64,000 nt of DNA. Source: an uncultured Pelagibacteraceae bacterium. Its GTDB lineage: Bacteria > Pseudomonadota > Alphaproteobacteria > Pelagibacterales > Pelagibacteraceae. The notes below the pieces were generated by a model that was not told the origin of the DNA, searched no databases, and saw nothing but the letters and a program-made list of their open reading frames with translations. The stretch is taken from NCBI GenBank assembly GCA_902601895.1, contig CACKOU010000005.1:6885-70884 (forward strand). The letters are read 5' to 3'. Of this stretch, positions 1-64,000 are shown one piece after another. Positions within the stretch are counted from its first letter, which is position 1. The number at the start of each line of letters is the position of its first letter. Both the position numbers and the translations under genes were made by a program.

Positions 1-357
1 GGTGAAATAGCAGATGGTGGAGTTTTGTTGCCATTTGGCGGCTATAAAGGCTCAGGAATAGCAATGATGGTCGAATTACTTGCTGGAGCCTTAGTTGGAG
101 ATAATTTTAGTTATGAGACGGCTGAGAAGGATACAGATGATGGTGGACCACCAAGTGGTGGAGAGTTTATTTTAGCTATATCTCCTGACAAATTTACAAA
201 TTATGATTGGGATAGTCATTCAAATAAATTCTTTGAGAAAATGAAATCAATCGGAGAGGTTAGGTTGCCTGGTGAAAGACGTCACAAAAACAGATTAGAT
301 ACTGGACCTAGAAATATTAATGAGGAACTTGTTAATAAAATAAAATCTTTAAGTTAA
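1..357 (+). CDS. Ldh_2 family (malate/L-lactate/sulfolactate dehydrogenase-like) oxidoreductase, 3' part only
   Basis: PFGGYKGSGIAMMVELLAG and C-terminal VRLPGERR motifs are typical of the Ldh_2 family; the frame is open to the window edge. Confidence 0.85.
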   Translation, partial: GEIADGGVLLPFGGYKGSGIAMMVELLAGALVGDNFSYETAEKDTDDGGPPSGGEFILAISPDKFTNYDWDSHSNKFFEKMKSIGEVRLPGERRHKNRLDTGPRNINEELVNKIKSLS

Positions 358-1125
358 TTCAATTTCAATTGGTGTGTGATCTGAAGGTTTTTGTCTTCCA
401 CGAGGAAATTTGTTAATTTTAACATCTTTCACAAGATTTATAATTGAGTTTGAAACTAAGAAATGATCAATTCTCATGCCATTATTTTTTTGCCATGCAC
501 CACTTGTGTAATCCCAAAAAGTATATCCTTCTTTATCAGGGTGGATATATCTATATGCATCATGAAAACCTAAACTTAATAATTCTCTTAATTTTTTTCT
601 TATCTCAAGTCTAAATAATGCATCATTTTCATATCCTTTAGGATTATGAACATCTTCTGCAGATGGAATTATATTAAAATCACCACCAATAATTATATTT
701 TCTTTTTTTTTTAAATAACCTTTTAACTTCTTAATTAAACTTTCTAGCCAATATAATTTGTAAGTATATTTTTCTGTATCAACAGGATTTCCATTGGGTG
801 TGTATATGTTTATTAATTTAATAGTTTTTGATTTATGTTTTAGATCTGCAGTAATAATTCTAGATTGTTTATTTTTATCTTTAAAAATATCTTTTTCAAT
901 TTTGTCTAATTTTTTTTTAGAAATTATCGCAACTCCATTATATGATTTTTGACCAAATACATAATTCTGGTAATTTGATTTTTCAAAGTCTTCGTAAGGA
1001 TAGTTTTCATCTTGAGCTTTGATCTCTTGCATCATTAAAATATCTGGTGAATATTTTTTTAGATACTCTTTAATATTTTCAATTCTTGCTCTTACAGAGT
1101 TAACATTCCAGGAACTAATTATCAT
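349..1125 (-). CDS. xth: Exodeoxyribonuclease III
   Basis: SWNVNS, QEIK, GGDFN, RIDH and SDH motifs; start moved to ATG 1125, which overlaps the upstream stop. Confidence 0.95.
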   Translation of the reverse strand: MIISSWNVNSVRARIENIKEYLKKYSPDILMMQEIKAQDENYPYEDFEKSNYQNYVFGQKSYNGVAIISKKKLDKIEKDIFKDKNKQSRIITADLKHKSKTIKLINIYTPNGNPVDTEKYTYKLYWLESLIKKLKGYLKKKENIIIGGDFNIIPSAEDVHNPKGYENDALFRLEIRKKLRELLSLGFHDAYRYIHPDKEGYTFWDYTSGAWQKNNGMRIDHFLVSNSIINLVKDVKINKFPRGRQKPSDHTPIEIELT

Positions 1126-1442
1126 TAAAGCGAGAAAGATACGCCACAACCACAAGAAGATTTACTTTGTGGGTTGTTTATTTTAAAAGAATCTCCGATC
1201 AATTCTTTTACAAAATCAACTTCAGATCCTTTTAGTAAATCAGCCGATGTTTTGTCGATAAGAATATTGTCTTGTTGTAGATCATCATCATTAGCAGAGT
1301 TATCAAATGAGAAATCATATTGAAATCCAGAGCATCCACCACCTTTAATAGCGATTCTAAAAAATGACCCTTTATCTTTTGATGATAGAAGATGGTTTAT
1401 CTGCTTTATAGCATTATCTGTAAATTTAATTTCTTTAATCAT
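1125..1442 (-). CDS. erpA: HesB/IscA family Fe-S cluster insertion protein (ErpA-like)
   Basis: GGGCSGFQY and SSCGCGVSF motifs; start at MIKEIKF. Confidence 0.9.
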   Translation of the reverse strand: MIKEIKFTDNAIKQINHLLSSKDKGSFFRIAIKGGGCSGFQYDFSFDNSANDDDLQQDNILIDKTSADLLKGSEVDFVKELIGDSFKINNPQSKSSCGCGVSFSL

Positions 1443-1492
1443 AATTAAACATTGATAAAAACAATATAATAATATTTTGCCATTTTTAAAGA

Positions 1493-2611
1493 ATGAAAAA
1501 TTACTCAAAATTAGGAACATTTGCTTCAAAAGGTAGACTGTTCAAAGAAGCGAGCAATCCTTTCAGATCACCTTTCCAAAGAGATAGAGATAGAATAATT
1601 CATTCTACCTCTTTTAGAAGATTGAAGCACAAAACTCAGGTATTTGTGAATACTGAAGGAGATCATTATAGAACCAGAATCACGCATTCCATTGAAGTTT
1701 CACAAATTGCTAGAACAATTGCTAAATACTTAGGTTTAAATGATGATTTAGCTGAAACATTAAGTTTAGCTCATGATTTAGGTCATACCCCTTTTGGTCA
1801 TGCGGGAGAAGAGTCCCTAAATGAATGTATGTATGAATATGGGGGATTTGACCACAACCTTCAAACACTTAGGATAGTAATGTTCATTGAAAATAAATAT
1901 TTTAAATTTGAAGGTCTTAATTTAACATTAGAAACATTAGATGGACTTATTAAACATAATGGTCCGGTAACAAAGCTAGTCAAAATAAATAATTTAATTG
2001 GTTTGAAAAATTTAAAAAATAAAATTAATTTTTCAAAAAACTCCTCACTGGAGGCTCAAATTGCATCTATATCTGATGACGTTGCATACAATAACCATGA
2101 TATTCAAGATGGAATAAAAGCTAAATTGTTTAAGTTAAACGATCTTAAACAAATCTCTTTTTTTGATGAAATTTTAAAATCATATAAAAACAAATTAAAA
2201 AGTGAAAATAATGATATTCTTGTATATCAAACTATAAGAGACTCTATAAATTTAATGGTTCAAGACTTAATAAAAACAACGACAAGAAACATTTTAGTGA
2301 ATAAAATATCTACAAAAAAAGATGTATCAAATAAAAAAAATCAAATTGTTGATTTTTCCAACAAATTAAAAATAACTATAAATGAGATTAGAGATTTCCT
2401 TAGAATAACTATGTACAATAATAAAGATGTACTAAAAAAAAATAACGAAGGAAAAAAGATAATTAAAAAGCTTTTTAATGTAATTAACAAAAATCCAAAA
2501 AAGTACATTAAAACTAAATATTTAAAAACTAACAAAGAAAGAGCTATATCTGATTATATTTCTGGTATGACTGATAGGTACGCCATACAATTATATAGAG
2601 CATCAAAATGA
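1493..2611 (+). CDS. dgt: dGTP triphosphohydrolase (HD domain)
   Basis: RDRDRIIHS, RTRITHS, AHDLGHTPFGH, DYISGMTD. Confidence 0.93.
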   Translation: MKNYSKLGTFASKGRLFKEASNPFRSPFQRDRDRIIHSTSFRRLKHKTQVFVNTEGDHYRTRITHSIEVSQIARTIAKYLGLNDDLAETLSLAHDLGHTPFGHAGEESLNECMYEYGGFDHNLQTLRIVMFIENKYFKFEGLNLTLETLDGLIKHNGPVTKLVKINNLIGLKNLKNKINFSKNSSLEAQIASISDDVAYNNHDIQDGIKAKLFKLNDLKQISFFDEILKSYKNKLKSENNDILVYQTIRDSINLMVQDLIKTTTRNILVNKISTKKDVSNKKNQIVDFSNKLKITINEIRDFLRITMYNNKDVLKKNNEGKKIIKKLFNVINKNPKKYIKTKYLKTNKERAISDYISGMTDRYAIQLYRASK

Positions 2612-4338
2612 ATATATTTGAGGAATACTTAAATAAAATTTTAGATAAAATTAAATTAGCAAGTGAAGAAAAGCTAATTTTATTACCTGAAAGTTTATCT
2701 GGTATAAATGTAGATATACCTCCTAAAAAATTTAAGTGCGATCTGTCAACTAATGTTGCAATGGTTTTATCTAAAACAAATAATGAACCACCAATTAAAA
2801 TTGCCGAAAAATTGAAAGATATTATTTTTAAAGACGATAATAATATTGAGAAGATAGAAATAGCAAATCCTGGATTTATAAATATTATTTTAAAAAAAGA
2901 GTTTTGGACTTCATTTCTTTTAAATATAAATAATCTTAATAATTTTGGTGCATCACTTAATGGCTCTAAAAAGAAACATTTAATTGAATTCGTGTCAGCA
3001 AATCCCACTGGACCATTACATGTTGGTCATTGTAGAGGTGCTATTCTAGGTGATGTTATCTCTAATTTGTTAAAATTTAACAATCAAGAAGTTGTAAAAG
3101 AATATTACGTAAATGATCATGGTAATCAAATTTTACATTTTACTAGATCTGTATATTTGAGAATAAAAGAAAAATTAGATAATCAAACCTTTCCACTAAA
3201 TGAGGATGATTTATATCCAGGAGAATACATCAAGGATATAGCCCAACATATTATAGATAATAATAAAGATTTACAATTTGATGATTATGAAAAAATTAAG
3301 TTAACACTTACTAAACTAGCAATTACAGAGTCACTTAAACTCATTAAGACTAATTTAAATAATTTGGGAATTATTCATGATAATTTTGCGAGTGAGACTG
3401 AAATAGTTGAAAATAAAGAGGTTGATAAGGTTATTGAGAAACTTAAAAAAGATAAATTTGTATATATAGGAAAAATCAAAGCTCCCGAAGGAGAAGACAC
3501 AACTAATTGGGTAGAAAGAGATCAATTACTTTTTAGATCAACAGATTTTGGGGATGATAAAGATAGGGCATTACAAAAATCTGACAACACATGGACTTAT
3601 TTTGCTGGAGATGTTGCGTATCATAATACAAAACTAAACAGAAAATTTGATAAATTAATAAATATTTTAGGAGCGGATCATGCGGGTTATATAAAAAGAA
3701 TTACATCTGTTGTTGAAGCATTATCTGGAGAAAAAAATAAATTAATTTGTAAAGTAAGCCAACTTGTTAAGTTAATAAAAGATGGCAAACCTTTTAAAAT
3801 GTCTAAAAGAAAAGGTGATTACATTACCGTTGAAGATTTAATTTCTGAAGTTGGAAAAGATGCAACAAGATTTATTATGCTAAGTAGAAGCAATGATGCT
3901 GAATTAGATTTTGATTTTACAAAAGTAAAAGAAAAATCCAAAGACAATCCGCTTTATTATGTTCAATATTGTTATGCTAGAATTTCATCGGTTTTTAGAA
4001 ATATAAATAAAAATATTGATGACAAGATTGATAATGAAAATAATAATATGCAATTTAATAATGAAGAAATTGAAATTTTTAAAAAAATATCTGAATGGCC
4101 TAAATGTGTAGAAATTTCCACTAAAAAACTAGAACCTCATAGGATCCCTGTATATTTATATGAGTTATCATCTCAGTTTCATTCCTATTGGAATATGGGA
4201 AAAGATGATGTTGAAAAAAGATTTATCAATGATGATAAAACAATAAATTTAGAAAAACTAATATTTTTAAAATCTATTGCAAAAACAATTAAAACTGGAA
4301 TGGATATTATAGGTGTTGATACACCTGAAAAAATGTAA
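2608..4338 (+). CDS. argS: Arginine--tRNA ligase
   Basis: SANPTGPLHVGH (HIGH), KMSKR, GADH, YVQY. Confidence 0.97.
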   Translation: MNIFEEYLNKILDKIKLASEEKLILLPESLSGINVDIPPKKFKCDLSTNVAMVLSKTNNEPPIKIAEKLKDIIFKDDNNIEKIEIANPGFINIILKKEFWTSFLLNINNLNNFGASLNGSKKKHLIEFVSANPTGPLHVGHCRGAILGDVISNLLKFNNQEVVKEYYVNDHGNQILHFTRSVYLRIKEKLDNQTFPLNEDDLYPGEYIKDIAQHIIDNNKDLQFDDYEKIKLTLTKLAITESLKLIKTNLNNLGIIHDNFASETEIVENKEVDKVIEKLKKDKFVYIGKIKAPEGEDTTNWVERDQLLFRSTDFGDDKDRALQKSDNTWTYFAGDVAYHNTKLNRKFDKLINILGADHAGYIKRITSVVEALSGEKNKLICKVSQLVKLIKDGKPFKMSKRKGDYITVEDLISEVGKDATRFIMLSRSNDAELDFDFTKVKEKSKDNPLYYVQYCYARISSVFRNINKNIDDKIDNENNNMQFNNEEIEIFKKISEWPKCVEISTKKLEPHRIPVYLYELSSQFHSYWNMGKDDVEKRFINDDKTINLEKLIFLKSIAKTIKTGMDIIGVDTPEKM

Positions 4339-4595
4339 TGCTAAAAGAGCTCAAATATCTATTTTATTTAATAATTATATTTTTCTTTCTATTTTTTACT
4401 CTAAGATATTATTTTTCAGACGACAATTTCAAGAAATCATATAGAGCAGTTTCAAGTATTGATGAAAAAATCTCATCTAACGAAAATAATCTATTTATTC
4501 TTAAAAATGATACGGACAACATTATTGAATATGTAGAATACAAAAATAAAAACACAAAAAAATATTCTTTTTGGGAATTATTATATAATGATTAA
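4338..4595 (+). CDS. Small membrane-anchored hypothetical protein
   Basis: 85 aa with an N-terminal hydrophobic helix; overlaps both argS and nagZ, consistent with translational coupling. Confidence 0.7.
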   Translation: MLKELKYLFYLIIIFFFLFFTLRYYFSDDNFKKSYRAVSSIDEKISSNENNLFILKNDTDNIIEYVEYKNKNTKKYSFWELLYND

Positions 4596-5538
4596 AAAAA
4601 CTAGAGCTTTTATATGTGGCATTAGTGGACATAATTTAAAAAAAAGTGAAGTAAGTTTTTTAAAAAAATATAAGCCATGGGGAATAATCCTTTTTTCAAG
4701 AAATATAAAATCAATCAATCAAGTTCAAAAATTAACTGGTTCGATTAAAAAAATATTTAAAAACTCTAATTATCCAATTCTAATTGACGAAGAAGGTGGA
4801 AGAGTAAGCAGATTAAGAAAATTTATAGATAATTCTATTTTTAGTGCAAAATATTTTGGCGATTTATATTCAAAAGACAAAAAAAAATTTGACATTTATT
4901 TCAATGTTTATGTAAAGCAAATATCTTATTTGTTAAGACTTATTGGTATTAATATTAATACAGTTCCCGTATTGGATTTAAGACGAAATAAGTCTCATAA
5001 AATTATAGGTGATCGATCCTATTCAAATGATAGAAAAACTCTGTCTAAAATTGGCGATATATCTATCGAAAAATTTCACGAAAATAGGGTTGGTACAGTA
5101 ATTAAACATCTTCCAGGTCATGGTTTAGCTAAAGTTGATAGTCATTATAAATTACCAGTTATAGACAAAGATCTAAAGTATCTTAAAAAATATGATTTTT
5201 TTCCATTTACCAAAAAAAAATCTGTTTTAGGTATGACCGGTCACTTGTTGTTTAAGAAACTTGATCCGATAAATAACGTTTCACATTCTAAAAAAATCAT
5301 AAAAATGATTAGAAGAGAAATATCATTCAAAGGAATATTAATGTCAGATGATATTTCTATGGGTGCTCTTAAAGGTAATTTAAAAAATAACGTTATTAAA
5401 TCTTTTCGTGCAGGTTGTAATTTGGTGCTTCATTGCAATGGAAAAATGAGAGAAATGAATGTGGTAGGTCAAAATTCACCTTATATCGATGATTTTATTG
5501 TAAAAAAAACTTCTAAATTAATTCAAATAATAAGTTAA
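4588..5538 (+). CDS. nagZ: Beta-N-acetylhexosaminidase (GH3)
   Basis: IDEEGGRVSR, KHLPGHG...DSH, SDD motifs. Confidence 0.93.
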   Translation: MIKKTRAFICGISGHNLKKSEVSFLKKYKPWGIILFSRNIKSINQVQKLTGSIKKIFKNSNYPILIDEEGGRVSRLRKFIDNSIFSAKYFGDLYSKDKKKFDIYFNVYVKQISYLLRLIGININTVPVLDLRRNKSHKIIGDRSYSNDRKTLSKIGDISIEKFHENRVGTVIKHLPGHGLAKVDSHYKLPVIDKDLKYLKKYDFFPFTKKKSVLGMTGHLLFKKLDPINNVSHSKKIIKMIRREISFKGILMSDDISMGALKGNLKNNVIKSFRAGCNLVLHCNGKMREMNVVGQNSPYIDDFIVKKTSKLIQIIS

Positions 5539-5548
5539 ATTTAAATCC

Positions 5549-6280
5549 ATGAGTGATTCTTTAGAATTTAATGTTGATCTTAGTAATTACTCTGGATCAT
5601 TAGAAATACTTTTAGATTTAGCTAAATCACAAAAAGTTGATTTGGAAAATATATCAATCACTAAATTAGCAGATCAATTTCATGATTTTATAACAAAAAC
5701 TGAAAATTTAAATTTAGAATTGGCCTCAGAATATTTGTTAATGGCTACTTGGTTAACTTATCTTAAATCTAAACTACTATTACCAGAAACAGAGGAAGAG
5801 GAATTTAAAGCTCTTGAAGTAGCAGAGAAATTAAAACTCCAACTTAAAAAACTTGAATTAATAAGATTATTGTCTTCTCAGATGTTGAGCAGAAAAAGAT
5901 TAGGCAAAGATATTTTTATGAGAGGTTCAAAAAGTGGAATGAGATCAATTTATAATTCTCAATATTCATTAACATTGTTTGAATTATTAAAAACGTATTC
6001 AAATATCGTAATGACAAAAGATTTTCAGAGAATGAATATTCCAAAACTACCAGTATTTACTACTGAAGAGGGTATTAAAGTCATAAAAGAGTTTTACAAT
6101 AATTTAAATGATTGGAAAAATATGACTGATCTAATTCCAAAAAATTTTAGAAATTCTAAAACTTTAAGTAAGACAGGTAATGCAGGAATTTTTGCTGGAT
6201 CTTTAGAGCTTGCAAAAGAAGGTAATATATCTATTAAACAAGATAATTTATTTGAGGACATATATATTAAAAAAATCTAA
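5549..6280 (+). CDS. scpA: Segregation/condensation protein A
   Basis: YSGSLEILLDL, ASEYLLMATWL..LKSKLLLP; paired with scpB. Confidence 0.92.
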   Translation: MSDSLEFNVDLSNYSGSLEILLDLAKSQKVDLENISITKLADQFHDFITKTENLNLELASEYLLMATWLTYLKSKLLLPETEEEEFKALEVAEKLKLQLKKLELIRLLSSQMLSRKRLGKDIFMRGSKSGMRSIYNSQYSLTLFELLKTYSNIVMTKDFQRMNIPKLPVFTTEEGIKVIKEFYNNLNDWKNMTDLIPKNFRNSKTLSKTGNAGIFAGSLELAKEGNISIKQDNLFEDIYIKKI

Positions 6281-6972
6281 TGAATAAATTAAAAAAAAAT
6301 AATGTTGTATCATTTCCATCTAAATTAAGTGATGTTGATAAAGAAATAGAGGCTATTGTTTTTGCAGCTGCAGAGCCTTTAAATATTGAAACTATTGAAA
6401 ATAAAATTTCAAAAAAGACAGATGTTGAAAAATCTTTACTAAAACTTCAGAATTTTTATTCTGATCGTGGAATAAATTTAGTCTGTATATCCAATAAGTG
6501 GTCTTTTAGAACTTCACCAAATTTATCCTCATTAATGTCTCAACAAAAAACTGTTGAAAAAAAATTATCAAAGGCTGCGATAGAAACACTTGCAATTATT
6601 GTTTATCATCAACCAGTCACTAGAGCTGAAATAGAAGAAATTCGTGGAGTTGCGTTTGGAAATAATACACTTGAGATATTGATGGAATTGAACTGGGTTA
6701 GACCTCAAGGTCGAAAAGATGCCCCTGGTAAACCTATTCAATATGGAACAACAGATGACTTTTTAAGTCATTTCAATCTCCAAAAATTGTCAGATCTTCC
6801 AACCGTTGATGAATTAGGAACCGCAGGTCTTATTGATACATCTAGTGTAGATGCGTCTATATTTGGAACAGGCAAATTCTATAAAGAAAAACAAGAGGAT
6901 AAAAAGGAAAATATATACTCTGATATAGATGAGATGCTTAATAGCACTCTTAATACCGATAACGATAAATAA
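6280..6972 (+). CDS. scpB: SMC-Scp complex subunit ScpB
   Basis: LSKAAIETLAIIVYHQPVTRAEIEEIRGV, YGTTDDFL. Confidence 0.95.
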   Translation: MNKLKKNNVVSFPSKLSDVDKEIEAIVFAAAEPLNIETIENKISKKTDVEKSLLKLQNFYSDRGINLVCISNKWSFRTSPNLSSLMSQQKTVEKKLSKAAIETLAIIVYHQPVTRAEIEEIRGVAFGNNTLEILMELNWVRPQGRKDAPGKPIQYGTTDDFLSHFNLQKLSDLPTVDELGTAGLIDTSSVDASIFGTGKFYKEKQEDKKENIYSDIDEMLNSTLNTDNDK

Positions 6973-7014
6973 AAAAATAGTTTTAAAACTAAAATTATAA
7001 GGTTATAAGTAATT

Positions 7015-7212
7015 ATGAGTATAGGATTTTGGCAAATTGCAATTGTAGTAATTTTAGTAGTATTACTTTTTGGTAGAGGTAAAATCTCTAGTCTAATGGG
7101 TGATGTTGCTAAAGGAATTAAAAGTTTTAAAAAAGGTATGGCTACAGATGCTACAGAAGATAGCCAACCAAAAAATATATCTGAAAATCAAGACTCAGAC
7201 AAAAAAGAGTAA
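7015..7212 (+). CDS. tatA: Twin-arginine translocase TatA
   Basis: TM helix + LFGRGKI + amphipathic helix (GIKSFKKG). Confidence 0.95.
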
Positions 7213-7215
7213 TCA

Positions 7216-7452
7216 ATGCCACAGATCGGCTGGTTTGAAATATTAATAATAGTATCTATTGCAATAATAGTTGTAGGACCAAAAGACTTTCCTGTAATGT
7301 TAAAAAAAGTTGGATCATGGATAGGTTCAGCCAAAAGATATTTTTCAGATGTTCAAAATCAAGTTACAGAAATAACTGATGTTTCAATTAAAGAAGAATT
7401 AAAAAAAAATACTGAAATTATGAAAGAGGATAAAACTAAAGATGACAGCTAA
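7216..7452 (+). CDS. tatB: Twin-arginine translocase TatB
   Basis: IGWFEIL...VVGPKDFP. Confidence 0.92.
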   Translation: MPQIGWFEILIIVSIAIIVVGPKDFPVMLKKVGSWIGSAKRYFSDVQNQVTEITDVSIKEELKKNTEIMKEDKTKDDS

Positions 7453-8215
7453 AAAAAAAGAAACAGGTTTTATAAGTCATCTTACTGAATTAAGACAAAG
7501 ACTAATACATTCATTTATCTTCTTAGCAGTATTATTTTTGGTTTGTTACTATTTTTCTGAATACATATATGGATTTTTAGTTGAACCTTACGCAAATGCT
7601 GTAAAGGATGATAATGTTGATAGAAGATTAATCTTTACCGCTCTTCAAGAAACATTTTTAACATATCTTAAAGTTTCTTTTTTTGCTGCTTTCTTTGTGA
7701 CCAGTCCATATATCCTTATTCAAATTTGGAAATTTATTGCACCAGGATTATATACCCATGAAAAGAAAGCAATTATGCCTTACTTAGTAATTACACCAAT
7801 ACTTTTTTCACTAGGAGGTATGCTTGTTTATTATCTAATTATGCCACTAGCATTTAAATTCTTTTTATCATTTGAAAGTGCGGGACTTGGGACTAGCTTA
7901 CCGATTCAATTAGAAGCTAAAGTAAATGAATACTTATCACTTGTGATGAAGTTAATTTTTGCATTTGGATTAAGTTTTCAGCTACCAGTTGTATTAAGTT
8001 TGCTTGCAAGAATAGGAGTTGTAAATTCAACTTATTTAAGAGAAAGAAGAAAATATTTTGTTGTAATAATATTTGCTGCTGCTGCAATATTAACTCCACC
8101 AGATCCAATTACACAAATAGGTTTAGCAATACCTTTGTTAATTTTATATGAATTATCAATTTTTTCTGTAAATATTATCGAAAAGAAAGCTCAAGAGAGA
8201 AATGCACAATATTAA
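7442..8215 (+). CDS. tatC: Twin-arginine translocase TatC
   Basis: HLTELRQR, FIAPGLY, FQLP, TPPD. Confidence 0.96.
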   Translation: MTAKKKETGFISHLTELRQRLIHSFIFLAVLFLVCYYFSEYIYGFLVEPYANAVKDDNVDRRLIFTALQETFLTYLKVSFFAAFFVTSPYILIQIWKFIAPGLYTHEKKAIMPYLVITPILFSLGGMLVYYLIMPLAFKFFLSFESAGLGTSLPIQLEAKVNEYLSLVMKLIFAFGLSFQLPVVLSLLARIGVVNSTYLRERRKYFVVIIFAAAAILTPPDPITQIGLAIPLLILYELSIFSVNIIEKKAQERNAQY

Positions 8216-9461
8216 GGATATTAGAAAAGATATCGATAATTTTAAAAATACAATTAAAAATCGAAACGTTGATGTAGACTTTGAACAAATATTAAATCTT
8301 GATGAAGAAAATAGAAAATTAATTCAAGAAAAAGAAAAATTAGAAATGGAAAAAAAATCTATTTCTAAATCTAAAGATGAAACCCTTTTTGAAAAGTCAA
8401 AAGAAATTTCAAATAAAATAGATGATTTAAGTAAAAATCAAAAAAATGTTAAAGACCAACTTGATCAGATATTAAGTAATATTCCTAATTTACCATTGAA
8501 TGATGTTCCCGTAGGTAAGGATGAAAACAGCAATAAAGAGGTTGTAAAATCTGGTGAAATTAAAGAGATGAGTTTTAAACCAAAATCTCATTATGAAATT
8601 GGTGAAAAGCTGAATATGTTAGATTTTGATTTAGCAACAAAAACAACTGGATCAAGATTTGTTTTTGTTAAAGACAAATTAGCATCATTAGAAAGAGCAA
8701 TTTCTAATTTTATGATTGATACACATGTCAATAATAATGGCTACACTGAAATCTCTCCACCTTTAATGGCTACAGACAATACTATGTTTGGAACAGGCCA
8801 ATTGCCCAAATTTGAAAATGATCAATTCGAAATTAAGTTTGATGATAAAAATGATAGAAAGTTTTTAATCCCTACTGCTGAAGTGATCTTAACTAATATG
8901 GTAAAAAATCAGATATTAAATCTAAAATCTTTGCCAATGAGATTAGTTGCATCAACACCTTGTTTTAGAAAAGAAGCAGGAAGTTATGGTAAAGATACAA
9001 AGGGCATGATTAGACAACATCAATTTTATAAAGTTGAATTAGTGAGTATTGTAGAAAATAATAAATGCGTTGAAGAACTAGAGAGAATGACTAATTGTGC
9101 CACTAAAATTTTAGATGATTTACAATTACCTTATAGAAAAATTATTTTAAGCACTGGTGATATGGGTTTTAGTGCAGAAAAAACTTATGACATAGAGGTT
9201 TGGCTTCCATCTGAAAATAAATATAGAGAAATATCAAGCTGTTCTTCATGTGGAACATTTCAGGCTAAAAGAATGAAAGCTAGATATAAAAATAATAATA
9301 ACGAAAATGAATTTGTTGGTACTTTAAATGGGAGTGGACTTGCCGTTGGTAGAACTTTAATTGCGATATTAGAAAATTATCAAACTGAGGATGGTTCAAT
9401 AATTATTCCTGAAAAACTAAGACCATATATGAACAATATGGAGAAAATAGGTATCAATTAA
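8202..9461 (+). CDS. serS: Serine--tRNA ligase
   Basis: LIPTAEV, FRKEAGS, RQHQF, EISSCS, TLNGSGLAVGR. Confidence 0.98.
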   Translation: MHNIKDIRKDIDNFKNTIKNRNVDVDFEQILNLDEENRKLIQEKEKLEMEKKSISKSKDETLFEKSKEISNKIDDLSKNQKNVKDQLDQILSNIPNLPLNDVPVGKDENSNKEVVKSGEIKEMSFKPKSHYEIGEKLNMLDFDLATKTTGSRFVFVKDKLASLERAISNFMIDTHVNNNGYTEISPPLMATDNTMFGTGQLPKFENDQFEIKFDDKNDRKFLIPTAEVILTNMVKNQILNLKSLPMRLVASTPCFRKEAGSYGKDTKGMIRQHQFYKVELVSIVENNKCVEELERMTNCATKILDDLQLPYRKIILSTGDMGFSAEKTYDIEVWLPSENKYREISSCSSCGTFQAKRMKARYKNNNNENEFVGTLNGSGLAVGRTLIAILENYQTEDGSIIIPEKLRPYMNNMEKIGIN

Positions 9462-9518
9462 GAGTTGTCTTCTAAAAGTATATAGTATAAATAATCGTTA
9501 ACTTTTTAAGGACTTAAC

Positions 9519-9803
9519 ATGGACGCAGGAATTGGACAATTTATACCCCTAATTTTAATATTCGTAATATTTTACTTTTTCTTAATTAGACCCCAGCAAA
9601 AGAAAGTTAAAGAACATAAGGCTATGGTTGAAGCTTTAAAGCGTGGAGATAAAGTTATTACTTCTGGAGGTATCGTTGGCACTGTAGAACGAGTTATCGA
9701 TAACGAAAAAGTAGAAGTTATGATAGCTGATAATGTTAAAGTTGAAATTGTTCGAGCTACAGGAATACAAGGACTAGTTACTAAAGCTGAACCAAAAAAA
9801 TAA
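9519..9803 (+). CDS. yajC: Preprotein translocase subunit YajC
   Basis: YFFLIRPQQK, GDKVITSGGI. Confidence 0.96.
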   Translation: MDAGIGQFIPLILIFVIFYFFLIRPQQKKVKEHKAMVEALKRGDKVITSGGIVGTVERVIDNEKVEVMIADNVKVEIVRATGIQGLVTKAEPKK

Positions 9804-9815
9804 TAACTTCCTAAA

Positions 9816-11369
9816 GTGTTATATTTTTCTAAATTAAGAGTTTTTAGTGTTTTAATTTTTACACTTATTATTTCATATTTTACTATTTCCAACTTTACAA
9901 AAGTTGATGATGAATTTTTCTCAAAAAATATAAAATTAGGATTAGATCTACAAGGTGGTTCTTATTTATTATTAGAAATAGATAATGAACCAGTCATTAC
10001 TCAAAGATTGCAAAGTAAAGTCTTAGAGTTTAAAAAATTTTTCAAAGATAAAGATATTAAGGTTAGAAATTTTGTAATTGAGAATAAGTCAATTATATTT
10101 GATGTTGAAAATTCTAAAATTGAGGAAGTTAAATCTCTGTTAGATGATGATAAAAGTGAGATAAATCCATATTTTCAACAATACAAATCGCATCAATTTA
10201 ACATTGAAAACATGGATACATCATTCAAATTAGAATTTTCCGACTATGGATTGGTATTGTTAAAAAATTCTTCATTAGATCAAGCAATTGAAATTGTAAG
10301 AAGAAGAGTTGATGAAGTAGGAACTAATGAGCCAAATATTTTAAAAAGAGGTAATGATAGAATTCTTGTTGAGTTGCCAGGATTAGACGATCCTGGTAGA
10401 ATTAAATCTTTATTAGGTAAAACAGCAAACTTAACATTCCAATTTATATCCAGTAGTTCTGAAGAATCATTTGGAACAGAAAAACTTTCTTTTGAGGATG
10501 GCTCTAGTGAAGCCATTGTTAGTAAACGAATTGTTTTAAGTGGTGATAATCTTATGGATGCCAAGCCAACTATGAATAATCAAACTAATGAGACAGTTGT
10601 TTCATTTAGTTTGGATAGAGTAGGAGCAAAAAAGTTTGGTAAGGCGACTTCAAATGGTGTTGGAAAAAGGTTGGCAATTGTTTTGGATGGAAAAATTATT
10701 AGCGCTCCTGAAGTTAGAGAACCAATTATTGGAGGAAATGGACAGATATCTGGTAATTTCACCTTTCAATCAGCAACAGATTTAGCTTTACTTTTAAGAT
10801 CAGGTGCTTTGCCGGCACCACTTAATATTATCGAAGAAAGAACTGTAGGTCCTGACCTTGGTAAAGACTCAATTAATGCAGGAATTATGTCATTGATAAT
10901 AGGATTTATCTTAGTCGTTGCCTTTATGTTTTATAAATATAGATTTTTTGGCTTAATTGCTAACTTAGCCTTAATTTCTAATTTATTTTTATTAGTTGGT
11001 ATTCTAACATTATTTGAAGCAACTCTTACACTCCCTGGAATTGCAGGTATTATTTTAACAGTAGGTATGGCTGTTGATGCAAATGTTTTAATTTTTGAGA
11101 GAATTAAAGAAGAATTAAAAAATGAAAATAATTCAATTGTAGCTTTTGATTCTGGTTATACAAAATCACGAACAACAATTTTAGATGCCAATATTACAAC
11201 TTTAATCGCTGCAGTAATTCTATTTTTTATGGGCTCAGGTCCAATTAAAGGATTTTCTATAACGCTTGGAGTTGGAATACTTACAACACTATTTTCAGTA
11301 TATTTCATTGCTCGTTTGATTACTGCTTACTATGTCATCAAAAATAAACACAAGGAAAAACTTATATAA
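9816..11369 (+). CDS. secD: Protein translocase subunit SecD
   Basis: LGLDLQGG, RRRVDEVG, GMAVDANVLIFERI; GTG start. Confidence 0.96.
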   Translation: MLYFSKLRVFSVLIFTLIISYFTISNFTKVDDEFFSKNIKLGLDLQGGSYLLLEIDNEPVITQRLQSKVLEFKKFFKDKDIKVRNFVIENKSIIFDVENSKIEEVKSLLDDDKSEINPYFQQYKSHQFNIENMDTSFKLEFSDYGLVLLKNSSLDQAIEIVRRRVDEVGTNEPNILKRGNDRILVELPGLDDPGRIKSLLGKTANLTFQFISSSSEESFGTEKLSFEDGSSEAIVSKRIVLSGDNLMDAKPTMNNQTNETVVSFSLDRVGAKKFGKATSNGVGKRLAIVLDGKIISAPEVREPIIGGNGQISGNFTFQSATDLALLLRSGALPAPLNIIEERTVGPDLGKDSINAGIMSLIIGFILVVAFMFYKYRFFGLIANLALISNLFLLVGILTLFEATLTLPGIAGIILTVGMAVDANVLIFERIKEELKNENNSIVAFDSGYTKSRTTILDANITTLIAAVILFFMGSGPIKGFSITLGVGILTTLFSVYFIARLITAYYVIKNKHKEKLI

Positions 11370-12262
11370 TGAAAACAATCTATTTTAATAAGTTTTATAA
11401 AAGTTTTAATATACTTTCAGGTATATTAATCATTGCTTCCTTAGTTTTCTTAGTTTTTAAAGGATTGAATTTTGGTGTTGATTTTAAAGGGGGTACTTTA
11501 ATAGAGCTAAGAACTGACAAATCTTCTGCTAATATCACAAAAATAAGAGATAGTTTTAATCAAATGAATCTTGGTGATGTTTCAGTGAAAAATTTTGGTA
11601 ATGAAACAGATTTTGTAGTAAAATTTGAAAAACAAAATTCAAATGATCCACAATTTATAGAACAGATAAAAACTAAACTGTCAAATTCTATAGGTTCAGT
11701 TGATTTTAGAAGAGTAGAAAATGTTGGGCCAAAAGTTAGTGCAGAACTTTTGAGATCAGGTGTAATAGCGATAGCTTTATCTTTGGCGGCTATGCTTTTA
11801 TATATATGGATCAGATTTGAGTGGCAATTTAGTCTTGGAGCTATTTTAGCTTTATTTCATGACGTTATAATTACATTAGGAGTATTTTCTGTATTTTCAT
11901 TAGAAATCAATCTTTCTATCGTTGCAGCTGTTTTAACAATAGTTGGATATTCAATGAATGATACAGTTGTAATATTTGATAGAGTTAGAGAAAATTTGCG
12001 TAAATATGCAGATGTTAAAATATTTGAACTAACAAATATTTCAATAAATGAAACTTTATCAAGAACAATAATAACATCAGTTACTACATTGTTGGCACTT
12101 TTATCTATATTTATTTTTGGTGGAGAAATATTAAAAGGATTTTCATTAGCAATGATATTAGGAGTAATTTTTGGAACTTATTCATCTATTTATATTGCAA
12201 ACCCAGTGTTGGTTTCTTTAAAAGTTAGTCAAAGAACGATTGTTAAGGAAGAAAAAGAATAA
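11369..12262 (+). CDS. secF: Protein translocase subunit SecF
   Basis: GVDFKGG, VGPKVS, GYSMNDTVVIFDRVREN. Confidence 0.96.
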   Translation: MKTIYFNKFYKSFNILSGILIIASLVFLVFKGLNFGVDFKGGTLIELRTDKSSANITKIRDSFNQMNLGDVSVKNFGNETDFVVKFEKQNSNDPQFIEQIKTKLSNSIGSVDFRRVENVGPKVSAELLRSGVIAIALSLAAMLLYIWIRFEWQFSLGAILALFHDVIITLGVFSVFSLEINLSIVAAVLTIVGYSMNDTVVIFDRVRENLRKYADVKIFELTNISINETLSRTIITSVTTLLALLSIFIFGGEILKGFSLAMILGVIFGTYSSIYIANPVLVSLKVSQRTIVKEEKE

Positions 12263-12865
12263 TTAATAAAGATTTTGTGCCGCTACCATTGTTAATAACA
12301 TTGGTAATGATAAAAGTGTGTTTGTTCTAGAAAACAGCATTGCAGTCTTTGCTGATTTAGCTTTAACTTCTGGTTCGCACTCAACCATACCTAAAGCTCT
12401 TTTTTGATTTGGCCAGATAACAAACCAAACATTGAATGCCATTATTAATCCTAACCACATTCCAATTCCTATTGCAGTATTTTTTCCACCACCTGATCCA
12501 ATTCCCAATGTCATTGCTTGATGAACGTATCCATTAAAATAGGCTAATAATAATCCTGATATGATTGTAAATAGCGCTGCCCATCTAAACCAAAATAATG
12601 CTGCAGGAGCTATAACTTTGCCTATTGCTGGTTTTTGTTCGTCTGGAATTTTAGCCATGTTGGGAATTTGAACAAAATTGAAATACCACAGTAAACCAAT
12701 CCACATAATACTTACAGTTACATGTACGTATCTTAATAACCAGCTCCAAAATAAAACATCAAAATCAAATCCACCATTACCTATATAAAGACCAATGAAT
12801 AGTAATATTGCAATAGCCAGTGATAAATGAACAGTCTTTGATAATGATTGTAATATTGAAGTCAT
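12263..12865 (-). CDS. PuuD/urate-oxidase N-terminal-like integral membrane protein (no cytochrome c domain)
   Basis: RYVHV..IMWIGLLWYFNF, WFRWAA, NVWFVIWPNQK, SRTNT motifs. Confidence 0.75.
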   Translation of the reverse strand: MTSILQSLSKTVHLSLAIAILLFIGLYIGNGGFDFDVLFWSWLLRYVHVTVSIMWIGLLWYFNFVQIPNMAKIPDEQKPAIGKVIAPAALFWFRWAALFTIISGLLLAYFNGYVHQAMTLGIGSGGGKNTAIGIGMWLGLIMAFNVWFVIWPNQKRALGMVECEPEVKAKSAKTAMLFSRTNTLLSLPMLLTMVAAQNLY

Positions 12866-12900
12866 CTCTAGTATGATTTTATATTATTTTTCTATAAAGA

Positions 12901-15777
12901 TTAAGCGGTTTTTTTAAATTTTGTATCTAATAAAGGCTTTAAAAATTTACCTGTATAGCTATCTTTCACTTTTGCAACTTCCTCGGGTTTGCCTTCGGCA
13001 ATAATATTTCCACCTTTAACACCACCCTCAGGTCCCATATCTACAATATAATCGGCAGTTTTAATAACATCTAAATTATGCTCAATAACTACAACTGAAT
13101 TACCCGTTGCAACAAATGTGTGTAAAATTTCCAAAAGTTTTTTTATATCATGTTGATGCAATCCAGTAGTTGGTTCATCTAATATATACATTGTTCTTCC
13201 TGTAGACCTTTTAGATAATTCTTTAGCAAGCTTTATACGCTGAGCCTCTCCACCTGATAGAGTTGTAGCTTGCTGACCAATTTTTATGTATCCAAGACCA
13301 ACTTTCTTTAACGTTAGAAGTTTAGTTTTGATGTTTGAAATATTTTCAAAATACTCACATCCTTCATCAACAGTCATATTTAAAACATCTGCAATACTCT
13401 TATCTTTGAATTTAATCTCTAATGTTTCTCTGTTGTATCTAGTGCCTTTGCATTCATCGCATGTTATGTAAACATCAGGAAGAAAGTGCATTTCGTAAGT
13501 AATTACACCATCTCCTTCACATGCTTCACATCTTCCACCCTTTACATTGAAAGAAAATCTTCCAGGTTTATAGCCTCTACTTTTTGCTTCAGGTAAATTG
13601 GTAAACCAGTCTCTTATAGGACCAAAAGCTCCAGTATATGTAGCAGGATTTGATCTAGGAGTTCTACCAATAGGTGATTGATCAATATCTATAACTTTAT
13701 CAATTAATTCTATTCCTTTAAATCCTCTAAATGGCTGAGGAATTTTTCTAGACTTATTATTATTCAAAGTAAGATTTAATGCATTGTATAAAGTTTGAAG
13801 TATCAAAGTAGATTTACCACTTCCAGATACACCAGTAACACAAGTGAAACTACCTAAAGGTATTTTTAAATTTACGTTATTTAAATTATTTCCCGATGCA
13901 CCATTAATTTCTAAAAATCTACCATTTTTTGCAAGTCTTCTATTTTTTGGAATAGGTATGAAACTCTTATTTGATAAATATCTTCCAGTAATACTTTTAT
14001 CATTTTTTAAAATTTGCTCATAGGTACCTTCAGCAACAATTTCTCCACCTTTATTTCCAGCTTCAGGTCCTAAATCTATTATATGATCTGCATTCTCCAT
14101 TGTTTCTGTATCGTGTTCGACAACAATAACAGTATTACCTAAGTCTCTTAATCTTTTTAATGCATCTATAAGTTTTACATTATCTTTTTGATGTAACCCA
14201 ATTGATGGTTCATCTAAAACGTATAGAACTCCAGTTAAACCTGATCCTATTTGTGAAGCTAGTCTAATCCTTTGTGCTTCACCACCAGATAATGTTCCAG
14301 ACTCTCTAGATAAAGTTAAATAATCAAGTCCAACATTTAAAAGAAAATCTAAACGTTCATTAATTTCTTTTAATATATGTTGAGCAATTTTAATTTGTCT
14401 TTTGTCTAATTTAACTTCTAAAGATCTAAACCATTCCTTAGCATCAAAAATTGATTTTTCTGTAACTTGGCTTATGTTTAATTCATTTATTTTAACACAA
14501 AGAGCTTCATCTTTTAATCGATAACCATTGCATCTTTCACATTTTGTATCAGATTGATATTGAGCAATTTCTTCTCTTTTCCAATCGCTGTCTGTCTCTA
14601 AATATCTTCTCTCTAGATTATTAACAACACCTTCAAAGGTTTTTTTGTGAGAATACTTCTCATAGCCATCGTCATAAGTAAATTTAATTTCTTCATCATC
14701 AGATCCATACAAAATTACATCCTTAATTTTTTTTGGTAGTTTTGACCATTTATCATCTAATGAAAATCCATAATGTTTAGATAAAGATGCCAATGTTTGA
14801 GCGTAATACATTGATGTAGATTTTGCCCAAGGTTCAATAGCACCATCTGCGATAGATTTTTTTTCATTTGGAACAACTAAATTTGGATCAACATTTAATT
14901 TCATTCCAATACCTTCACATTCTTCACAAGCTCCATACGGACTGTTGAATGAGAAAAGTCTTGGTTCAATCTCTTCAATAGTAAAACCACTTTCAGGACA
15001 AGCAAATTTAGTAGAGAAAATTAGTTTTTCGATTTTTCTGTATTTTTTTGGAAGTGTTTCATTTTCATATTCAACAAAAAGTAATCCATTTGCTAAATTA
15101 ACAGCTGTTTCAACACTTTCAGCTAATCTGTTTCCTAATGAGGAATTTACTACAATTCTATCAACTAAAATTGAAATATCATGTTTGAGTTTTTTATTTA
15201 ATTCTGGAACACTTTCAATATCATATAATTGGTCATCAACTTTAATTTTTCTAAATCCTCTTTTTTTGTATCCTAATATATCTTTTTTATATTCACCCTT
15301 ACGTCCTCGCACGACTGGTGCATATAAATATATGGTAGATTTTTTTGGTAATTCTTTAATCTTATCAACAATTTGACTAATAGTTTGTGAAGTAATTGGT
15401 TTACCAGTGAATGGAGAGTAGGGTATTCCAGCTCTTGCATAAAGTACTCTCATGTAATCGTATATTTCGGTTACAGTTGCAACTGTTGATCTTGGATTTT
15501 TAGAAGTATTTTTTTGTTCTATGGAGATTGCTGGACTTAAACCTTCGATTAGATCTACATTAGGTTTTTTCATTTTATCTAAAAACTGTCTTGCATAAGC
15601 AGATAAACTTTCAACATATCTTCTTTGACCTTCTGCATAGACAGTATCGAATGCTAATGATGATTTTCCAGACCCAGACAGACCTGTTATTACAACAAAT
15701 TTATCTTTAGGAATCTCTAGTGAAATATTCTTTAAATTGTGCTCTTTTGCGCCCTTAATAAGTATCTTTTTAAGCAT
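12901..15777 (-). CDS. uvrA: Excinuclease ABC subunit A
   Basis: Two Walker A motifs ([16 protein letters not shown]), two LSGGEAQR signatures, Zn fingers. Confidence 0.98.
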
Positions 15778-15822
15778 AATTTTAGTTGCTTTAGATTAAT
15801 AAAATTAATATTCAAGCCTATT

Positions 15823-15840
15823 AATGTTATAAATAACATT
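15823..15840. promoter_or_regulatory. Perfect inverted repeat (candidate operator) in the uvrA/ssb divergent intergenic region
   Basis: AATGTTAT-AA-ATAACATT. Confidence 0.4.
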
Positions 15841-15857
15841 TCAAATATATAAATATT

Positions 15858-16304
15858 ATGGCAGGAAGCTTAAATAAAGTACTTTTAATCGGTCGATTAG
15901 GCGCAGATCCAGAAATTAAACAAATGGTTAACGGTAAAAGTGTAGCAAGATTAAGCCTAGCTACTAGTCAATCATGGAAAGATAAAAATACCGGTGAAAA
16001 AAAGGAAAAAACTGAATGGCATAGAGTAGTTGTTTTCAATGAAGGACTAGTAAATGTAGTTCAACAATATTTAAAAAAAGGAGCACAAGTATACGTTGAA
16101 GGACAACTGACTACTAGAAAATGGAAAGATGAACAATCAGGTCAGGATAAATATTCTACTGAAATTTTAATACAAGGATACAATTCATCATTAACAATGT
16201 TAGGTGGAGGAAATCAAAATTCAATTCCATCTCAAGATAACAAACAAAGTTTTGATGATAGCTCTATGGCTCAAAATGAGTTAGACGACGATATTCCTTT
16301 CTAA
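15858..16304 (+). CDS. ssb: Single-stranded DNA-binding protein
   Basis: [26 protein letters not shown]-terminal DDDIPF. Confidence 0.98.
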
Positions 16305-16308
16305 ATAA

Positions 16309-18882
16309 ATGCAAAAAAACGAAGTTACTAAAGATAGAAATATTAAACCGATTACTATGTATGATGAAATGAGTTCATCATATTTATCTTACGCCATGAG
16401 CGTAATAATTAGTAGAGCATTGCCTGATATAAGAGATGGACTTAAACCTGTTCACAGAAGAATTTTATATGCAATGCATAAAGGTGGTTTTGATTGGACA
16501 AAACAATTTAGAAAATCTGCAAGAATTGTTGGAGATGTAATTGGTAAATATCATCCGCATGGTGATCAAGCTGTATATGATGCATTGGTTAGAATGGTTC
16601 AAGATTTTTCAATGAGTGTTCCGTTAATTGATGGTCAGGGTAATTTTGGTTCAATCGATGGTGATCCACCTGCAGCAATGAGATATACTGAAACCAAACT
16701 TGCAAAAATTTCTCAATTTTTGATTAATGATATAGAAAAAAATACCGTTTCATTTAAAAGTAATTACGACGAAACTGAGCAAGAGCCTACAGTACTGCCA
16801 GCTCAATATCCTAATCTTTTGGTAAATGGAGCTGGAGGTATCGCTGTTGGTATGGCTACTAGTATACCACCACATAATCTTGGTGAAATTATTGAAGGAA
16901 CTTTAGCTCTTATTAAAAATAAAGATATTAAAATTAAAGAGTTAATGAAGCATATACCCGGACCTGATTTTCCAACTGGTGGAGTTATTATCGGTAAAGA
17001 TATTATTCGAGAAGGATACAAAACTGGCAGAGGCTCTTTTAAAATTAGGGGTGAAATAAATGTGGAAAATCTTAAAAATGGCAAAGATAGACTGGTAATT
17101 ACCTCAATACCTTATCAAGTAAATAAATCTAACTTAAATGAAAAAATTGCAGAATTAGTTAGAGATAAAAAAATTGAAGGTATAAGTGACATCAGAGATG
17201 AATCTAACAGAGAAGGTATAAGAGTTGCTATAGACTTAAGAAGAAGTGTTGAACCAGAGACAATCAAAAGACAACTTTATAAATATACATCCATTGAAAC
17301 TTCATTCGGATTTAATTCATTAGCCATTGTTGATAACAAACCTAAAACATGTTCATTAAAAGATTTTTTAGAGAACTTTTTGAAATTTAGAGAAGATGTA
17401 GTAATTAAAAAAACAAAATATGATTTAAAAAAAGCAGAGGACCGTGTTCATGTATTACTTGGTTTATCTGTTAGTGTGGAAAATATTGATAAAGTAATTA
17501 AAATAATTAGATCTTCTAAAAATCCAGAAGAAGCAAGAAATACTCTTATTAAAACTAAATGGAAAATAACAAAATCTTCTAAATTAATTAAATTAGTTGA
17601 TAGTAAAAATTATAAAGCATCTTACTACCTATCTGAAATTCAAGCTAATTCAATACTAGAACTTAGATTACAAAAATTAACAGCTCTTGGAATTAACGAA
17701 ATTGAGGAAGAAATAAAAAAATTATCTGAATTAATTACAAAATATAAAAAAATAATTAATTCTAAAAGTGAATTATTAAAAGTAATTAGTTATGAGTTAT
17801 CTCAAATTAAAGAGAAATTTTCATCACCAAGAAGAACACAGATTATAGATGCTGTTTTAAACTATAATATTGAAGAAACTATTCAAAAAGAGTCTGTTAT
17901 AATTACAATTACTTTGCAGGGATACATTAAAAGAGGCGCTTTAAGTAATGTTAAACAACAAAAAAGAGGTGGAAAAGGTAAAACAGGAATTAAAACAAGA
18001 GAAGAAGATTCTGTCGTACAAACACTATCAGTAAATACACACACGTCCGTTTTATTTTTCTCTACTGAAGGATTAGCATACAAAGTTAAAGCTTGGAAAA
18101 TTCCAGAAGGATCAGCTACATCAAAAGGTAAGTCTTTATTTAATATTCTTCCTTTAAAAAATCATCAATCAATTAGTTCAATTATGCCATTTCCAGATAG
18201 CGATGTTGATACAAAAGATATGCATATCATTTTTGCAACAAGTGAAGGAAAAATTAGAAAGAATAATCTTGAAGATTTTACCTCAATTAATTCCTCAGGT
18301 AAAATTGCAATGAAGCTTGACGGTAATGATAAAATTATTGGAGTTAAAATTTGTAGAGATGATCAGGATATAATTTTAAGTACTAAATTAGGAAAATGCA
18401 TAAGGTTTGAGTCAAAAAAACTTAGAGTTTTTAAAGGTAGATCATCAAAAGGTATAAGAGGTATCAATTTAGCAGAAAATGATACTATAGTATCTCTGTC
18501 TATTATTGATCATGACATAAATAAAAAAGCAAAAACTAAAGACCAAAAATCAGAAATTAAAGCTAAAGAAAAATTCATATTATCAATCACAGAAAATGGT
18601 TATGGTAAGAGAACATCTCATTATGATTATAGAGTTACAAATAGAGGGGGAAAGGGAATTATTGGTATTGTAAATTCACCAAGAAACGGGAATGTTTCTT
18701 CATCCTTCCCAGTTTTTGAAGGAGATCAAATATTAATTTCAACAAATAAAGGTAGAGTAATAAGAACAGCTGTTAAAGAGATAAGAATAGCCGGTCGTAA
18801 TACTCAAGGGGTTAGAATAATTAAACTGACTGGTGATGAAAAAGTAGTTTCTGCTATTAAATTAGATGATAATCTCATCTAA
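16309..18882 (+). CDS. gyrA: DNA gyrase subunit A
   Basis: [22 protein letters not shown], GyrA-box QKRGGKG. Confidence 0.98.
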
Positions 18883-19376
18883 TGAAAAATATAGCTATCT
18901 ATCCAGGAACTTTTGATCCAATTACATTTGGTCATATAGATGTCATTAAGAAATCACTTAAGATAGTAGATAAAGTAATTGTAGGTATTTCGGATGGAAA
19001 TCAGAAAAACTTCCTATTTTCATTAGAAGAAAGAATAGAAATTGTAAATAGAGCTCTTTATAAAGATCTCAAATTTAAAAAGAATAAGGTTGATGTTATA
19101 AAATTTAATACTTTGACAACAGATCTTTGTAAAAAATATAAATCAAATATTATTTTAAGAGGCCTAAGGGCAGTTTCGGATTTTGAGTATGAATTCCAAC
19201 TAGCTGGAATGAATAGAAAACTTAATAACCAAGTTGAGACAATTTTTTTAATGTCAGATGTTGAAAATCAAATAATATCATCCAGATTTGTTAAAGAAAT
19301 CGCTCAACATAATGGTGATTTAAAAAAATTTACAACTAAAAGTACAATTAAATCATTGAAAGAGGTATATGAATAA
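18882..19376 (+). CDS. coaD: Pantetheine-phosphate adenylyltransferase
   Basis: YPGTFDPITFGH, RGLRAVSDFEYE, ISS. Confidence 0.97.
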   Translation: MKNIAIYPGTFDPITFGHIDVIKKSLKIVDKVIVGISDGNQKNFLFSLEERIEIVNRALYKDLKFKKNKVDVIKFNTLTTDLCKKYKSNIILRGLRAVSDFEYEFQLAGMNRKLNNQVETIFLMSDVENQIISSRFVKEIAQHNGDLKKFTTKSTIKSLKEVYE

Positions 19377-19926
19377 ATTTTTAAATATTTTAATTATTTT
19401 TTTTATTTTTTTATCATCAAATTTAATAGCAAAGGAGAATATAATGATTTTAAAATTAAAAGACGGCGATGTAAAAATTGAAATGTACCCTGATGTTGCT
19501 CCAAATCATGTTAAAAGAATTCAAGAGTTAGCTGATTCAGGACAATACGATAATGTGGTATTTCACAGAGTAATTGATGGGTTTATGGCTCAAACAGGTG
19601 ATGTAAAATTTGGAAATTCATCTTCTAAAGATTTCGATTTAAGACGAGCAGGTATTGGTGGATCTGATTTACCAGATTTAAATCAAGAATTTAATAACCT
19701 TCCTCATGATAGAGGAACTGTTTCTATGGCAAGATCATCAGATCCTAATAGTGCCAATAGTCAATTTTTCATCTGTTTTAAACCAGCACCTTTCCTAGAT
19801 AGACAATATACTGTTTTTGGAAAAGTAATAGAAGGAATGGAATTTGTTGATATGATTACAAAAGGTGATGGTGAAAACGGTGCAGTTTCAAATCCAGATA
19901 AAATTATTAGTTTTAAATCTCAATAA
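19369..19926 (+). CDS. Cyclophilin-type peptidyl-prolyl isomerase with signal peptide
   Basis: FHRVIDGFMAQTGD, SMAR, SANSQFFI, YTVFGKV. Confidence 0.94.
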   Translation: MNKFLNILIIFFIFLSSNLIAKENIMILKLKDGDVKIEMYPDVAPNHVKRIQELADSGQYDNVVFHRVIDGFMAQTGDVKFGNSSSKDFDLRRAGIGGSDLPDLNQEFNNLPHDRGTVSMARSSDPNSANSQFFICFKPAPFLDRQYTVFGKVIEGMEFVDMITKGDGENGAVSNPDKIISFKSQ

Positions 19927-19937
19927 TTTAATAATGA

Positions 19938-21050
19938 ATGTCATTAAAAGATTTCAATTTTAATGTTCATAACACTCAAAATTATGCAAGAGTAGGAGTT
20001 ATAGAGACTCATAGAGGCAATATTAATACACCAGCGTTTATGCCAGTTGGTACACAAGCAACTGTTAAAGGTGTTTTTTTAGATGATATAAAAAAAACAG
20101 GTAGTGAGATCATCTTATCAAATACGTATCATCTAATGATAAGACCAGGTGTAGAAAGAATCGAAAATATTGGAGGACTTCATAAATTCATGAATTGTGA
20201 TCTACCAATCTTAACTGATTCAGGTGGTTTTCAAGTTATGTCTCTGTCTAAATTAAGTAAAATTGATAGAGATAAGGGTGCAATTTTTCAATCACATATT
20301 GATGGTAAAACTTTTATTTTAAGCCCTGAGGAAAGCATAAGAATTCAAAAAAGTTTGAACTCAGATATAGTGATGGTTATGGATGAATGTCCTAAAAATA
20401 CAAAAGACTATGATAAAATTAAAAAATCTATGGAATTATCATCTGAGTGGGCAAAAAGATCAAAAGATGCATTTGGTATAAATAATCACAAAGGTTTATT
20501 TGGAATAGTACAAGGTGGATTATTTAATGATCTAAGAATAAAGTCTTTGAACAACTTAATTGATCTTGGATTTAATGGGTATGCCCTTGGTGGATTGGCA
20601 GTAGGGGAAACACAAGATGAAATGTTTGACGTTCTAGATGGAATAAAAGATCATATGCCTAAAGATAAACCTAGATATTTAATGGGTGTTGGTACTCCAT
20701 CTGATATACTTGGAGCAGTTAAGAGAGGTGTAGATATGTTTGACTGTGTAATGCCTACAAGATCTGGAAGGACAGGTTTGGCATTTACTTGGGGAGGTCA
20801 AATTCAAATAAGAAACTCAAAATATAAATATGATAATTCGCCATTGGACAAAAATGTCTCAAAATTTAATTTAAATAAATATTCTAAAAACTATTTAAAT
20901 CACTTATTTAATACAAATGAAATGCTAGCATCAATGATCCTAACATTAAATAATATTAATTTTTATCAAGAATTAATGGCTAGAATTAGAAATAATATTA
21001 AGGAAGGTACATTTGATGAATTTCATGACAAGTTCATCAATAAATTGTAA
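19938..21050 (+). CDS. tgt: tRNA-guanine transglycosylase
   Basis: TPAFMPVGT, NTYHL, TDSGGFQ, DECP, GGLAVGE, DMFDCV. Confidence 0.97.
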   Translation: MSLKDFNFNVHNTQNYARVGVIETHRGNINTPAFMPVGTQATVKGVFLDDIKKTGSEIILSNTYHLMIRPGVERIENIGGLHKFMNCDLPILTDSGGFQVMSLSKLSKIDRDKGAIFQSHIDGKTFILSPEESIRIQKSLNSDIVMVMDECPKNTKDYDKIKKSMELSSEWAKRSKDAFGINNHKGLFGIVQGGLFNDLRIKSLNNLIDLGFNGYALGGLAVGETQDEMFDVLDGIKDHMPKDKPRYLMGVGTPSDILGAVKRGVDMFDCVMPTRSGRTGLAFTWGGQIQIRNSKYKYDNSPLDKNVSKFNLNKYSKNYLNHLFNTNEMLASMILTLNNINFYQELMARIRNNIKEGTFDEFHDKFINKL

Positions 21051-21099
21051 ATTTTTAACATTGATTAATAAAAAAAAATCAATATAAAAAACCATCTTT

Positions 21100-21175
<76 letters not shown>

Positions 21176-21180
21176 TTCTG

Positions 21181-22059
21181 ATGTTTAAAACTAACTTTTT
21201 AAAAAAAAAACTAAATAATTTTTTAAAATTGTATAGCCGCAAACCTATCAAAAACAATTTTAGTGGAATGAGATTAGAGCATTGTTATGCATTATATTCT
21301 ATATTAAAAAAAATTAATCCGACTAATGTTATTGAATCTGGTGTTTGGAAAGGACAAACGACCTGGTTAATTAGAAAATCCCTCAAAAGTGCAAAAATAT
21401 TTTCAATTGATACAGATCTTAATCAAAGGGAATTTTTACTAAATAATGTAAATTATTTAAATAAAGATATAACACAGTATGATTGGTCTAATTTAAATAA
21501 AAAAAAAACAATTATTATTTTTGATGATCATATTTGTTTTTCAAAAAGAATTAATTTTTTGTTAAAAAATAAATTTAAACATATTATCTTTGATGATAAT
21601 TTACCGAATAATTTTACTTCTTATTATACTCCTAAAATGGTTTATGAAAAACAGATATTAGTTAAAAAAGAATATATTAATTATTATAATCTTAAAAGAT
21701 TGTTTGTATTTTTTCTTAATTATTTTTTATTTAAAAAATACAGAAAAAAAATTAAAGTTTATTTTTTTTCTAAATATCTAGTTATAAAACATAGACCTTA
21801 TTTTAATAAACAGCTAAAAAAAAAAATGAATGAATTCAGAAAAAAGATATCTTTGTACTATGAATTTCCTCCAATTATAAAATTTAACATAAATAAACGG
21901 TTCAAGAAACTCAAAAACAAATACAAAATTAATCTAAGTAATTTTAAATATAAAACTAAAAGTCCAATTACTGATAAAAGTTTTTTTAAAAATAAAAAGA
22001 AATATCTTGATGAAATGTCAATACAATACGGTAATATTTGTTATATTAGACTAAAATAA
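21181..22059 (+). CDS. Hypothetical protein, class I methyltransferase-like N-terminal fold
   Basis: VIESGVWKGQTT...IFSID and IIFDD motifs; the true start is ATG 21181 because the longer ORF runs through the tRNA. Confidence 0.65.
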   Translation: MFKTNFLKKKLNNFLKLYSRKPIKNNFSGMRLEHCYALYSILKKINPTNVIESGVWKGQTTWLIRKSLKSAKIFSIDTDLNQREFLLNNVNYLNKDITQYDWSNLNKKKTIIIFDDHICFSKRINFLLKNKFKHIIFDDNLPNNFTSYYTPKMVYEKQILVKKEYINYYNLKRLFVFFLNYFLFKKYRKKIKVYFFSKYLVIKHRPYFNKQLKKKMNEFRKKISLYYEFPPIIKFNINKRFKKLKNKYKINLSNFKYKTKSPITDKSFFKNKKKYLDEMSIQYGNICYIRLK

Positions 22060-22881
22060 TTAAACGATTGGTGGATAATCTAATATAACTTTTTTTATCC
22101 ACTCGTTTATTTTAATAATTCTATTGTCTGATGACGGGTGAGTACTCATAAATTCTGGTGGCTCTTTTCCTTTTTTCTTTTCTTTCATTCTTTCCCACAC
22201 TTTGACAGTTTCTCTAATGTCATAACCAGATAAAGACGCAAAAATTAAACCTAAATAATCTGCTTCACTTTCTTGTTTTCTATTGAAAGGATTCATTATA
22301 CCTATTTGAGATAAAAGTCCGACTGCATTCATACCTGTCGTTTGATTAATCTGACTTAATTTACCACCAGTTGTTATATCAATTATTCTTGTTCCATAAT
22401 TAATTAACGCTCCTTGACTTGCTCTTTCTACAGAATGTTTTGCAACAGCATGTGCTATTTCATGGCCCATTACAGCAGCTAAACCATTATCATTCTTTGT
22501 TATTTCTAATATGCCTGTATAAATTGCAATTTTACCTCCTGGCATACACCATGCGTTAATTACTTTTTTATTATCAATTAAAATATATTCCCAATCAAAA
22601 TTTTTTGTTGGATCATCTAAATTATTACGATTAAAATATTCAGATACAGAGTACTCAATTTTTGAACCAATTTCGATTATTCTATCTAAAGTTTTTTTAT
22701 CTTCGCTTAGCTTTTCTTTTTCTTTAACTTTTTCATAAATCTGTGCTGCTTTACTATTAAGTGTTGATTCTGGAATTATCTTAAGCTGTCTTCTGTCTGT
22801 TATCGGAGCATTTCCACATGCATGAAGTCCCATAGAAATACATCCACAACCCATTAAATATATAAAATTTCTTCTATTCAC
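22060..22881 (-). CDS. M48 family metallopeptidase (Oma1/LoiP-like), predicted Tat-exported lipoprotein
   Basis: NAWCMPGG, HEIAH, ESEAD, STHP; N-terminus NRRNFI...LHAC. Confidence 0.9.
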   Translation of the reverse strand: MNRRNFIYLMGCGCISMGLHACGNAPITDRRQLKIIPESTLNSKAAQIYEKVKEKEKLSEDKKTLDRIIEIGSKIEYSVSEYFNRNNLDDPTKNFDWEYILIDNKKVINAWCMPGGKIAIYTGILEITKNDNGLAAVMGHEIAHAVAKHSVERASQGALINYGTRIIDITTGGKLSQINQTTGMNAVGLLSQIGIMNPFNRKQESEADYLGLIFASLSGYDIRETVKVWERMKEKKKGKEPPEFMSTHPSSDNRIIKINEWIKKVILDYPPIV

Positions 22882-23003
22882 TTTTTTTAATATTTATATA
22901 ACATGGACTAATTATTCAACATTATGATTTTAAATAATAAAATTCTAATATTTTTGTTTGTTGCAGCAGTATTATTTGTAGTTTATACGAGTTATAGTTA
23001 ATC

Positions 23004-23624
23004 ATGGCTAGTCTTAAAAGAAAAAGAATTTCACTTATTGCAAGATTACGTAATTACTTCATTACTGGAATTGTTGTATTGGTACCTATTGGATTAACTT
23101 TTTATCTAACTAAATTTTTAATTGATCTATCCTCTAATCTTTTGCCTAAAGAATTAAATCCTAACTATTACTTACCTTTTAATATTCCTGGTTTAGAAAT
23201 AATAATTTCCTTAATCTTTATAACAATTATTGGCGGATTATCATTATCATTCATAGGAAAAAAAATTCTTCAATTATTTAATGATTTTTTAAAAAAAATA
23301 CCAATACTAAGAACCATTTATAGCGCCATAGGACAATTAACTGAAACATTTGCACCAAAAAAAGGAGCAAAAAAAAGTGTTGTATTAGTTGAATACCCAA
23401 GAAAAGGAAGTTGGGCAGTAGGTTTTGCAACTAAAGAAAATGATAGCGAAATTTCAAAAAAAACAAATACAGATCTTGTAAATGTATTTGTTCCAACAAC
23501 ACCAAATCCTACCAGTGGTTTCTTATTGATGTTTCCAAAAAGTGAAATTATTTATTTAGATATGAGTTTTGAGGAAGCTTCTAAATTTATTGTATCTGCT
23601 GGAACTTCAGACCCTAAAAAATAA
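23004..23624 (+). CDS. DUF502 membrane protein
   Basis: VLVEYPRKG, VFVPTTPNPTSGF; adjacent to recG. Confidence 0.9.
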   Translation: MASLKRKRISLIARLRNYFITGIVVLVPIGLTFYLTKFLIDLSSNLLPKELNPNYYLPFNIPGLEIIISLIFITIIGGLSLSFIGKKILQLFNDFLKKIPILRTIYSAIGQLTETFAPKKGAKKSVVLVEYPRKGSWAVGFATKENDSEISKKTNTDLVNVFVPTTPNPTSGFLLMFPKSEIIYLDMSFEEASKFIVSAGTSDPKK

Positions 23625-23627
23625 TTA

Positions 23628-25664
23628 CTATAATTCATTTATTATAGATGCTCGATCATATAATTTTAATAATTTATTATATTTACTGAAATTATCTCCT
23701 TTCATTTCTAATTTTTTTACTTCTGACTCAGCAAGTAAGAATAAATCTTCATTTAATATTGGATCAGCTAATCTAAAATTTTTAATTCCACTTTGCTTAA
23801 ATCCTAACAAATCTCCATATCCTCGCAATTTCATATCTTCCTCGGAAATTATGAAACCGTCATCTGAACTTTTGAGAATATTAATTCTTTTTTTTGCATT
23901 TTCACTTAGTGAAGATTTAAACATCAATATACAGTAAGATTCTTTATTGCCACGTCCGACACGACCTCTTAACTGATGTAATTGAGATAAACCATACTTA
24001 TCAGCATTTTCTATAACAATTACGTTAGCATTAGGAAAATCAATTCCAACTTCAATAACGGTTGTTGAAACCAATATATCCAGCTTTCTATCTAAGAAAT
24101 TATTTAAAATATTATTTCTTACATCTTTATCAAGGGAGCCATGAATTAATCCAATTTTATTCTTAAAATATTTTTCTAAATACTTAAATTTATTTACAAC
24201 AGATTGTTGTTCAACTTTTTTCGATTCTTCTATCAAAGGACAAACCCAGAAAATTTGATTTTTATTAGAAATTTCTTTTTTAACAAATCTTATTATTTCA
24301 GATATTTTATCTTCTAACTTACTGTAGGTGATTATTTTTTTTCTATTTTTTGGTTTTTCTTTAATTAAGGTTAAATCCATATCACCATAAACCGTCATCA
24401 TCATTGTTCTTGGTATTGGAGTTGCAGACATGACTAGAACATCGCAGTTATTTCCACCTTTTTCTGATAACTCTTTACGCTGACGAACACCAAACTTATG
24501 TTGTTCATCAATAATTATTAAACCCAGTTTATTATATTCAACTTTTTTTTGGAATAACGCATGTGTTCCTATCAGAAAGTCTATTTTACCAAGTTTAAGA
24601 TTTTCTAAAATTTTCTTTCTATCAGCATATTTTGACTTACCTGTTAACATTTCAATTTTTACATTTTTGGGTAGATATTTTTTAGCAAAAGAAAAATGTT
24701 GCTTAGCTAGAATTTCAGTAGGCACCATAAAGCTAGTTTGATATCCAGCATTTATACAATTTACTGCCGCTATCATTGATACAATTGTTTTACCAGATCC
24801 AACATCTCCTTGTAAAAGTCTAAACATTCTACTTTTTGATTTAAGATCTTCGTTTATAATTTTTATTGCCGCTTCTTGATCATTTGTTAATTTAAAATTT
24901 AAATCTTGTATCAATTTTTCCTTACAATCTTTAAAAATTTTTTGTGATTTCTTTATTTTTTTTATTTTAGTTCTTATTTTTGAGGATAATAAAAAATGAG
25001 CAAACAATTCGTCAAAAACTAACCGTTTATAATACTTAGATTTTAAAATTTCTTTAGTATCAAGTCTGTGAATTTTTAAGATTGCGTCTTTCCACTTAAT
25101 ATTATTAAATTTTTTCTTTATATCGTCATTTAGCCACTCATCTAAATCTGGTAATTCCTTTAAAACTTCATTAATTATATTATTGTATTTGTTGATCGTA
25201 AGACCATCTGTAAGACTATATTTATTTTGAGTCTCTATGATATTTTCATTACTTTCTTTAACCTGAGTCGGATTAGTGATTTGATATTTATTTCTAAAAA
25301 AATTAATTTTTCCACTTATTATTATTTCAGTATTTAATGGTAAGATTTTTTTTATATATCCTTCGTATGAATTAAAAAAAACGCAATCTATTTTTATATC
25401 TTTACTTTGACACACAACTCTATTAGGCAATTTTCTTATCCTAGGAAAATTATATTTTAAGGGTGTTAATTTAATTGTTTGTAATTTTCCTATTTGTATA
25501 TCACCAATATTTGTTACTTTTGAATTTTCAATTTTACTTGTAGGTAAATGCCACAATAAATCAAAAATTGTATATATATTTTTTCTTTTAAATAATTGGC
25601 CTGTTTTTTTCCCTATACCTTTAATATTCTGAATATTTGACAATAAATATTCGTGATCATTCAT
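23628..25664 (-). CDS. recG: ATP-dependent DNA helicase RecG
   Basis: LQGDVGSGKT, DEQH, SATPIPRT, QLHQLRGRVGRG. Confidence 0.97.
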   Translation of the reverse strand: MNDHEYLLSNIQNIKGIGKKTGQLFKRKNIYTIFDLLWHLPTSKIENSKVTNIGDIQIGKLQTIKLTPLKYNFPRIRKLPNRVVCQSKDIKIDCVFFNSYEGYIKKILPLNTEIIISGKINFFRNKYQITNPTQVKESNENIIETQNKYSLTDGLTINKYNNIINEVLKELPDLDEWLNDDIKKKFNNIKWKDAILKIHRLDTKEILKSKYYKRLVFDELFAHFLLSSKIRTKIKKIKKSQKIFKDCKEKLIQDLNFKLTNDQEAAIKIINEDLKSKSRMFRLLQGDVGSGKTIVSMIAAVNCINAGYQTSFMVPTEILAKQHFSFAKKYLPKNVKIEMLTGKSKYADRKKILENLKLGKIDFLIGTHALFQKKVEYNKLGLIIIDEQHKFGVRQRKELSEKGGNNCDVLVMSATPIPRTMMMTVYGDMDLTLIKEKPKNRKKIITYSKLEDKISEIIRFVKKEISNKNQIFWVCPLIEESKKVEQQSVVNKFKYLEKYFKNKIGLIHGSLDKDVRNNILNNFLDRKLDILVSTTVIEVGIDFPNANVIVIENADKYGLSQLHQLRGRVGRGNKESYCILMFKSSLSENAKKRINILKSSDDGFIISEEDMKLRGYGDLLGFKQSGIKNFRLADPILNEDLFLLAESEVKKLEMKGDNFSKYNKLLKLYDRASIINEL

Positions 25665-25690
25665 GATTTATATATATAAAGATTTAATTA

Positions 25691-25951
25691 ATGGATTCAA
25701 ATAAACAAAATTTAATTAATAAAATTTTATACAGAGCTCAATATCGTGGAACTAAAGAAATGGATATCTTTGTTTCTAAATTTGTTAATTCAATTATTGA
25801 CAATCTCGACCATAAGGAATTAGTTTCTTTAGATAAGTTAATTAATTTTGATGACGAAACTTTAGTCAACTTAAGTTTAGGTAAAAATTCAAAAGATTTT
25901 GAAGATAAAATCATCTTAGAAAAACTTATAGAATTTAAAAATAAATATTAG
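25691..25951 (+). CDS. sdhE: Succinate dehydrogenase assembly factor SdhE/Sdh5
   Basis: YRAQYRGTKEMD (RGxxE motif). Confidence 0.88.
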   Translation: MDSNKQNLINKILYRAQYRGTKEMDIFVSKFVNSIIDNLDHKELVSLDKLINFDDETLVNLSLGKNSKDFEDKIILEKLIEFKNKY

Positions 25952-26041
25952 TGGCGGAGAGACTGGGATTCGAACCCAGGAAAGAGTTGCCCCTTTGCCG
26001 GTTTTCAAGACCGGTGCTTTCAACCGCTCAGCCATCTCTCC
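25952..26041 (-). tRNA. tRNA-Ser(TGA)
   Basis: Reverse complement GGAGAGA...TCTCTCC-G-CCA; anticodon arm CCGGT-CTTGAAA-ACCGG; long variable arm. Confidence 0.97.
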
Positions 26042-26101
26042 TAATTTGTAATAATTAAAATTCTATATTTCATAAACAAAATAGTTTAATTGATCAATAT
26101 A

Positions 26102-26986
26102 ATGTTAAGCAAAAATCAATTTAATAAAGGCATAATTTTAACCGCATTTGGTTCTTTCTGGTGGGGTTTTATTGGAGTTATCTATTTTAAATATATTGCT
26201 TTTGCCGGTCATATTGAAGTTGTCCTACATCGAAGTGCATGGACAACTGTTATGCTAATTTTAACAACAATCATTTTATCAAAGTGGAAAAAATTTAACT
26301 TAGTTTTTAAAGATAAAAAAAAAATTATGATGCTTTTTTTATCTGGATTATTAATTTTTACAAATTGGGCTGTTTGGATTTATGCAATAGGGAATGATCA
26401 AGTTATAGATGCTAGTTTCGGATATTTTATAATGCCTATAATAAGTGTTTTTTTAGGTTATTTTTTTTTAAAAGAGGAATTAAGTTTCAAAACTAAAATT
26501 TCACTTTTAATCGTAACTATATCAATTTTGTATTTAGTAATATCTAGTTTTCAATCGATACCATGGGTCGGACTAATTGTAGCTTTAAGTTGGAGTTTTT
26601 ATAATTTAGTAAGAAAAAAAGTTTATGTAGACACAGATATTGGTTTATTAATTGAAAGTTTATTTATTTTTCCAGCAGTAATACTTGCATTTTATTTAAT
26701 TGTACAAAATGGTTTTAATGATTTTGATATATCGAATGTTAAATTAATGTTAATATTCATGCTGGCAGGTCCTATGACAGTGATTCCTTTATATTTATAT
26801 GTTAGGGGAGTTGAATTATGTGGTTTAGGTCCAACGGGTATGGTTTTTTATATAACTCCAACTTTGCAATTCTTGTTGGGTTATTTCTTATATAATGAAG
26901 AATTGGATATACATAAATTAATCAGCTTTATTTTGATATGGATTGCTGTATCGATATACCTAAAAGATTTGTATGAAAAAAATTAA
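26102..26986 (+). CDS. rarD: EamA family transporter RarD
   Basis: About 10 TM segments; DASFGYFIMP, LKEEL, YITPTLQF. Confidence 0.85.
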   Translation: MLSKNQFNKGIILTAFGSFWWGFIGVIYFKYIAFAGHIEVVLHRSAWTTVMLILTTIILSKWKKFNLVFKDKKKIMMLFLSGLLIFTNWAVWIYAIGNDQVIDASFGYFIMPIISVFLGYFFLKEELSFKTKISLLIVTISILYLVISSFQSIPWVGLIVALSWSFYNLVRKKVYVDTDIGLLIESLFIFPAVILAFYLIVQNGFNDFDISNVKLMLIFMLAGPMTVIPLYLYVRGVELCGLGPTGMVFYITPTLQFLLGYFLYNEELDIHKLISFILIWIAVSIYLKDLYEKN

Positions 26987-27968
26987 ATTATTAATTATAT
27001 CGATATTTATTATCTTTAACTCTTCAACTTTAATTGCTGATGATTTCAATGATTGGAAAATTAAATTTAAAAAAAGAGCAATTAATGAAGGTATTAGTAA
27101 ATCAACAGTTAATAATTTAATAGATAACACTAAGTTTTTACCCGATGTAATAAAGTATGACAGATACCAACCAGAATTCTATGAAGACACAAAGACATAT
27201 ATTTCAAAAAGAACCTCTTCAAAAAAAGTAAAACTAGGGAAAATTATATTAAATAAAGAAAATAATATTATTAATAAAGTATCTTCTGAATACAAAGTAG
27301 ATAAAAATTTATTATTAGCACTAATGGGTATTGAAACTAACTTTGGAAACTATTTAGGTAAAATGGATATTGTTTCTTCGCTTGCAACATTAAGCTACGA
27401 TCAAAGAAGAAGCGAATTTTTTACTAAAGAATTAATTACTCTTTTAAAATTAGTAGATTCAAAAATTATAGATCCAAGCACATTATTTGGATCTTGGGCA
27501 GGAGCATTTGGAAATTTTCAATTTATGCCATCCACAATTAAAAATCATGCCATTGACTATAATAAAGATGGTTCAATTGATCTAAAAAGTATTGAGGATT
27601 CTTTTGCATCTGCAGCTAACTATTTAAGTAATCTTGGATGGAATGATAATACTCCGTGTTTTTATAAAATTATTCTAAATGAAAGTATTCCTGATAAATA
27701 TTTAAATACTTCAGCAAAAAAAATTAAAAATGAGCAAAAAGTAAAATATTTAAAAAATTATATAAAAAATTCATCTTTTTTGGATAAATATGACAATTTT
27801 ACAGCTGCTATAGTAACTCCTGATGCTGAAATTGTCGAAAATGCTAATAAATTTAAACCTGCATATATTATTTTTAATAATTATAAACTAATCTTAAAAT
27901 GGAACAGATCTTTAAGATTTAGTTTAGCAGTATGTACATTAAAAAATAGTTTTGAAAATGAGACTTAA
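26973..27968 (+). CDS. Lytic murein transglycosylase (MltB/SLT_2)
   Basis: QPEF, GIETNFG, GSWAGAFGNFQFMPS, SAANYL. Confidence 0.93.
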   Translation: MKKIKLLIISIFIIFNSSTLIADDFNDWKIKFKKRAINEGISKSTVNNLIDNTKFLPDVIKYDRYQPEFYEDTKTYISKRTSSKKVKLGKIILNKENNIINKVSSEYKVDKNLLLALMGIETNFGNYLGKMDIVSSLATLSYDQRRSEFFTKELITLLKLVDSKIIDPSTLFGSWAGAFGNFQFMPSTIKNHAIDYNKDGSIDLKSIEDSFASAANYLSNLGWNDNTPCFYKIILNESIPDKYLNTSAKKIKNEQKVKYLKNYIKNSSFLDKYDNFTAAIVTPDAEIVENANKFKPAYIIFNNYKLILKWNRSLRFSLAVCTLKNSFENET

Positions 27969-28710
27969 AGTAATTATTTTTCTATCACTAATTTTAACAT
28001 CTTGTGAAACAACTAATAAAAAAGTTGATAACAAAAAAGAGTTTAAAAATTATTCAAATAACGGTTTTGCACTTATATATAAAAGTGATTATTTCAAAAA
28101 AAAAATAGTTACTAAAAAAATTGATCAAAGATCACTAATTATCTTTAATAATAAGTTAAAAAAAGATACAGAAATAAAAATTACAAATTTATTAAATGAA
28201 AAGTATCTAATTGCTAAAGTAGGTAAAAAGTCAAAATATCCTATATTTTATAATTCTGTAGTTTCTGAGAGAATTGCCATGGAACTTGATTTAGATCCTG
28301 ATCAACCTTATGTACGTGTTGAAACAATAAATTCAAATAATATTTTTGTTGCAAATAAAGCAAAAACTTTTGATGAGGAAAAAAAGGTAGCAAACAAAGC
28401 ACCTGTAGACAGTATTTCGATTAAAAACATATCTCTAAATAAAGATAAGAATAAAGAAATTATAGAAAATGAAAATACAAAATTTGAATTTATAATTAAA
28501 TTTGCAGATTTATTTTTTGAGGATTCTGCTATTATGTTAAAAAAAAGACTTGAAGAGGAATTCGAATTAAAAGATATAAATATCAAAAAAATGTCAAAAA
28601 ATTTATATAGAGTTTACAAAGGTCCATTTTATAATTTAGGATCTATTAAAAATGTATATAATGAGATTTCTGAAGTAAATTTTGAAAATATTGAATTAAT
28701 AAAATTATGA
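27958..28710 (+). CDS. RlpA-like lipoprotein with degenerate DPBB domain and C-terminal SPOR-like domain
   Basis: Lipobox LTSC; ITNLLN; C-terminal YRVYKGPF; occupies the mltB-rlpA-dacA position. Confidence 0.7.
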   Translation: MRLKVIIFLSLILTSCETTNKKVDNKKEFKNYSNNGFALIYKSDYFKKKIVTKKIDQRSLIIFNNKLKKDTEIKITNLLNEKYLIAKVGKKSKYPIFYNSVVSERIAMELDLDPDQPYVRVETINSNNIFVANKAKTFDEEKKVANKAPVDSISIKNISLNKDKNKEIIENENTKFEFIIKFADLFFEDSAIMLKKRLEEEFELKDINIKKMSKNLYRVYKGPFYNLGSIKNVYNEISEVNFENIELIKL

Positions 28711-29861
28711 AAATTAAAAGATTTTTAACTACATTATTTTTGTTATTTTTTATATCAAATATTTCACAAGCTAAATTTAACATAAATGCTCGTACAGCTA
28801 TACTGCAAGATTATTTATCTGGAGAAATACTATATGAAAAAAATCCGGAATTAAAAATATATCCAGCATCAATGACTAAAATAATGACATCTATAATTGC
28901 ATTTGATTTATTAAAAAGTGGAGAAATTTCTTTAGATGAAAAGTTTATAGTTTCAGAAAATGCATGGAGATTATCGTCCTCAGGATATTCCTCTATGTTT
29001 ATTATGGTCGGTGATGAAGTTACTGTAGAAAATTTACTATTAGGTATCATTGTTGCATCTGGTAACGATGCATGTGTTGCATTAGCAGAGGGAATAGCAG
29101 GCACAGAGGAAGAGTTTGCTCTATTGATGACAGATAAAGCAAAAGAAATAGGCATGACTAATACTAACTTTTCAAATTCATCTGGTATAAATGATGAGGA
29201 TAACTATTCAACGGTAAAAGATATTTTAATTATGTCAAAATATTTAATAAAAAATCATCCTGAATATTACAAATATTTTAAAATTAAAGAATTTACATGG
29301 AATAGGACGGGCGGTGAACCTATTACTCAAGGCAATAGAAATCCATTGTTATACAAAAATATAAATGTTGATGGTATTAAAACTGGATATCTAGGCTCAG
29401 AAAAATATTCATTGGCTTCATCAATTAAAAGAAAAGGCAGAAGATTAATTGCTGTTGCAAGTGGTTTTGAAACAAAAAAAACTAGATCAAAAGAATCTCA
29501 GAAAATGTTAATTTGGGGTTTGACTAATTTTGACACAATAATGCTTGCAAAAAAGAATGATACTTTTGCTGAACTAGATGTTTGGCAAGGAAGAAAAAAG
29601 AAAGTGAAAGTTTATACTAATAGAGATATTTTCCAATCTATACCCAAAGCAAAAAAGAAATATTTAAAAGTAAAAATTAATTATACAGGTCCGCTTCAAG
29701 CACCTATAACTAAAGATGAGAAGTTAGCCAGTATTATAGTTGCGTTTAAAGATGAGATAATTAATGAATACCCACTTTTTTCTTTAGAAGAGATCAAGCA
29801 ACAAAATATTTTTGGAAGATTAATAAATTCAATAAATTTTCTGATTTGGGGTGATGTTTAA
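28707..29861 (+). CDS. dacA: D-alanyl-D-alanine carboxypeptidase (S11)
   Basis: PASMTK (SxxK), SGN (SxN), KTG. Confidence 0.93.
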   Translation: MKIKRFLTTLFLLFFISNISQAKFNINARTAILQDYLSGEILYEKNPELKIYPASMTKIMTSIIAFDLLKSGEISLDEKFIVSENAWRLSSSGYSSMFIMVGDEVTVENLLLGIIVASGNDACVALAEGIAGTEEEFALLMTDKAKEIGMTNTNFSNSSGINDEDNYSTVKDILIMSKYLIKNHPEYYKYFKIKEFTWNRTGGEPITQGNRNPLLYKNINVDGIKTGYLGSEKYSLASSIKRKGRRLIAVASGFETKKTRSKESQKMLIWGLTNFDTIMLAKKNDTFAELDVWQGRKKKVKVYTNRDIFQSIPKAKKKYLKVKINYTGPLQAPITKDEKLASIIVAFKDEIINEYPLFSLEEIKQQNIFGRLINSINFLIWGDV

Positions 29862-30474
29862 ACATCCTGTTATAGTTTTCGAGGGTGTTGAGACATCTGG
29901 AAAAACCACAAATTTAAATATAGTAAAGAATTATTTAAAAAAAAAAAATATTAAATATGTGGATTTTCGAGAACCTGGTGGAACACCTTTTTCAGAAAAA
30001 TTAAGAAAATTATTATTAAATAAAAAAACCAGAACAAATGCAAAAACAGATTTATTGTTAATGCTAGCATCAAGATCCGAAAATTTTAATAATCTGATAA
30101 AAAAAAACTATAGAAAAAAAGTTATTCTAATTGATAGATTTTCAGACTCAACAATTGCATATCAACATTTTGGTATGAATTTAAATTTAAATTTAATACA
30201 TCATATGAACAAGTTTATTATTGGAAATTTTAAACCAGATTTAACAATATTAAGTTTAGTAAGTACAATTAATTTAAAAAAAAGATTATTAAATAGAAAG
30301 AAATTAGATCGTTACGATAATTTTAATTTTAAATTTTACAAGAAAGTCCAAATTGGATTTAATAAATTAGCAAATAAAAAAAAAAATTACCTAATTATAG
30401 ATTCAAACAAAAATTCAATTGAAAAAAATAAAATAATTATAATAAAGAAATTAGAAAATATTATCCAAATATGA
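29854..30474 (+). CDS. tmk: Thymidylate kinase
   Basis: FEGVETSGKTT, REPGGT, DRFSDSTIAYQ. Confidence 0.96.
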   Translation: MFKHPVIVFEGVETSGKTTNLNIVKNYLKKKNIKYVDFREPGGTPFSEKLRKLLLNKKTRTNAKTDLLLMLASRSENFNNLIKKNYRKKVILIDRFSDSTIAYQHFGMNLNLNLIHHMNKFIIGNFKPDLTILSLVSTINLKKRLLNRKKLDRYDNFNFKFYKKVQIGFNKLANKKKNYLIIDSNKNSIEKNKIIIIKKLENIIQI

Positions 30475-31325
30475 ATAAAATTATAGGTTTTGAAATAATT
30501 AAGGAAATATTTATAAATTTAAATAAAAATAATTTGATACCAACAAAATTAATTTTTTCTGGTAATGAAGGAATTGGGAAATTTTTATTAGCTAAAGATT
30601 TTGCTAATAACATTTATTGCGATAAAATTAAAAAAACTAATTCACACTTAAATCCAAACATATTAATTATCGAAAAAGATAAAGATAAACAATTTATAGA
30701 AATATCAAAGATAAGGGAAATGATAAAATATATTAATCATTCTTCATTTAATAATGATAAACGAATTGTTATAATTAGAGATATAGAAACATTAAACGTT
30801 AACTCATCAAATGCTTTACTCAAATCTTTAGAAGAACCTAATTTAGGTGTTTATTTTATATTAACCTACAATAATGAAAAATATTTATCTGATACTATTA
30901 AATCTAGATGTGTTGAATTTAAATTAAAAATAAGTTTTAATAATATAAAAGAAATAGTTAATAATAATTTTAACTACAATATCTATAATAATCTATCTGA
31001 TGATTTTAAAATTCCTTATTTAACACCATCTTTTTTGTTAAATTTAATTAAATTCTTTAACAATAATAATTATAAACTTGATATAGATGCAGAAGAATTT
31101 CTTAAGATAATTTTGAAAGAAAAATTATTTTTATCTGATATCTTTATAAAAAAATATTTTATTTTATTTATTCAACTTTTTTTTTACAAAAAATTAAAAA
31201 ATAATATTAATTATTATTATGAAATGAAAAAATATTTTTTAAAAAAATTACACAATTTAGATAAATATAATCTAGATTTAGAAACTTTTTGTATTGAATT
31301 TGAGGATAAATTATTAAGTGAATAA
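30471..31325 (+). CDS. holB: DNA polymerase III delta' subunit
   Basis: GNEGIGK, NALLKSLEEP, TIKSRC; follows tmk. Confidence 0.9.
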   Translation: MNKIIGFEIIKEIFINLNKNNLIPTKLIFSGNEGIGKFLLAKDFANNIYCDKIKKTNSHLNPNILIIEKDKDKQFIEISKIREMIKYINHSSFNNDKRIVIIRDIETLNVNSSNALLKSLEEPNLGVYFILTYNNEKYLSDTIKSRCVEFKLKISFNNIKEIVNNNFNYNIYNNLSDDFKIPYLTPSFLLNLIKFFNNNNYKLDIDAEEFLKIILKEKLFLSDIFIKKYFILFIQLFFYKKLKNNINYYYEMKKYFLKKLHNLDKYNLDLETFCIEFEDKLLSE

Positions 31326-32844
31326 AAATTATTACATAACAACACCAATTTACTATCCTTCTGCTAAGCCTCATATGGGACATGCGTATTCAAGTATAAT
31401 TGCTGATTTTTTTGCTCGTTTTAAAAAAATTGACGGTTACAATGTTTATTTTTTAACAGGCACAGATGAGCATGGTTTAAAAATACAAAGATCTGCTGAA
31501 AAGTTAAATAAAGATCCAAAATCATTTTGTGATGAAATAAGTAAAACATTTGAGGATTTAACCAAAACATTAAACCTATCAAATACTGATTTTATAAGAA
31601 CTACAGAAAATAGACACAAAGTATCTGTACAAAATTTATGGAATATACTTGAAAAAAATAAACAAATTTTTTTGTCTAAATATTCTGGTTGGTATTCTGT
31701 GTCAGACGAGGCTTTTTATAATGAAGATGAAGTTGAAGAAAAAGATGGTTTAAAAGTTGCTAAATCATCTGGTTCAGCTGTTGAGTGGGTTGAAGAAGAA
31801 TCTTTTTTTTTTAAACTTTCAGAATGGGAAAAACCGTTATTAGAATTTTATGAAAAAAATAAAAATTTTATTTTACCTGAAAGTAGAAGAAATGAGGTAA
31901 TCAGCTTTGTCAAAAGTGGTTTAAAAGATTTATCTGTCAGTAGAAAAACATTTTCTTGGGGTGTAAAAGTACCGAGTGATGAAAATCATGTAGTTTATGT
32001 ATGGTTAGATGCATTAACAAATTATTTAAGTTCTTTAAAATATCCCGATAAAAATAATGAATTATATAAAAATTTTTGGCCAGCAGATTTACATATTATT
32101 GGTAAAGACATATTAAGATTTCATGCTATTTATTGGCCAGCATTCTTGTTAGCTGCAAAAATAGAACCTCCAAAAAGGGTATATGGACATGGATGGATAC
32201 TCTCTGGTGAAGAAAAAATGTCAAAATCAAAAGGAAATATTTTAGATCCATTAGAAATAATAAATGTTTATGGTTTAGATCCATTAAGATATTATTTACT
32301 TAAAGAAGTTTCTTTTGGTAATGATGGAAATATTTCAGAGGAAAAACTAGAAAATTGTATTAATAGTGATTTAGCAAATAATTTTGGAAATTTATGTCAA
32401 AGAGTACTTTCTTTTGCTGAAAAAAATTGTTCATCTTTAATACCTGAACACAAATATAATGATGAAGATTTAGAAATTTTAAAACCATTAAATAATCTAG
32501 ATAAAATAAGATCATTTATAGATAATCAAGACATAAACCAATATATGAGTTTTATCGTTGATAGATTGTTTGCAGCAAACAAATATTTTAACGATCAGGA
32601 ACCTTGGAAGAAGAAAGATGATAGATTAAGGTTAAATACTATTGTTTATACTGCATTAGAATTAATTAGAAAAATTACTATCTTGCTTTATCCAGTAATG
32701 CCAGAAACATCATTAAAAGTGCTAAATGTTTTTGATAAATTGGAAAATTCTATTGATTTTACATCAATAGATAATAATGAAATTTTAAAAAAAGATTTAA
32801 AAATAAATAAATTAGATATTTTGTTTAAAAAAATTGAAAAATGA
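31318..32844 (+). CDS. metG: Methionine--tRNA ligase
   Basis: PHMGH, TGTDEHG, YVWLDAL, KMSKS; GTG start. Confidence 0.97.
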   Translation: MNKNYYITTPIYYPSAKPHMGHAYSSIIADFFARFKKIDGYNVYFLTGTDEHGLKIQRSAEKLNKDPKSFCDEISKTFEDLTKTLNLSNTDFIRTTENRHKVSVQNLWNILEKNKQIFLSKYSGWYSVSDEAFYNEDEVEEKDGLKVAKSSGSAVEWVEEESFFFKLSEWEKPLLEFYEKNKNFILPESRRNEVISFVKSGLKDLSVSRKTFSWGVKVPSDENHVVYVWLDALTNYLSSLKYPDKNNELYKNFWPADLHIIGKDILRFHAIYWPAFLLAAKIEPPKRVYGHGWILSGEEKMSKSKGNILDPLEIINVYGLDPLRYYLLKEVSFGNDGNISEEKLENCINSDLANNFGNLCQRVLSFAEKNCSSLIPEHKYNDEDLEILKPLNNLDKIRSFIDNQDINQYMSFIVDRLFAANKYFNDQEPWKKKDDRLRLNTIVYTALELIRKITILLYPVMPETSLKVLNVFDKLENSIDFTSIDNNEILKKDLKINKLDILFKKIEK

Positions 32845-33602
32845 TAGACTCACATTGTCATCTTGATCACGAACCCCTTTATTCAAATATTAGTGATGTT
32901 ATCAAACGTTCTAAGGAAAATGGATTAAAGAAAATTCTAACTATTTCAACCAATTCAAAAAGTTTTGAAAATATTAAAAAAATAATAAATCTTGATGAAA
33001 TAATTTATGGAAGTATAGGTATTCACCCTCATGAGTCTAGTAATGATAATATGGATAAAAAATTCATTGTTGAAAATGCTAATAAATTTGAAAAAATAAT
33101 TGGAGTGGGAGAGACAGGATTAGATTTTTATTATCAAAATAGTCATAAGGATGATCAAATTAAAAGTTTTGAGACACATATTGAGGCCTCCATTGAACTA
33201 AATTATCCTTTAATAGTTCATTCTAGAAGTGCCGAAACAGAAACTTTTAACATTTTAAATAAATATAAAAATAGTGATATTAAAATACTTATGCATTGTT
33301 TTACAGGTTCAAAAGAGTTTGCAAAAAAAATGATGACATTAAATGCGTATTTTTCTGCTAGTGGAATAATAACTTTCAAAAATAGTACTGATCTACAAGA
33401 AACATTTAAAATGATTGAAAATGATAAAATTTTAATTGAAACAGACAGTCCTTTCTTAGCACCTATACCAATGAGAGGTAAAAAAAACGAACCTTCTTTT
33501 ATTAAATATACATTGGAAAAACTTTCAGAATTAAAATCAATAACTTTTGATGAATTAGAAGATATTACAAATAATAATTTTAAAAGATTATTTTTTCAAT
33601 AA
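32841..33602 (+). CDS. TatD family nuclease
   Basis: DSHCH, GIHPH, GETGLD, HCFTG, ETDSP. Confidence 0.95.
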   Translation: MIDSHCHLDHEPLYSNISDVIKRSKENGLKKILTISTNSKSFENIKKIINLDEIIYGSIGIHPHESSNDNMDKKFIVENANKFEKIIGVGETGLDFYYQNSHKDDQIKSFETHIEASIELNYPLIVHSRSAETETFNILNKYKNSDIKILMHCFTGSKEFAKKMMTLNAYFSASGIITFKNSTDLQETFKMIENDKILIETDSPFLAPIPMRGKKNEPSFIKYTLEKLSELKSITFDELEDITNNNFKRLFFQ

Positions 33603-34378
33603 TGAGTATAAAATTTATAATATTAGGTTGTGGAAGCTCCATGGGTGTGCCAAGACCCGATGGATTTTTTGGAAATTGTGATCCAAAAAATAAGAAAAAT
33701 TATAGAACAAGATGTTCTGCGCTGATTAAAACAACTGATGAAAATATTTTAATTGATACATCTCCTGACTTAAGACAACAGTTATTGCGTCATAAAATTA
33801 AGAAAATTGATAAAGTATTTTACTCACATATGCATGCTGATCAAACTCATGGGATCAATGATTTAAGATCTTTTTTTATTAATAGTAGAAAACAAGTTAA
33901 TGTTTATGCTGATAATGAAACATCTAAACTTCTAAAACAAAGTTTTTCATATTGTTTTAAAAGTTTCTCTAAAGAGTACCCTGCAACTTTAAAATTAAAT
34001 AAATTAAAAAAAAATTCTTTTATTAAACATAAAAATAAAAATCTAAAATTTAAATCAATTGTTGTTCAGCATGGTTCAGTCAAATCTAATTGTTTTATAA
34101 TTGAAAAAAAACTTGCATATATTACTGATGTAAGCGATATTTACAAAAAAGATTTTTTTTATTTTAAAAATCTTAAGTATTTAATAATTGATTGTCTTTG
34201 GTACAATTTTCATCCATCACACTTCAATTTGGAAAAATCTTTATACTTCATCAAAAAATTTAAACCAAATAAGGCTATTCTTTCAAATTTATCACCAGTC
34301 TTAGATTATAACCAGTTAAAGAGAGTTATACCAAAAAATGTCATTCCAGCACATGATGGTTTAACTATAGAACTATAG
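33602..34378 (+). CDS. MBL-fold metallo-hydrolase (PhnP-like)
   Basis: LGCGSSMGVP, IDTSPDLRQQ, HMHADQTHG. Confidence 0.92.
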   Translation: MSIKFIILGCGSSMGVPRPDGFFGNCDPKNKKNYRTRCSALIKTTDENILIDTSPDLRQQLLRHKIKKIDKVFYSHMHADQTHGINDLRSFFINSRKQVNVYADNETSKLLKQSFSYCFKSFSKEYPATLKLNKLKKNSFIKHKNKNLKFKSIVVQHGSVKSNCFIIEKKLAYITDVSDIYKKDFFYFKNLKYLIIDCLWYNFHPSHFNLEKSLYFIKKFKPNKAILSNLSPVLDYNQLKRVIPKNVIPAHDGLTIEL

Positions 34379-34918
34379 AATTTCTTCTATTTTATTTATG
34401 ATCTTATTTGATGTTGGTTTTGTAAAAGAAGCATATGTATCTTCAACATTTCCCTGTTTATTGATTAATATTTTATGAAAATTCCACTTAGGAATTGCAG
34501 ACTTGCCAAAATTATTTTCTGCCCACTTAAAAATCTCATGAGCATCCCTTCCTTTTACCTCTGTAATAGTTGTTAATGGAAAATTTATTTCAAAATTAAC
34601 TTCACAAAATTCTTTTACTTCACTATTTGTTTTTTTTTCTTGATTGAAAGAGTCTGAGGGCACTCCAAGGACAATAAGACCCTTAGATTTGTATTTATCC
34701 CATAATTCTTGCAAATCCTCATATTGTTTTGTGAAACCACAATAGCTGGCAGTGTTAACTATAAGTATAACTTTATCTCGATAATCTTTTAATTTAATGA
34801 TTTCTCCATTAATACTCTCTATTTCTAAATCATAAAAACTTTTCTGATTATTGCTCATTGCTGAATTTTTAAAAAAAAAAATTATTATTGTTAAACTTAT
34901 TATTATTAATTTTTTCAT
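34373..34918 (-). CDS. Glutathione peroxidase family protein with signal peptide
   Basis: VNTASYCGFT, FNQE, KWNFHK. Confidence 0.94.
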   Translation of the reverse strand: MKKLIIISLTIIIFFFKNSAMSNNQKSFYDLEIESINGEIIKLKDYRDKVILIVNTASYCGFTKQYEDLQELWDKYKSKGLIVLGVPSDSFNQEKKTNSEVKEFCEVNFEINFPLTTITEVKGRDAHEIFKWAENNFGKSAIPKWNFHKILINKQGNVEDTYASFTKPTSNKIINKIEEIL

Positions 34919-34925
34919 AAACTAC

Positions 34926-36098
34926 TTACTTATTTGGGGTAAGTAGTATCAAGAAGTACCCAAATAAAGTGGATAATAATGACCCAGTTAAAACTCCTAT
35001 TTTAACTCCATCCATGTATTGCATATTTTCAACAAAAGCTAAATTCCCCACAAATAAGCTCATTGTAAAACCAATACCCGTTAAAACACCAACGCCATAA
35101 AAGTTAAACCAGTTAGAATTATTAGGCATCTGGGCTATTTTCATTTTTATTGAGACATAAGAAAATACAAATACTCCTAATTGTTTACCAACAAACAATC
35201 CTAATAATATTCCTAATGGAACTTTATTAAGTAATGATGCAAAAGATAAACCTTCTAATGAAACACCAGCATTTGCAAAAGCAAATAATGGCATAATACC
35301 AAATGCAACATAAGGACTGATTGCATGTTCAATTTTTATTAGTAGTGAAAAATCTTTATCTTTTTTTCTATGAGGTATAGTCATAGCAAGCAAAACTCCA
35401 GCAATTGTTGCATGAATTCCTGAGTTATGAGTGAAGTCCCAAAGAAATATTCCTACAATTAAATAAGGTAAGAATTTCTTTATATTGAATTTATTAATAA
35501 CTAAAAGAACAATAAATGCTAGCAACATCAGGCTCAAATATTTAATGCTTAAGTCTCCTGAATAAAATAATGCTATTATTACTATTGCTCCTAAGTCATC
35601 TATAATAGCTAAAGCAGTTAAAAAAACTTTTAATGATAATGGAACTCTTTTACCTAGTAAGGACAATACTCCTAAAGAAAATGCAATGTCAGTTGCAGAT
35701 GGAATAGCCCATCCATTCATTGTTTCACTATCTCCAAAATTTATAAAAACATAAAATAATGCAGGCACTAACATTCCTCCAACTGCAGCAATAATTGGAA
35801 GTAGCGCTTGTTTTATATTTGAAAGTTCACCTTGTAAAAATTCTCTTTTAATTTCTAATGTTACAAAGAAGAAAAATATTGCCATCAAAGCGTCATTAAT
35901 CCAATGTAATACGGATAATTTTAAACCAAAATTATTTATTCCTAAAAATAAATATTTATTCAATGTGGAAAAATATAATTCAGATAAATTAGAATTACTT
36001 ACAATTAAAGCTATTATGGCTGCAAAAAGCAAGACCAGACCACTAGCGGCTTCTAATTTGAAAAACCATCTAAATGGTTTTGTAATTATCTGAATCAT
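34926..36098 (-). CDS. nhaA: Na+/H+ antiporter NhaA
   Basis: WINDALM, LEIKRE, ATDIAF, LAIIDD, GIGFTMSLF. Confidence 0.97.
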   Translation of the reverse strand: MIQIITKPFRWFFKLEAASGLVLLFAAIIALIVSNSNLSELYFSTLNKYLFLGINNFGLKLSVLHWINDALMAIFFFFVTLEIKREFLQGELSNIKQALLPIIAAVGGMLVPALFYVFINFGDSETMNGWAIPSATDIAFSLGVLSLLGKRVPLSLKVFLTALAIIDDLGAIVIIALFYSGDLSIKYLSLMLLAFIVLLVINKFNIKKFLPYLIVGIFLWDFTHNSGIHATIAGVLLAMTIPHRKKDKDFSLLIKIEHAISPYVAFGIMPLFAFANAGVSLEGLSFASLLNKVPLGILLGLFVGKQLGVFVFSYVSIKMKIAQMPNNSNWFNFYGVGVLTGIGFTMSLFVGNLAFVENMQYMDGVKIGVLTGSLLSTLFGYFLILLTPNK

Positions 36099-36100
36099 TT

Positions 36101-36595
36101 TTACCTGACTAAATCTTTAATAAATAATTTCAAGTCATTTATTACTAGATACAAACTATCTGACATTTTTAATATGCCAGGAAATATAACAGATATCTGA
36201 TTTTTAAATGTGTCTAAAAATAAGATAAATGCAATAATTGAAATAATTATTAAAAATATTTTTTTAATAATATTGTTTTCTCTTGAAACTGAACTTTTAT
36301 GAATGGACACTAATTCTTTTGATGTACTCTCTTTTGTTGAAGATTTTTTTGAAATTTTGTTGATTCTTTTCTTCGTTTGTTTTAAGGGTTCTTCAACTGG
36401 TTCAATATTAATCTCTAATTTATTTTCCTCAGTTTCATTTAGTTTGTTATTTTCAGCCTCTAATTTTATATTTTGTTCTTTTTTAAAAAACCATGTATGA
36501 TCGCAATTGCCGCACTTTAAAAGTCTACCTTCATCTGGAATTAATTTTTCATCAATATTGAACTTCTTAGAACAAGCCGGACATTCAATGATCAT
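36101..36595 (-). CDS. MJ0042-type zinc-ribbon protein with C-terminal TM helix
   Basis: CPAC...F.I...I...GR.LKCGNC.H.W. Confidence 0.88.
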   Translation of the reverse strand: MIIECPACSKKFNIDEKLIPDEGRLLKCGNCDHTWFFKKEQNIKLEAENNKLNETEENKLEINIEPVEEPLKQTKKRINKISKKSSTKESTSKELVSIHKSSVSRENNIIKKIFLIIISIIAFILFLDTFKNQISVIFPGILKMSDSLYLVINDLKLFIKDLVR

Positions 36596-36690
36596 AGATA
36601 CTTATATATAGCAATTTTTATAAAATTTCCTTTTAAATAATGATTAATATACTTTGAAATTTTTTTTATCTACTGTATTAGTACTCAATT

Positions 36691-36767
36691 CGGGGTGTAG
36701 CGCAGCCTGGTAGCGCACTTGGTTTGGGACCAAGGGGCCGTAGGTTCAAATCCTACCACCCCGACCA
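36691..36767 (+). tRNA. tRNA-Pro(TGG)
   Basis: CGGGGTG...CACCCCG-A-CCA; anticodon arm CTTGG-TTTGGGA-CCAAG. Confidence 0.97.
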
Positions 36768-36771
36768 TTTT

Positions 36772-37053
36772 ATGAAAAAAGCTAAAATTTATAAACCATC
36801 TAAAACTGCCATGCAGTCAGGATTAAAAAAATTTGATAAATGGATTATTGAATACATTACTGATGATCCTGGTACAAATCCTTTGATGGGATGGGAGAGC
36901 TCTACAGATACTTATGGTGAATTAAAATTAGAATTTTCCACGAAAGAATTAGCAATTGAATATGCAAAGAGGAATCATATTGATTTTGAATTAATAGAAC
37001 CTAACAAAAGAAAAATTACTTTAAAGTCTTATGCTGATAATTTTACTAAATAA
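36772..37053 (+). CDS. ETC complex I subunit (NDUFS4-like)
   Basis: AKIYKPSKTAMQSG, NPLMGWESS, KSYADNF; true start ATG 36772 after the tRNA. Confidence 0.9.
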   Translation: MKKAKIYKPSKTAMQSGLKKFDKWIIEYITDDPGTNPLMGWESSTDTYGELKLEFSTKELAIEYAKRNHIDFELIEPNKRKITLKSYADNFTK

Positions 37054-38051
37054 TGTTTAAATTCTTTACAGAAAAAAAATGGTACGGTTGGAGCATATTT
37101 GGATCAATCTTCATACTAGTTTCAACCTGGTATCAAGTTCAATTAGATGTAAAAATTAATGAATGGTTTGGTGAATTTTATGATACTCTTCAAAAGGCTC
37201 TAACAGAACCTGGTTCAGTAACAGAAACTGAGTTTATTGGATACCTTTTTACTTTTGCAAAAGTTGCAGGTCTCTGGATTATAATTGCCATTGTAACAGG
37301 TTTCTTTGTATCTCATTGGGTATTTAGATGGAGAACCTCAATGGCTGAATACTATCATTCACAATGGTTAAAAGCTCGTTTAACAGAAGGTGCTTCACAG
37401 AGAGTTCAGGAAGATACATTAAAATTTGCAAGAATAATGGAGGGACTTGGTGTAGGACTTTTAGACAGCATTATGACTTTGGTAGCCTTCTTACCAATTT
37501 TATGGGGATTATCTAAACAAGTAGATGTGCTTCCATGGATTGGTGAAGTTGATCATGCTTTAGTATGGGTTGCGATAATATCTGCACTTGGTGGAACAGT
37601 CTTATTAGCGGCAGTAGGTATAAAATTACCTGGCATTGAATATGATATTCAAAAAGAAGAAGCTGGTTATAGAAAAGAATTAGTTCATGGAGAAGATGAT
37701 CCTATAAGGGCGGCCCCACCAACTATTGGTCAATTGTATGATAGAGTAAGAGGCATTCACTATAAATCATATTTCCACTATTTATATTTTAACGCAGTTA
37801 AATGGAGCTATTTTCAAGGTATGGTAATTGTTCCATACTTAGCATTGGCACCGACAATAGTGTCAGGTGCTATAACATTGGGTTTTGTTCAGCAAATAAC
37901 CCGAGCATTTGGAAGAGTTGAAAATTCGTTGCAATATTTAGTTAGAAGCTGGTCTACAATAGTAGAATTGATTTCAGTTTGGAAAAGATTGAGTGAATTT
38001 GAATCTAGATTGAAATATAATTCAGAAGAAACCACTGTTGAAAATATTTAA
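37053..38051 (+). CDS. SbmA/BacA-like peptide transporter
   Basis: EGASQRVQEDT, FLPILW, QKEEAGYRKELVHGED, RAFGRVENS, WSTIVELISV.KRL. Confidence 0.88.
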   Translation: MFKFFTEKKWYGWSIFGSIFILVSTWYQVQLDVKINEWFGEFYDTLQKALTEPGSVTETEFIGYLFTFAKVAGLWIIIAIVTGFFVSHWVFRWRTSMAEYYHSQWLKARLTEGASQRVQEDTLKFARIMEGLGVGLLDSIMTLVAFLPILWGLSKQVDVLPWIGEVDHALVWVAIISALGGTVLLAAVGIKLPGIEYDIQKEEAGYRKELVHGEDDPIRAAPPTIGQLYDRVRGIHYKSYFHYLYFNAVKWSYFQGMVIVPYLALAPTIVSGAITLGFVQQITRAFGRVENSLQYLVRSWSTIVELISVWKRLSEFESRLKYNSEETTVENI

Positions 38052-38995
38052 TGTCTTTAGATAAAGATTTAATCAATAAACTTGTTAAAGTTACCTCTAG
38101 AGCTGCTGTTAATTGTTATCAATACCTTGGTAAGGAGGATAAAAAATCCGCTGATAAAGCAGCAACAGACTCGATGAGGAATGATTTAAATAATTTAGAA
38201 ATTAATGGAAAAGTAGTAATAGGTGAGGGTGAATTAGATGATGCACCAATGTTGTATATTGGGGAAAAACTTGGAAAGGGCAATGGTCCAAATCTAGATA
38301 TAGCCGTAGATCCGCTTGAAGGAACAAACTTTGTTGCAAAAAATAATCCAGGTGCAATATCTGTTTTAGCCATATCAGAAAAAGGCAATTTATTTAATGC
38401 TCCAGAAACTTACATGAATAAAATAGCAGTAGGTAAAGATGTACCATTTGATGCAACTGATTTAGATTTTCCTCTAAAAAAAAATATTTCCAATATAGCA
38501 GATGCAAAAAATAAAAATATTAATGAACTTTCGGTATGCATCCTAGATAGACCAAGACATAAAAAGATTATCAAAGAATTAAAACATTTAAATGTAAATA
38601 TAAAATTAATTTCAGATGGTGATATTTGTGGTGCTCTCTTAGTTACTGATGATAAATATAATGTAGATTTATTTTTAGGTATTGGCGGAGGTCCTGAAGG
38701 AGTTATTTCTGCCACAGCATTAGATGCTTATGGATGTAAATTTCAAGGTAGATTTATATTTGCAACTAATCAAGATAAAGTCAGAGCAAAAAAAATGGGT
38801 ATAGTAGACCTAAATAAAAAATATGAATTAAATGAAATAGTAAAAGGGGATAGCATTTTTTGTGCGACAGGTATTACCAATACAGAAATGGTTGCAGCTA
38901 TAAAAAAAGAAAATACTAAATTTATTACTGAAACTCTTGTCACACATAAAGAAACTACAATAGAAATTATAAAAAGTGAGGAACCAATAGCTTGA
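38051..38995 (+). CDS. glpX: Fructose-1,6-bisphosphatase class II
   Basis: VIGEGELDDAPML, DIAVDPLEGT, DRPRH, GGGPEG, ATGIT. Confidence 0.96.
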   Translation: MSLDKDLINKLVKVTSRAAVNCYQYLGKEDKKSADKAATDSMRNDLNNLEINGKVVIGEGELDDAPMLYIGEKLGKGNGPNLDIAVDPLEGTNFVAKNNPGAISVLAISEKGNLFNAPETYMNKIAVGKDVPFDATDLDFPLKKNISNIADAKNKNINELSVCILDRPRHKKIIKELKHLNVNIKLISDGDICGALLVTDDKYNVDLFLGIGGGPEGVISATALDAYGCKFQGRFIFATNQDKVRAKKMGIVDLNKKYELNEIVKGDSIFCATGITNTEMVAAIKKENTKFITETLVTHKETTIEIIKSEEPIA

Positions 38996-39020
38996 TTATT
39001 TTTAATAATTGAAATAGAAA
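38992..39020 (+). promoter_or_regulatory. Putative sigma70 promoter of tRNA-Glu
   Basis: TTGATT-N17-TAGAAA, 10 nt upstream of the tRNA. Confidence 0.5.
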
Positions 39021-39030
39021 CTCCATCTCT

Positions 39031-39105
39031 GGTCCCTTCGTCTATCGGTTAGGACACATGGTTTTCATCCATGAAAGAGGGGTTCGATTCCCCTAGGGAC
39101 CGCCA
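39031..39105 (+). tRNA. tRNA-Glu(TTC)
   Basis: GGTCCCT...AGGGACC-G-CCA; anticodon arm CATGG-TTTTCAT-CCATG. Confidence 0.97.
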
Positions 39106-39115
39106 TAATATTAAA

Positions 39116-40072
39116 TTATATTTCCCTAAAATTTGTTTCCCACAATTTTAACCAATTTTCTGATACAGCTGGAATCGATCTTGATAAATGATAAGAAAGG
39201 GAATTGACTGGTGCAAAACAGTAATGTTTTTTAAAAATATTGTGTAAAGGTTTTTCAAATGGAGAATTTTCTTGTTCACCTACAAGCCTAATTTCATTTC
39301 TAAATCTATTAAGTAAATTTTTTGAAAATAAAAAAGTCAATAAAGTTTCACCCACACTTCTCCATTTATAATTTTTTCCAATAATAAGTGATGTTTTATA
39401 ATTTGAATCATAATAAAAAGGATAATCAGATGGACACATAAAAATATCGTTTTTTAATATTGATGATATTTTTGAAAAACTTAATATCATTTCATTAATA
39501 CATTCAGGTTCAAATAAGTAATCATCTTCTATAAAAAAAACTAAATCTTCACTTTTTTCTGCCAAATCACAACATTCTAAATATGAACCTCTGTTACCGC
39601 GAATTTTAGATTTAAAAAAATTAATTTTAAATTTTTCATTAGTTAATAAATTATTAATTTTGTTATCAAAATCCATATTTGATCCATCAGATATAAGATT
39701 CAAATTTATTTTTAAATTATTTTGATTTAAGAAATTCAAAATGGAAGATTTTAAGCTTACAAGACATACTTTAATCAAAATTTCCTTATTAATATTAGGT
39801 ATAATTCTTTTCCATCTATCTGTAGACTGCCATAGGCTGTTGGATGGAGAATATCTAAACATTATATCAAGATTATTTACTTTTCTATCTAAGTTAGTAA
39901 ATCCAGAAGATAAGTTAAAAGATTTATAATTTAAGATATCATGATTTGACGAATTATTTTCTATTGGTGGATTTATGAAATTATAATTAAATTTATCAAT
40001 AGCATAAACATTTAATAGTTTAAGTATTAATCTTTTTATTTTATTTTTTTTTTTTATTTTTCTAGAAAACAT
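39116..40072 (-). CDS. Putative GT-A (family 2-like) glycosyltransferase
   Basis: ISDGS, GNRGSY, VFFIEDDYLF (DxD-like), C-terminal SLSYH. Confidence 0.6.
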   Translation of the reverse strand: MFSRKIKKKNKIKRLILKLLNVYAIDKFNYNFINPPIENNSSNHDILNYKSFNLSSGFTNLDRKVNNLDIMFRYSPSNSLWQSTDRWKRIIPNINKEILIKVCLVSLKSSILNFLNQNNLKINLNLISDGSNMDFDNKINNLLTNEKFKINFFKSKIRGNRGSYLECCDLAEKSEDLVFFIEDDYLFEPECINEMILSFSKISSILKNDIFMCPSDYPFYYDSNYKTSLIIGKNYKWRSVGETLLTFLFSKNLLNRFRNEIRLVGEQENSPFEKPLHNIFKKHYCFAPVNSLSYHLSRSIPAVSENWLKLWETNFREI

Positions 40073-40130
40073 ATTTTAGTCTTATTTATTTACATTATAT
40101 TTTATATAAAAAAAATATATAGAAACTTAT

Positions 40131-40388
40131 ATGAACTATTACGTATATTTAATAATTTCAAAAAGAAATAATTCATACATTTCATACGTAGGTTACACAA
40201 ATAATATTAAAAAAAGAATAAATATGCATAATGAGTCTAAAGGAGCAAAATTTACAAGAGGAAATAAATGGGAATTAATATATAAAGAATCTTACAATAC
40301 AAAATCTAGTGCGATGACAGCTGAATATAAATTGAAGAAAAATTACCATTTAAGGAAAAAAATAAAAAAAAATTTTATTTATAAATGA
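40131..40388 (+). CDS. GIY-YIG nuclease family protein (UPF0213-like)
   Basis: YYVYL...YVGYT...R...HN..KGAKFT...E..LK. Confidence 0.9.
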   Translation: MNYYVYLIISKRNNSYISYVGYTNNIKKRINMHNESKGAKFTRGNKWELIYKESYNTKSSAMTAEYKLKKNYHLRKKIKKNFIYK

Positions 40389-42493
40389 AAATAGCAATTT
40401 TATTACCATATAAAGAAGACTATACATCAAAATATTCAGGAGCTGTATCAATTCATGTTTCTAATTTATATAAATACTCAAAATATAAGAATAATATTGA
40501 AATTTTTGGTAACACTAATTTTAAGAGTTATTTAACTAAAAACTTTAAAAATATTACAATTAAAGAAAATATTTTATCCAGTAGTAACAAAAAATATTTA
40601 AATAAATTTATTGAAGATCAAAAAAAAAATCTTTCAGATATTATTGAAATTCATAATAGACCAAATTATGTTGATACAATTAATAATAATCTAAATTCAA
40701 AAATCATACTTTATTTTCATAATAATCCATTGAGTATTGCTGGCTCGAAGTTAAAAAGTGAAAGATTGTTATTATTAGAAAAATGTGAATACATTTTTTT
40801 TAATAGTAAATGGACAAAAGATCAATTTTTTAAAGAAATTGAGGAAAATAGATTTAATGATAAATTTGGAATTTGTTATCAATCTACAAAAAAAATAAAA
40901 TTAAATATAGATAAAAAAAATAATATAATAACTTTTGTTGGTAAGCTTAATTCTGCAAAAGGATATGACATATTTGGTAATGCAATTATAAAAATACTAA
41001 ATAAATATAATAAATGGAAGTCTATTGTTGTTGGGGATGAACCTAGAGAAAAACATGTCTTCGAACACAAAAATTTAAAAATTTACAGTTTTAAAGATAA
41101 TGAATTTGTTTTAAATCTTTTAAAAAAAGCAAGTATTTCAGTTGCATGTTCTAGATGGGAAGAGCCATTTGGTAGGTCAAGTTTAGAAGCATGTAGTATG
41201 GGCTGTGCTACTATTATTACCAACAGAGGCGGTCTAATTGAAACTACAAAAAATCCAATTATTTTAAAAAATTTAAAATCTTCTGAATTATTCAATGTAA
41301 TTGAAAAATTGATCTTGAATAAAAAATTAAGACAAAAATATCAAAAACTTAATTATAAAAGTTTTTTCCTTACTCATGAGTATGTATCAAAAATTATTGA
41401 TAATATAAGAGAAAAAATAATTAATAAAAATTTAAAACTAATAAATATTAATAGAAATTCAAAATTAAAAATTATTCATATCACTAATTTTAATTTAAGA
41501 TATTTTGGCAGATTACAATATAACACAGGTATAAGAATAAATAATGGTCTAATAAGATTGGGCCACAATATTCTTAGTTTATCTGATAGAGATCTAATAA
41601 GTTATACTAAATCAATTAGAGATCCATCTGGTGCTAAATATTTGAATAAATTAATTTTAAATTCAATAAATAATTTCAAACCAGATATAATTATTTTAGG
41701 TCACGCAGATCGAGTGAATATAGATGTATTAAGTGAAGCCAAAATTAAAAATAAAAGTCTTAAAATATCACAATGGTTTTTAGACCCTCTGTCTAGAAAA
41801 GGGCCAGACTATGAAAAAAACAAGTTTAGGGTAATAGAAAAAAGTAAAATATGTGATACTTCCTTTGTAACTAGTGATCCAAATTCATTAGATTTTAAAA
41901 TAAATAATTCTTTTTTTATGCCCAATCCTTGTGATAATTCATTGGATTACCTAAGAAATTATGAGATGAAACCTGAATACGATATTTTTTATGCTATTAG
42001 TCATGGTGTTCATAGAGGAATATTAAGACCTGGCAAAACTGATGAAAGAGAGATATTTATAAAAAAACTTAAATCTAAATGTAAAGAAATTTCTTTTGAT
42101 ACATATGGTATGTTCGGTATACAACCTGTCTGGGGTGATGAATTTTTAACAAAACTTTCTAATTCTAAAATGGCTTTAAATTTAAGTAGAGGAAAGCCAG
42201 TAAAATATTATAGTAGTGATAGATTAGCTCAATTAATGGGAAATGGATTGTTAACTTTTATAAATAAAGATACTCAATATGGAGATTTTTTTAATAATAA
42301 AGAAATGATTTTTTATTCAAATCTTGATGACTTATCAGAAAAAATAAAAAAATACTCGAAGAATGATAGAGATTGGAGAAAGATTGCAAAAAATGGACAT
42401 AGAAAATATCAAAAACATTTTAATTCAACTAATGTGAGTAATTATATAATTGACAAAACTTTTGGAATAAAATCAAAATATTATTGGGAATGA
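40385..42493 (+). CDS. Two-domain glycosyltransferase (GT4 + CgeB/Glyco_trans_1_2-like)
   Basis: N-half FVGKL..AKG, EEPFGRSSLEA; C-half SKMALNLS...YSSDR...IAKNG. Confidence 0.85.
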   Translation: MKIAILLPYKEDYTSKYSGAVSIHVSNLYKYSKYKNNIEIFGNTNFKSYLTKNFKNITIKENILSSSNKKYLNKFIEDQKKNLSDIIEIHNRPNYVDTINNNLNSKIILYFHNNPLSIAGSKLKSERLLLLEKCEYIFFNSKWTKDQFFKEIEENRFNDKFGICYQSTKKIKLNIDKKNNIITFVGKLNSAKGYDIFGNAIIKILNKYNKWKSIVVGDEPREKHVFEHKNLKIYSFKDNEFVLNLLKKASISVACSRWEEPFGRSSLEACSMGCATIITNRGGLIETTKNPIILKNLKSSELFNVIEKLILNKKLRQKYQKLNYKSFFLTHEYVSKIIDNIREKIINKNLKLININRNSKLKIIHITNFNLRYFGRLQYNTGIRINNGLIRLGHNILSLSDRDLISYTKSIRDPSGAKYLNKLILNSINNFKPDIIILGHADRVNIDVLSEAKIKNKSLKISQWFLDPLSRKGPDYEKNKFRVIEKSKICDTSFVTSDPNSLDFKINNSFFMPNPCDNSLDYLRNYEMKPEYDIFYAISHGVHRGILRPGKTDEREIFIKKLKSKCKEISFDTYGMFGIQPVWGDEFLTKLSNSKMALNLSRGKPVKYYSSDRLAQLMGNGLLTFINKDTQYGDFFNNKEMIFYSNLDDLSEKIKKYSKNDRDWRKIAKNGHRKYQKHFNSTNVSNYIIDKTFGIKSKYYWE

Positions 42494-43533
42494 TTTCAAA
42501 AAAAAAAGCTTTAATTTTTGGTATAACTGGTCAAGATGGTTCTTATTTAGCAGAATTTTTATTAGAAAAAAATTACATAGTTCATGGTGTGAAGAGAAGA
42601 TCTTCAAGCGAGAATACAAACCGAATAGATCATATTTTCGATAGTATAAATTTTAAAAATAAAAATTTTTTTTTACATTATGGCGATGTTGCAGATGGTA
42701 CAAATATACTGAATATTATAAATAAAGTTAAACCAGATGAAATTTATAATTTAGCTGCTCAAAGTCATGTCAGAGTATCTTTTGATGTTCCTGAGTATAC
42801 AGCAGATACTACTGCTATTGGAACACTCAGAATTTTAGAATCTATAAGAGCTTTGAATTTTTTTAAAACAAAATTTTATCAAGCTTCTAGTTCTGAAATG
42901 TTTGGTAAACAAAAAAGTTCAAAACCACAAAATGAATTTACGAAATTTAATCCTATGTCAATTTACGGTGTATCAAAAGTTTTTTCATATCATACTACAA
43001 TTCTATATAGAGAGGCATACGGCTTTTTTGCCTGTAATGGTATTCTATTTAATCATGAGTCTCCTAGAAGAGGTCCAACTTTCGTTACAAAAAAAATTGT
43101 TCAAGGTCTTGTAAGAATAAAAAAAGGTTTGCAAAAAGAATTAATACTTGGGAATTTATACTCTGTAAGAGATTGGGGTCACGCAAAAGACTACGTGGAA
43201 AGTATGTGGAAAATATTACAATATAAGAAACCTGATGACTGGGTTGTTTCAACCAATAAAAATATAACTGTTAAACAATTTGTTAATTTATGTGCAAAAG
43301 AACTAGGATTTAAGTTAGTTTGGAAAAATAAAGGAATTAAAGAAATAGGTTTTGATCAAATTTCAAAAAAAATAATTATTAAATTAGATAAGAAATATTT
43401 TAGACCAGCTGAAGTTGATTATTTAAAAGGTGATTATGCGAAAGTTAGAAAAATTCTTAAATGGAAACCTAAATATTCTATAAAAAATTTAATTTCAGAT
43501 ATGATTAAACACGAAATTAAGTTGTATGAATAA
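42490..43533 (+). CDS. gmd: GDP-mannose 4,6-dehydratase
   Basis: GITGQDGSYL, YNLAAQSHV, QASSSE, YGVSK, FNHESPRRG, RDWGHAKDY. Confidence 0.96.
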   Translation: MISKKKALIFGITGQDGSYLAEFLLEKNYIVHGVKRRSSSENTNRIDHIFDSINFKNKNFFLHYGDVADGTNILNIINKVKPDEIYNLAAQSHVRVSFDVPEYTADTTAIGTLRILESIRALNFFKTKFYQASSSEMFGKQKSSKPQNEFTKFNPMSIYGVSKVFSYHTTILYREAYGFFACNGILFNHESPRRGPTFVTKKIVQGLVRIKKGLQKELILGNLYSVRDWGHAKDYVESMWKILQYKKPDDWVVSTNKNITVKQFVNLCAKELGFKLVWKNKGIKEIGFDQISKKIIIKLDKKYFRPAEVDYLKGDYAKVRKILKWKPKYSIKNLISDMIKHEIKLYE

Positions 43534-44719
43534 TTTCTCATATCCTTTAGTTGAAAATCCTTTTTCAGATGATGATATAAAAAAAGCAAAAAGTGTATTA
43601 AATTCTAAACAATTAACACTTTCAACGAATACATTTAATTTTGAAAAAAAATTTAAAAACAAAATTAAGAGCAACTTTTCTTTAATGGTCAACTCAGGAT
43701 CATCAGCAAATCTTTTAGCATTTCAATGTTTAATTAATCCATATCGAAAAAAAAGATTAGAAAAAAATTCAGAAATCATTATTCCATCTTTATGCTGGTC
43801 GACATCATTATGGCCAATTATACAATCAAATTTAAAACCAATATTTGTAGATATTAATAAAGACACTCTTAATATTGACATTGATGATTTAGAAAAAAAA
43901 ATTACAAAGAAAACTAAAGCAATAATGTTAATACATGTACTTGGAAATTGTTGTGATATGGACAGATTAATGCAAATTAAAAAAAAACATAATTTAATTC
44001 TTATAGAGGATACTTGTGAATCTTTAGGAACAAAATTCAATAATAAATATTTAGGAACTTTTGGAGAATTTTCATCTTTTTCCTTTTATACCTCGCATCA
44101 AATTTCAGCAGGTGAGGGTGGTATGATTTGTTGTAAAGATAAAAACGATTATGAAATAATCAAATCACTAAGATCACACGGTTGGTCAAGAGGCACATCA
44201 TTTGAAAATAAATATAAAAATGATAAATATTTAAATAAGAAATTTATTTTTTTTAATTCTGGATTCAATTTGAGGCCCACAGAAATATCAGCGGCTATAG
44301 GATACAATCAGTTTAAGAGACTAGAAAAAATGAAAAATAGTAGAAATTCTAATCGTAAAAAGATTATTAATGCTTTTAAAGATAACAAAGTTTTAAGAGA
44401 TACCATAAGTTTTTTTCAACCAAGTAAAAAAGTAAAACCTTCATGGTTTGGTCTCCCTTTAAGGTTTTATACAAAACATAATTTAAATAAAATCTTAATT
44501 AAACTTGAAAAAATGGGTGTAGAAACTAGACCAATTATAAGTGGAAATTTTACCAGACAGCCAGCAGCTAAAGTTTATAAATTATTTAAAAAGAATAATT
44601 TTAGAAATACAGATGAAATATATAACTCAAGTTTTTTTATAGGTTTGCCTACACCTAAATTAAAGAAAAAAAAGATTGAGAAGTTAGTAAAGATATTCGA
44701 AAAGATTTTTAAAAATTGA
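43526..44719 (+). CDS. DegT/DnrJ-family PLP enzyme, ColD-like GDP-4-keto-6-deoxymannose 3-dehydratase
   Basis: VNSGSSANL, EDTCE, SFYTSHQISAGEGG (His at the Schiff-base Lys position), RSHGWSR, GVETRPI..GNF. Confidence 0.75.
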   Translation: MNNFSYPLVENPFSDDDIKKAKSVLNSKQLTLSTNTFNFEKKFKNKIKSNFSLMVNSGSSANLLAFQCLINPYRKKRLEKNSEIIIPSLCWSTSLWPIIQSNLKPIFVDINKDTLNIDIDDLEKKITKKTKAIMLIHVLGNCCDMDRLMQIKKKHNLILIEDTCESLGTKFNNKYLGTFGEFSSFSFYTSHQISAGEGGMICCKDKNDYEIIKSLRSHGWSRGTSFENKYKNDKYLNKKFIFFNSGFNLRPTEISAAIGYNQFKRLEKMKNSRNSNRKKIINAFKDNKVLRDTISFFQPSKKVKPSWFGLPLRFYTKHNLNKILIKLEKMGVETRPIISGNFTRQPAAKVYKLFKKNNFRNTDEIYNSSFFIGLPTPKLKKKKIEKLVKIFEKIFKN

Positions 44720-45708
44720 TGAAAATATGTTTTATTGATAGAACAGATTTCAAATATTCGTATGAAGATAAATTAGAAAGCAAATTAAGAGGTGCTGAAA
44801 CTATATTAATTAATTTGTCCGAGAATCTACATAAATTAGATAATGAAGTATTTGTTTTTAATAATTCATCTATTCATTATTCAAATAACAATTACACTTG
44901 GACCGACATAACAAATTTAAAAAAATATAATTATGAATATGACGTAGCTATTTCAAATGGAGATATCAACTTGCTCAACACAGTTAATGCAAAAAAAAAA
45001 TTTGCCATATCATATAGTATTCAAACTATTGAAAAATTTATAAGAAAAAAACAAATATTTTCCTATTTGAAACATAAACCTAAAATTATTCTTATTGGTG
45101 AATATCATAAAATTAAAAGATCTTTTTTAACTAGAATTTTTGGATATGATTTTTTAGACGTATCTGTGGATGATATTTTCAATAAAACAACTTTGGTTGA
45201 GAAAATTGATAATAACAAAGCTATTTTTACCTCCAGGAGTGACAGAAATATGGATTTATTGATTAATATTTGGAAAAATAAAATATTTAAAAGTAATGAT
45301 GCATATAAATTATTTGTAACGCCAAACCAAAATTATAATAAAATAAATAAATACAATATTTTTTTTAGATCAATGAAAAATCAGAACGATTTAATTAATG
45401 ATGTTCAAACATCTAGGGTCATGCTAGTTCCAGGTCATAAAGCTGAATTGTTTTGTCTTGCAGCAGAAGAGGCTAGAGAGCTATGCGTCCCAATTGTAAC
45501 TTTGGGTATTGGATCTTTAGTGGAAAGAGTTGAACATGGCAAAACTGGCTACATTGCAAAAAATATTGATGAATTTGCACACTATACTCTTAAAATTTTT
45601 AATAATAATAAAATTTGGGAAGAATTAAGAAGTAATTTATTGAAATTGAGAGGAAAACTAAGTTGGGAAAAATCAAGTAAAAAATTTTTAAGTACATTAA
45701 AAAAATAA
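44719..45708 (+). CDS. GT4-like glycosyltransferase
   Basis: LRGAET; ELFCLAAEEA (E-x7-E); GSLVERVEHGKTG. Confidence 0.8.
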   Translation: MKICFIDRTDFKYSYEDKLESKLRGAETILINLSENLHKLDNEVFVFNNSSIHYSNNNYTWTDITNLKKYNYEYDVAISNGDINLLNTVNAKKKFAISYSIQTIEKFIRKKQIFSYLKHKPKIILIGEYHKIKRSFLTRIFGYDFLDVSVDDIFNKTTLVEKIDNNKAIFTSRSDRNMDLLINIWKNKIFKSNDAYKLFVTPNQNYNKINKYNIFFRSMKNQNDLINDVQTSRVMLVPGHKAELFCLAAEEARELCVPIVTLGIGSLVERVEHGKTGYIAKNIDEFAHYTLKIFNNNKIWEELRSNLLKLRGKLSWEKSSKKFLSTLKK

Positions 45709-45712
45709 ATTT

Positions 45713-46720
45713 ATGAAAAAAGCGATAATAACGGGTATACTTGGACAAGATGGTGTATATCTTGCTAGATTGCTATTAAAAAAAAAATATAAAGTTTTTG
45801 GCCTTTATAAAGATAAAAATTCAAAAAATAATAAATTCTTACAAAAGAAAATTAAATATATTAAAGTTGACATAAGAGATAAAAACTCTTTAGTTAAGAT
45901 TTTAAAAAAAATAAGACCTAATGAAATTTACAATCTAGCTGCATCATCTTCAGTTAGTAAATCTTTTGATAGTCCAATTGACTCAATATTAACAAATTGT
46001 GTTGGTTATTTAAATATTTTAGAAGCAGTTAAAGAAAATTCAAAAAAAACTAAAATATTCCAAGCATCTAGCTCAGAAATGTTTGCTAATTCAAAGTATA
46101 ATTTAATTAATGAAAATACAAATTTTTCCCCAATTAATCCTTATGGTGTAAGCAAAGTAGCGGCACATTCTTTAACAAAGTTCTATAGAGAAGCATATAA
46201 TCTAAAATGTTCAACTGGAATTTTATTTAATCACGAGTCTATTCTTAGAACTGAAGAATTCGTGTCAAAAAAAATTGTAAAGAAATTATATGATATATCG
46301 ATTAAAAAAAATGGAATATTATTTTTAGGTAATATTTATTCCAAGAGAGATTTTGGATATGCGCCTGAATATGTGCAGGCAATGTGGAAAATTTTACAAC
46401 AAAAAAAAAGTGATGATTTTATTATCGCAAGTGGTAAATATTATTCTATAAAATATTTCGTAAATATTGTTTGCAAAGAATTTAAAATTCCTTTTACTTG
46501 GAAAGGTACTGGTATAAACGAACATTGTATTAATAAAGAAAATAAAAAAATTTTCGTTAAAATTGATAAAAAACTTTATAGACCCTTAGACGTCAAACCA
46601 ATTAAAGGTAATACAAATAAAGCTAATAAAGTATTAAAATGGAAATCTACTACAAATTTTAAAGATCTTATTAAAATACTTTGTAAAGATGTAATAAATG
46701 AAAAAAATTTTAATCCTTAA
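45713..46720 (+). CDS. Second GDP-mannose 4,6-dehydratase-like SDR
   Basis: GILGQDG, YNLAASSSV, QASSSEMF, YGVSK, FNHES, RDFGYAPEY. Confidence 0.88.
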   Translation: MKKAIITGILGQDGVYLARLLLKKKYKVFGLYKDKNSKNNKFLQKKIKYIKVDIRDKNSLVKILKKIRPNEIYNLAASSSVSKSFDSPIDSILTNCVGYLNILEAVKENSKKTKIFQASSSEMFANSKYNLINENTNFSPINPYGVSKVAAHSLTKFYREAYNLKCSTGILFNHESILRTEEFVSKKIVKKLYDISIKKNGILFLGNIYSKRDFGYAPEYVQAMWKILQQKKSDDFIIASGKYYSIKYFVNIVCKEFKIPFTWKGTGINEHCINKENKKIFVKIDKKLYRPLDVKPIKGNTNKANKVLKWKSTTNFKDLIKILCKDVINEKNFNP

Positions 46721-47696
46721 AAATGATAGAGTAGGTGATTTCTTTAACTCTATAAAAGGAATTAATTCAATAATTAATGAGCATAAAAATTACGAAACTA
46801 CTATTGTTTTATCGAATTATTCAAAAGAATTGTCTTTTTTATTTGATTTTAAAAATATTAAGATTGAAATTTTAAATTTTGATTTGAATTATAGAGATAA
46901 ATTATATATTTCAAAAAAAGTTATATTCGAAAAATTTGAAAAAGTATTCATTTTAGCTCCTAAAAATTTTTATTTTTATTTACCTTTAATATCTAAATCA
47001 AAATTTTTTGCTATTTGCATAAAAGAAAAAAATAAAATCAGACCATTTAAATTTTTAATAAAAAAACTTCATTTATACGCTATTAATGATAGATCTTTTA
47101 AAAAATTTGGAGAAAGTATTGAAAATTTGATCGAGAAAATTTCAAATAAAAATAATATTAATTATCCTAACATATTAAATAATAATCCTAAAATATCTAA
47201 TTTGTTAAATTATAACCTTATACATTTAAAAAAATTTGTTCATGTTCACTATAAACATAGCCTTTTTAAAAAAAATGGATGGAAATTGAACGATTTTGTT
47301 GATTTGCTTCTTAAAATATCGAGTAAAGGTTATCAAGTTATCTTAACTTCAGATTTTTGTAATTCCTATTATAATGATTTTTTTTTAAAAAAATTTTCTT
47401 TTATAAACTTTGAAACTAATTCTAAATTTGTTGATGATAGTAGTATTATTTATCTCCATAATATAACAATTAGCGATTTATTTAAAGTTATTGATTTATC
47501 AAATCAAGTTTTAGCACCACACGGTACAATGACGGTAATGGCTAGTTATCTTAAAAAAAAAGTTATAGATATATATGATATAACTGTAAGAATTAATTCC
47601 TTCAGAGAATACAAACCAACGAATAAAAATTATAGTTTTTTAATTTTAAAAAATAATACAGAAAAAATAAAAAAAAAGATTATTAATTTTTTATAA
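46698..47696 (+). CDS. GT9-like (LPS heptosyltransferase-fold) glycosyltransferase
   Basis: N-terminal MKKILILKNDRVGDF; C-terminal DL..VIDLS.QVLAPHG....ASYL. Confidence 0.65.
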   Translation: MKKILILKNDRVGDFFNSIKGINSIINEHKNYETTIVLSNYSKELSFLFDFKNIKIEILNFDLNYRDKLYISKKVIFEKFEKVFILAPKNFYFYLPLISKSKFFAICIKEKNKIRPFKFLIKKLHLYAINDRSFKKFGESIENLIEKISNKNNINYPNILNNNPKISNLLNYNLIHLKKFVHVHYKHSLFKKNGWKLNDFVDLLLKISSKGYQVILTSDFCNSYYNDFFLKKFSFINFETNSKFVDDSSIIYLHNITISDLFKVIDLSNQVLAPHGTMTVMASYLKKKVIDIYDITVRINSFREYKPTNKNYSFLILKNNTEKIKKKIINFL

Positions 47697-48644
47697 TTTA
47701 ATTTTATTAAGGGCATTATTTTTAAATATATTAGCTTCCCTAATATATCTTCTAACCATTTGTGTTGTTTTATGACCTGTCATAGCCATTATGCTTCGCT
47801 CATCAGCGCCTGAATCAGCAGCTGATGTTGCAAAACCCGACCTTAAACTATGACCTGCAAAATTTTTGTTTTCAATACCCGCTAACTTTAAATATTCTTT
47901 CATTAATAAAACTACAGATTGGTCAGTTAATCTTTTATCTGTTAATGATAAACCTTTAGAAAATCTTCTAAAAATTGCTCCAGACTTAATTTTAGAAATT
48001 TCTAACCATTTTTTTAGATTTGTAACAGGACAGTAAATTTCATTATCGAAGTAGGGTAGTCCTTTAGTCATTCCTTCTCCGAATTGGTCAGTTTTTGATC
48101 TTTTAACAGTTATTTTTAGACCCTCAGGAACAAATTCTAAATCTTCATGATCAATTGAAATGATCTCGGACCTTCTAAAGCCACCTGCAAAGCCAATTAA
48201 GATTATTGATTTGTCTCTAAGTTTTTTTATTTCCTGAGTTTTTTGTTCATTAATTACATTAATAATTGATTTTAAATGATTGATTAATATAGGTTTTTTA
48301 CCTTTCTGAATACTTCCTTTGACCCTTCTTATTCCCATTAAATTTTCAACAATGATTGGATGTTTTGTGTCTAGATAATGACCTTTAAACCTATGAACCA
48401 TGCTTATTGATACTAATCTTCGTCTTAAAGTACTGATTTTTGAGTTTTTAGATAGATGGGTAAGGTATAAGGAAACTATTTTTGGCTCTGTTGGTAAAGA
48501 ATTTAATCCATGCTTTGCACAAAAAGCTCCAAAGTCTTTAAAATCAGATTTATAAGCTCTTAAGGTATTATTTGCCTTTGAACTTTTAAGGTTATTTAAA
48601 GTTTCCTCATTAAGCGATTTTAGGTTTGTTGTCAGCTCATTCAT
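47691..48644 (-). CDS. Cre-like tyrosine site-specific recombinase
   Basis: N-terminal SAM-like domain (NTLRAYKSDF...STLRRRLVSIS..H); complete catalytic set R (GFRRSE), K (RSKTD), HxxR (HSLR), H (TGH), Y (RRY). Confidence 0.93.
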   Translation of the reverse strand: MNELTTNLKSLNEETLNNLKSSKANNTLRAYKSDFKDFGAFCAKHGLNSLPTEPKIVSLYLTHLSKNSKISTLRRRLVSISMVHRFKGHYLDTKHPIIVENLMGIRRVKGSIQKGKKPILINHLKSIINVINEQKTQEIKKLRDKSIILIGFAGGFRRSEIISIDHEDLEFVPEGLKITVKRSKTDQFGEGMTKGLPYFDNEIYCPVTNLKKWLEISKIKSGAIFRRFSKGLSLTDKRLTDQSVVLLMKEYLKLAGIENKNFAGHSLRSGFATSAADSGADERSIMAMTGHKTTQMVRRYIREANIFKNNALNKIKL

Positions 48645-48647
48645 ATA

Positions 48648-48682
48648 ATTACTATTGATAACAATTAATTATCATTAGTAAT
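48648..48682. repeat. loxP-like inverted repeat; candidate recombination site of the adjacent recombinase
   Basis: ATTACTATTGATAA-CAATTAA-TTATCATTAGTAAT: 14-bp arms (13/14 complementary), 7-bp asymmetric spacer, 3 bp from the recombinase ATG. Confidence 0.75.
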
Positions 48683-48706
48683 ATATCAAGTGATTTTAAA
48701 TGTCAA
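48678..48706 (-). promoter_or_regulatory. Putative sigma70 promoter of the recombinase
   Basis: Minus strand TTGACA (48706-48701)-N17-TATTAC (48683-48678); the -10 overlaps one arm of the inverted repeat. Confidence 0.6.
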
Positions 48707-48727
48707 ATGAATTAAACTTAAAAATTC

Positions 48728-48907
48728 ATGACTATAGATGGTGAAATTCCTACAAGCTATTTTTTAATAATATCTATAGGTTTAACTATACTGAGTTATT
48801 TGGTTTATAAAAAAAATGGGAAATCTTTAGAAGTATACTTCTTATCTTTTTTAACAATAATTTTCTATTTATCCTATTTTATTCTTATTTTTGTTGGACC
48901 CAGATAG
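48728..48907 (+). CDS. Small two-TM hypothetical protein (59 aa; not in ORF track)
   Basis: Translated by hand: MTIDGEIPTSYFLIISIGLTILSYLVYKKNGKSLEVYFLSFLTIIFYLSYFILIFVGPR*. Confidence 0.55.
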   Translation: MTIDGEIPTSYFLIISIGLTILSYLVYKKNGKSLEVYFLSFLTIIFYLSYFILIFVGPR

Positions 48908-48995
48908 TTTATTAACGCTATCCACAGCTGTTAAAAACCCTTAATTATCAACTATAAAGTGATACTAATATAATTTGCACTGTGATAATTTCATA

Positions 48996-49185
48996 AATGA
49001 ATTAAGAGGCAACTCTTAACTGACCATCTGGGGAAAAATCGAGAGATTCAAGCCCAGAGGGCAGAAAACCACGCAGAGTAGCGCTAAAATTGCGGGGTGG
49101 AAGGCATGGCGGTAGCGCATACAACGACGTGCCAAAAAACTACTGATCTTTGTACCTGAAAAGGTGCAGAGATACAGGGTTTTTT
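48996..49185 (+). ncRNA. Structured ncRNA, probably an IMES-type marine RNA
   Basis: GC-rich island in AT-rich DNA; five stems, three GNRA tetraloops (GCAA, GAGA, GAAA), loop-loop complementarity GCGCTA/TAGCGC, terminal hairpin followed by a T-tract. Family assignment is from recall and unverified; ends approximate. Confidence 0.8.
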
Positions 49186-49191
49186 CTTTAT

Positions 49192-49467
49192 ATGATCCTT
49201 AAAGGTACAAAATTTCAAATTAAAGTCTGGAAATACTTAAAAACAATTAAAAAAGGTAGTGTTTTAACCTATTCTGACGTCGCAAAGGGTATTAATAAAC
49301 CTCGAGCTGTTAGATCTGTAGCTAATGCTATTGGAAAAAACCCATATGCTCCTAAAATACCTTGCCATAGAGTAATCAGGTCTGATGGATCTCTAGGAGG
49401 ATATTCTGGAAAAGGTGGTATAAAAACCAAGAAAAAACTGCTCAAATCCGAAGGAATCTTGCTCTAA
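49192..49467 (+). CDS. ogt: Methylated-DNA--protein-cysteine methyltransferase (minimal MGMT)
   Basis: TYSDVA, RSVANA...NP....PCHRV, GGYSG; start ATG 49192. Confidence 0.9.
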   Translation: MILKGTKFQIKVWKYLKTIKKGSVLTYSDVAKGINKPRAVRSVANAIGKNPYAPKIPCHRVIRSDGSLGGYSGKGGIKTKKKLLKSEGILL

Positions 49468-49997
49468 AAACTAGCAATTCCAACGTTTTTTTTAAATTTA
49501 ACAACATTTAGTAATATAATTTTAAATTCCCCTATTAGTTGCAGCTTATAAATTGAAATCTCTAAATTAGCCCTATATTTGGGGCATTAAACGCTATATT
49601 CATAAATTGCATTACTTAGGTAATTATTAAGAAAATTATTATTTTTTTGTATATTTATATCAATTAATATAAAGAAACTTCCATATAAAATTAAAACTAA
49701 CTTTTATTATCAATAGATTTATTTTAAAATTTAGTCAAAATTGTTGATTTTATTGAATTATTGTCCCCTATCTCATAATCCAATTTTATTGTCTTTTTTA
49801 TAATTCAAATAACTGCATATTTATTGATTTTTTTTAATTACTTGAGGTTATTTAATTGATTATTTTATAAATTTTATTCCAAATTTTTTATATTATATAC
49901 AAATTAAAATATACTTGAGATAATATATAAAATGTAATAAATACAATAGTTTATATATTGTAATTAAAGTATTACATTAATATATAGTACATATATT

Positions 49998-50846
49998 TTA
50001 ATTATATTTCTGATAATATTCTCTTTGAAAAACATATAACCCTGATGATACAATAATGAAAAGACCGATAAAAGTATATTTATCAGGAAAATCCGAAAAC
50101 ACATAATACCCCAAAATAAGGTTAGTAATTATCTCAAAATAACCAAATGGTGCTAATTTTGAAGCATCAGTGTAACGAAGAGATAAAATAATTAATATAT
50201 GGCCTAAACAGGCAAATATACCCATTAGAGCCATCCAAGACCATTGAATTGGAGTAGGATTAATCCAAACAATAGGAACAAAAAAAGATGCGATAATGAC
50301 CCCTACTACGCCAGTAATCAGCAATGTGAGTAAAGGACTATCTGTTGAATGTAATTTTCGAGTTATTATTAGATAAAAGCCGTAAAAACAGCCTGTTCCA
50401 ACAGCTGCTATACTAGCAAGATTGATCTCTATAATTCCAGGTCTTATGACAACTAAAACACCAATAAAACCGACTAATACAGCAGTCCACCTTCTATATC
50501 CAACTTTTTCGTTAAGTAAGAATGGAGAAAGAGCAGTTGTGACCAATGGAGCAACGAACGCCAATGTTAATGCTTTTGCCATTGAGATTACAGAAATGGA
50601 GTAAAAAAAACATATATTTGCAAAAAATAAAGACAAACCTCTAATTATTTGTAATTTTATATTTTGAGAAAGCTTCAATTGTTCCCTAAAAAATAAAAAC
50701 ATAAAAAAAGTTGTGAATACAACTGTAAAAAAATATCTAGCCCAAGTTATTTGAAAGAAAGATAAATCGGATGACAAATATTTTGCAATGGCATCCATAA
50801 AGGGCAAAACCATCCATGCGGATAAATTTAAAAATATTGCTTTCAT
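49998..50846 (-). CDS. DMT/EamA family transporter
   Basis: About 10 TM segments; FVAPL, LNEKVG.RRW, VIRPG, LAPFGY. Confidence 0.9.
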   Translation of the reverse strand: MKAIFLNLSAWMVLPFMDAIAKYLSSDLSFFQITWARYFFTVVFTTFFMFLFFREQLKLSQNIKLQIIRGLSLFFANICFFYSISVISMAKALTLAFVAPLVTTALSPFLLNEKVGYRRWTAVLVGFIGVLVVIRPGIIEINLASIAAVGTGCFYGFYLIITRKLHSTDSPLLTLLITGVVGVIIASFFVPIVWINPTPIQWSWMALMGIFACLGHILIILSLRYTDASKLAPFGYFEIITNLILGYYVFSDFPDKYTFIGLFIIVSSGLYVFQREYYQKYN

Positions 50847-51746
50847 TTAAGCAAAATATTTAAGGGCAATGAATACTGTAATTGGTACTGTAACTAATGA
50901 CATTAAAGTGGATACAACAATTGTACTGGATATATTATCTACATTTTTTTTTGGTGAGTACATTGAAGCAACCAAATAACAGAGTATTGCACTAGGCATA
51001 GAAGATTGAATTAGTAAAACTCCTGCTGCAAAACCAGATAAATTAAAGAATTTTATAATAAAAAAACCTACAATTGGACCAAGAATTACTCTACCTATAG
51101 AAGTTATGATCGAGTCTCTCAAAGAAAATACTTTCATTTGAGTTAAGGCAATACCTAAAGACATTAAAATCATAACAATCATGGCATAAGATAAAAGCAT
51201 TGTTGTATTAATCACAAAAACTGGCATCTCTTTACCATAGTATAAAAAAATAACGGTCAAAATAATTGTATAGAAGGAAGGACTTTTTGCAATTATTGAA
51301 AAATCAAATTTTCGTTTTGCAAGAAATATATTTGCAGTAAAATGTAGAAGTATTACCAAAGATGATATAGCTGCAGCAACACCCATCCCTAATTTACCAT
51401 AAGCAAAAAGACATATTGGTATACCCATATTGCCTGTGTTAGGTAAAAAAAAAGTAGGTAATTCTCTTATATAATCTTTTTTCATAAGAATTAAAAAAAC
51501 AAGGCCGATTAAAGCAAATGATGAAAGTAATATTAATGCATAAACAAAATATTCTGCAAATATATTAAAAGTAACGCCAGTTGATGTAAGAGAAAAAATA
51601 ACTAAAGCTGGAGTTCCAAAATTTCCAGCATAAGATGTTATAAAAGAAGTATCGAAATTTGGATTTTTTTTGCCTAATAAAAAACCAATTCCAACAATAA
51701 AAAATACAGGGAATAGAACTTCAAAGAGCTTTAAATAAAGTTCCAT
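50847..51746 (-). CDS. AEC (auxin efflux carrier) family transporter
   Basis: PALVI, NTGNMGIP, LMSLG, SSMPSA. Confidence 0.88.
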   Translation of the reverse strand: MELYLKLFEVLFPVFFIVGIGFLLGKKNPNFDTSFITSYAGNFGTPALVIFSLTSTGVTFNIFAEYFVYALILLSSFALIGLVFLILMKKDYIRELPTFFLPNTGNMGIPICLFAYGKLGMGVAAAISSLVILLHFTANIFLAKRKFDFSIIAKSPSFYTIILTVIFLYYGKEMPVFVINTTMLLSYAMIVMILMSLGIALTQMKVFSLRDSIITSIGRVILGPIVGFFIIKFFNLSGFAAGVLLIQSSMPSAILCYLVASMYSPKKNVDNISSTIVVSTLMSLVTVPITVFIALKYFA

Positions 51747-53032
51747 TAAAAAAGTCTTAATAATATAGGGTTTTTAATAATATTTTTATTTGATTTAAAA
51801 GATTTAATGCATTTCTGATAATCCTTTTCAAAGGATTTATGGGTAATAATAACGATAGATGCAGTTTTATTTTTATTATTTGGTATTTGTATTAATCTTT
51901 GAACAGAAATTTTATGTTTTGCGAATTTTTTAGTTATATCAGATAAAACTCCTGATTTATCCTTAACTTCAAGCCTAATATATAATGCATTAGAATAGTT
52001 ATCTATATTATAAATAGATGAAGATTTCCTTTTATTGTATGAAATACCAAAAGGATATTTGATATTACCACGTAAAATTGATAGAAGATCAGACATTAAA
52101 GCAGATGATGTAGGACCAGGTCCAGCACCTTCTCCTTGTAAAACGCTCTCACCCACTGGATTGCCCTCAATTATAACAGCATTCATAACACCATTAACAT
52201 TTGCTATGTATGTATTTTTCTTAATTAAGCAGGGATGTACTCTTTCAAATAATTTATTATTTACCATTTCAGTTATACCTAATAATTTTATTTTATAATT
52301 TAACTGACTTGCTATTTCTAAATCTTTGTACTCAATATTTTCTATACCCTCCATTAAACATTTAGATTTTGAAATTTTACTATTAAAAGCAAGAGCAGAA
52401 AGAATCTTTACTTTTGACATAGCATCATGGCCATTTAAATCTAATTTTGGATTTGCTGGTTCAGCATAACCTAAATATTGAGCTTTTTTTAAAACAGTTG
52501 AGAATCCTAACTTAGTTTCTTCCATTTCAGATAATATATAATTACAGGTACCATTTAAAATTCCATATACTTTATTTATTTTATTTGTTGCCAGTCCTTC
52601 TTTAATGGTTCTTAAAATTGGAATACCACCGCCTACAGATGCTTCAAATTCAAGATTAACTTTATTTTTTTCAGCAAGTTTTGACAAATTATTTCCATGT
52701 TTAGAAATCAGAGCCTTATTAGGAGTAACAACATGTATTCTATTTTTTAAAGCAAACTCTACTACTTTTTTAGAAATACCATCAGATTGACCAATGGCCT
52801 CAATTAGAATATCAATTCTCTTTTTTTTAAAAATTTTAAATGGATCTCTATAAAAAATTTTCTTATTAATTTTAAATTTTCTTTTTTTGTTAATATTCTT
52901 TGCTGAAATAGCAACGACAGAAATAATTTTGCCTGTTTTTTTAAAAATATCTTTTTTTTTAACATTTATTTCATTATATAAATAATTTCCAATTTGTCCC
53001 AATCCTACAATAGCAATATTATAATTTCTCAT
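51746..53032 (-). CDS. hom: Homoserine dehydrogenase with ACT domain
   Basis: GLGQIG, VVTPNKA, FEASVGGGIP, GILNGTCNYIL, GAGPGPTSSA. Confidence 0.96.
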   Translation of the reverse strand: MRNYNIAIVGLGQIGNYLYNEINVKKKDIFKKTGKIISVVAISAKNINKKRKFKINKKIFYRDPFKIFKKKRIDILIEAIGQSDGISKKVVEFALKNRIHVVTPNKALISKHGNNLSKLAEKNKVNLEFEASVGGGIPILRTIKEGLATNKINKVYGILNGTCNYILSEMEETKLGFSTVLKKAQYLGYAEPANPKLDLNGHDAMSKVKILSALAFNSKISKSKCLMEGIENIEYKDLEIASQLNYKIKLLGITEMVNNKLFERVHPCLIKKNTYIANVNGVMNAVIIEGNPVGESVLQGEGAGPGPTSSALMSDLLSILRGNIKYPFGISYNKRKSSSIYNIDNYSNALYIRLEVKDKSGVLSDITKKFAKHKISVQRLIQIPNNKNKTASIVIITHKSFEKDYQKCIKSFKSNKNIIKNPILLRLF

Positions 53033-53238
53033 TTTAAATTAAGCTTAGGAAATTTACTCTGCTCACCATAAATAATTATATTTTTTTTAAACTTATCAAA
53101 AGCTAAATTCTCATCCAAATTTAAATCCTCTGAATTAGTAGCCATAATGCTGTCTTTCTTTTTCCAAAAATTAGAATTACGTTCAATAGAACAAGAATAA
53201 GTAAAAATTAAAATAATTATAAATAACAAATTATGCAT
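53029..53238 (-). CDS. Small hypothetical lipoprotein
   Basis: Hydrophobic N-terminus ending in TYSC; overlaps both neighbours. Confidence 0.6.
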   Translation of the reverse strand: MHNLLFIIILIFTYSCSIERNSNFWKKKDSIMATNSEDLNLDENLAFDKFKKNIIIYGEQSKFPKLNLK

Positions 53239-54256
53239 TTAATCCCTCATTTTCATTAAAAGAGTAATAGTTATTCATATTTTGTACTGCTTGACCACTT
53301 CCACCCTTAATCAAATTATCTATGACTGACAATATAATAATTTTATTCTTATATTTACTACCACATACAGAAATATGACATTTATTTGTATTTATTACTT
53401 CATTAGTTCCTAAAAACGTATTTGGTTTTAATATTTTAACAAAGTTACTATTTTGGTAATATTTTTTTAATAAAGAATATATTTTTTCTAGAGAATCATT
53501 TTTTTTTAAATCTAAATACATTGTGGTTAATATTCCTCTAAACATGGGTGAAAGATGAGGTGTGAATTGAAACTTTACCTTTTTACCAGTTTTTAATTTA
53601 AGTTCCTGATCTATTTCTGAGTTGTGTCTATGAAAAGCCAATCCATAAGCACTTAAAGTTTCATTTAGAAATTTATCATTATATTTTTTATGAATTTTTC
53701 TACCTGCACCAGAGTAACCAGATTTAGAATCAATTACTATATTTTTTGATTTAACAATATTTTCCTTAAGTAATGGAACCAAAGGTAATAATATTGATGT
53801 TGGATAACATCCTGGACAAGAAATAATTTTATATTTTTTAATATTTTCTATGTTTAACTCTGGTAAAGAATAAATACTTTGTTTAATTAATTCTGGTGCA
53901 TTATGTTTTGTTTTATACCATTTCAAATAATCTTTTGACGATTTAAGCCTAAAATCTGCCGCCAAATCAATTAAAATATTTTTATTTTTTAAATTCTTTG
54001 AAATTTTTTGAGCTTCACCATTAGGCAATGCCGTAAAAATTACATCAACATTTTTTAGCAAAGTTTTATTAAATTTAATAATTTTTGGAAGTTTATATTT
54101 ATTAAAATATTTATCATAAGAGCTTATTTTCTTTCCGATAGACGTGTCACCGCAAAGATATTTAATTTTAACATTTTTATGTTTAGTTAATAATTTAACT
54201 AATTGTATACCAATATAACCAGTAGCTCCAGCTACGAGTGCGTTTATCTTAGACAT
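53231..54256 (-). CDS. argC: N-acetyl-gamma-glutamyl-phosphate reductase
   Basis: GATGYIG, DLAADFRL, PGCYPT, SGYSGAG, DNLIKGGSGQAVQN. Confidence 0.97.
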   Translation of the reverse strand: MSKINALVAGATGYIGIQLVKLLTKHKNVKIKYLCGDTSIGKKISSYDKYFNKYKLPKIIKFNKTLLKNVDVIFTALPNGEAQKISKNLKNKNILIDLAADFRLKSSKDYLKWYKTKHNAPELIKQSIYSLPELNIENIKKYKIISCPGCYPTSILLPLVPLLKENIVKSKNIVIDSKSGYSGAGRKIHKKYNDKFLNETLSAYGLAFHRHNSEIDQELKLKTGKKVKFQFTPHLSPMFRGILTTMYLDLKKNDSLEKIYSLLKKYYQNSNFVKILKPNTFLGTNEVINTNKCHISVCGSKYKNKIIILSVIDNLIKGGSGQAVQNMNNYYSFNENEGLNA

Positions 54257-54289
54257 AATGCAATATAACAGTTGTTTAATAAAATAATA

Positions 54290-54721
54290 TTATCTTTTAG
54301 AAAATTGATAACTTCTTCTAGCTTTTGCACGACCTGGTTTTTTTCTTTCAACTGATCTTGGGTCTCTCGTAGTGAGTTTTTCTTTTCTGAGAGTGGGTTT
54401 CAAATTCTCATCAAATTGTAATAATGCCCTCGAAATTCCATGCACTAATGCTCCAGCTTGACCTGTTTGACCGCCCCCAACAACATTTGATCTTACATCA
54501 TATTCTGTAGCTTGATTAATAATTTCAAATGGTCTTAGTATCTGCATCTTATGCGTAGCTCTTGTAAAATAATCTTCAAAATTTTTTCCATTTACATAAA
54601 TTTTACCTGAGCCTTTTTTTACCCAAACCTTTGCGATTGAGGTTTTTCTTCTTCCTGTTGCATACTTAGCATCTTTAAAATCAAGCTTAATTTTCTTGGA
54701 TGTAGATTGATTTGTTTCCAT
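54290..54721 (-). CDS. rpsI: 30S ribosomal protein S9
   Basis: ATGRRK, GGGQTGQAGA, RDPRSVERKK, QFSKR. Confidence 0.98.
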   Translation of the reverse strand: METNQSTSKKIKLDFKDAKYATGRRKTSIAKVWVKKGSGKIYVNGKNFEDYFTRATHKMQILRPFEIINQATEYDVRSNVVGGGQTGQAGALVHGISRALLQFDENLKPTLRKEKLTTRDPRSVERKKPGRAKARRSYQFSKR

Positions 54722-54722
54722 A

Positions 54723-55181
54723 TTAATTTCTAATTACATTTTTTGAGTTAAGTTTTACAACTTCAACAACTTCAGGATTCTGAGCTGCATGGGGATGCTC
54801 TGATCCAGAATAAACTTTGAGTTTTGTTAATTGTTTTTTTGCTAAAGGTCCACCTGGAAGCATTCTTTTAACAGCCAACTTTAAGATTTCACCTGGTTTT
54901 GATTCTTGCAATATTTCAGGGGTTGTTTCTTTAATTCCACCAGGGTAACCTGTGTGTCTATAATATTTTTTATTTGAAAACTTATTCCCAGTAAATTTTA
55001 ATTGATCAACATTTTTAACAACAACAAAATCTCCACTATCCATATGAGGAGTAAATGTTGCTTTATTTTTTCCTCTGAGAATTTTTGATACAACTGTAGC
55101 TAATCTTCCTACTACTGCTCCTGTTGCGTCAATTTCAAACCATTTACTATTTACTTCATCTTTTTTAAGAAATTTAGTCAT
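54723..55181 (-). CDS. rplM: 50S ribosomal protein L13
   Basis: IDA....GRLA, FTPHMDSGD, HTGYPGG, HPHAAQ; start at MTKFL. Confidence 0.98.
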   Translation of the reverse strand: MTKFLKKDEVNSKWFEIDATGAVVGRLATVVSKILRGKNKATFTPHMDSGDFVVVKNVDQLKFTGNKFSNKKYYRHTGYPGGIKETTPEILQESKPGEILKLAVKRMLPGGPLAKKQLTKLKVYSGSEHPHAAQNPEVVEVVKLNSKNVIRN

Positions 55182-55191
55182 AATTGCGGGA

Positions 55192-55220
55192 TTAATACTT
55201 ATAAATCGATATATTGTCAA
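55192..55220 (-). promoter_or_regulatory. Putative sigma70 promoter of rplM-rpsI
   Basis: Minus strand TTGACA-N17-TATTAA, ending 10 nt before the ATG. Confidence 0.65.
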
Positions 55221-55335
55221 ACTATATACATTTAGAACTTAAGTCATTTTTGATAGTTTTAACTAATAAATAAGCTATATTTAACCAATAATTTTAGTTT
55301 ATAATAGTCTTAGAAATTTAAATAGGAGCAAAAAA

Positions 55336-56664
55336 ATGTCTGACAAAAAAGGAATGGATCCTAAAACATATAAATTCGATACCCTTAGTTTACACGCTGG
55401 TTATCAGCCTCACAAAAATGCTGGCTCTAGACAAGTGCCGATATATCAAACAACATCATATTTATTTGATGATGTGGATCATGCGGCAGCTTTATTTAAT
55501 TTAGAGAGAGGTGGACATATTTATAGTAGAATATCAAATCCGACAGTAGCAGTTTTAGAAGAAAGAGTTGCTTCATTAGAAGGTGGAACAGCTGCACTTG
55601 CTACATCATCTGGCATGAGTGCAATATTTCTCGCAGTAATGACACTCTGCGAAGCTGGAGATCATTTAGTCGTATCATCCCAGCTTTATGGTGGAACTGT
55701 AAATTTATTTAGACTTACACTTCCAAAATTTGGAATTAAAACAACTTTTGTAAAACCAAGAGATACAGAAGGATTTAAAAATGCAATTCAAAAAAATACA
55801 AAAGGTATATTTGGTGAGCTTGTAGGTAACCCAGGTAATGAAATTATGAATATGCCTGAGATAGCTAAAATAGCTCATGACGCAGGTATTCCTTTAATGG
55901 TAGATGCAACTTATCAAACGCCATATTTATGCAAACCTATAGAACATGGTGCAGATATTGTAGTTCATTCACTTACTAAATGGATGGCTGGTCATGGATC
56001 TTCAATGGCTGGCATAATTGTTGAAGGTGGTAGGTTTGACTGGATGCAAAATGATAAATTTCCAACTATGACACAACCGTATGAAGGTTATCATGGATTA
56101 TCTTTTGCTGAAGAATTTGGACCAACAGCATTTACAATGAAAGCAAGAGCAGAAGGTATGAGAGATTTTGGTCCTTGTCTAAGTCCTCAAAATGCGTGGA
56201 ATGTATTACAAGGTATTGAAACACTTTCCGTAAGAATGAAAAAACATTGTGAGAATGCTGAAAAAATGGTCGAATATTTATTGGGTCATGAAAGTGTAGC
56301 TTGGGTTTCTCACCCAAGTGTACCAGATCATCCTGATCATGATTTAGCAAACAAATTATTACCTAATGGAAAAGGATCAATGATAGCTTTTGGTATTAAA
56401 GGTGGCAAAGCTGCAGGTGAAGCATTTATTAATAACGTTAAACTTGCTTCTCATTTAGCAAATGTTGGGGATACACGTACATTGGTAATTCATCCAGCAT
56501 CAGCAACACATTCCCAAATGGATGAAGCTACATTAAAATTTGCGGGTTTATCACATGATATGATCAGATTATCAGTCGGTATTGAAGATATAGATGATAT
56601 TAAAAATGACTTTGAAAATGGATTTAGAGCTGCTAGGAAACCTAGACTCGTATCCAATCAATGA
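55336..56664 (+). CDS. metY: O-acetylhomoserine aminocarboxypropyltransferase (sulfhydrylase)
   Basis: PIYQTTSY, YSRISNPT, HSLTKW (PLP Lys), HLANVGD, HPASATH, RLSVGIE; AGGAG RBS. Confidence 0.92.
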   Translation: MSDKKGMDPKTYKFDTLSLHAGYQPHKNAGSRQVPIYQTTSYLFDDVDHAAALFNLERGGHIYSRISNPTVAVLEERVASLEGGTAALATSSGMSAIFLAVMTLCEAGDHLVVSSQLYGGTVNLFRLTLPKFGIKTTFVKPRDTEGFKNAIQKNTKGIFGELVGNPGNEIMNMPEIAKIAHDAGIPLMVDATYQTPYLCKPIEHGADIVVHSLTKWMAGHGSSMAGIIVEGGRFDWMQNDKFPTMTQPYEGYHGLSFAEEFGPTAFTMKARAEGMRDFGPCLSPQNAWNVLQGIETLSVRMKKHCENAEKMVEYLLGHESVAWVSHPSVPDHPDHDLANKLLPNGKGSMIAFGIKGGKAAGEAFINNVKLASHLANVGDTRTLVIHPASATHSQMDEATLKFAGLSHDMIRLSVGIEDIDDIKNDFENGFRAARKPRLVSNQ

Positions 56665-57473
56665 AGTTTCAGGTAAATAATAATGAGGTTTATGCTTCTA
56701 CGGGAGGTAGACCTTTCGATAAGAATAAGCCATTAATAATATTTGTGCATGGTAGTGGACTAACTCATATGACATGGGTTTTGCAAACAAGATATTTTGC
56801 ATTTCATGGTTATAGTGTTTTAGCTTTAGATATGCCAGGTCATGGATTATCAGGGGGTGAAAGTTTAAAATCAATTGAGGACATGGCTGATTGGGTAAGG
56901 GATGTTATTGATGCAGTTGGATACAAAGAAGCTTCATTAGTTGGTCATTCACAAGGATGTTTAGTTACAGTTGAGTGTACAGCAAGAAATCCTGATAAAA
57001 TAAAAACTTTAAGTTTAATGGGCGGTGCTGGTGCAATTCCAATGAACCCTGAATTATTATCTTTAGCAGAAAACAACGATCCTAAAGCGGTAGAATTAAT
57101 GATGGATTGGGCTCATGGGCCAGCTGGACACTTTGGTGGTCATCCTGTTCCAGGTTTATATCATATTAATACTGGTTCAATGTTAGCTAAAACCAGAACA
57201 ATAAAAAATACTCTCGGTGTAGATTTTAGAGCTTGTGATAATTACAAGAATGGTTTTGAGGCTGCAAAACAAATTAAGATACCTACCCTTTCTATACTAG
57301 CTACTGATGATAAAATGTGCCCAGTAAAAGAAGGTAAAAAATTAGCTAATCTAATTGAAGGAAGTCAAATAGATATAATAGATAATTGCGGACATATGAT
57401 GTTATTAGAGGAAGCAGATCGAGTATTAAATGTTTTGAAAAAGTTCATAACAACAAATTATCCAGCAAATTAG
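56661..57473 (+). CDS. Alpha/beta hydrolase
   Basis: HGSG, DMPGHG, GHSQG nucleophile elbow, DD, GH; ATGA overlap with metY. Confidence 0.9.
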   Translation: MKFQVNNNEVYASTGGRPFDKNKPLIIFVHGSGLTHMTWVLQTRYFAFHGYSVLALDMPGHGLSGGESLKSIEDMADWVRDVIDAVGYKEASLVGHSQGCLVTVECTARNPDKIKTLSLMGGAGAIPMNPELLSLAENNDPKAVELMMDWAHGPAGHFGGHPVPGLYHINTGSMLAKTRTIKNTLGVDFRACDNYKNGFEAAKQIKIPTLSILATDDKMCPVKEGKKLANLIEGSQIDIIDNCGHMMLLEEADRVLNVLKKFITTNYPAN

Positions 57474-57492
57474 TAATTGCAAATTAATATTT

Positions 57493-58602
57493 ATGAAAAA
57501 AAATTTTAGATTTTTTGATAATAGACAAAAATATTTACTTTTTGTTACAACAACTAACGAAAAGAATAAGATTGCAGATGCGTTAAAACCTATTATTCAA
57601 AAATTAAAACCAAAATTTCCAGCATTAAAAATATTTGATGCAGGCATGGGTGATGGATCATTATTGATGAGTATAATGAGACAATGTCATCAGAAAATGC
57701 CTCAAATTCCTCTGCTAGTAAGCACAAAGGAAATAAGCATGGAAGATGTTAGATTAGGACTTGAAAAACTTCCAGATAGATTTGTTGAACATAAAAATAC
57801 AGTATTTGTAATCTCAAATCTAAATTATGTTGAATCAACAGCACTTAAATCAAATAACGAAAAAAAACAAAAAAAAATGAATTGGAAGGTAGTTAAACTT
57901 AAAGGAAATTCTTCACTCGATTTTTCAAATCAATTAAGAAAACTTAATCAAGAATTTTTAAATAAAAAATGGCAAATAGAGAGAAACCCTAAAAATGGAA
58001 ATCCCACATACAAAGAGCCATCAGTGATCGTAATATATAGAAAAGATCAGGAATTTTTACTGAAAAATGTTATTCCAAAAAAAAATTATGGGAAAAATAG
58101 TTACGACTTAATCATTGCATCTCAACCTTATAGATCAAGAATATCTGCAGAGAAAAAAGTAAAGTATGTTATTGATCCAATGATAAAATCATTAAATAAA
58201 AAAGGTAAATTAGTGGTAGTGCATGCATGTGGAAATGATCCAGGAAATAAAATTATTAAGAAAATCTGGCCAAAAGAAAAACCATTTCCTTCACTACACA
58301 ATTCTATAATTCAATATATAAAAAGAAATACAGACAATGAAATTTTGAAAAGTTTAAAATTTAATAAAAAACAAACTATTAAATATGTCCTGCGAGCATT
58401 ACCAAATGAAATTAGAGGTGGTATTGCTACATCATTAATATTTTCAGCATGGAATGCTGCAGTATATGTTAATCAAATATCAGATGAACAAATAATGAAT
58501 GCAGAAAGAAAGAAATATTACCAAAAAGTTGTTAAAGATATTGTCAATAAAAATAAAGGATTATATTTTAACAATGAATTATTTGTAATTGAAAAAAAAT
58601 AA
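57493..58602 (+). CDS. Conserved hypothetical protein, SAM-methyltransferase-like
   Basis: IFDAGMGDG resembles SAM-binding motif I; YDLIIASQPY resembles motif IV. Confidence 0.6.
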   Translation: MKKNFRFFDNRQKYLLFVTTTNEKNKIADALKPIIQKLKPKFPALKIFDAGMGDGSLLMSIMRQCHQKMPQIPLLVSTKEISMEDVRLGLEKLPDRFVEHKNTVFVISNLNYVESTALKSNNEKKQKKMNWKVVKLKGNSSLDFSNQLRKLNQEFLNKKWQIERNPKNGNPTYKEPSVIVIYRKDQEFLLKNVIPKKNYGKNSYDLIIASQPYRSRISAEKKVKYVIDPMIKSLNKKGKLVVVHACGNDPGNKIIKKIWPKEKPFPSLHNSIIQYIKRNTDNEILKSLKFNKKQTIKYVLRALPNEIRGGIATSLIFSAWNAAVYVNQISDEQIMNAERKKYYQKVVKDIVNKNKGLYFNNELFVIEKK

Positions 58603-59619
58603 TTAACTAAACCTATTCTTGTACAAAAAATATATTGATGATGTTATTAATAATATTGAACTAAATTGATGCAAAGACGCGACTAAAATACTTGCGCCAG
58701 ACAAAATTGTAAGTATTCCAAGTAAAATTTGTAATAAAATAATTAGGCCTAAAATAGATACAGCTTTAAATAAATAAAAAATTTTATTTCGATAAGTTAT
58801 ATATGAAATCACAATGAATATAATGAATATTAAATAAGCTAAATTTCGGTGTAAATATTGTACTAGTGATGCATCACTAAAGGCAGTTAATTTAAATAAA
58901 CTTATAAATTTATTATCATCTGGAAAATATGAATTACCCATAAGTGGCCAAGTGTTATATATTTTTCCTGCATCCATACCTGAAACGAATGCACCAATAA
59001 TAATTTGTAAGAAAATTAATAATAAAAAAAATTCAGGTATATAATTATTAATTTTTTTATCTATTTTATTTAAATTTATTAAACTTAAATAATTCCAATA
59101 AACTAACGATAAAATAATAAATGCAAATAAAAGATGAAGTGACAATCTAAAATGACTTACATCTATATTATTCACTAAACCACTCTGAACCATGTACCAA
59201 CCTAAAAGTCCCTGAAAACAAATCAAAAAAAAAATAAAATAAAAATTATAAAGTTTTTTAAAACCTAATTTGATAGAAAAGAAAATTAAAGGTATAAGAA
59301 ATGACAAGCCAATAACGCGTCCAAAAAATCTGTGTGCCCATTCCCACCAAAATATTACCTTGAATTCACTTAAAGTCATTGAATAATTTTGAAGTTTAAA
59401 TTCTGGTATTTGCTTGTAAGCATCAAAATAAGCTATCCATGCATCATTATTGATAGGTGGAAAAAAGCCTTTAAAAAATTCCCATTCAGTAATTGATAGT
59501 CCAGAGTCCGTAAGTCTTGTTAAACCTCCGACGATTATCATCGCTGAGATCAAAATGAACATAACTAGCAACCAATTAGATATGTATATTCTGTATTTTG
59601 TATTTATTTCGGTATACAT
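58603..59619 (-). CDS. ctaA: Heme A synthase (COX15/CtaA type 2)
   Basis: GGLTRLTDSGLSITEW, EWAHR, GWYMVQSG, HR, HQ. Confidence 0.95.
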   Translation of the reverse strand: MYTEINTKYRIYISNWLLVMFILISAMIIVGGLTRLTDSGLSITEWEFFKGFFPPINNDAWIAYFDAYKQIPEFKLQNYSMTLSEFKVIFWWEWAHRFFGRVIGLSFLIPLIFFSIKLGFKKLYNFYFIFFLICFQGLLGWYMVQSGLVNNIDVSHFRLSLHLLFAFIILSLVYWNYLSLINLNKIDKKINNYIPEFFLLLIFLQIIIGAFVSGMDAGKIYNTWPLMGNSYFPDDNKFISLFKLTAFSDASLVQYLHRNLAYLIFIIFIVISYITYRNKIFYLFKAVSILGLIILLQILLGILTILSGASILVASLHQFSSILLITSSIYFLYKNRFS

Positions 59620-59662
59620 AGTTGTTTAAATATAATATTTATTAATAAATCCAATTGATCAA

Positions 59663-59953
59663 ATGTCGCCTGATAAAAGAAAAAAATTAAATATCCTGAG
59701 AAAGAAATTAGATCTACTTGATAATAAGCTTATTAAATTGATAAAAATTAGGACCAATATAGTCAAAGAGGTTCTTAAACTTAAAACATACAAACATGAA
59801 ATTGTTGACAAGAAAAGAATATCAATAATTTTAAAAAATATTAAAAAAAAATCAATTAAAAACAAAATTGATCCAAAGATAACAAATAGAATATGGAAAA
59901 ATATGATTATGTCTTATATTGATTTTGAAAGAAGAAATTTTAAAAATAAATAA
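59663..59953 (+). CDS. Chorismate mutase (AroQ-type)
   Basis: LR.KLD.LD.KLI.L...R; IVDKKR. Confidence 0.85.
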   Translation: MSPDKRKKLNILRKKLDLLDNKLIKLIKIRTNIVKEVLKLKTYKHEIVDKKRISIILKNIKKKSIKNKIDPKITNRIWKNMIMSYIDFERRNFKNK

Positions 59954-59954
59954 A

Positions 59955-60146
59955 TTACTTACTATGAGGTGGTAATTTTTTTTCTACAAAAATTTCATGT
60001 TTTCGTGTTGAAGGATTATATTTCCTAGCTTTTAATTTTACTTTAGCCTTTTCTCCACCAGCTGGCTTCTTAACATAATAAAAAAAAGGACTATCTGGTT
60101 TTGCTTCTGGAACCAATCTTACTTTAATATGGGTTTTTTTTGCCAT
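59955..60146 (-). CDS. rpmG: 50S ribosomal protein L33
   Basis: MAKK..IKVRL...FFY...KL..RKYNP..RKH..F.EKK. Confidence 0.92.
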   Translation of the reverse strand: MAKKTHIKVRLVPEAKPDSPFFYYVKKPAGGEKAKVKLKARKYNPSTRKHEIFVEKKLPPHSK

Positions 60147-60507
60147 GTTTAATTTCTTTTAAAATATTTGAAATTTTTTTAACTTTGTTTTTTAAATTTT
60201 TAGTCGTTATAGATGAATTCATAGGTTCGTCAATGATACTTTCGGTATGATTTAATTGTTTTTTTACACCATTAATTGTCATTCCTTTGACTTTTAATAA
60301 ATATTTTATTTTTTTTAAAATATTTATTGTTTTTTCGTCATAATATCTTCTTTTACCAGCTAAAAGTTTTGGTCTTATTTGTTTAAACTCTTTTTCCCAA
60401 TATCTTAAGGTGTGAGTTGATAATTTACCATTTTTAGTATTAAACAAATTCAGAATTTGGGCTACCTCACTTATATTTTTATAAATACTATCTTTTTTAT
60501 TCATCAT
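60124..60507 (-). CDS. MerR family transcriptional regulator
   Basis: ISEVA...HTLRYWEKEF...RRYY...GMTI.GV; follows ihfA. Confidence 0.9.
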   Translation of the reverse strand: MMNKKDSIYKNISEVAQILNLFNTKNGKLSTHTLRYWEKEFKQIRPKLLAGKRRYYDEKTINILKKIKYLLKVKGMTINGVKKQLNHTESIIDEPMNSSITTKNLKNKVKKISNILKEIKHGKKNPY

Positions 60508-60790
60508 TTAATAAATTTTTGAATTTTTTAGATGCTTTAAACAAAATAACATTTCTCTCTTTTATTTGTTTAATTTCTCTTGTTTTAGGATTCCTGCCAA
60601 CACGTTCTTTTTTTTTTCTTAAGGTAAATGTTCCAAAATTTGATATTTTAACTTTATTACTTTTTTTTAAATTCTTTAAAATTATTTCAAAAATGTCTTC
60701 AAAGATTATTTCTGATATTTTTTTTGAAAAACCAAGTCTCATATAAATTGAGTTAATGATCTCTTTTTTTGTTAAATTATTTCTTATCAT
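60497..60790 (-). CDS. ihfA: Integration host factor alpha
   Basis: VKISNFGTF, RVGRNPKT, FKAS. Confidence 0.92.
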   Translation of the reverse strand: MIRNNLTKKEIINSIYMRLGFSKKISEIIFEDIFEIILKNLKKSNKVKISNFGTFTLRKKKERVGRNPKTREIKQIKERNVILFKASKKFKNLLNDE

Positions 60791-61791
60791 ATATTTTGTT
60801 TTATTTTATCAATTAAATTTCCTTTAATAATTTTTTCACATACTTTCAAAGAGTTATAAAAACCAAATGAATCTGTTGAACCATGACTTTTTATTACTGG
60901 TTTATCTAAACCTAATAATATCGCTCCATTATATAACCTTGGGTCTAATTTTTTTTTAAAATTTCTTAGATTTTTTAAATTAATGATGGAAGATAATTTT
61001 CCTAATAATGAAGATGTTGAAATTTTTTTTAGTTCATTGATTAGAAAATTTGCTGTTCCCTCTGCAGTTTTTAGTGCTATATTACCAGTGAAGCCATCCG
61101 TAACTATTACATTTACATCACCGTTCATTATATGATTTCCCTCAATGTAACCGTAGAACTCAAAAAGAGGATTTTTAATTTCATTAAGCTTTTGGTATGT
61201 ATTTTTAATTATGCTATTTCCTTTTAATTCTTCAGATCCTATATTTAATAAAGCAACTTTAGATATTTCTTGATTGTATAAAGATTTATGAAGAGCAGCG
61301 CCCATAATGCTGAAATCTATAAGATTTTTTTCATTACACTCAATATTTGCACCTAAATCCAACACGACGTTCATCCCATTTTTGTTTGGCCATAGTGCAG
61401 ATAAAGCTGGTTTGTCTATATTGCTAATCATATTTAAATTGAGTTTTGCTATTACAAATAAAGCTCCAGTATTACCAGCTGAAACAATAGCATCAGCATT
61501 ATTATTTTTTAAGCACTCAATTGATTTCCATAAACTTGTGTTCTTACCTTTCTTTGCTGCTGATAAGGCCGTGTCATCATCACTAATTGTTTCATCGGTA
61601 TGATAAATTTCTATAATTTTATGATCAATTGAAAATTTACTAATTAAAGGATTAATTAATTTTTCATCTCCAAAAATTTTATAAAAAACATCATTAGAAC
61701 TTTTTGAATGAAGCTTAATACCTTCTATAACTTTAGCAGGAGAATTATCACCTCCCATTGCATCTATAGCAATAGAAATAGATCTGTTCAT
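60787..61791 (-). CDS. plsX: Phosphate acyltransferase PlsX
   Basis: IDAMGGD, SAGNTGA, LDLGAN, DGFTGN, KSHG. Confidence 0.97.
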   Translation of the reverse strand: MNRSISIAIDAMGGDNSPAKVIEGIKLHSKSSNDVFYKIFGDEKLINPLISKFSIDHKIIEIYHTDETISDDDTALSAAKKGKNTSLWKSIECLKNNNADAIVSAGNTGALFVIAKLNLNMISNIDKPALSALWPNKNGMNVVLDLGANIECNEKNLIDFSIMGAALHKSLYNQEISKVALLNIGSEELKGNSIIKNTYQKLNEIKNPLFEFYGYIEGNHIMNGDVNVIVTDGFTGNIALKTAEGTANFLINELKKISTSSLLGKLSSIINLKNLRNFKKKLDPRLYNGAILLGLDKPVIKSHGSTDSFGFYNSLKVCEKIIKGNLIDKIKQNI

Positions 61792-61798
61792 AAAAATT

Positions 61799-61978
61799 TT
61801 ACTCTTTAGGATCTAAGACTTGTCTTCCTTTGTATGTGCCAGTTTTTAGATCTAAATGATGAGATAATCTGTACTCACCGGTTTTCTTATCTTCAACTAT
61901 ATTTTTTATATTTAAAGCCTGATGTGATCTTCTTTTGCCAGATCTTGATTTTGTAGTTTTGCGTTTAGGTACTGCCAT
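61799..61978 (-). CDS. rpmF: 50S ribosomal protein L32 (59 aa; not in ORF track)
   Basis: Translated by hand: [22 protein letters not shown]...[23 protein letters not shown]; upstream of plsX. Confidence 0.96.
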
Positions 61979-62453
61979 TATTAAAATCCATATTTATAGT
62001 TTTATTTGTAAAGTTATTTAATGTATTTTCTTTTAAAAAAAAATAAAAATTATCAAAATATTTTCTATAAAACTCATGATTTTTATCAATATTTAGGTGG
62101 TTTTCTAAATTTTTTATTTTATCCATGTCAGTTAATTTATCCCAATTTTCAATAAAAGATAAAATAGCGTAAAAATAATTGGCATACTCTTTCATTTTTT
62201 TATTAACTGATACATCACCATATCCGATCTCTCTAATTGATAAATCAAGTTGTCTGAAGATAAAATCAAACAATTCCTGAGATTTTTTTTTTCCTAAAGA
62301 ATCCTTATATAGTTTAAGAAAAAAGCAAAAATGAAAAAAAAATAACTTTATACGATCTGAGAAAGTATCTATTTTTTCAAGTTTTATATAAAGAATTTTA
62401 TTTCTAGAGATATTTAATAAATTATTATAAATATTAAGATAATTATGCTTCAT
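61965..62453 (-). CDS. Ubiquinol-cytochrome c chaperone (CBP3/UQCC1-like)
   Basis: DTFSDR...FH...Q.LFD.IF..LD.SIREIG.GD.SV.KKMK. Confidence 0.85.
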
Positions 62454-62918
62454 AGTAAATATATTGTCTTATTACTATCAATCTTCATGTTAGTTGCAAA
62501 CTGTAATAATAAAAAAGTCTCAAGTAATCATGGTTTTAAAGCTTTAGAAATAAAAATGAATAAAATATCTATAAATGAAAGTAATAAAAATGATATATTA
62601 AAAATAATTGGTCCTCCATCATTTAAGAGTAAATTTGACAATAATCTTTGGTTTTATGTTGAACGAAGAAAAACAAACCAACCATTAAGAAAATTAGGTA
62701 TAAAAAAAATTGAAATTAACAATACTTTAGCACTTCAATTTGATAATACTGGTATTTTACAAAATAAAAAAATAGTTAAAAAAGATCAAATGAATGATCT
62801 TAAGTTTTCAAATATCAGCACTCAAAAAGACTTTAAGCAAAATAATTTTTTATTTAATGTTTTTTCCAGTTTAAGAGAAAAAATGAACGCTCCTTCAAAA
62901 AAAAGAATATCTGAATAA
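62445..62918 (+). CDS. bamE: Outer membrane protein assembly factor BamE (lipoprotein)
   Basis: Lipobox-like VANC, HG, IGPPS, WFYV, QFD..G.L. Confidence 0.82.
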   Translation: MLHSKYIVLLLSIFMLVANCNNKKVSSNHGFKALEIKMNKISINESNKNDILKIIGPPSFKSKFDNNLWFYVERRKTNQPLRKLGIKKIEINNTLALQFDNTGILQNKKIVKKDQMNDLKFSNISTQKDFKQNNFLFNVFSSLREKMNAPSKKRISE

Positions 62919-62920
62919 TA

Positions 62921-64000
62921 TTAACCAGCAATAACAGCAAGTAATAATAATGCTACTATGTTAGTAATTTTAATCATTGGGTTTACAGCAGGTCCAGCAG
63001 TGTCTTTGTAAGGATCACCAACTGTATCACCTGTTACAGCAGCCTTGTGAGCTTCAGAACCTTTTCCACCAAATTTACCATCTTCAATATATTTTTTTGC
63101 ATTATCCCAGGCTCCTCCACCAGCTGTCATTGATACGGCAACAAATAAACCTGTTATTATAACACCAAGTAACATTGCACCTACAGATGATAAGGCAGCT
63201 ACTTGACCGCCAATAGGTAAAATTATTAGATACAAAACTATAGGTGACAAAACTGGCAACAATGAAGGTATAACCATTTCTTTTATTGCAGCTTTAGTTA
63301 ATAAATCTACCAATTTCCCATAATCAGGTTTAGATTTTCTCTTCATTATTCCCGGTATTTTTTTAAATTGTCTACGTACTTCAATTACAACAGCACCACC
63401 AGCTCTTCCTACAGCTTGCATGCCCATAGAACCAAAAAGATATGGTAGCATGCCTCCTATTAATAAACCAACTACAACAAAAGGATTTGATAAATCAAAT
63501 GTTACAACTATACCCTCAAGTTTTGAACCTGCTTCTTTTGAAAAATGTTTAATATCTTCAGTGTATGCAGCAAATAAAACCAATGCTCCTAAGCCAGCAG
63601 AACCTATTGCATAACCTTTTGTAACTGCTTTTGTTGTATTTCCAACTGCGTCCAGTGCATCTGTAGTTTTTCTTACATTTTTTGGCAGATTTGACATTTC
63701 AGCGATCCCACCTGCATTATCTGTGACAGGACCATATGCATCAAGTGCTACAACCATACCAGCTAATGCAAGCATAGTTGTTACAGCAATGGCAATACCA
63801 AATAATCCAGCTATTGAATTAGTTAATAAAATACCTGCAACAATTATTATTGCTGGAATTGCTGTTGCCTCCATTGATATAGCTAAACCTTGAATTACAT
63901 TAGTGCCATGACCTGTTGTTGAGGACTCCGCAACACTCTTAACAGGTCTATAATCTGTACCAGTGTAATATTCAGTAATCCAAATTAACAATCCGGTGAT
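62921..64000 (-). CDS. hppA: Membrane-integral proton-translocating pyrophosphatase, K+-independent type; 3' part only
   Basis: [25 protein letters not shown] (Lys determinant), [23 protein letters not shown]; the frame runs off the window end. Confidence 0.96.

What the first reader, a model, noticed from the sequence alone, without database searches (positions are those of the whole stretch)
47691..48706. Cre/lox-like single-recombinase module at a terminus-like position: candidate XerCD-independent chromosome dimer resolution system
Seen: an intact Cre-like tyrosine recombinase (R-K-HxxR-H-Y) has, 3 bp upstream of its ATG, a 35-bp site ATTACTATTGATAA-CAATTAA-TTATCATTAGTAAT with near-perfect 14-bp arms and an asymmetric 7-bp spacer. 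I found one full copy by eye and no phage, plasmid or transposon genes nearby. The dominant gene orientation converges on this locus. Established: this arm-spacer-arm geometry is that of loxP, rox and dif. Symmetric arms fit a homotetrameric recombinase. Streptococcal XerS/difSL is a single recombinase whose site lies directly upstream of its gene at the terminus, and P1 Cre/loxP resolves plasmid dimers. My recollection (unverified) is that canonical dif/XerCD was not found in Pelagibacter. Inference: a domesticated Cre-like enzyme plus one lox-like site may serve as the SAR11 dif system. The pair is also a candidate new orthogonal recombinase/target for genome engineering.
Basis: partly seen in the sequence, partly recalled or inferred. 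Interest (0 to 1): 0.9.

Follow-up and report, generated by a model that had tools for sequence, protein, structure and literature searches.

The report
Cre/lox-type chromosome dimer resolution in SAR11
SAR11 bacteria, reported to lack the usual XerCD/dif machinery for separating fused sister chromosomes, carry one Cre-like recombinase gene next to its own single lox-like target where replication ends. This most likely does that job, and SAR11 phages carry copies of the target.

Summary
Observation confirmed; interpretation supported by computation only.

- **Gene and site.** Window 47691-48644 (-) encodes a 317-aa tyrosine recombinase with invariant R157, K184, H265, R268, H291 and Y300. Three bp upstream lies a 14-7-14 site (48648-48682), unique in the genome.
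- **Family.** The family profile (125.7 bits) and the AF2 model (TM about 0.8) match Cre best, above XerD, XerA and XerH.
- **Distribution.** All 45 single-contig genomes listed for the family have the gene. The 17-bp site core occurs once in 242 of 280 genomes and never twice. XerC/XerD-grade genes were found only in the one sister-family genome examined.
- **Position.** In five closed genomes of four genera the GC-skew turning point lies 1.0-2.4 kb from the site. In G013 the replichores are 670 and 673 kb.
- **Co-variation.** Site arms change with the protein in two types, concordant in 71 of 71 loci.
- **Host factors.** FtsK with a gamma domain, and RecA, are present.
- **Phages.** Pelagiphages without an integrase (Greip, HTVC024P) and about 20 viral contigs carry the site, often both arm types in tandem.

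Best reading (p about 0.8): a Cre/lox-type single-recombinase dif system replaced XerCD in this family.

This scan reached the same reading earlier on other SAR11 genomes. I found no paper describing it.

The parts
47691..48644 (-). Cre-like tyrosine recombinase gene (317 aa, P0001)
   Evidence: ORF and translation; Pfam PF00589 and PF02899; invariant catalytic residues. The family profile scores Cre at 125.7 bits against 76.7 for XerD. AF2 model pLDDT 95.9, with the top 31 Foldseek PDB hits all Cre or Tre.
48648..48682 (.). 35-bp lox/dif-like site. In gene sense: ATTACTAATGATAA-TTAATTG-TTATCAATAGTAAT. Arms 48648-48661 and 48669-48682, asymmetric spacer 48662-48668.
   Evidence: Inverted repeat 13/14; unique in the window and the genome; conserved upstream of all 71 complete orthologue loci. 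The 17-bp core is single-copy in 242 of 280 family genomes.
48680..48685 (-). Putative -10 hexamer (TATATT, preceded by TGA). It overlaps the outer end of the promoter-proximal arm. An alternative -10, TATTAC at 48678-48683, gives a 17-nt spacer.
   Evidence: Position conserved in the alignment of upstream regions. The consensus scan did not call it. Inference.
48701..48706 (-). Putative -35 hexamer TTGACA
   Evidence: TTGACA or TTGACT lies at a fixed distance (17-19 nt) from the site in all loci with a site that were examined, and in the MarineAlpha5 relative. Promoter function is inferred, not shown.

Best explanation
This is a single-recombinase chromosome dimer resolution module of the Cre/lox type. 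One Cre-family tyrosine recombinase binds as a dimer to the two near-identical arms of the single site at the replication terminus. When homologous recombination fuses the two sister chromosomes, the dimer carries two directly repeated copies. FtsK, which keeps its gamma domain, would bring them together at the septum. A tetramer of the recombinase would then exchange strands across the asymmetric 7-bp spacer and restore two monomers.

Because the site lies between the gene's promoter and its ATG, the bound protein probably also represses its own gene. In this family the module takes the place of XerCD/dif.

Shown here: anatomy, uniqueness, terminus position, phyletic pattern, co-variation of protein and site, and the Cre-like fold. 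Inferred: binding, strand exchange, involvement of FtsK, autoregulation.
For: - **Terminus position.** In closed genome G013 the whole-genome cumulative GC-skew maximum is at 615,774 and the site at 617,601-617,635. The skew minimum gives replichores of 669,979 and 673,223 bp. In G041, G201, G052 and G113 (genera g5, g7, g6, g1) the skew changes sign at the site. The local maximum within +/-100 kb lies 1.0-2.4 kb away.
- **Distance from dnaA.** dnaA lies 42-46% of the chromosome from the site in all five genomes.
- **Gene strands.** Gene orientation converges on the locus in the window's own contig.
- **Uniqueness.** There is one site in G000 and one in G013. The 17-bp core occurs exactly once in 242 of 280 family genomes, never twice, and in none of 20 sister-family genomes. 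A reversed-pattern control gave 0 everywhere.
- **Core gene.** 254 of 280 genomes at least 85% complete have a strong orthologue. These include all 45 single-contig genomes listed.
- **No XerCD in the family.** It is the only PF00589 gene in G000, G013, G004 and about 45 of 70 near-complete genomes. The extra ones are sporadic integrases of about 345 aa scoring at most 94 bits.
- **XerCD in the sister family.** G025 has XerC- and XerD-like genes at 314-330 bits on NCBIfam.
- **Co-variation.** There are two site types. Type A has 14-bp arms (ATTACTAAYGATAA / TTATCAATAGTAAT). Type B has about 10-bp arms (TTTCCGATAA / TTATCGGAAA). Both arms change together, and the type tracks a 12-aa indel in the protein: 49 of 49 type A loci have the longer form (spacing measured in 46, full protein length 317-319 aa in all) and 22 of 22 type B loci lack it.
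- **Cre-like protein.** Profile 125.7 bits to Cre over both domains; Foldseek TM 0.77-0.84.
- **Host factors.** FtsK with a gamma domain and RecA are present.
- **Phage copies.** Pelagibacter phages Greip and HTVC024P have no PF00589 gene. They carry the arms in non-coding DNA beside the terminase gene. About 20 IMG/VR phage contigs carry full sites with the host spacer, often a type A site and a type B site in tandem.
- **Literature.** P. ubique was reported to have no dif/Xer system (PMC2731167).
Against: - No biochemical or genetic result exists; every functional step is inferred.
- In the window's own contig the skew forms a plateau from about 55 to 66 kb. Its maximum is 10 kb from the site, and only 19 kb of right flank is available.
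- In four of the five closed genomes only +/-100 kb was analysed. The genomes are related and syntenic, so they are not independent.
- No clear KOPS-like polar motif was found; the best 7-mer was GAGTAGG, 54 leading against 8 lagging.
- In two closed genomes the gene looks damaged: G118 is split by stop codons and G089 is truncated. This is either assembly error or dispensability.
- The site overlaps the promoter, so conservation and co-variation could partly reflect autoregulation alone.
- The locus abuts a variable glycosylation gene block.
- The closest relatives outside SAR11 are annotated integrases on plasmids and beside defence islands.
Confidence: 0.8

Rival explanations
1. The palindrome is only an operator. 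The recombinase, or a derivative that has lost recombination, represses its own promoter. Any real recombination target lies elsewhere or does not exist.
For: The site lies between a conserved TTGACA box and the ATG and overlaps the likely -10. Co-variation of protein and arms is also expected of a repressor and its operator.
Against: - All catalytic residues are invariant down to 52% identity.
- The asymmetric 7-bp spacer is conserved, which an operator does not need.
- The terminus position is conserved across four genera.
- Phages without an integrase carry complete sites far from any such gene.
- No other target-like site exists in the genome.
Confidence: 0.06
2. It is a host-encoded integrase with an attB. 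Its main role is to insert and excise mobile DNA, either the neighbouring glycosylation gene block or phages. It does not resolve dimers.
For: The gene abuts a variable block of glycosyltransferase and sugar-nucleotide genes, and assemblies often break there. Homologues are common on plasmids (1,525 records) and beside a BREX island. Phages carry matching sites.
Against: - No genome of 280 has a second copy of the core, which an integrated element would leave.
- No half-site pair flanks the block.
- The gene is universal and single-copy, whereas the block varies.
- The exact terminus position and the absence of XerCD-grade genes in the family are not explained by this reading.
- Phage use of a host dif system is known for XerCD (IMEX elements) and is compatible with the main reading.
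Confidence: 0.08
3. It is a relic of an integrated plasmid multimer-resolution module with no present cellular role.
For: The family is mainly plasmid-borne outside SAR11. In one plasmid the gene sits next to a toxin-antitoxin pair.
Against: It is retained intact in genomes of 1.0-1.5 Mb across six genera, with conserved catalytic residues and a conserved site. It keeps a fixed position at the terminus.
Confidence: 0.03

Closest known systems
Cre/loxP of phage P1, including loxP engineered in place of dif in E. coli (the engineered case is from my memory: Leslie and Sherratt 1995)
   Same: Best profile and fold match. One recombinase; two 13-14-bp inverted arms around an asymmetric spacer; a role in resolving replicon dimers. 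The type A proteins keep the hairpin that aligns with Cre residues about 239-257.
   Different: About 18% identity to Cre. The spacer between the arms is 7 bp, against 8 bp in loxP. It is chromosomal, a core gene of the family, and located at the terminus. The site sits inside the gene's own promoter/leader. His rather than Trp occupies the fifth catalytic position (H291).
XerS/difSL of streptococci and lactococci
   Same: A single recombinase with its site directly upstream of its gene at the terminus, replacing XerCD (as described in PMC2731167).
   Different: A different recombinase family: the NCBIfam XerS model scores 48.6 bits against a cut-off of 267. The arms here are near-symmetric and the protein is shorter.
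XerH/difH of Helicobacter and Campylobacter
   Same: A single-recombinase dif system with palindromic arms.
   Different: Weak similarity: profile 39.2 bits and TM at most 0.63, against 125.7 bits and 0.8 for Cre.
XerCD/dif
   Same: Same inferred cellular task, same chromosomal position, and FtsK with a gamma domain present.
   Different: One protein instead of two paralogues. XerC and XerD model scores are 69-79 bits against cut-offs of about 330. The site is 14-7-14 rather than 11-6-11.
Mobile elements that exploit the host Xer system (IMEX, for example CTX phage and gokushoviruses; from my memory and PMC9865509)
   Same: Phages without an integrase carry copies of the host's terminus site.
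   Different: No integrated copy flanked by two sites was seen in 280 genomes. The phage sites could instead serve circularisation or multimer resolution, as loxP does for P1. Many phage contigs carry two tandem sites of different arm type.
Plasmid-borne Cre-like 'site-specific integrases' (1,525 PLSDB records)
   Same: The closest sequence relatives outside SAR11, at 37-46% identity over the full length.
   Different: They are on plasmids or islands. In the three loci I looked at (Pusillimonas-type MAG contig, Alicyclobacillus and Skermanella plasmids) no comparable site lies next to the gene. Their function is unknown to me.

Membership tests
Cre-like tyrosine recombinases | Catalytic R-K-H-R-(H/W)-Y set | tested here: met
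   R157, K184, H265, R268, H291 and Y300 are invariant in 21 orthologues. R157, K184, H265, R268 and Y300 are invariant in 121 family members, where H291 is at least 90% conserved.
Cre-like tyrosine recombinases | Both domains resemble Cre more than other solved tyrosine recombinases | tested here: met
   Profile against PDB: Cre 125.7 bits over residues 27-308; XerD 76.7; XerA 73.1 and 44.6; XerH 39.2. The top 31 Foldseek hits are all Cre or Tre, TM 0.73-0.84.
Cre-like tyrosine recombinases | Target made of two inverted arms of about 13 bp around an asymmetric 6-8-bp spacer | tested here: met
   The site is 14-7-14, and this geometry is conserved in all 71 complete orthologue loci.
Cre-like tyrosine recombinases | Recombines its site as a homotetramer without accessory factors | not testable with these tools
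   Needs biochemistry.
XerC/XerD | Score above the curated cut-offs of the XerC and XerD models, and two paralogues | tested here: not met
   79.3 bits against a cut-off of 329.6 (XerD) and 69.1 against 335.15 (XerC). There is a single gene per genome.
XerS/difSL | Score above the XerS model cut-off | tested here: not met
   48.6 bits against a cut-off of 267.
XerH/difH | Closest solved relative is XerH | tested here: not met
   XerH scores 39.2 bits and TM at most 0.63, well below Cre.
Chromosome dimer resolution system (functional class) | Single site at the replication terminus | tested here: met
   The skew maximum lies 1.0-2.4 kb from the site in five closed genomes. The site is single-copy.
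Chromosome dimer resolution system (functional class) | Vertical, near-universal presence, complementary to XerCD | tested here: met
   254 of 280 family genomes and 45 of 45 single-contig genomes have the gene. XerCD-grade genes were found in the one sister-family genome examined, G025, and in none of 70 near-complete genomes of the family.
Chromosome dimer resolution system (functional class) | RecA, and FtsK with a gamma domain, present | tested here: met
Chromosome dimer resolution system (functional class) | Loss gives unresolved dimers or filamentation; recombination at the site depends on cell division | not testable with these tools
   Needs genetics.
IMEX-like exploitation by phages | Element without its own integrase carries a copy of the host site | tested here: met
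   Greip and HTVC024P have no PF00589 match at E up to 0.1, and both carry both arms. IMG/VR contigs carry full sites.
IMEX-like exploitation by phages | Integrated copies at the host site, flanked by two sites | tested here: not met
   None of the 280 family genomes has two copies of the 17-bp core.

The most novel reading that the evidence does not exclude
A natural Cre/lox-type module has replaced XerCD/dif as the chromosome dimer resolution system of the whole Pelagibacteraceae-like family. It exists in two co-evolved specificity types (protein hairpin plus arm sequence) that are distributed across genera independently of taxonomy. Pelagiphages without an integrase carry tandem type A and type B sites so that they can use whichever host enzyme they meet, for integration, circularisation or multimer resolution.
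Probability: 0.5. Interest if true: 0.9.

Novelty: new variant of a known kind. Interest (0 to 1): 0.85.

Why it matters
- **A gap in SAR11 biology.** SAR11 is widely regarded as the most abundant bacterial group in the ocean (my knowledge) and keeps RecA. It has stood in the literature as a free-living bacterium without a dif/Xer system (PMC2731167), read there as loss through genome streamlining. If this reading holds, the function was kept but handed to a recombinase of a different family, apparently drawn from the plasmid pool. This would be a third independent single-recombinase replacement of XerCD and the first of the Cre type.
- **Annotation.** The gene is currently labelled 'XerC/XerD' by automatic pipelines, as the 2026 preprint seen appears to do.
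- **Locating the terminus.** The site gives a precise sequence marker for the replication terminus in SAR11 genomes and metagenome bins.
- **Phage-host link.** Host-like sites in pelagiphages that have no integrase are a possible marker of how these phages use the host.
- **Tools.** Two natural recombinase/site pairs with different arm specificity and one common core are candidate orthogonal genome-engineering tools. They are also a natural experiment in how recombinase specificity evolves.

Tried and rejected
- **KOPS-like motifs.** A k-mer polarity scan in G013 gave only weak candidates; the best was GAGTAGG at 54:8. This is not used as evidence.
- **Promoter scan.** The consensus scan did not call the conserved TTGACA promoter, because the spacer or -10 falls outside its rules. 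It found no more promoter-like sites than shuffles do.
- **Second site in the window.** A second GATAA-N7-TTATC at window 23986 has no extended arms and is taken as chance.
- **Isolated half-sites.** Single half-sites elsewhere in G000 have no partner.
- **RNA hairpin.** The leader folds as an RNA hairpin (-14.3 kcal/mol, z -3.9). Any palindrome does this, so it is not counted.
- **Sites next to outgroup genes.** Inverted-repeat searches next to two plasmid homologues found nothing. The Pusillimonas-type homologue beside BREX has no comparable site.
- **IMES-2 linkage.** The IMES-2 RNA is close to the site only in near relatives, not in distant genera. It was therefore dropped as a part of the module.
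- **Inversion switch.** Rejected, because there is only one site per genome.
- **Literature.** Six searches found no description of this system. Kono et al. 2011 does not mention Pelagibacter in its main text.
- **Not done.** No tree with Cre, Dre, XerS, XerH and TnpS was built, because I had no tool-given sequences for most of them. Profile and fold scores were used instead.
- **Not used.** Expression data, complex prediction and the metagenome scan.
Full report
**1. The observation**

The minus-strand ORF 47691-48644 encodes a 317-aa protein, P0001. It matches Pfam Phage_integrase (75 bits) and the SAM-like N-terminal domain.

Three nucleotides upstream of its ATG lies a 35-bp site at 48648-48682. 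It has two 14-bp arms, 13/14 complementary, around a 7-bp asymmetric spacer. In gene sense it reads ATTACTAATGATAA-TTAATTG-TTATCAATAGTAAT.
- It is unique in the window; none of 100 shuffles gave a match.
- It is unique in the draft genome, even allowing 8 mismatches of 35. The genome, G000, has 42 contigs, 1.155 Mb, and is 84% complete.

The 20 neighbouring ORFs scanned fall into two groups, with no phage, plasmid or transposon genes:
- On the gene's 3' side, glycosyltransferases and sugar-nucleotide enzymes.
- On the promoter side, housekeeping genes: an MGMT-type DNA-binding protein, transporters, hom, a semialdehyde dehydrogenase, rpsI and rplM.

ORF strands converge on the locus: 37 plus / 16 minus to the left and 5 plus / 15 minus to the right.

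**2. What the protein is**

It reaches no curated Xer model:

| NCBIfam model | score (bits) | cut-off (bits) |
|---|---|---|
| XerD | 79 | 330 |
| XerC | 69 | 335 |
| XerS | 49 | 267 |

A library of 1.84 billion representatives holds 2,697 relatives at E below 1e-30. They are about 320 aa long and 36-48% identical.

I built a profile from 21 SAR11 orthologues plus 100 of these relatives and searched it against PDB sequences:

| Solved protein | score (bits) |
|---|---|
| Cre (E 2e-35, both domains) | 125.7 |
| XerD | 76.7 |
| archaeal XerA (two entries) | 73.1 and 44.6 |
| XerH | 39.2 |

An AlphaFold model from that alignment has pLDDT 95.9. Its top 31 Foldseek hits in the PDB are all Cre or the Cre-derived Tre, with TM 0.73-0.84. 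XerH reaches at most 0.63.

R157, K184, H265, R268, H291 and Y300 are invariant among the SAR11 orthologues. 'Cre-like' is therefore a tested statement, not only a resemblance.

**3. Distribution**

The protein was searched in 300 genomes of the order that are at least 85% complete.
- 254 of 280 genomes of the window's family (six genera) have a strong orthologue. These include all 45 single-contig genomes listed.
- The 20 genomes of the sister family give only weak cross-hits (E 1e-6 to 1e-8).
- Draft genomes without the gene have no other candidate either. Many hits lie at contig ends, so these gaps look like assembly breaks beside the variable block.

The gene is the only PF00589 match in G000, in closed G013 and in G004.

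Among 70 near-complete genomes of the family, about 45 have exactly this one tyrosine recombinase. The others add sporadic integrases of about 345 aa that score at most 94 bits.

Sister-family genome G025, in contrast, has two genes scoring 144-154 bits on Pfam. NCBIfam reads them as XerD-like (316 bits; subfamily model 330, above its cut-off) and XerC-like (314 bits). The single Cre-like gene and the XerCD pair are therefore phyletically complementary in the genomes searched.

**4. Position**

I assembled closed genome G013 (1,343,202 bp) from 68 fetched stretches.
- Its cumulative GC skew peaks at 615,774. The site is at 617,601-617,635.
- Taking the skew minimum (1,290,841) as the origin, the site splits the chromosome into 669,979 and 673,223 bp.

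For four further closed genomes I fetched +/-100 kb around the site. In each, the 20-kb skew values are nearly all positive before the site and all negative after it.

| Genome (genus) | local skew maximum | site core |
|---|---|---|
| G041 (g5) | 771,546 | 773,634 |
| G201 (g7) | 1,015,742 | 1,013,363 |
| G052 (g6) | 493,446 | 492,376 |
| G113 (g1) | 152,768 | 153,795 |

dnaA lies 42-46% of the chromosome away from the site in all five genomes.

In the window's own contig the skew rises up to the locus and then forms a plateau. The maximum is 10 kb further on and the right flank is short, so this is consistent but not sharp.

The five genomes are related and syntenic, so they count as a conserved position rather than five independent trials.

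**5. The site across the family**

All 71 loci with a complete orthologue have the site 0-10 nt before the ATG. One further locus, L020, has it farther upstream. The core GATAA-TTAATKG-TTATC is almost invariant.

The 17-bp core occurs exactly once in 242 of 280 family genomes and never twice. It occurs in none of the sister family, and a reversed-pattern control found nothing anywhere.

The arms come in two types:
- Type A: ATTACTAAYGATAA / TTATCAATAGTAAT.
- Type B: TTTCCGATAA / TTATCGGAAA.

Both arms differ between the types, so the palindrome is kept.

The type tracks the protein:
- All 49 type A loci encode the longer form, with a 12-aa segment at residues about 226-237. The diagnostic spacing was measured in 46 of them; the other three have the same 317-aa length.
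- All 22 type B loci lack it.
- The segment aligns with Cre residues about 239-257, the stretch beginning FCRVRKNG.
- From memory, this Cre hairpin contacts the arm DNA. That would fit the shorter conserved arm of type B, but it is inference.

Both types occur within genera g1, g5 and g8 (and, judging by protein identity, g9). Some g5 proteins are 78-79% identical to the window's, while some g1 proteins are only 64% identical. The module type therefore does not follow genus boundaries. The number of independent switches is small and was not counted on a tree.

**6. Promoter**

A TTGACA or TTGACT hexamer sits at a fixed distance upstream of the site in all loci that have the site. It is followed by a TATATT-like hexamer that abuts or overlaps the outer end of the promoter-proximal arm.

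The consensus scanner did not call this promoter, so it stays an inference.

If it is real, the site covers the transcription start and the whole leader. The bound recombinase would then repress its own gene.

**7. Relatives outside SAR11**

- *MarineAlpha5.* A homologue 44% identical, in a marine alphaproteobacterial bin (MarineAlpha5_Bin12), lies among housekeeping genes. It has the same layout: TTGACT, 17 nt, TATATT, then ATTACTTCCGATAA-CATACAA-TTATCGGAAGTAAT, then ATG. The arms are related and the spacer is different.
- *Other relatives.* These are annotated integrases. One sits beside a BREX defence island. 1,525 plasmid records carry one at 37-46% identity, one of them next to a toxin-antitoxin pair. 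Only ten phage records have weak hits.
- *Origin.* A plasmid origin for the SAR11 gene is plausible but was not tested by phylogeny.

**8.

- *Greip.* Pelagibacter phage Greip (34.9 kb, host HTCC1062) has ATTACTAATGATAA-TAAAAG-TTATCACTAGTAAA in a 500-bp non-coding region upstream of its terminase gene. It has no PF00589 match at E up to 0.1.
- *HTVC024P.* This phage has a similar site with a 7-bp spacer beside its terminase gene, and likewise no integrase.
- *Viral contigs.* A scan of IMG/VR for the exact 17-bp core gave 33 contigs. By my rough estimate, that many matches to a 17-mer in so large a collection could arise by chance. About 20 of them, however, also have the SAR11-type extended arms, which chance does not explain.
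- *What they encode.* Terminase, portal, head-tail adaptor, major head and DNA methyltransferase genes, with no homologue of P0001 in the fetched stretches.
- *Tandem sites.* Several carry two adjacent sites, one with type A arms and one with type B arms, for example L211, L224, L220 and L236.

This independently supports two points: the arms are recognised by a host protein, and the two types are functional classes.

What the phages use the sites for is open. The candidates are integration, circularisation or multimer resolution. No genome of 280 shows a second core copy that an integrated phage would leave.

**9. Host factors**

FtsK in G000 has the 4TM, alpha, motor and gamma domains; the gamma domain scores 90.8 bits. 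RecA is present.

**10. Literature**

Carnoy and Roten (2009, PMC2731167) state that P. ubique has no dif/Xer system and read this as loss through streamlining.

A 2026 preprint mentions 'XerC and XerD' in Arctic Pelagibacterales, apparently as annotation labels.

Six full-text searches found no description of a Cre-type terminus system in SAR11.

Earlier notes of this scan reached the same reading on other SAR11 genomes. They are not independent evidence.

**11. Verdict**

The anatomy, uniqueness, terminus position, phyletic complementarity with XerCD, co-variation of protein and site, and copies in phages all point to a Cre/lox-type single-recombinase dif system.

It works like XerS/difSL and XerH/difH but is not a member of either family. 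By sequence and fold it belongs with Cre.

Recombination, FtsK dependence and autoregulation remain to be shown.

Noticed in passing
window 48995-49135 (+): A full-length IMES-2 RNA motif (Rfam RF02035, 163 bits against a gathering score of 54.7) lies about 310 bp from the site and 15 nt before the MGMT-like ORF. It is also found next to the module in two near relatives (L018, L013). It was not found within 1.5 kb in eleven more distant loci or in L099.
   Followed up: partly
window 49150-49467 (+) and 48728-48907 (+): A 105-aa protein consisting only of the MGMT DNA-binding domain (PF01035, 108 bits). A 59-aa ORF with no family match lies between the recombinase promoter and the IMES-2 RNA.
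   Followed up: no
window 40385-47696 (+): A block of glycosyltransferases, two GDP-mannose-dehydratase-like enzymes, a DegT aminotransferase and one ORF with no Pfam family ends inside the recombinase's stop codon region. Two tRNA genes (36691-36764 and 39031-39102) lie to its left. It looks like a variable surface-glycan slot, and assemblies of relatives often break here.
   Followed up: partly
L155 (G118:C1:595396-596348) and L151 (G089:C1:571337-572134): In two single-contig genomes the recombinase gene is split by stop codons (G118) or truncated at about residue 278 (G089), while the site is intact. This is either assembly error or real loss.
   Followed up: no
L197 6385-6432 (MarineAlpha5_Bin12 relative): The same promoter-site-ATG layout with a 44% identical recombinase in another marine alphaproteobacterial bin. 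It has perfect 14-bp arms and a different 7-bp spacer (CATACAA). All three contigs carrying it end 3-6 kb upstream of the gene.
   Followed up: partly
L211, L235, L224, L220, L236, L217, L213, L207 (IMG/VR phage contigs): Tandem pairs of sites in phage DNA. One has type A arms and one type B arms. One of the two usually has the host spacer TTAATTG and the other a different spacer of 6-8 bp.
   Followed up: partly
G072, G073, G083, G048, G061, G063, G082 and others: About a third of the near-complete genomes of the family carry one or more additional tyrosine integrases of 340-357 aa (84-94 bits on PF00589) at varying positions. These are probably prophage or island integrases.
   Followed up: no
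G013 whole genome: dnaA (about 1,199,000) lies about 92 kb from the GC-skew minimum (1,290,841). dnaA is therefore not at the skew-defined origin in this genome.
   Followed up: no

Follow-up and report, generated by a model that had tools for sequence, protein, structure and literature searches.

An IMES-2 RNA gene beside ogt in a SAR11 genome: a covarying kissing pseudoknot, two chromosomal settings and a probable stand-alone small RNA

The locus studied here raises the question of which gene, if any, a short and highly structured RNA belongs to. SAR11 is the most abundant group of marine bacteria, and in the SAR11 window analyzed (the whole stretch of DNA under study, 64,000 nucleotides long) a GC-rich island stands out at positions 48995–49185, with a GC content of 46–47% against 12–33% in its flanks. 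Upstream of it lie a gene for a divergent tyrosine recombinase (47691..48644, − strand; PF00589 and PF02899, far below the XerC/XerD equivalog cut-offs) and a gene for a small hydrophobic protein, p59 (48728..48907, + strand; 49–97% identity in related loci). Downstream is ogt (49192..49467, + strand), encoding an O6-alkylguanine-DNA alkyltransferase of 91 amino acids (PF01035, 1.3e-31; TIGR00589, 2.1e-30) that consists of the C-terminal alkyltransferase domain only, with a PCHRV active site and no N-terminal domain. An earlier reading of the letters alone (hereafter the sequence-only reading) described the island as a pseudoknotted RNA resembling the IMES-type marine RNAs, considered a cis role on ogt possible and mentioned a link to the recombinase as speculation. 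Is the RNA a leader of ogt, a partner of the recombinase, or a gene of its own?

The identity of the element was established with cmscan. A full-length match to the Rfam family RF02035 (IMES-2) was found at 48995–49135 on the + strand (162.9 bits, E 5.8e-43, model positions 1–141 of 141), a score about three times the family's gathering score of 54.7 bits. It is the single non-tRNA Rfam match of the whole window. When 48650–49500 was rescanned permissively (E up to 10), no other Rfam family fell below E = 1 and no riboswitch family matched; 6S RNA, manA, IMES-1, IMES-3 and IMES-4 were rejected as candidates, as none of their models gave a match in this interval. The conserved loops of IMES-2, AGUAGCGCUAAAA in P3 and GGUAGCGCAUACAAC in P4, and the GAAA junction all fit the consensus in the cmscan alignment. 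The structured element at 48995–49185 is a complete copy of IMES-2, an RNA class that is already catalogued, and no new class is involved. The resemblance noted by the sequence-only reading was thus real, the element being IMES-2 proper, and its remark that a strong Rfam match would end any novelty of the family came true. IMES-2, an RNA without a known function, is among the most abundant non-ribosomal RNAs of surface-ocean metatranscriptomes. Weinberg, Perreault, Meyer and Breaker reportedly described it in Nature in 2009, using metagenomes and metatranscriptomes of marine origin, and the small RNAs that Shi, Tyson and DeLong reported as abundant in the ocean, also in Nature in 2009, are said to include it.

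The core of the RNA (48995..49135, + strand) is composed of P1, P2 with its inner helix P2a, P3, P4 and a kissing pseudoknot, and is defined by RF02035 together with covariation of the helices and of the pseudoknot. All helices listed by the sequence-only reading were recovered where it had drawn them and coincide with the Rfam consensus structure: P1 (49002–49019) with a GCAA loop, P2 (49020–49064) enclosing AAUC-GAGA-GAUU, P3 (49068–49098), which is backed by the Rfam consensus and covariation, and P4 (49103–49133), which is extended in the Rfam consensus by G.A, C-G and G-C. P3 and P4 are nearly equal, with helices of 8 and 9 bp and loops of 15 and 13 nt, and GNRA loops cap P1, P2a and the 3′ hairpin P5. 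The minimum free energy (MFE) of the + strand is −71.4 kcal/mol (z = −7.2), and none of 200 shuffled sequences folded as well; the reverse strand folds with −56.2 kcal/mol (z = −5.3).

In order to check the helices by covariation, as the sequence-only reading had proposed, 99 distinct homologues were aligned (alignment A1). In this alignment 92.1% of the cells were paired in the structure drawn by that reading, compared with 83.4% for shuffled partners and 33–44% for slid partners. P1 to P5 all covary: we counted 573 doubly changed cells, while shuffles gave 160 ± 11, with compensatory changes at 37 pairs. Pairs that changed on both sides were found in every helix, at 2 of 7 pairs in P1, 6 of 11 in P2, 3 of 4 in P2a, 8 of 8 in P3, 3 of 9 in P4 and 14 of 17 in P5. 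Frequent U-G pairs, such as the one found at a single P4 pair in 81 of the 99 homologues, fix IMES-2 on the + strand, in agreement with the argument from G-U pairs made earlier. The fold is far from chance by its z score of −7.2, by the Rfam E value of 5.8e-43 and by the pairing in A1.

The pseudoknot consists of a kissing helix on the + strand between the P3 loop (49081–49086) and the P4 loop (49113–49118), in which GCGCUA pairs with UAGCGC (49081/82–49086 with 49113–49117/18). Both loops are almost constant within the genus of the window, so the first covariation test was weak. A second alignment (A2, 64 sequences) was therefore examined, to which other genera of the family had been added. 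Loop-loop pair 94–134 occurred as C-G in 51 sequences, U-A in 10 and A-U in 2, and pair 95–133 as G-C in 42, A-U in 19 and U-A in 2, with zero mismatches at either pair in 63 sequences. These two central pairs accounted for 33 doubly changed cells compared with 7.6 ± 2.1 in shuffles. Six distinct matched loop combinations were found, including GUACUA/UAGUAC, GUUCUA/UAGAAC and GAACUA/UAGUUC. The kissing pseudoknot of the P3 and P4 loops, pointed out earlier from loop complementarity, is strongly supported by this covariation. It is an addition to the cmscan output, as the consensus line of Infernal cannot show pseudoknots.

The P3 loop is palindromic, and self-dimerization through it was considered and rejected. 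P3–P4 pairing is favored over it because in variants such as GCACUU (P3) with UAGUGC (P4) each loop can pair with the other but not with itself. Pairing of P3 with P4 between two separate IMES-2 molecules is possible. Two further contacts failed. The sequence-only reading had also paired AGUA (49077–80) with UACU (49141–44), and this complementarity is present in the window; AGCA replaces AGUA in 37 of the 99 homologues, however, and the compensating UGCU occurs in none of the 37. A pairing of CGGUAG in the P4 loop with CUACUG, spotted by eye, was discarded as the P4 loop is constant but the linker is not (AACUG and UUCUG also occur).

The core is followed by P5 (49134..49185, + strand), made up of an A-run (49134–49139), a bulged stem (49140–49179) with a GAAA loop and six U residues (49180–49185). 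The GAAA hairpin that it placed at 49146–49173 and the TTTTTT after it are both present, but ACAGGG separates that shorter stem from the U-run. In the MFE fold the stem is prolonged outward by CUG/CAG, U.G and C-G to 49140–49179, and the U-run directly abuts the prolonged stem. At the 3′ end of every homologue a hairpin was found that is stable (−17 to −29 kcal/mol) and whose sequence is unrelated between genera; a U-run of at least four residues is present in 69 of the 74 distinct variants with the ogt context. The T-run was searched for directly, since U residues cannot usefully be counted behind the stem of the MFE fold, in which the A-run and the U-run are paired with each other. A simple terminator scan found none, perhaps because its rule is limited to 20 pairs and does not mention bulges. 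With a stable GC-containing hairpin and a U-run directly after it, P5 has the makeup of an intrinsic terminator and is annotated as such. In the largest subgroup with the second genomic context described below, the U-run is interrupted (GUGGUUCUCUUCC); there, P5 may be more than a terminator, or a weak one.

Does the RNA also have a promoter of its own? Upstream of it we found an extended −10 element, TGATAATTT (TGnTAnnnT; 48983..48991, + strand), and an invariant motif, AAAGTGATA (48956..48964, + strand), at about −42 to −34 relative to the predicted start. Among 122 distinct upstream regions, G-T-G-A-T is present in 121, with positions 0 and 2–4 invariant, and its spacing to TGnTAnnnT is fixed in 121 irrespective of the neighboring genes. 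In the 121 sequences anchored on GTGAT, the T of the extended −10 element occurs 99 times and its G 97 times; within the hexamer the first T is found 120 times, the A following it 92 times and the last T 109 times. At 21 nt, the distance between AAAGTGATA and the −10 hexamer exceeds that of a standard sigma-70 −35 element; the motif may serve as an atypical −35 element or be bound by an activator. The best promoter of the scan, TTATCA-N18-TATAAT at 48945–48974, was rejected, as it is not conserved in the homologues, unlike TGnTAnnnT. The predicted start, at about 48997–49000, is consistent with the start of the Rfam model at 48995. Because the upstream elements accompany the RNA whatever its neighbors, the IMES-2 unit most likely carries its own promoter region, with a start at about 48997–49000. 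Together, the promoter-like and terminator elements make independent transcription of IMES-2 the most likely arrangement.

Further upstream a DnaA-box-like 9-mer, CTATCCACA (48918..48926, + strand), differs by one mismatch from the DnaA-box consensus TTWTNCACA. A match to this consensus with at most one mismatch was found at about −90 to −70 in 117 of the 122 distinct upstream regions, in both genomic contexts, where we estimate about 9% to be expected by chance. Most homologues across genera, such as those at loci L053, L167 and L179, have two abutting 9-mers (TTATCCACA followed by yTATTmACA), of which the window keeps the first copy only. The composite two-box pattern found no further site in the window's own genome, so that no regulon can be deduced from it. 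The TTATCCACA-type 9-mers may be sites for DnaA or for another factor. It is also conceivable, though we think it rather unlikely, that the whole unit is a regulated and not a constitutive module, in which the boxes and AAAGTGATA, present at both genomic positions, tie synthesis of the RNA to DnaA or to another of the few transcription factors that SAR11 has, and ogt follows. If so, a leaky IMES-2 terminator would be the sole source of ogt transcription in the window's genus, and the dosage of this repair gene would track the activity of the IMES-2 promoter.

To which organisms is this unit confined? A 25-base degenerate pattern of the core was searched against a genome collection and matched at least 120 contigs. 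The 80 matches listed, of these at least 120, all come from Pelagibacteraceae or Ca. Pelagibacter, from single-cell or metagenome assemblies, and no viral contig matched the pattern. Using the covariance model, IMES-2 was found as a single copy per genome, in 33 of 60 genomes of the window's genus, mostly single-cell assemblies, and in 81 of 150 genomes of its family, covering 14 of 19 genera. In the sister family, the only other one in the order, two overlapping draws of 40 and 60 genomes gave no copy, and neither did 14 control genomes. In the family draw, 19 of the 20 same-genus genomes were without IMES-2, all of them about 99% complete and most of them closed; a few closed genomes of the genus carry it, for instance G259 and G173. 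Judged by these distributions, IMES-2 appears to be dispensable in many strains, including most of the sampled closed genomes of the window's genus. This contrast with the single-cell assemblies may be the reason why, for a long time, environmental sequence alone had revealed the RNA.

Divergent variants of IMES-2, scoring 62–94 bits and with a remodelled P2, were found in two genera, g13 (genomes G110, G134 and G143) and g15 (G112, G135, G144, G160 and others), and one more was seen in G301, of the window's genus (g1). These variants have a replacement for P2a, a longer P3, and loops of P3 and P4 that are changed yet mutually complementary. The sampled loci of g13 and most of those of g15 show neither of the two contexts described below; the variants occupy a third one, and could be a distinct subfamily.

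The neighbors of IMES-2 differ between genera. In the genus of the window the order is recombinase (− strand), optional small genes (+), IMES-2 (+), ogt (+) and an EamA transporter gene (−), and among the genera sampled the ogt context is limited to this genus. The other context consists of mnmA (+), IMES-2 (+) and an opposite-strand gene whose stop lies inside or just after P5. Twenty-five of the loci matched by the pattern have it, as do members of 11 other genera that were sampled; neither ogt nor the recombinase was present in the stretches fetched around these loci (the whole 8-kb locus, or about 2.5 kb on either side). In the window's genome, mnmA and the gene for the convergent protein abut without a spacer; the IMES-2 unit must therefore have changed place in this genus, and by this comparison of gene orders IMES-2 appears to have moved between two chromosomal sites. 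The convergent gene encodes a conserved protein of about 233 amino acids that belongs to no Pfam or NCBIfam family (L053:2501-3202, − strand, and homologues; G000:C4:20363-20887 in the window's own genome). Where it neighbors IMES-2, its final codons coincide with part of the 3′ arm of P5, and this hairpin may terminate both transcripts.

These comparisons bear on the recombinase, to which IMES-2 might belong as a guide or bridge RNA, as a recombination site or as part of a mobile element. The two lie 350 nt apart, the recombinase gene being divergently oriented, and the interval between recombinase and ogt varies in its genes among same-genus genomes, both of which would suit such a link. Within the genus, however, the recombinase occupies this locus whether or not IMES-2 is there, and it was kept in all 11 genomes examined that lack the RNA. 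No recombinase was found near IMES-2 in the other genera (within the 8-kb locus and about 2.5 kb on either side elsewhere), so the obligate co-occurrence that would mark a guide or bridge RNA is not seen. The presence of one IMES-2 copy per genome, the lack of a match in viral contigs and the lack of any flanking repeats noticed also speak against such a link. The recombinase thus appears to be independent of IMES-2, and we regard a functional connection, which the sequence-only reading had itself called speculation, as barely credible. The co-occurrence comparison that this reading proposed across SAR11 genomes showed that neither ogt nor the recombinase constantly accompanies IMES-2.

The interval between recombinase and ogt (48645–49191 in the window; also seen at L003, L013, L020, L031, L033 and L074) has variable gene content and a cassette-like look. 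Its tightly packed + strand gene sets include two membrane proteins of about 54–59 amino acids, a membrane protein of 113–133 amino acids, a protein of 66–68 amino acids, a GNAT-like gene and IMES-2. On the other side of the recombinase, between it and a GDP-mannose dehydratase-like gene, a 332-aa open reading frame (46698–47696, + strand) has no Pfam or NCBIfam match.

The relation to ogt is closer. As the sequence-only reading had seen, the element ends 6 nt before ogt: the ATG at 49192 lies 6 nt past the U-run, and it lies 0–11 nt past the U-run in 69 of 74 distinct variants. A Shine-Dalgarno-like motif before ogt was found in 2 of the 74, and a consensus scan of the + strand detected no promoter-like site in 48995–49331. 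In the window, ogt appears to have neither a promoter nor a ribosome-binding site of its own. We also examined 11 same-genus genomes in which ogt is present and IMES-2 is absent. At nine of these loci the start of ogt either overlaps the stop codon of the + strand open reading frame before it, namely p59, a membrane protein gene or a GNAT-like gene, or directly adjoins it; in the other two (L034 and L040) p59 ends 6–9 nt before ogt. The overlapping or abutting arrangement at the nine loci suggests translational coupling. Throughout the examined genomes of this genus, ogt thus seems to be without a promoter of its own. Since there is no room for a promoter beside IMES-2 and the consensus scan found none inside it, ogt is probably transcribed by read-through of the IMES-2 terminator, although a weak ogt promoter may be hidden inside the RNA.

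This layout is what would be expected if IMES-2 were a cis leader of ogt, a riboswitch or attenuator in which P1–P4 sense a signal and thereby set termination at P5. A structured domain, a terminator and an open reading frame follow each other, the downstream gene is apparently promoterless, its start lies close behind the U-run (69 of 74 variants), and the arrangement of IMES-2 and ogt is kept in 33 of 60 same-genus genomes. A dedicated cis-regulatory role is nevertheless unlikely, because most other sampled genera have no co-directional gene downstream of the RNA; their next gene is convergent. IMES-2 does not hold the constant position before co-directional genes of one pathway that characterizes a riboswitch. 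It is also unlikely because no pairing between core and terminator is conserved and because close relatives, to judge from their gene order, express ogt without the RNA, coupled to an upstream open reading frame. AGUA/UACU is the sole candidate for a mutually exclusive pairing of sensor and terminator, in a search of alternatives that was not exhaustive, and as the only pairing proposed between core and terminator flank it is lost in 37 of 99 homologues, none of which shows a compensating change. The P5 sequences are wholly different between genera while the core is constant, and at two loci, L009 and L098, p59 intervenes between IMES-2 and ogt. We consider a leader function for ogt quite improbable, and a cis role as a property of the family, which had been left as a possibility by the sequence-only reading, does not agree with the mnmA and convergent genes that flank the RNA, with no ogt nearby, in most other sampled genera. 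The genus-wide tight juxtaposition of IMES-2 and ogt could still have brought a local cis effect that was acquired secondarily.

If IMES-2 serves neither neighbor, its action would most likely be in trans, probably bound to a protein, an argument by exclusion. Trans action is inferred from the compact fold, the invariant loop and junction nucleotides, the single copy and the differing neighbors. Another trans-acting possibility is a base-pairing small RNA that reaches mRNAs through an exposed seed. An independent gene with promoter and terminator would fit it, and so would the conserved unpaired GAAA between P2 and P3 and the AUACAAC of the P4 loop. The most conserved loop nucleotides, however, are taken up by the intramolecular kissing helix, the other invariant single-stranded runs are just 3–4 nt long, and the GNRA loops and the equal, side-by-side helices suggest a compact tertiary fold with no open seed. 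We find this possibility doubtful.

Our preferred reading, in which we have fairly high confidence, is that IMES-2 is a stand-alone small RNA gene of SAR11 of about 188 nt, which probably acts in trans, and that ogt is transcribed by read-through. Transcription would start at about 48997–49000 at the extended −10 element, with AAAGTGATA and the DnaA-box-like 9-mers upstream, and would stop at the P5 hairpin and U-run (49140–49185). The RNA would fold into P1–P4, with P3 and P4 locked side by side by a kissing helix of 5–6 bp, and this compact molecule would act in trans instead of as a leader, probably in association with a protein. In the window's genus ogt would most likely be transcribed only through read-through of the IMES-2 terminator, and its translation would begin at an AUG that follows the U-rich tail.

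For a class that is already catalogued, the value of the comparison is modest. It adds that IMES-2 is a single-copy, self-contained RNA gene with a conserved promoter architecture, and it adds the covariation of the kissing contact, the two chromosomal positions and the conserved upstream motifs. The single copy, the putative promoter, the kissing contact, the relocation and the dispensability argue against a cis-regulatory role. The strains with closed genomes that carry IMES-2, such as G259 and G173, are now identified and could serve for functional tests.

Several known systems resemble this locus. Like terminating riboswitches and leaders, IMES-2 in the window's genus combines a structured domain, an intrinsic terminator and the start of an open reading frame within 11 nt; as a family it differs from them in having no constant downstream gene and no conserved anti-terminator pairing, and ogt is apparently expressed without it in close relatives. 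The P2 and P3 hairpins of the purine riboswitch are adjacent and near-equal like the 8 and 9 bp hairpins of IMES-2, with loops joined by Watson-Crick pairs. IMES-2 has no enclosing P1 helix, no three-way junction and no sequence similarity to that riboswitch, and its loops, of 15 and 13 nt, are larger. The closest match is IMES-2 (RF02035) itself: the window has the same four hairpins, GNRA loops and conserved loop sequences, without differences in the core. The P5 terminator and the conserved promoter fall outside the 141-nt model, and these features and the two alternative genomic positions extend what the cmscan output describes.
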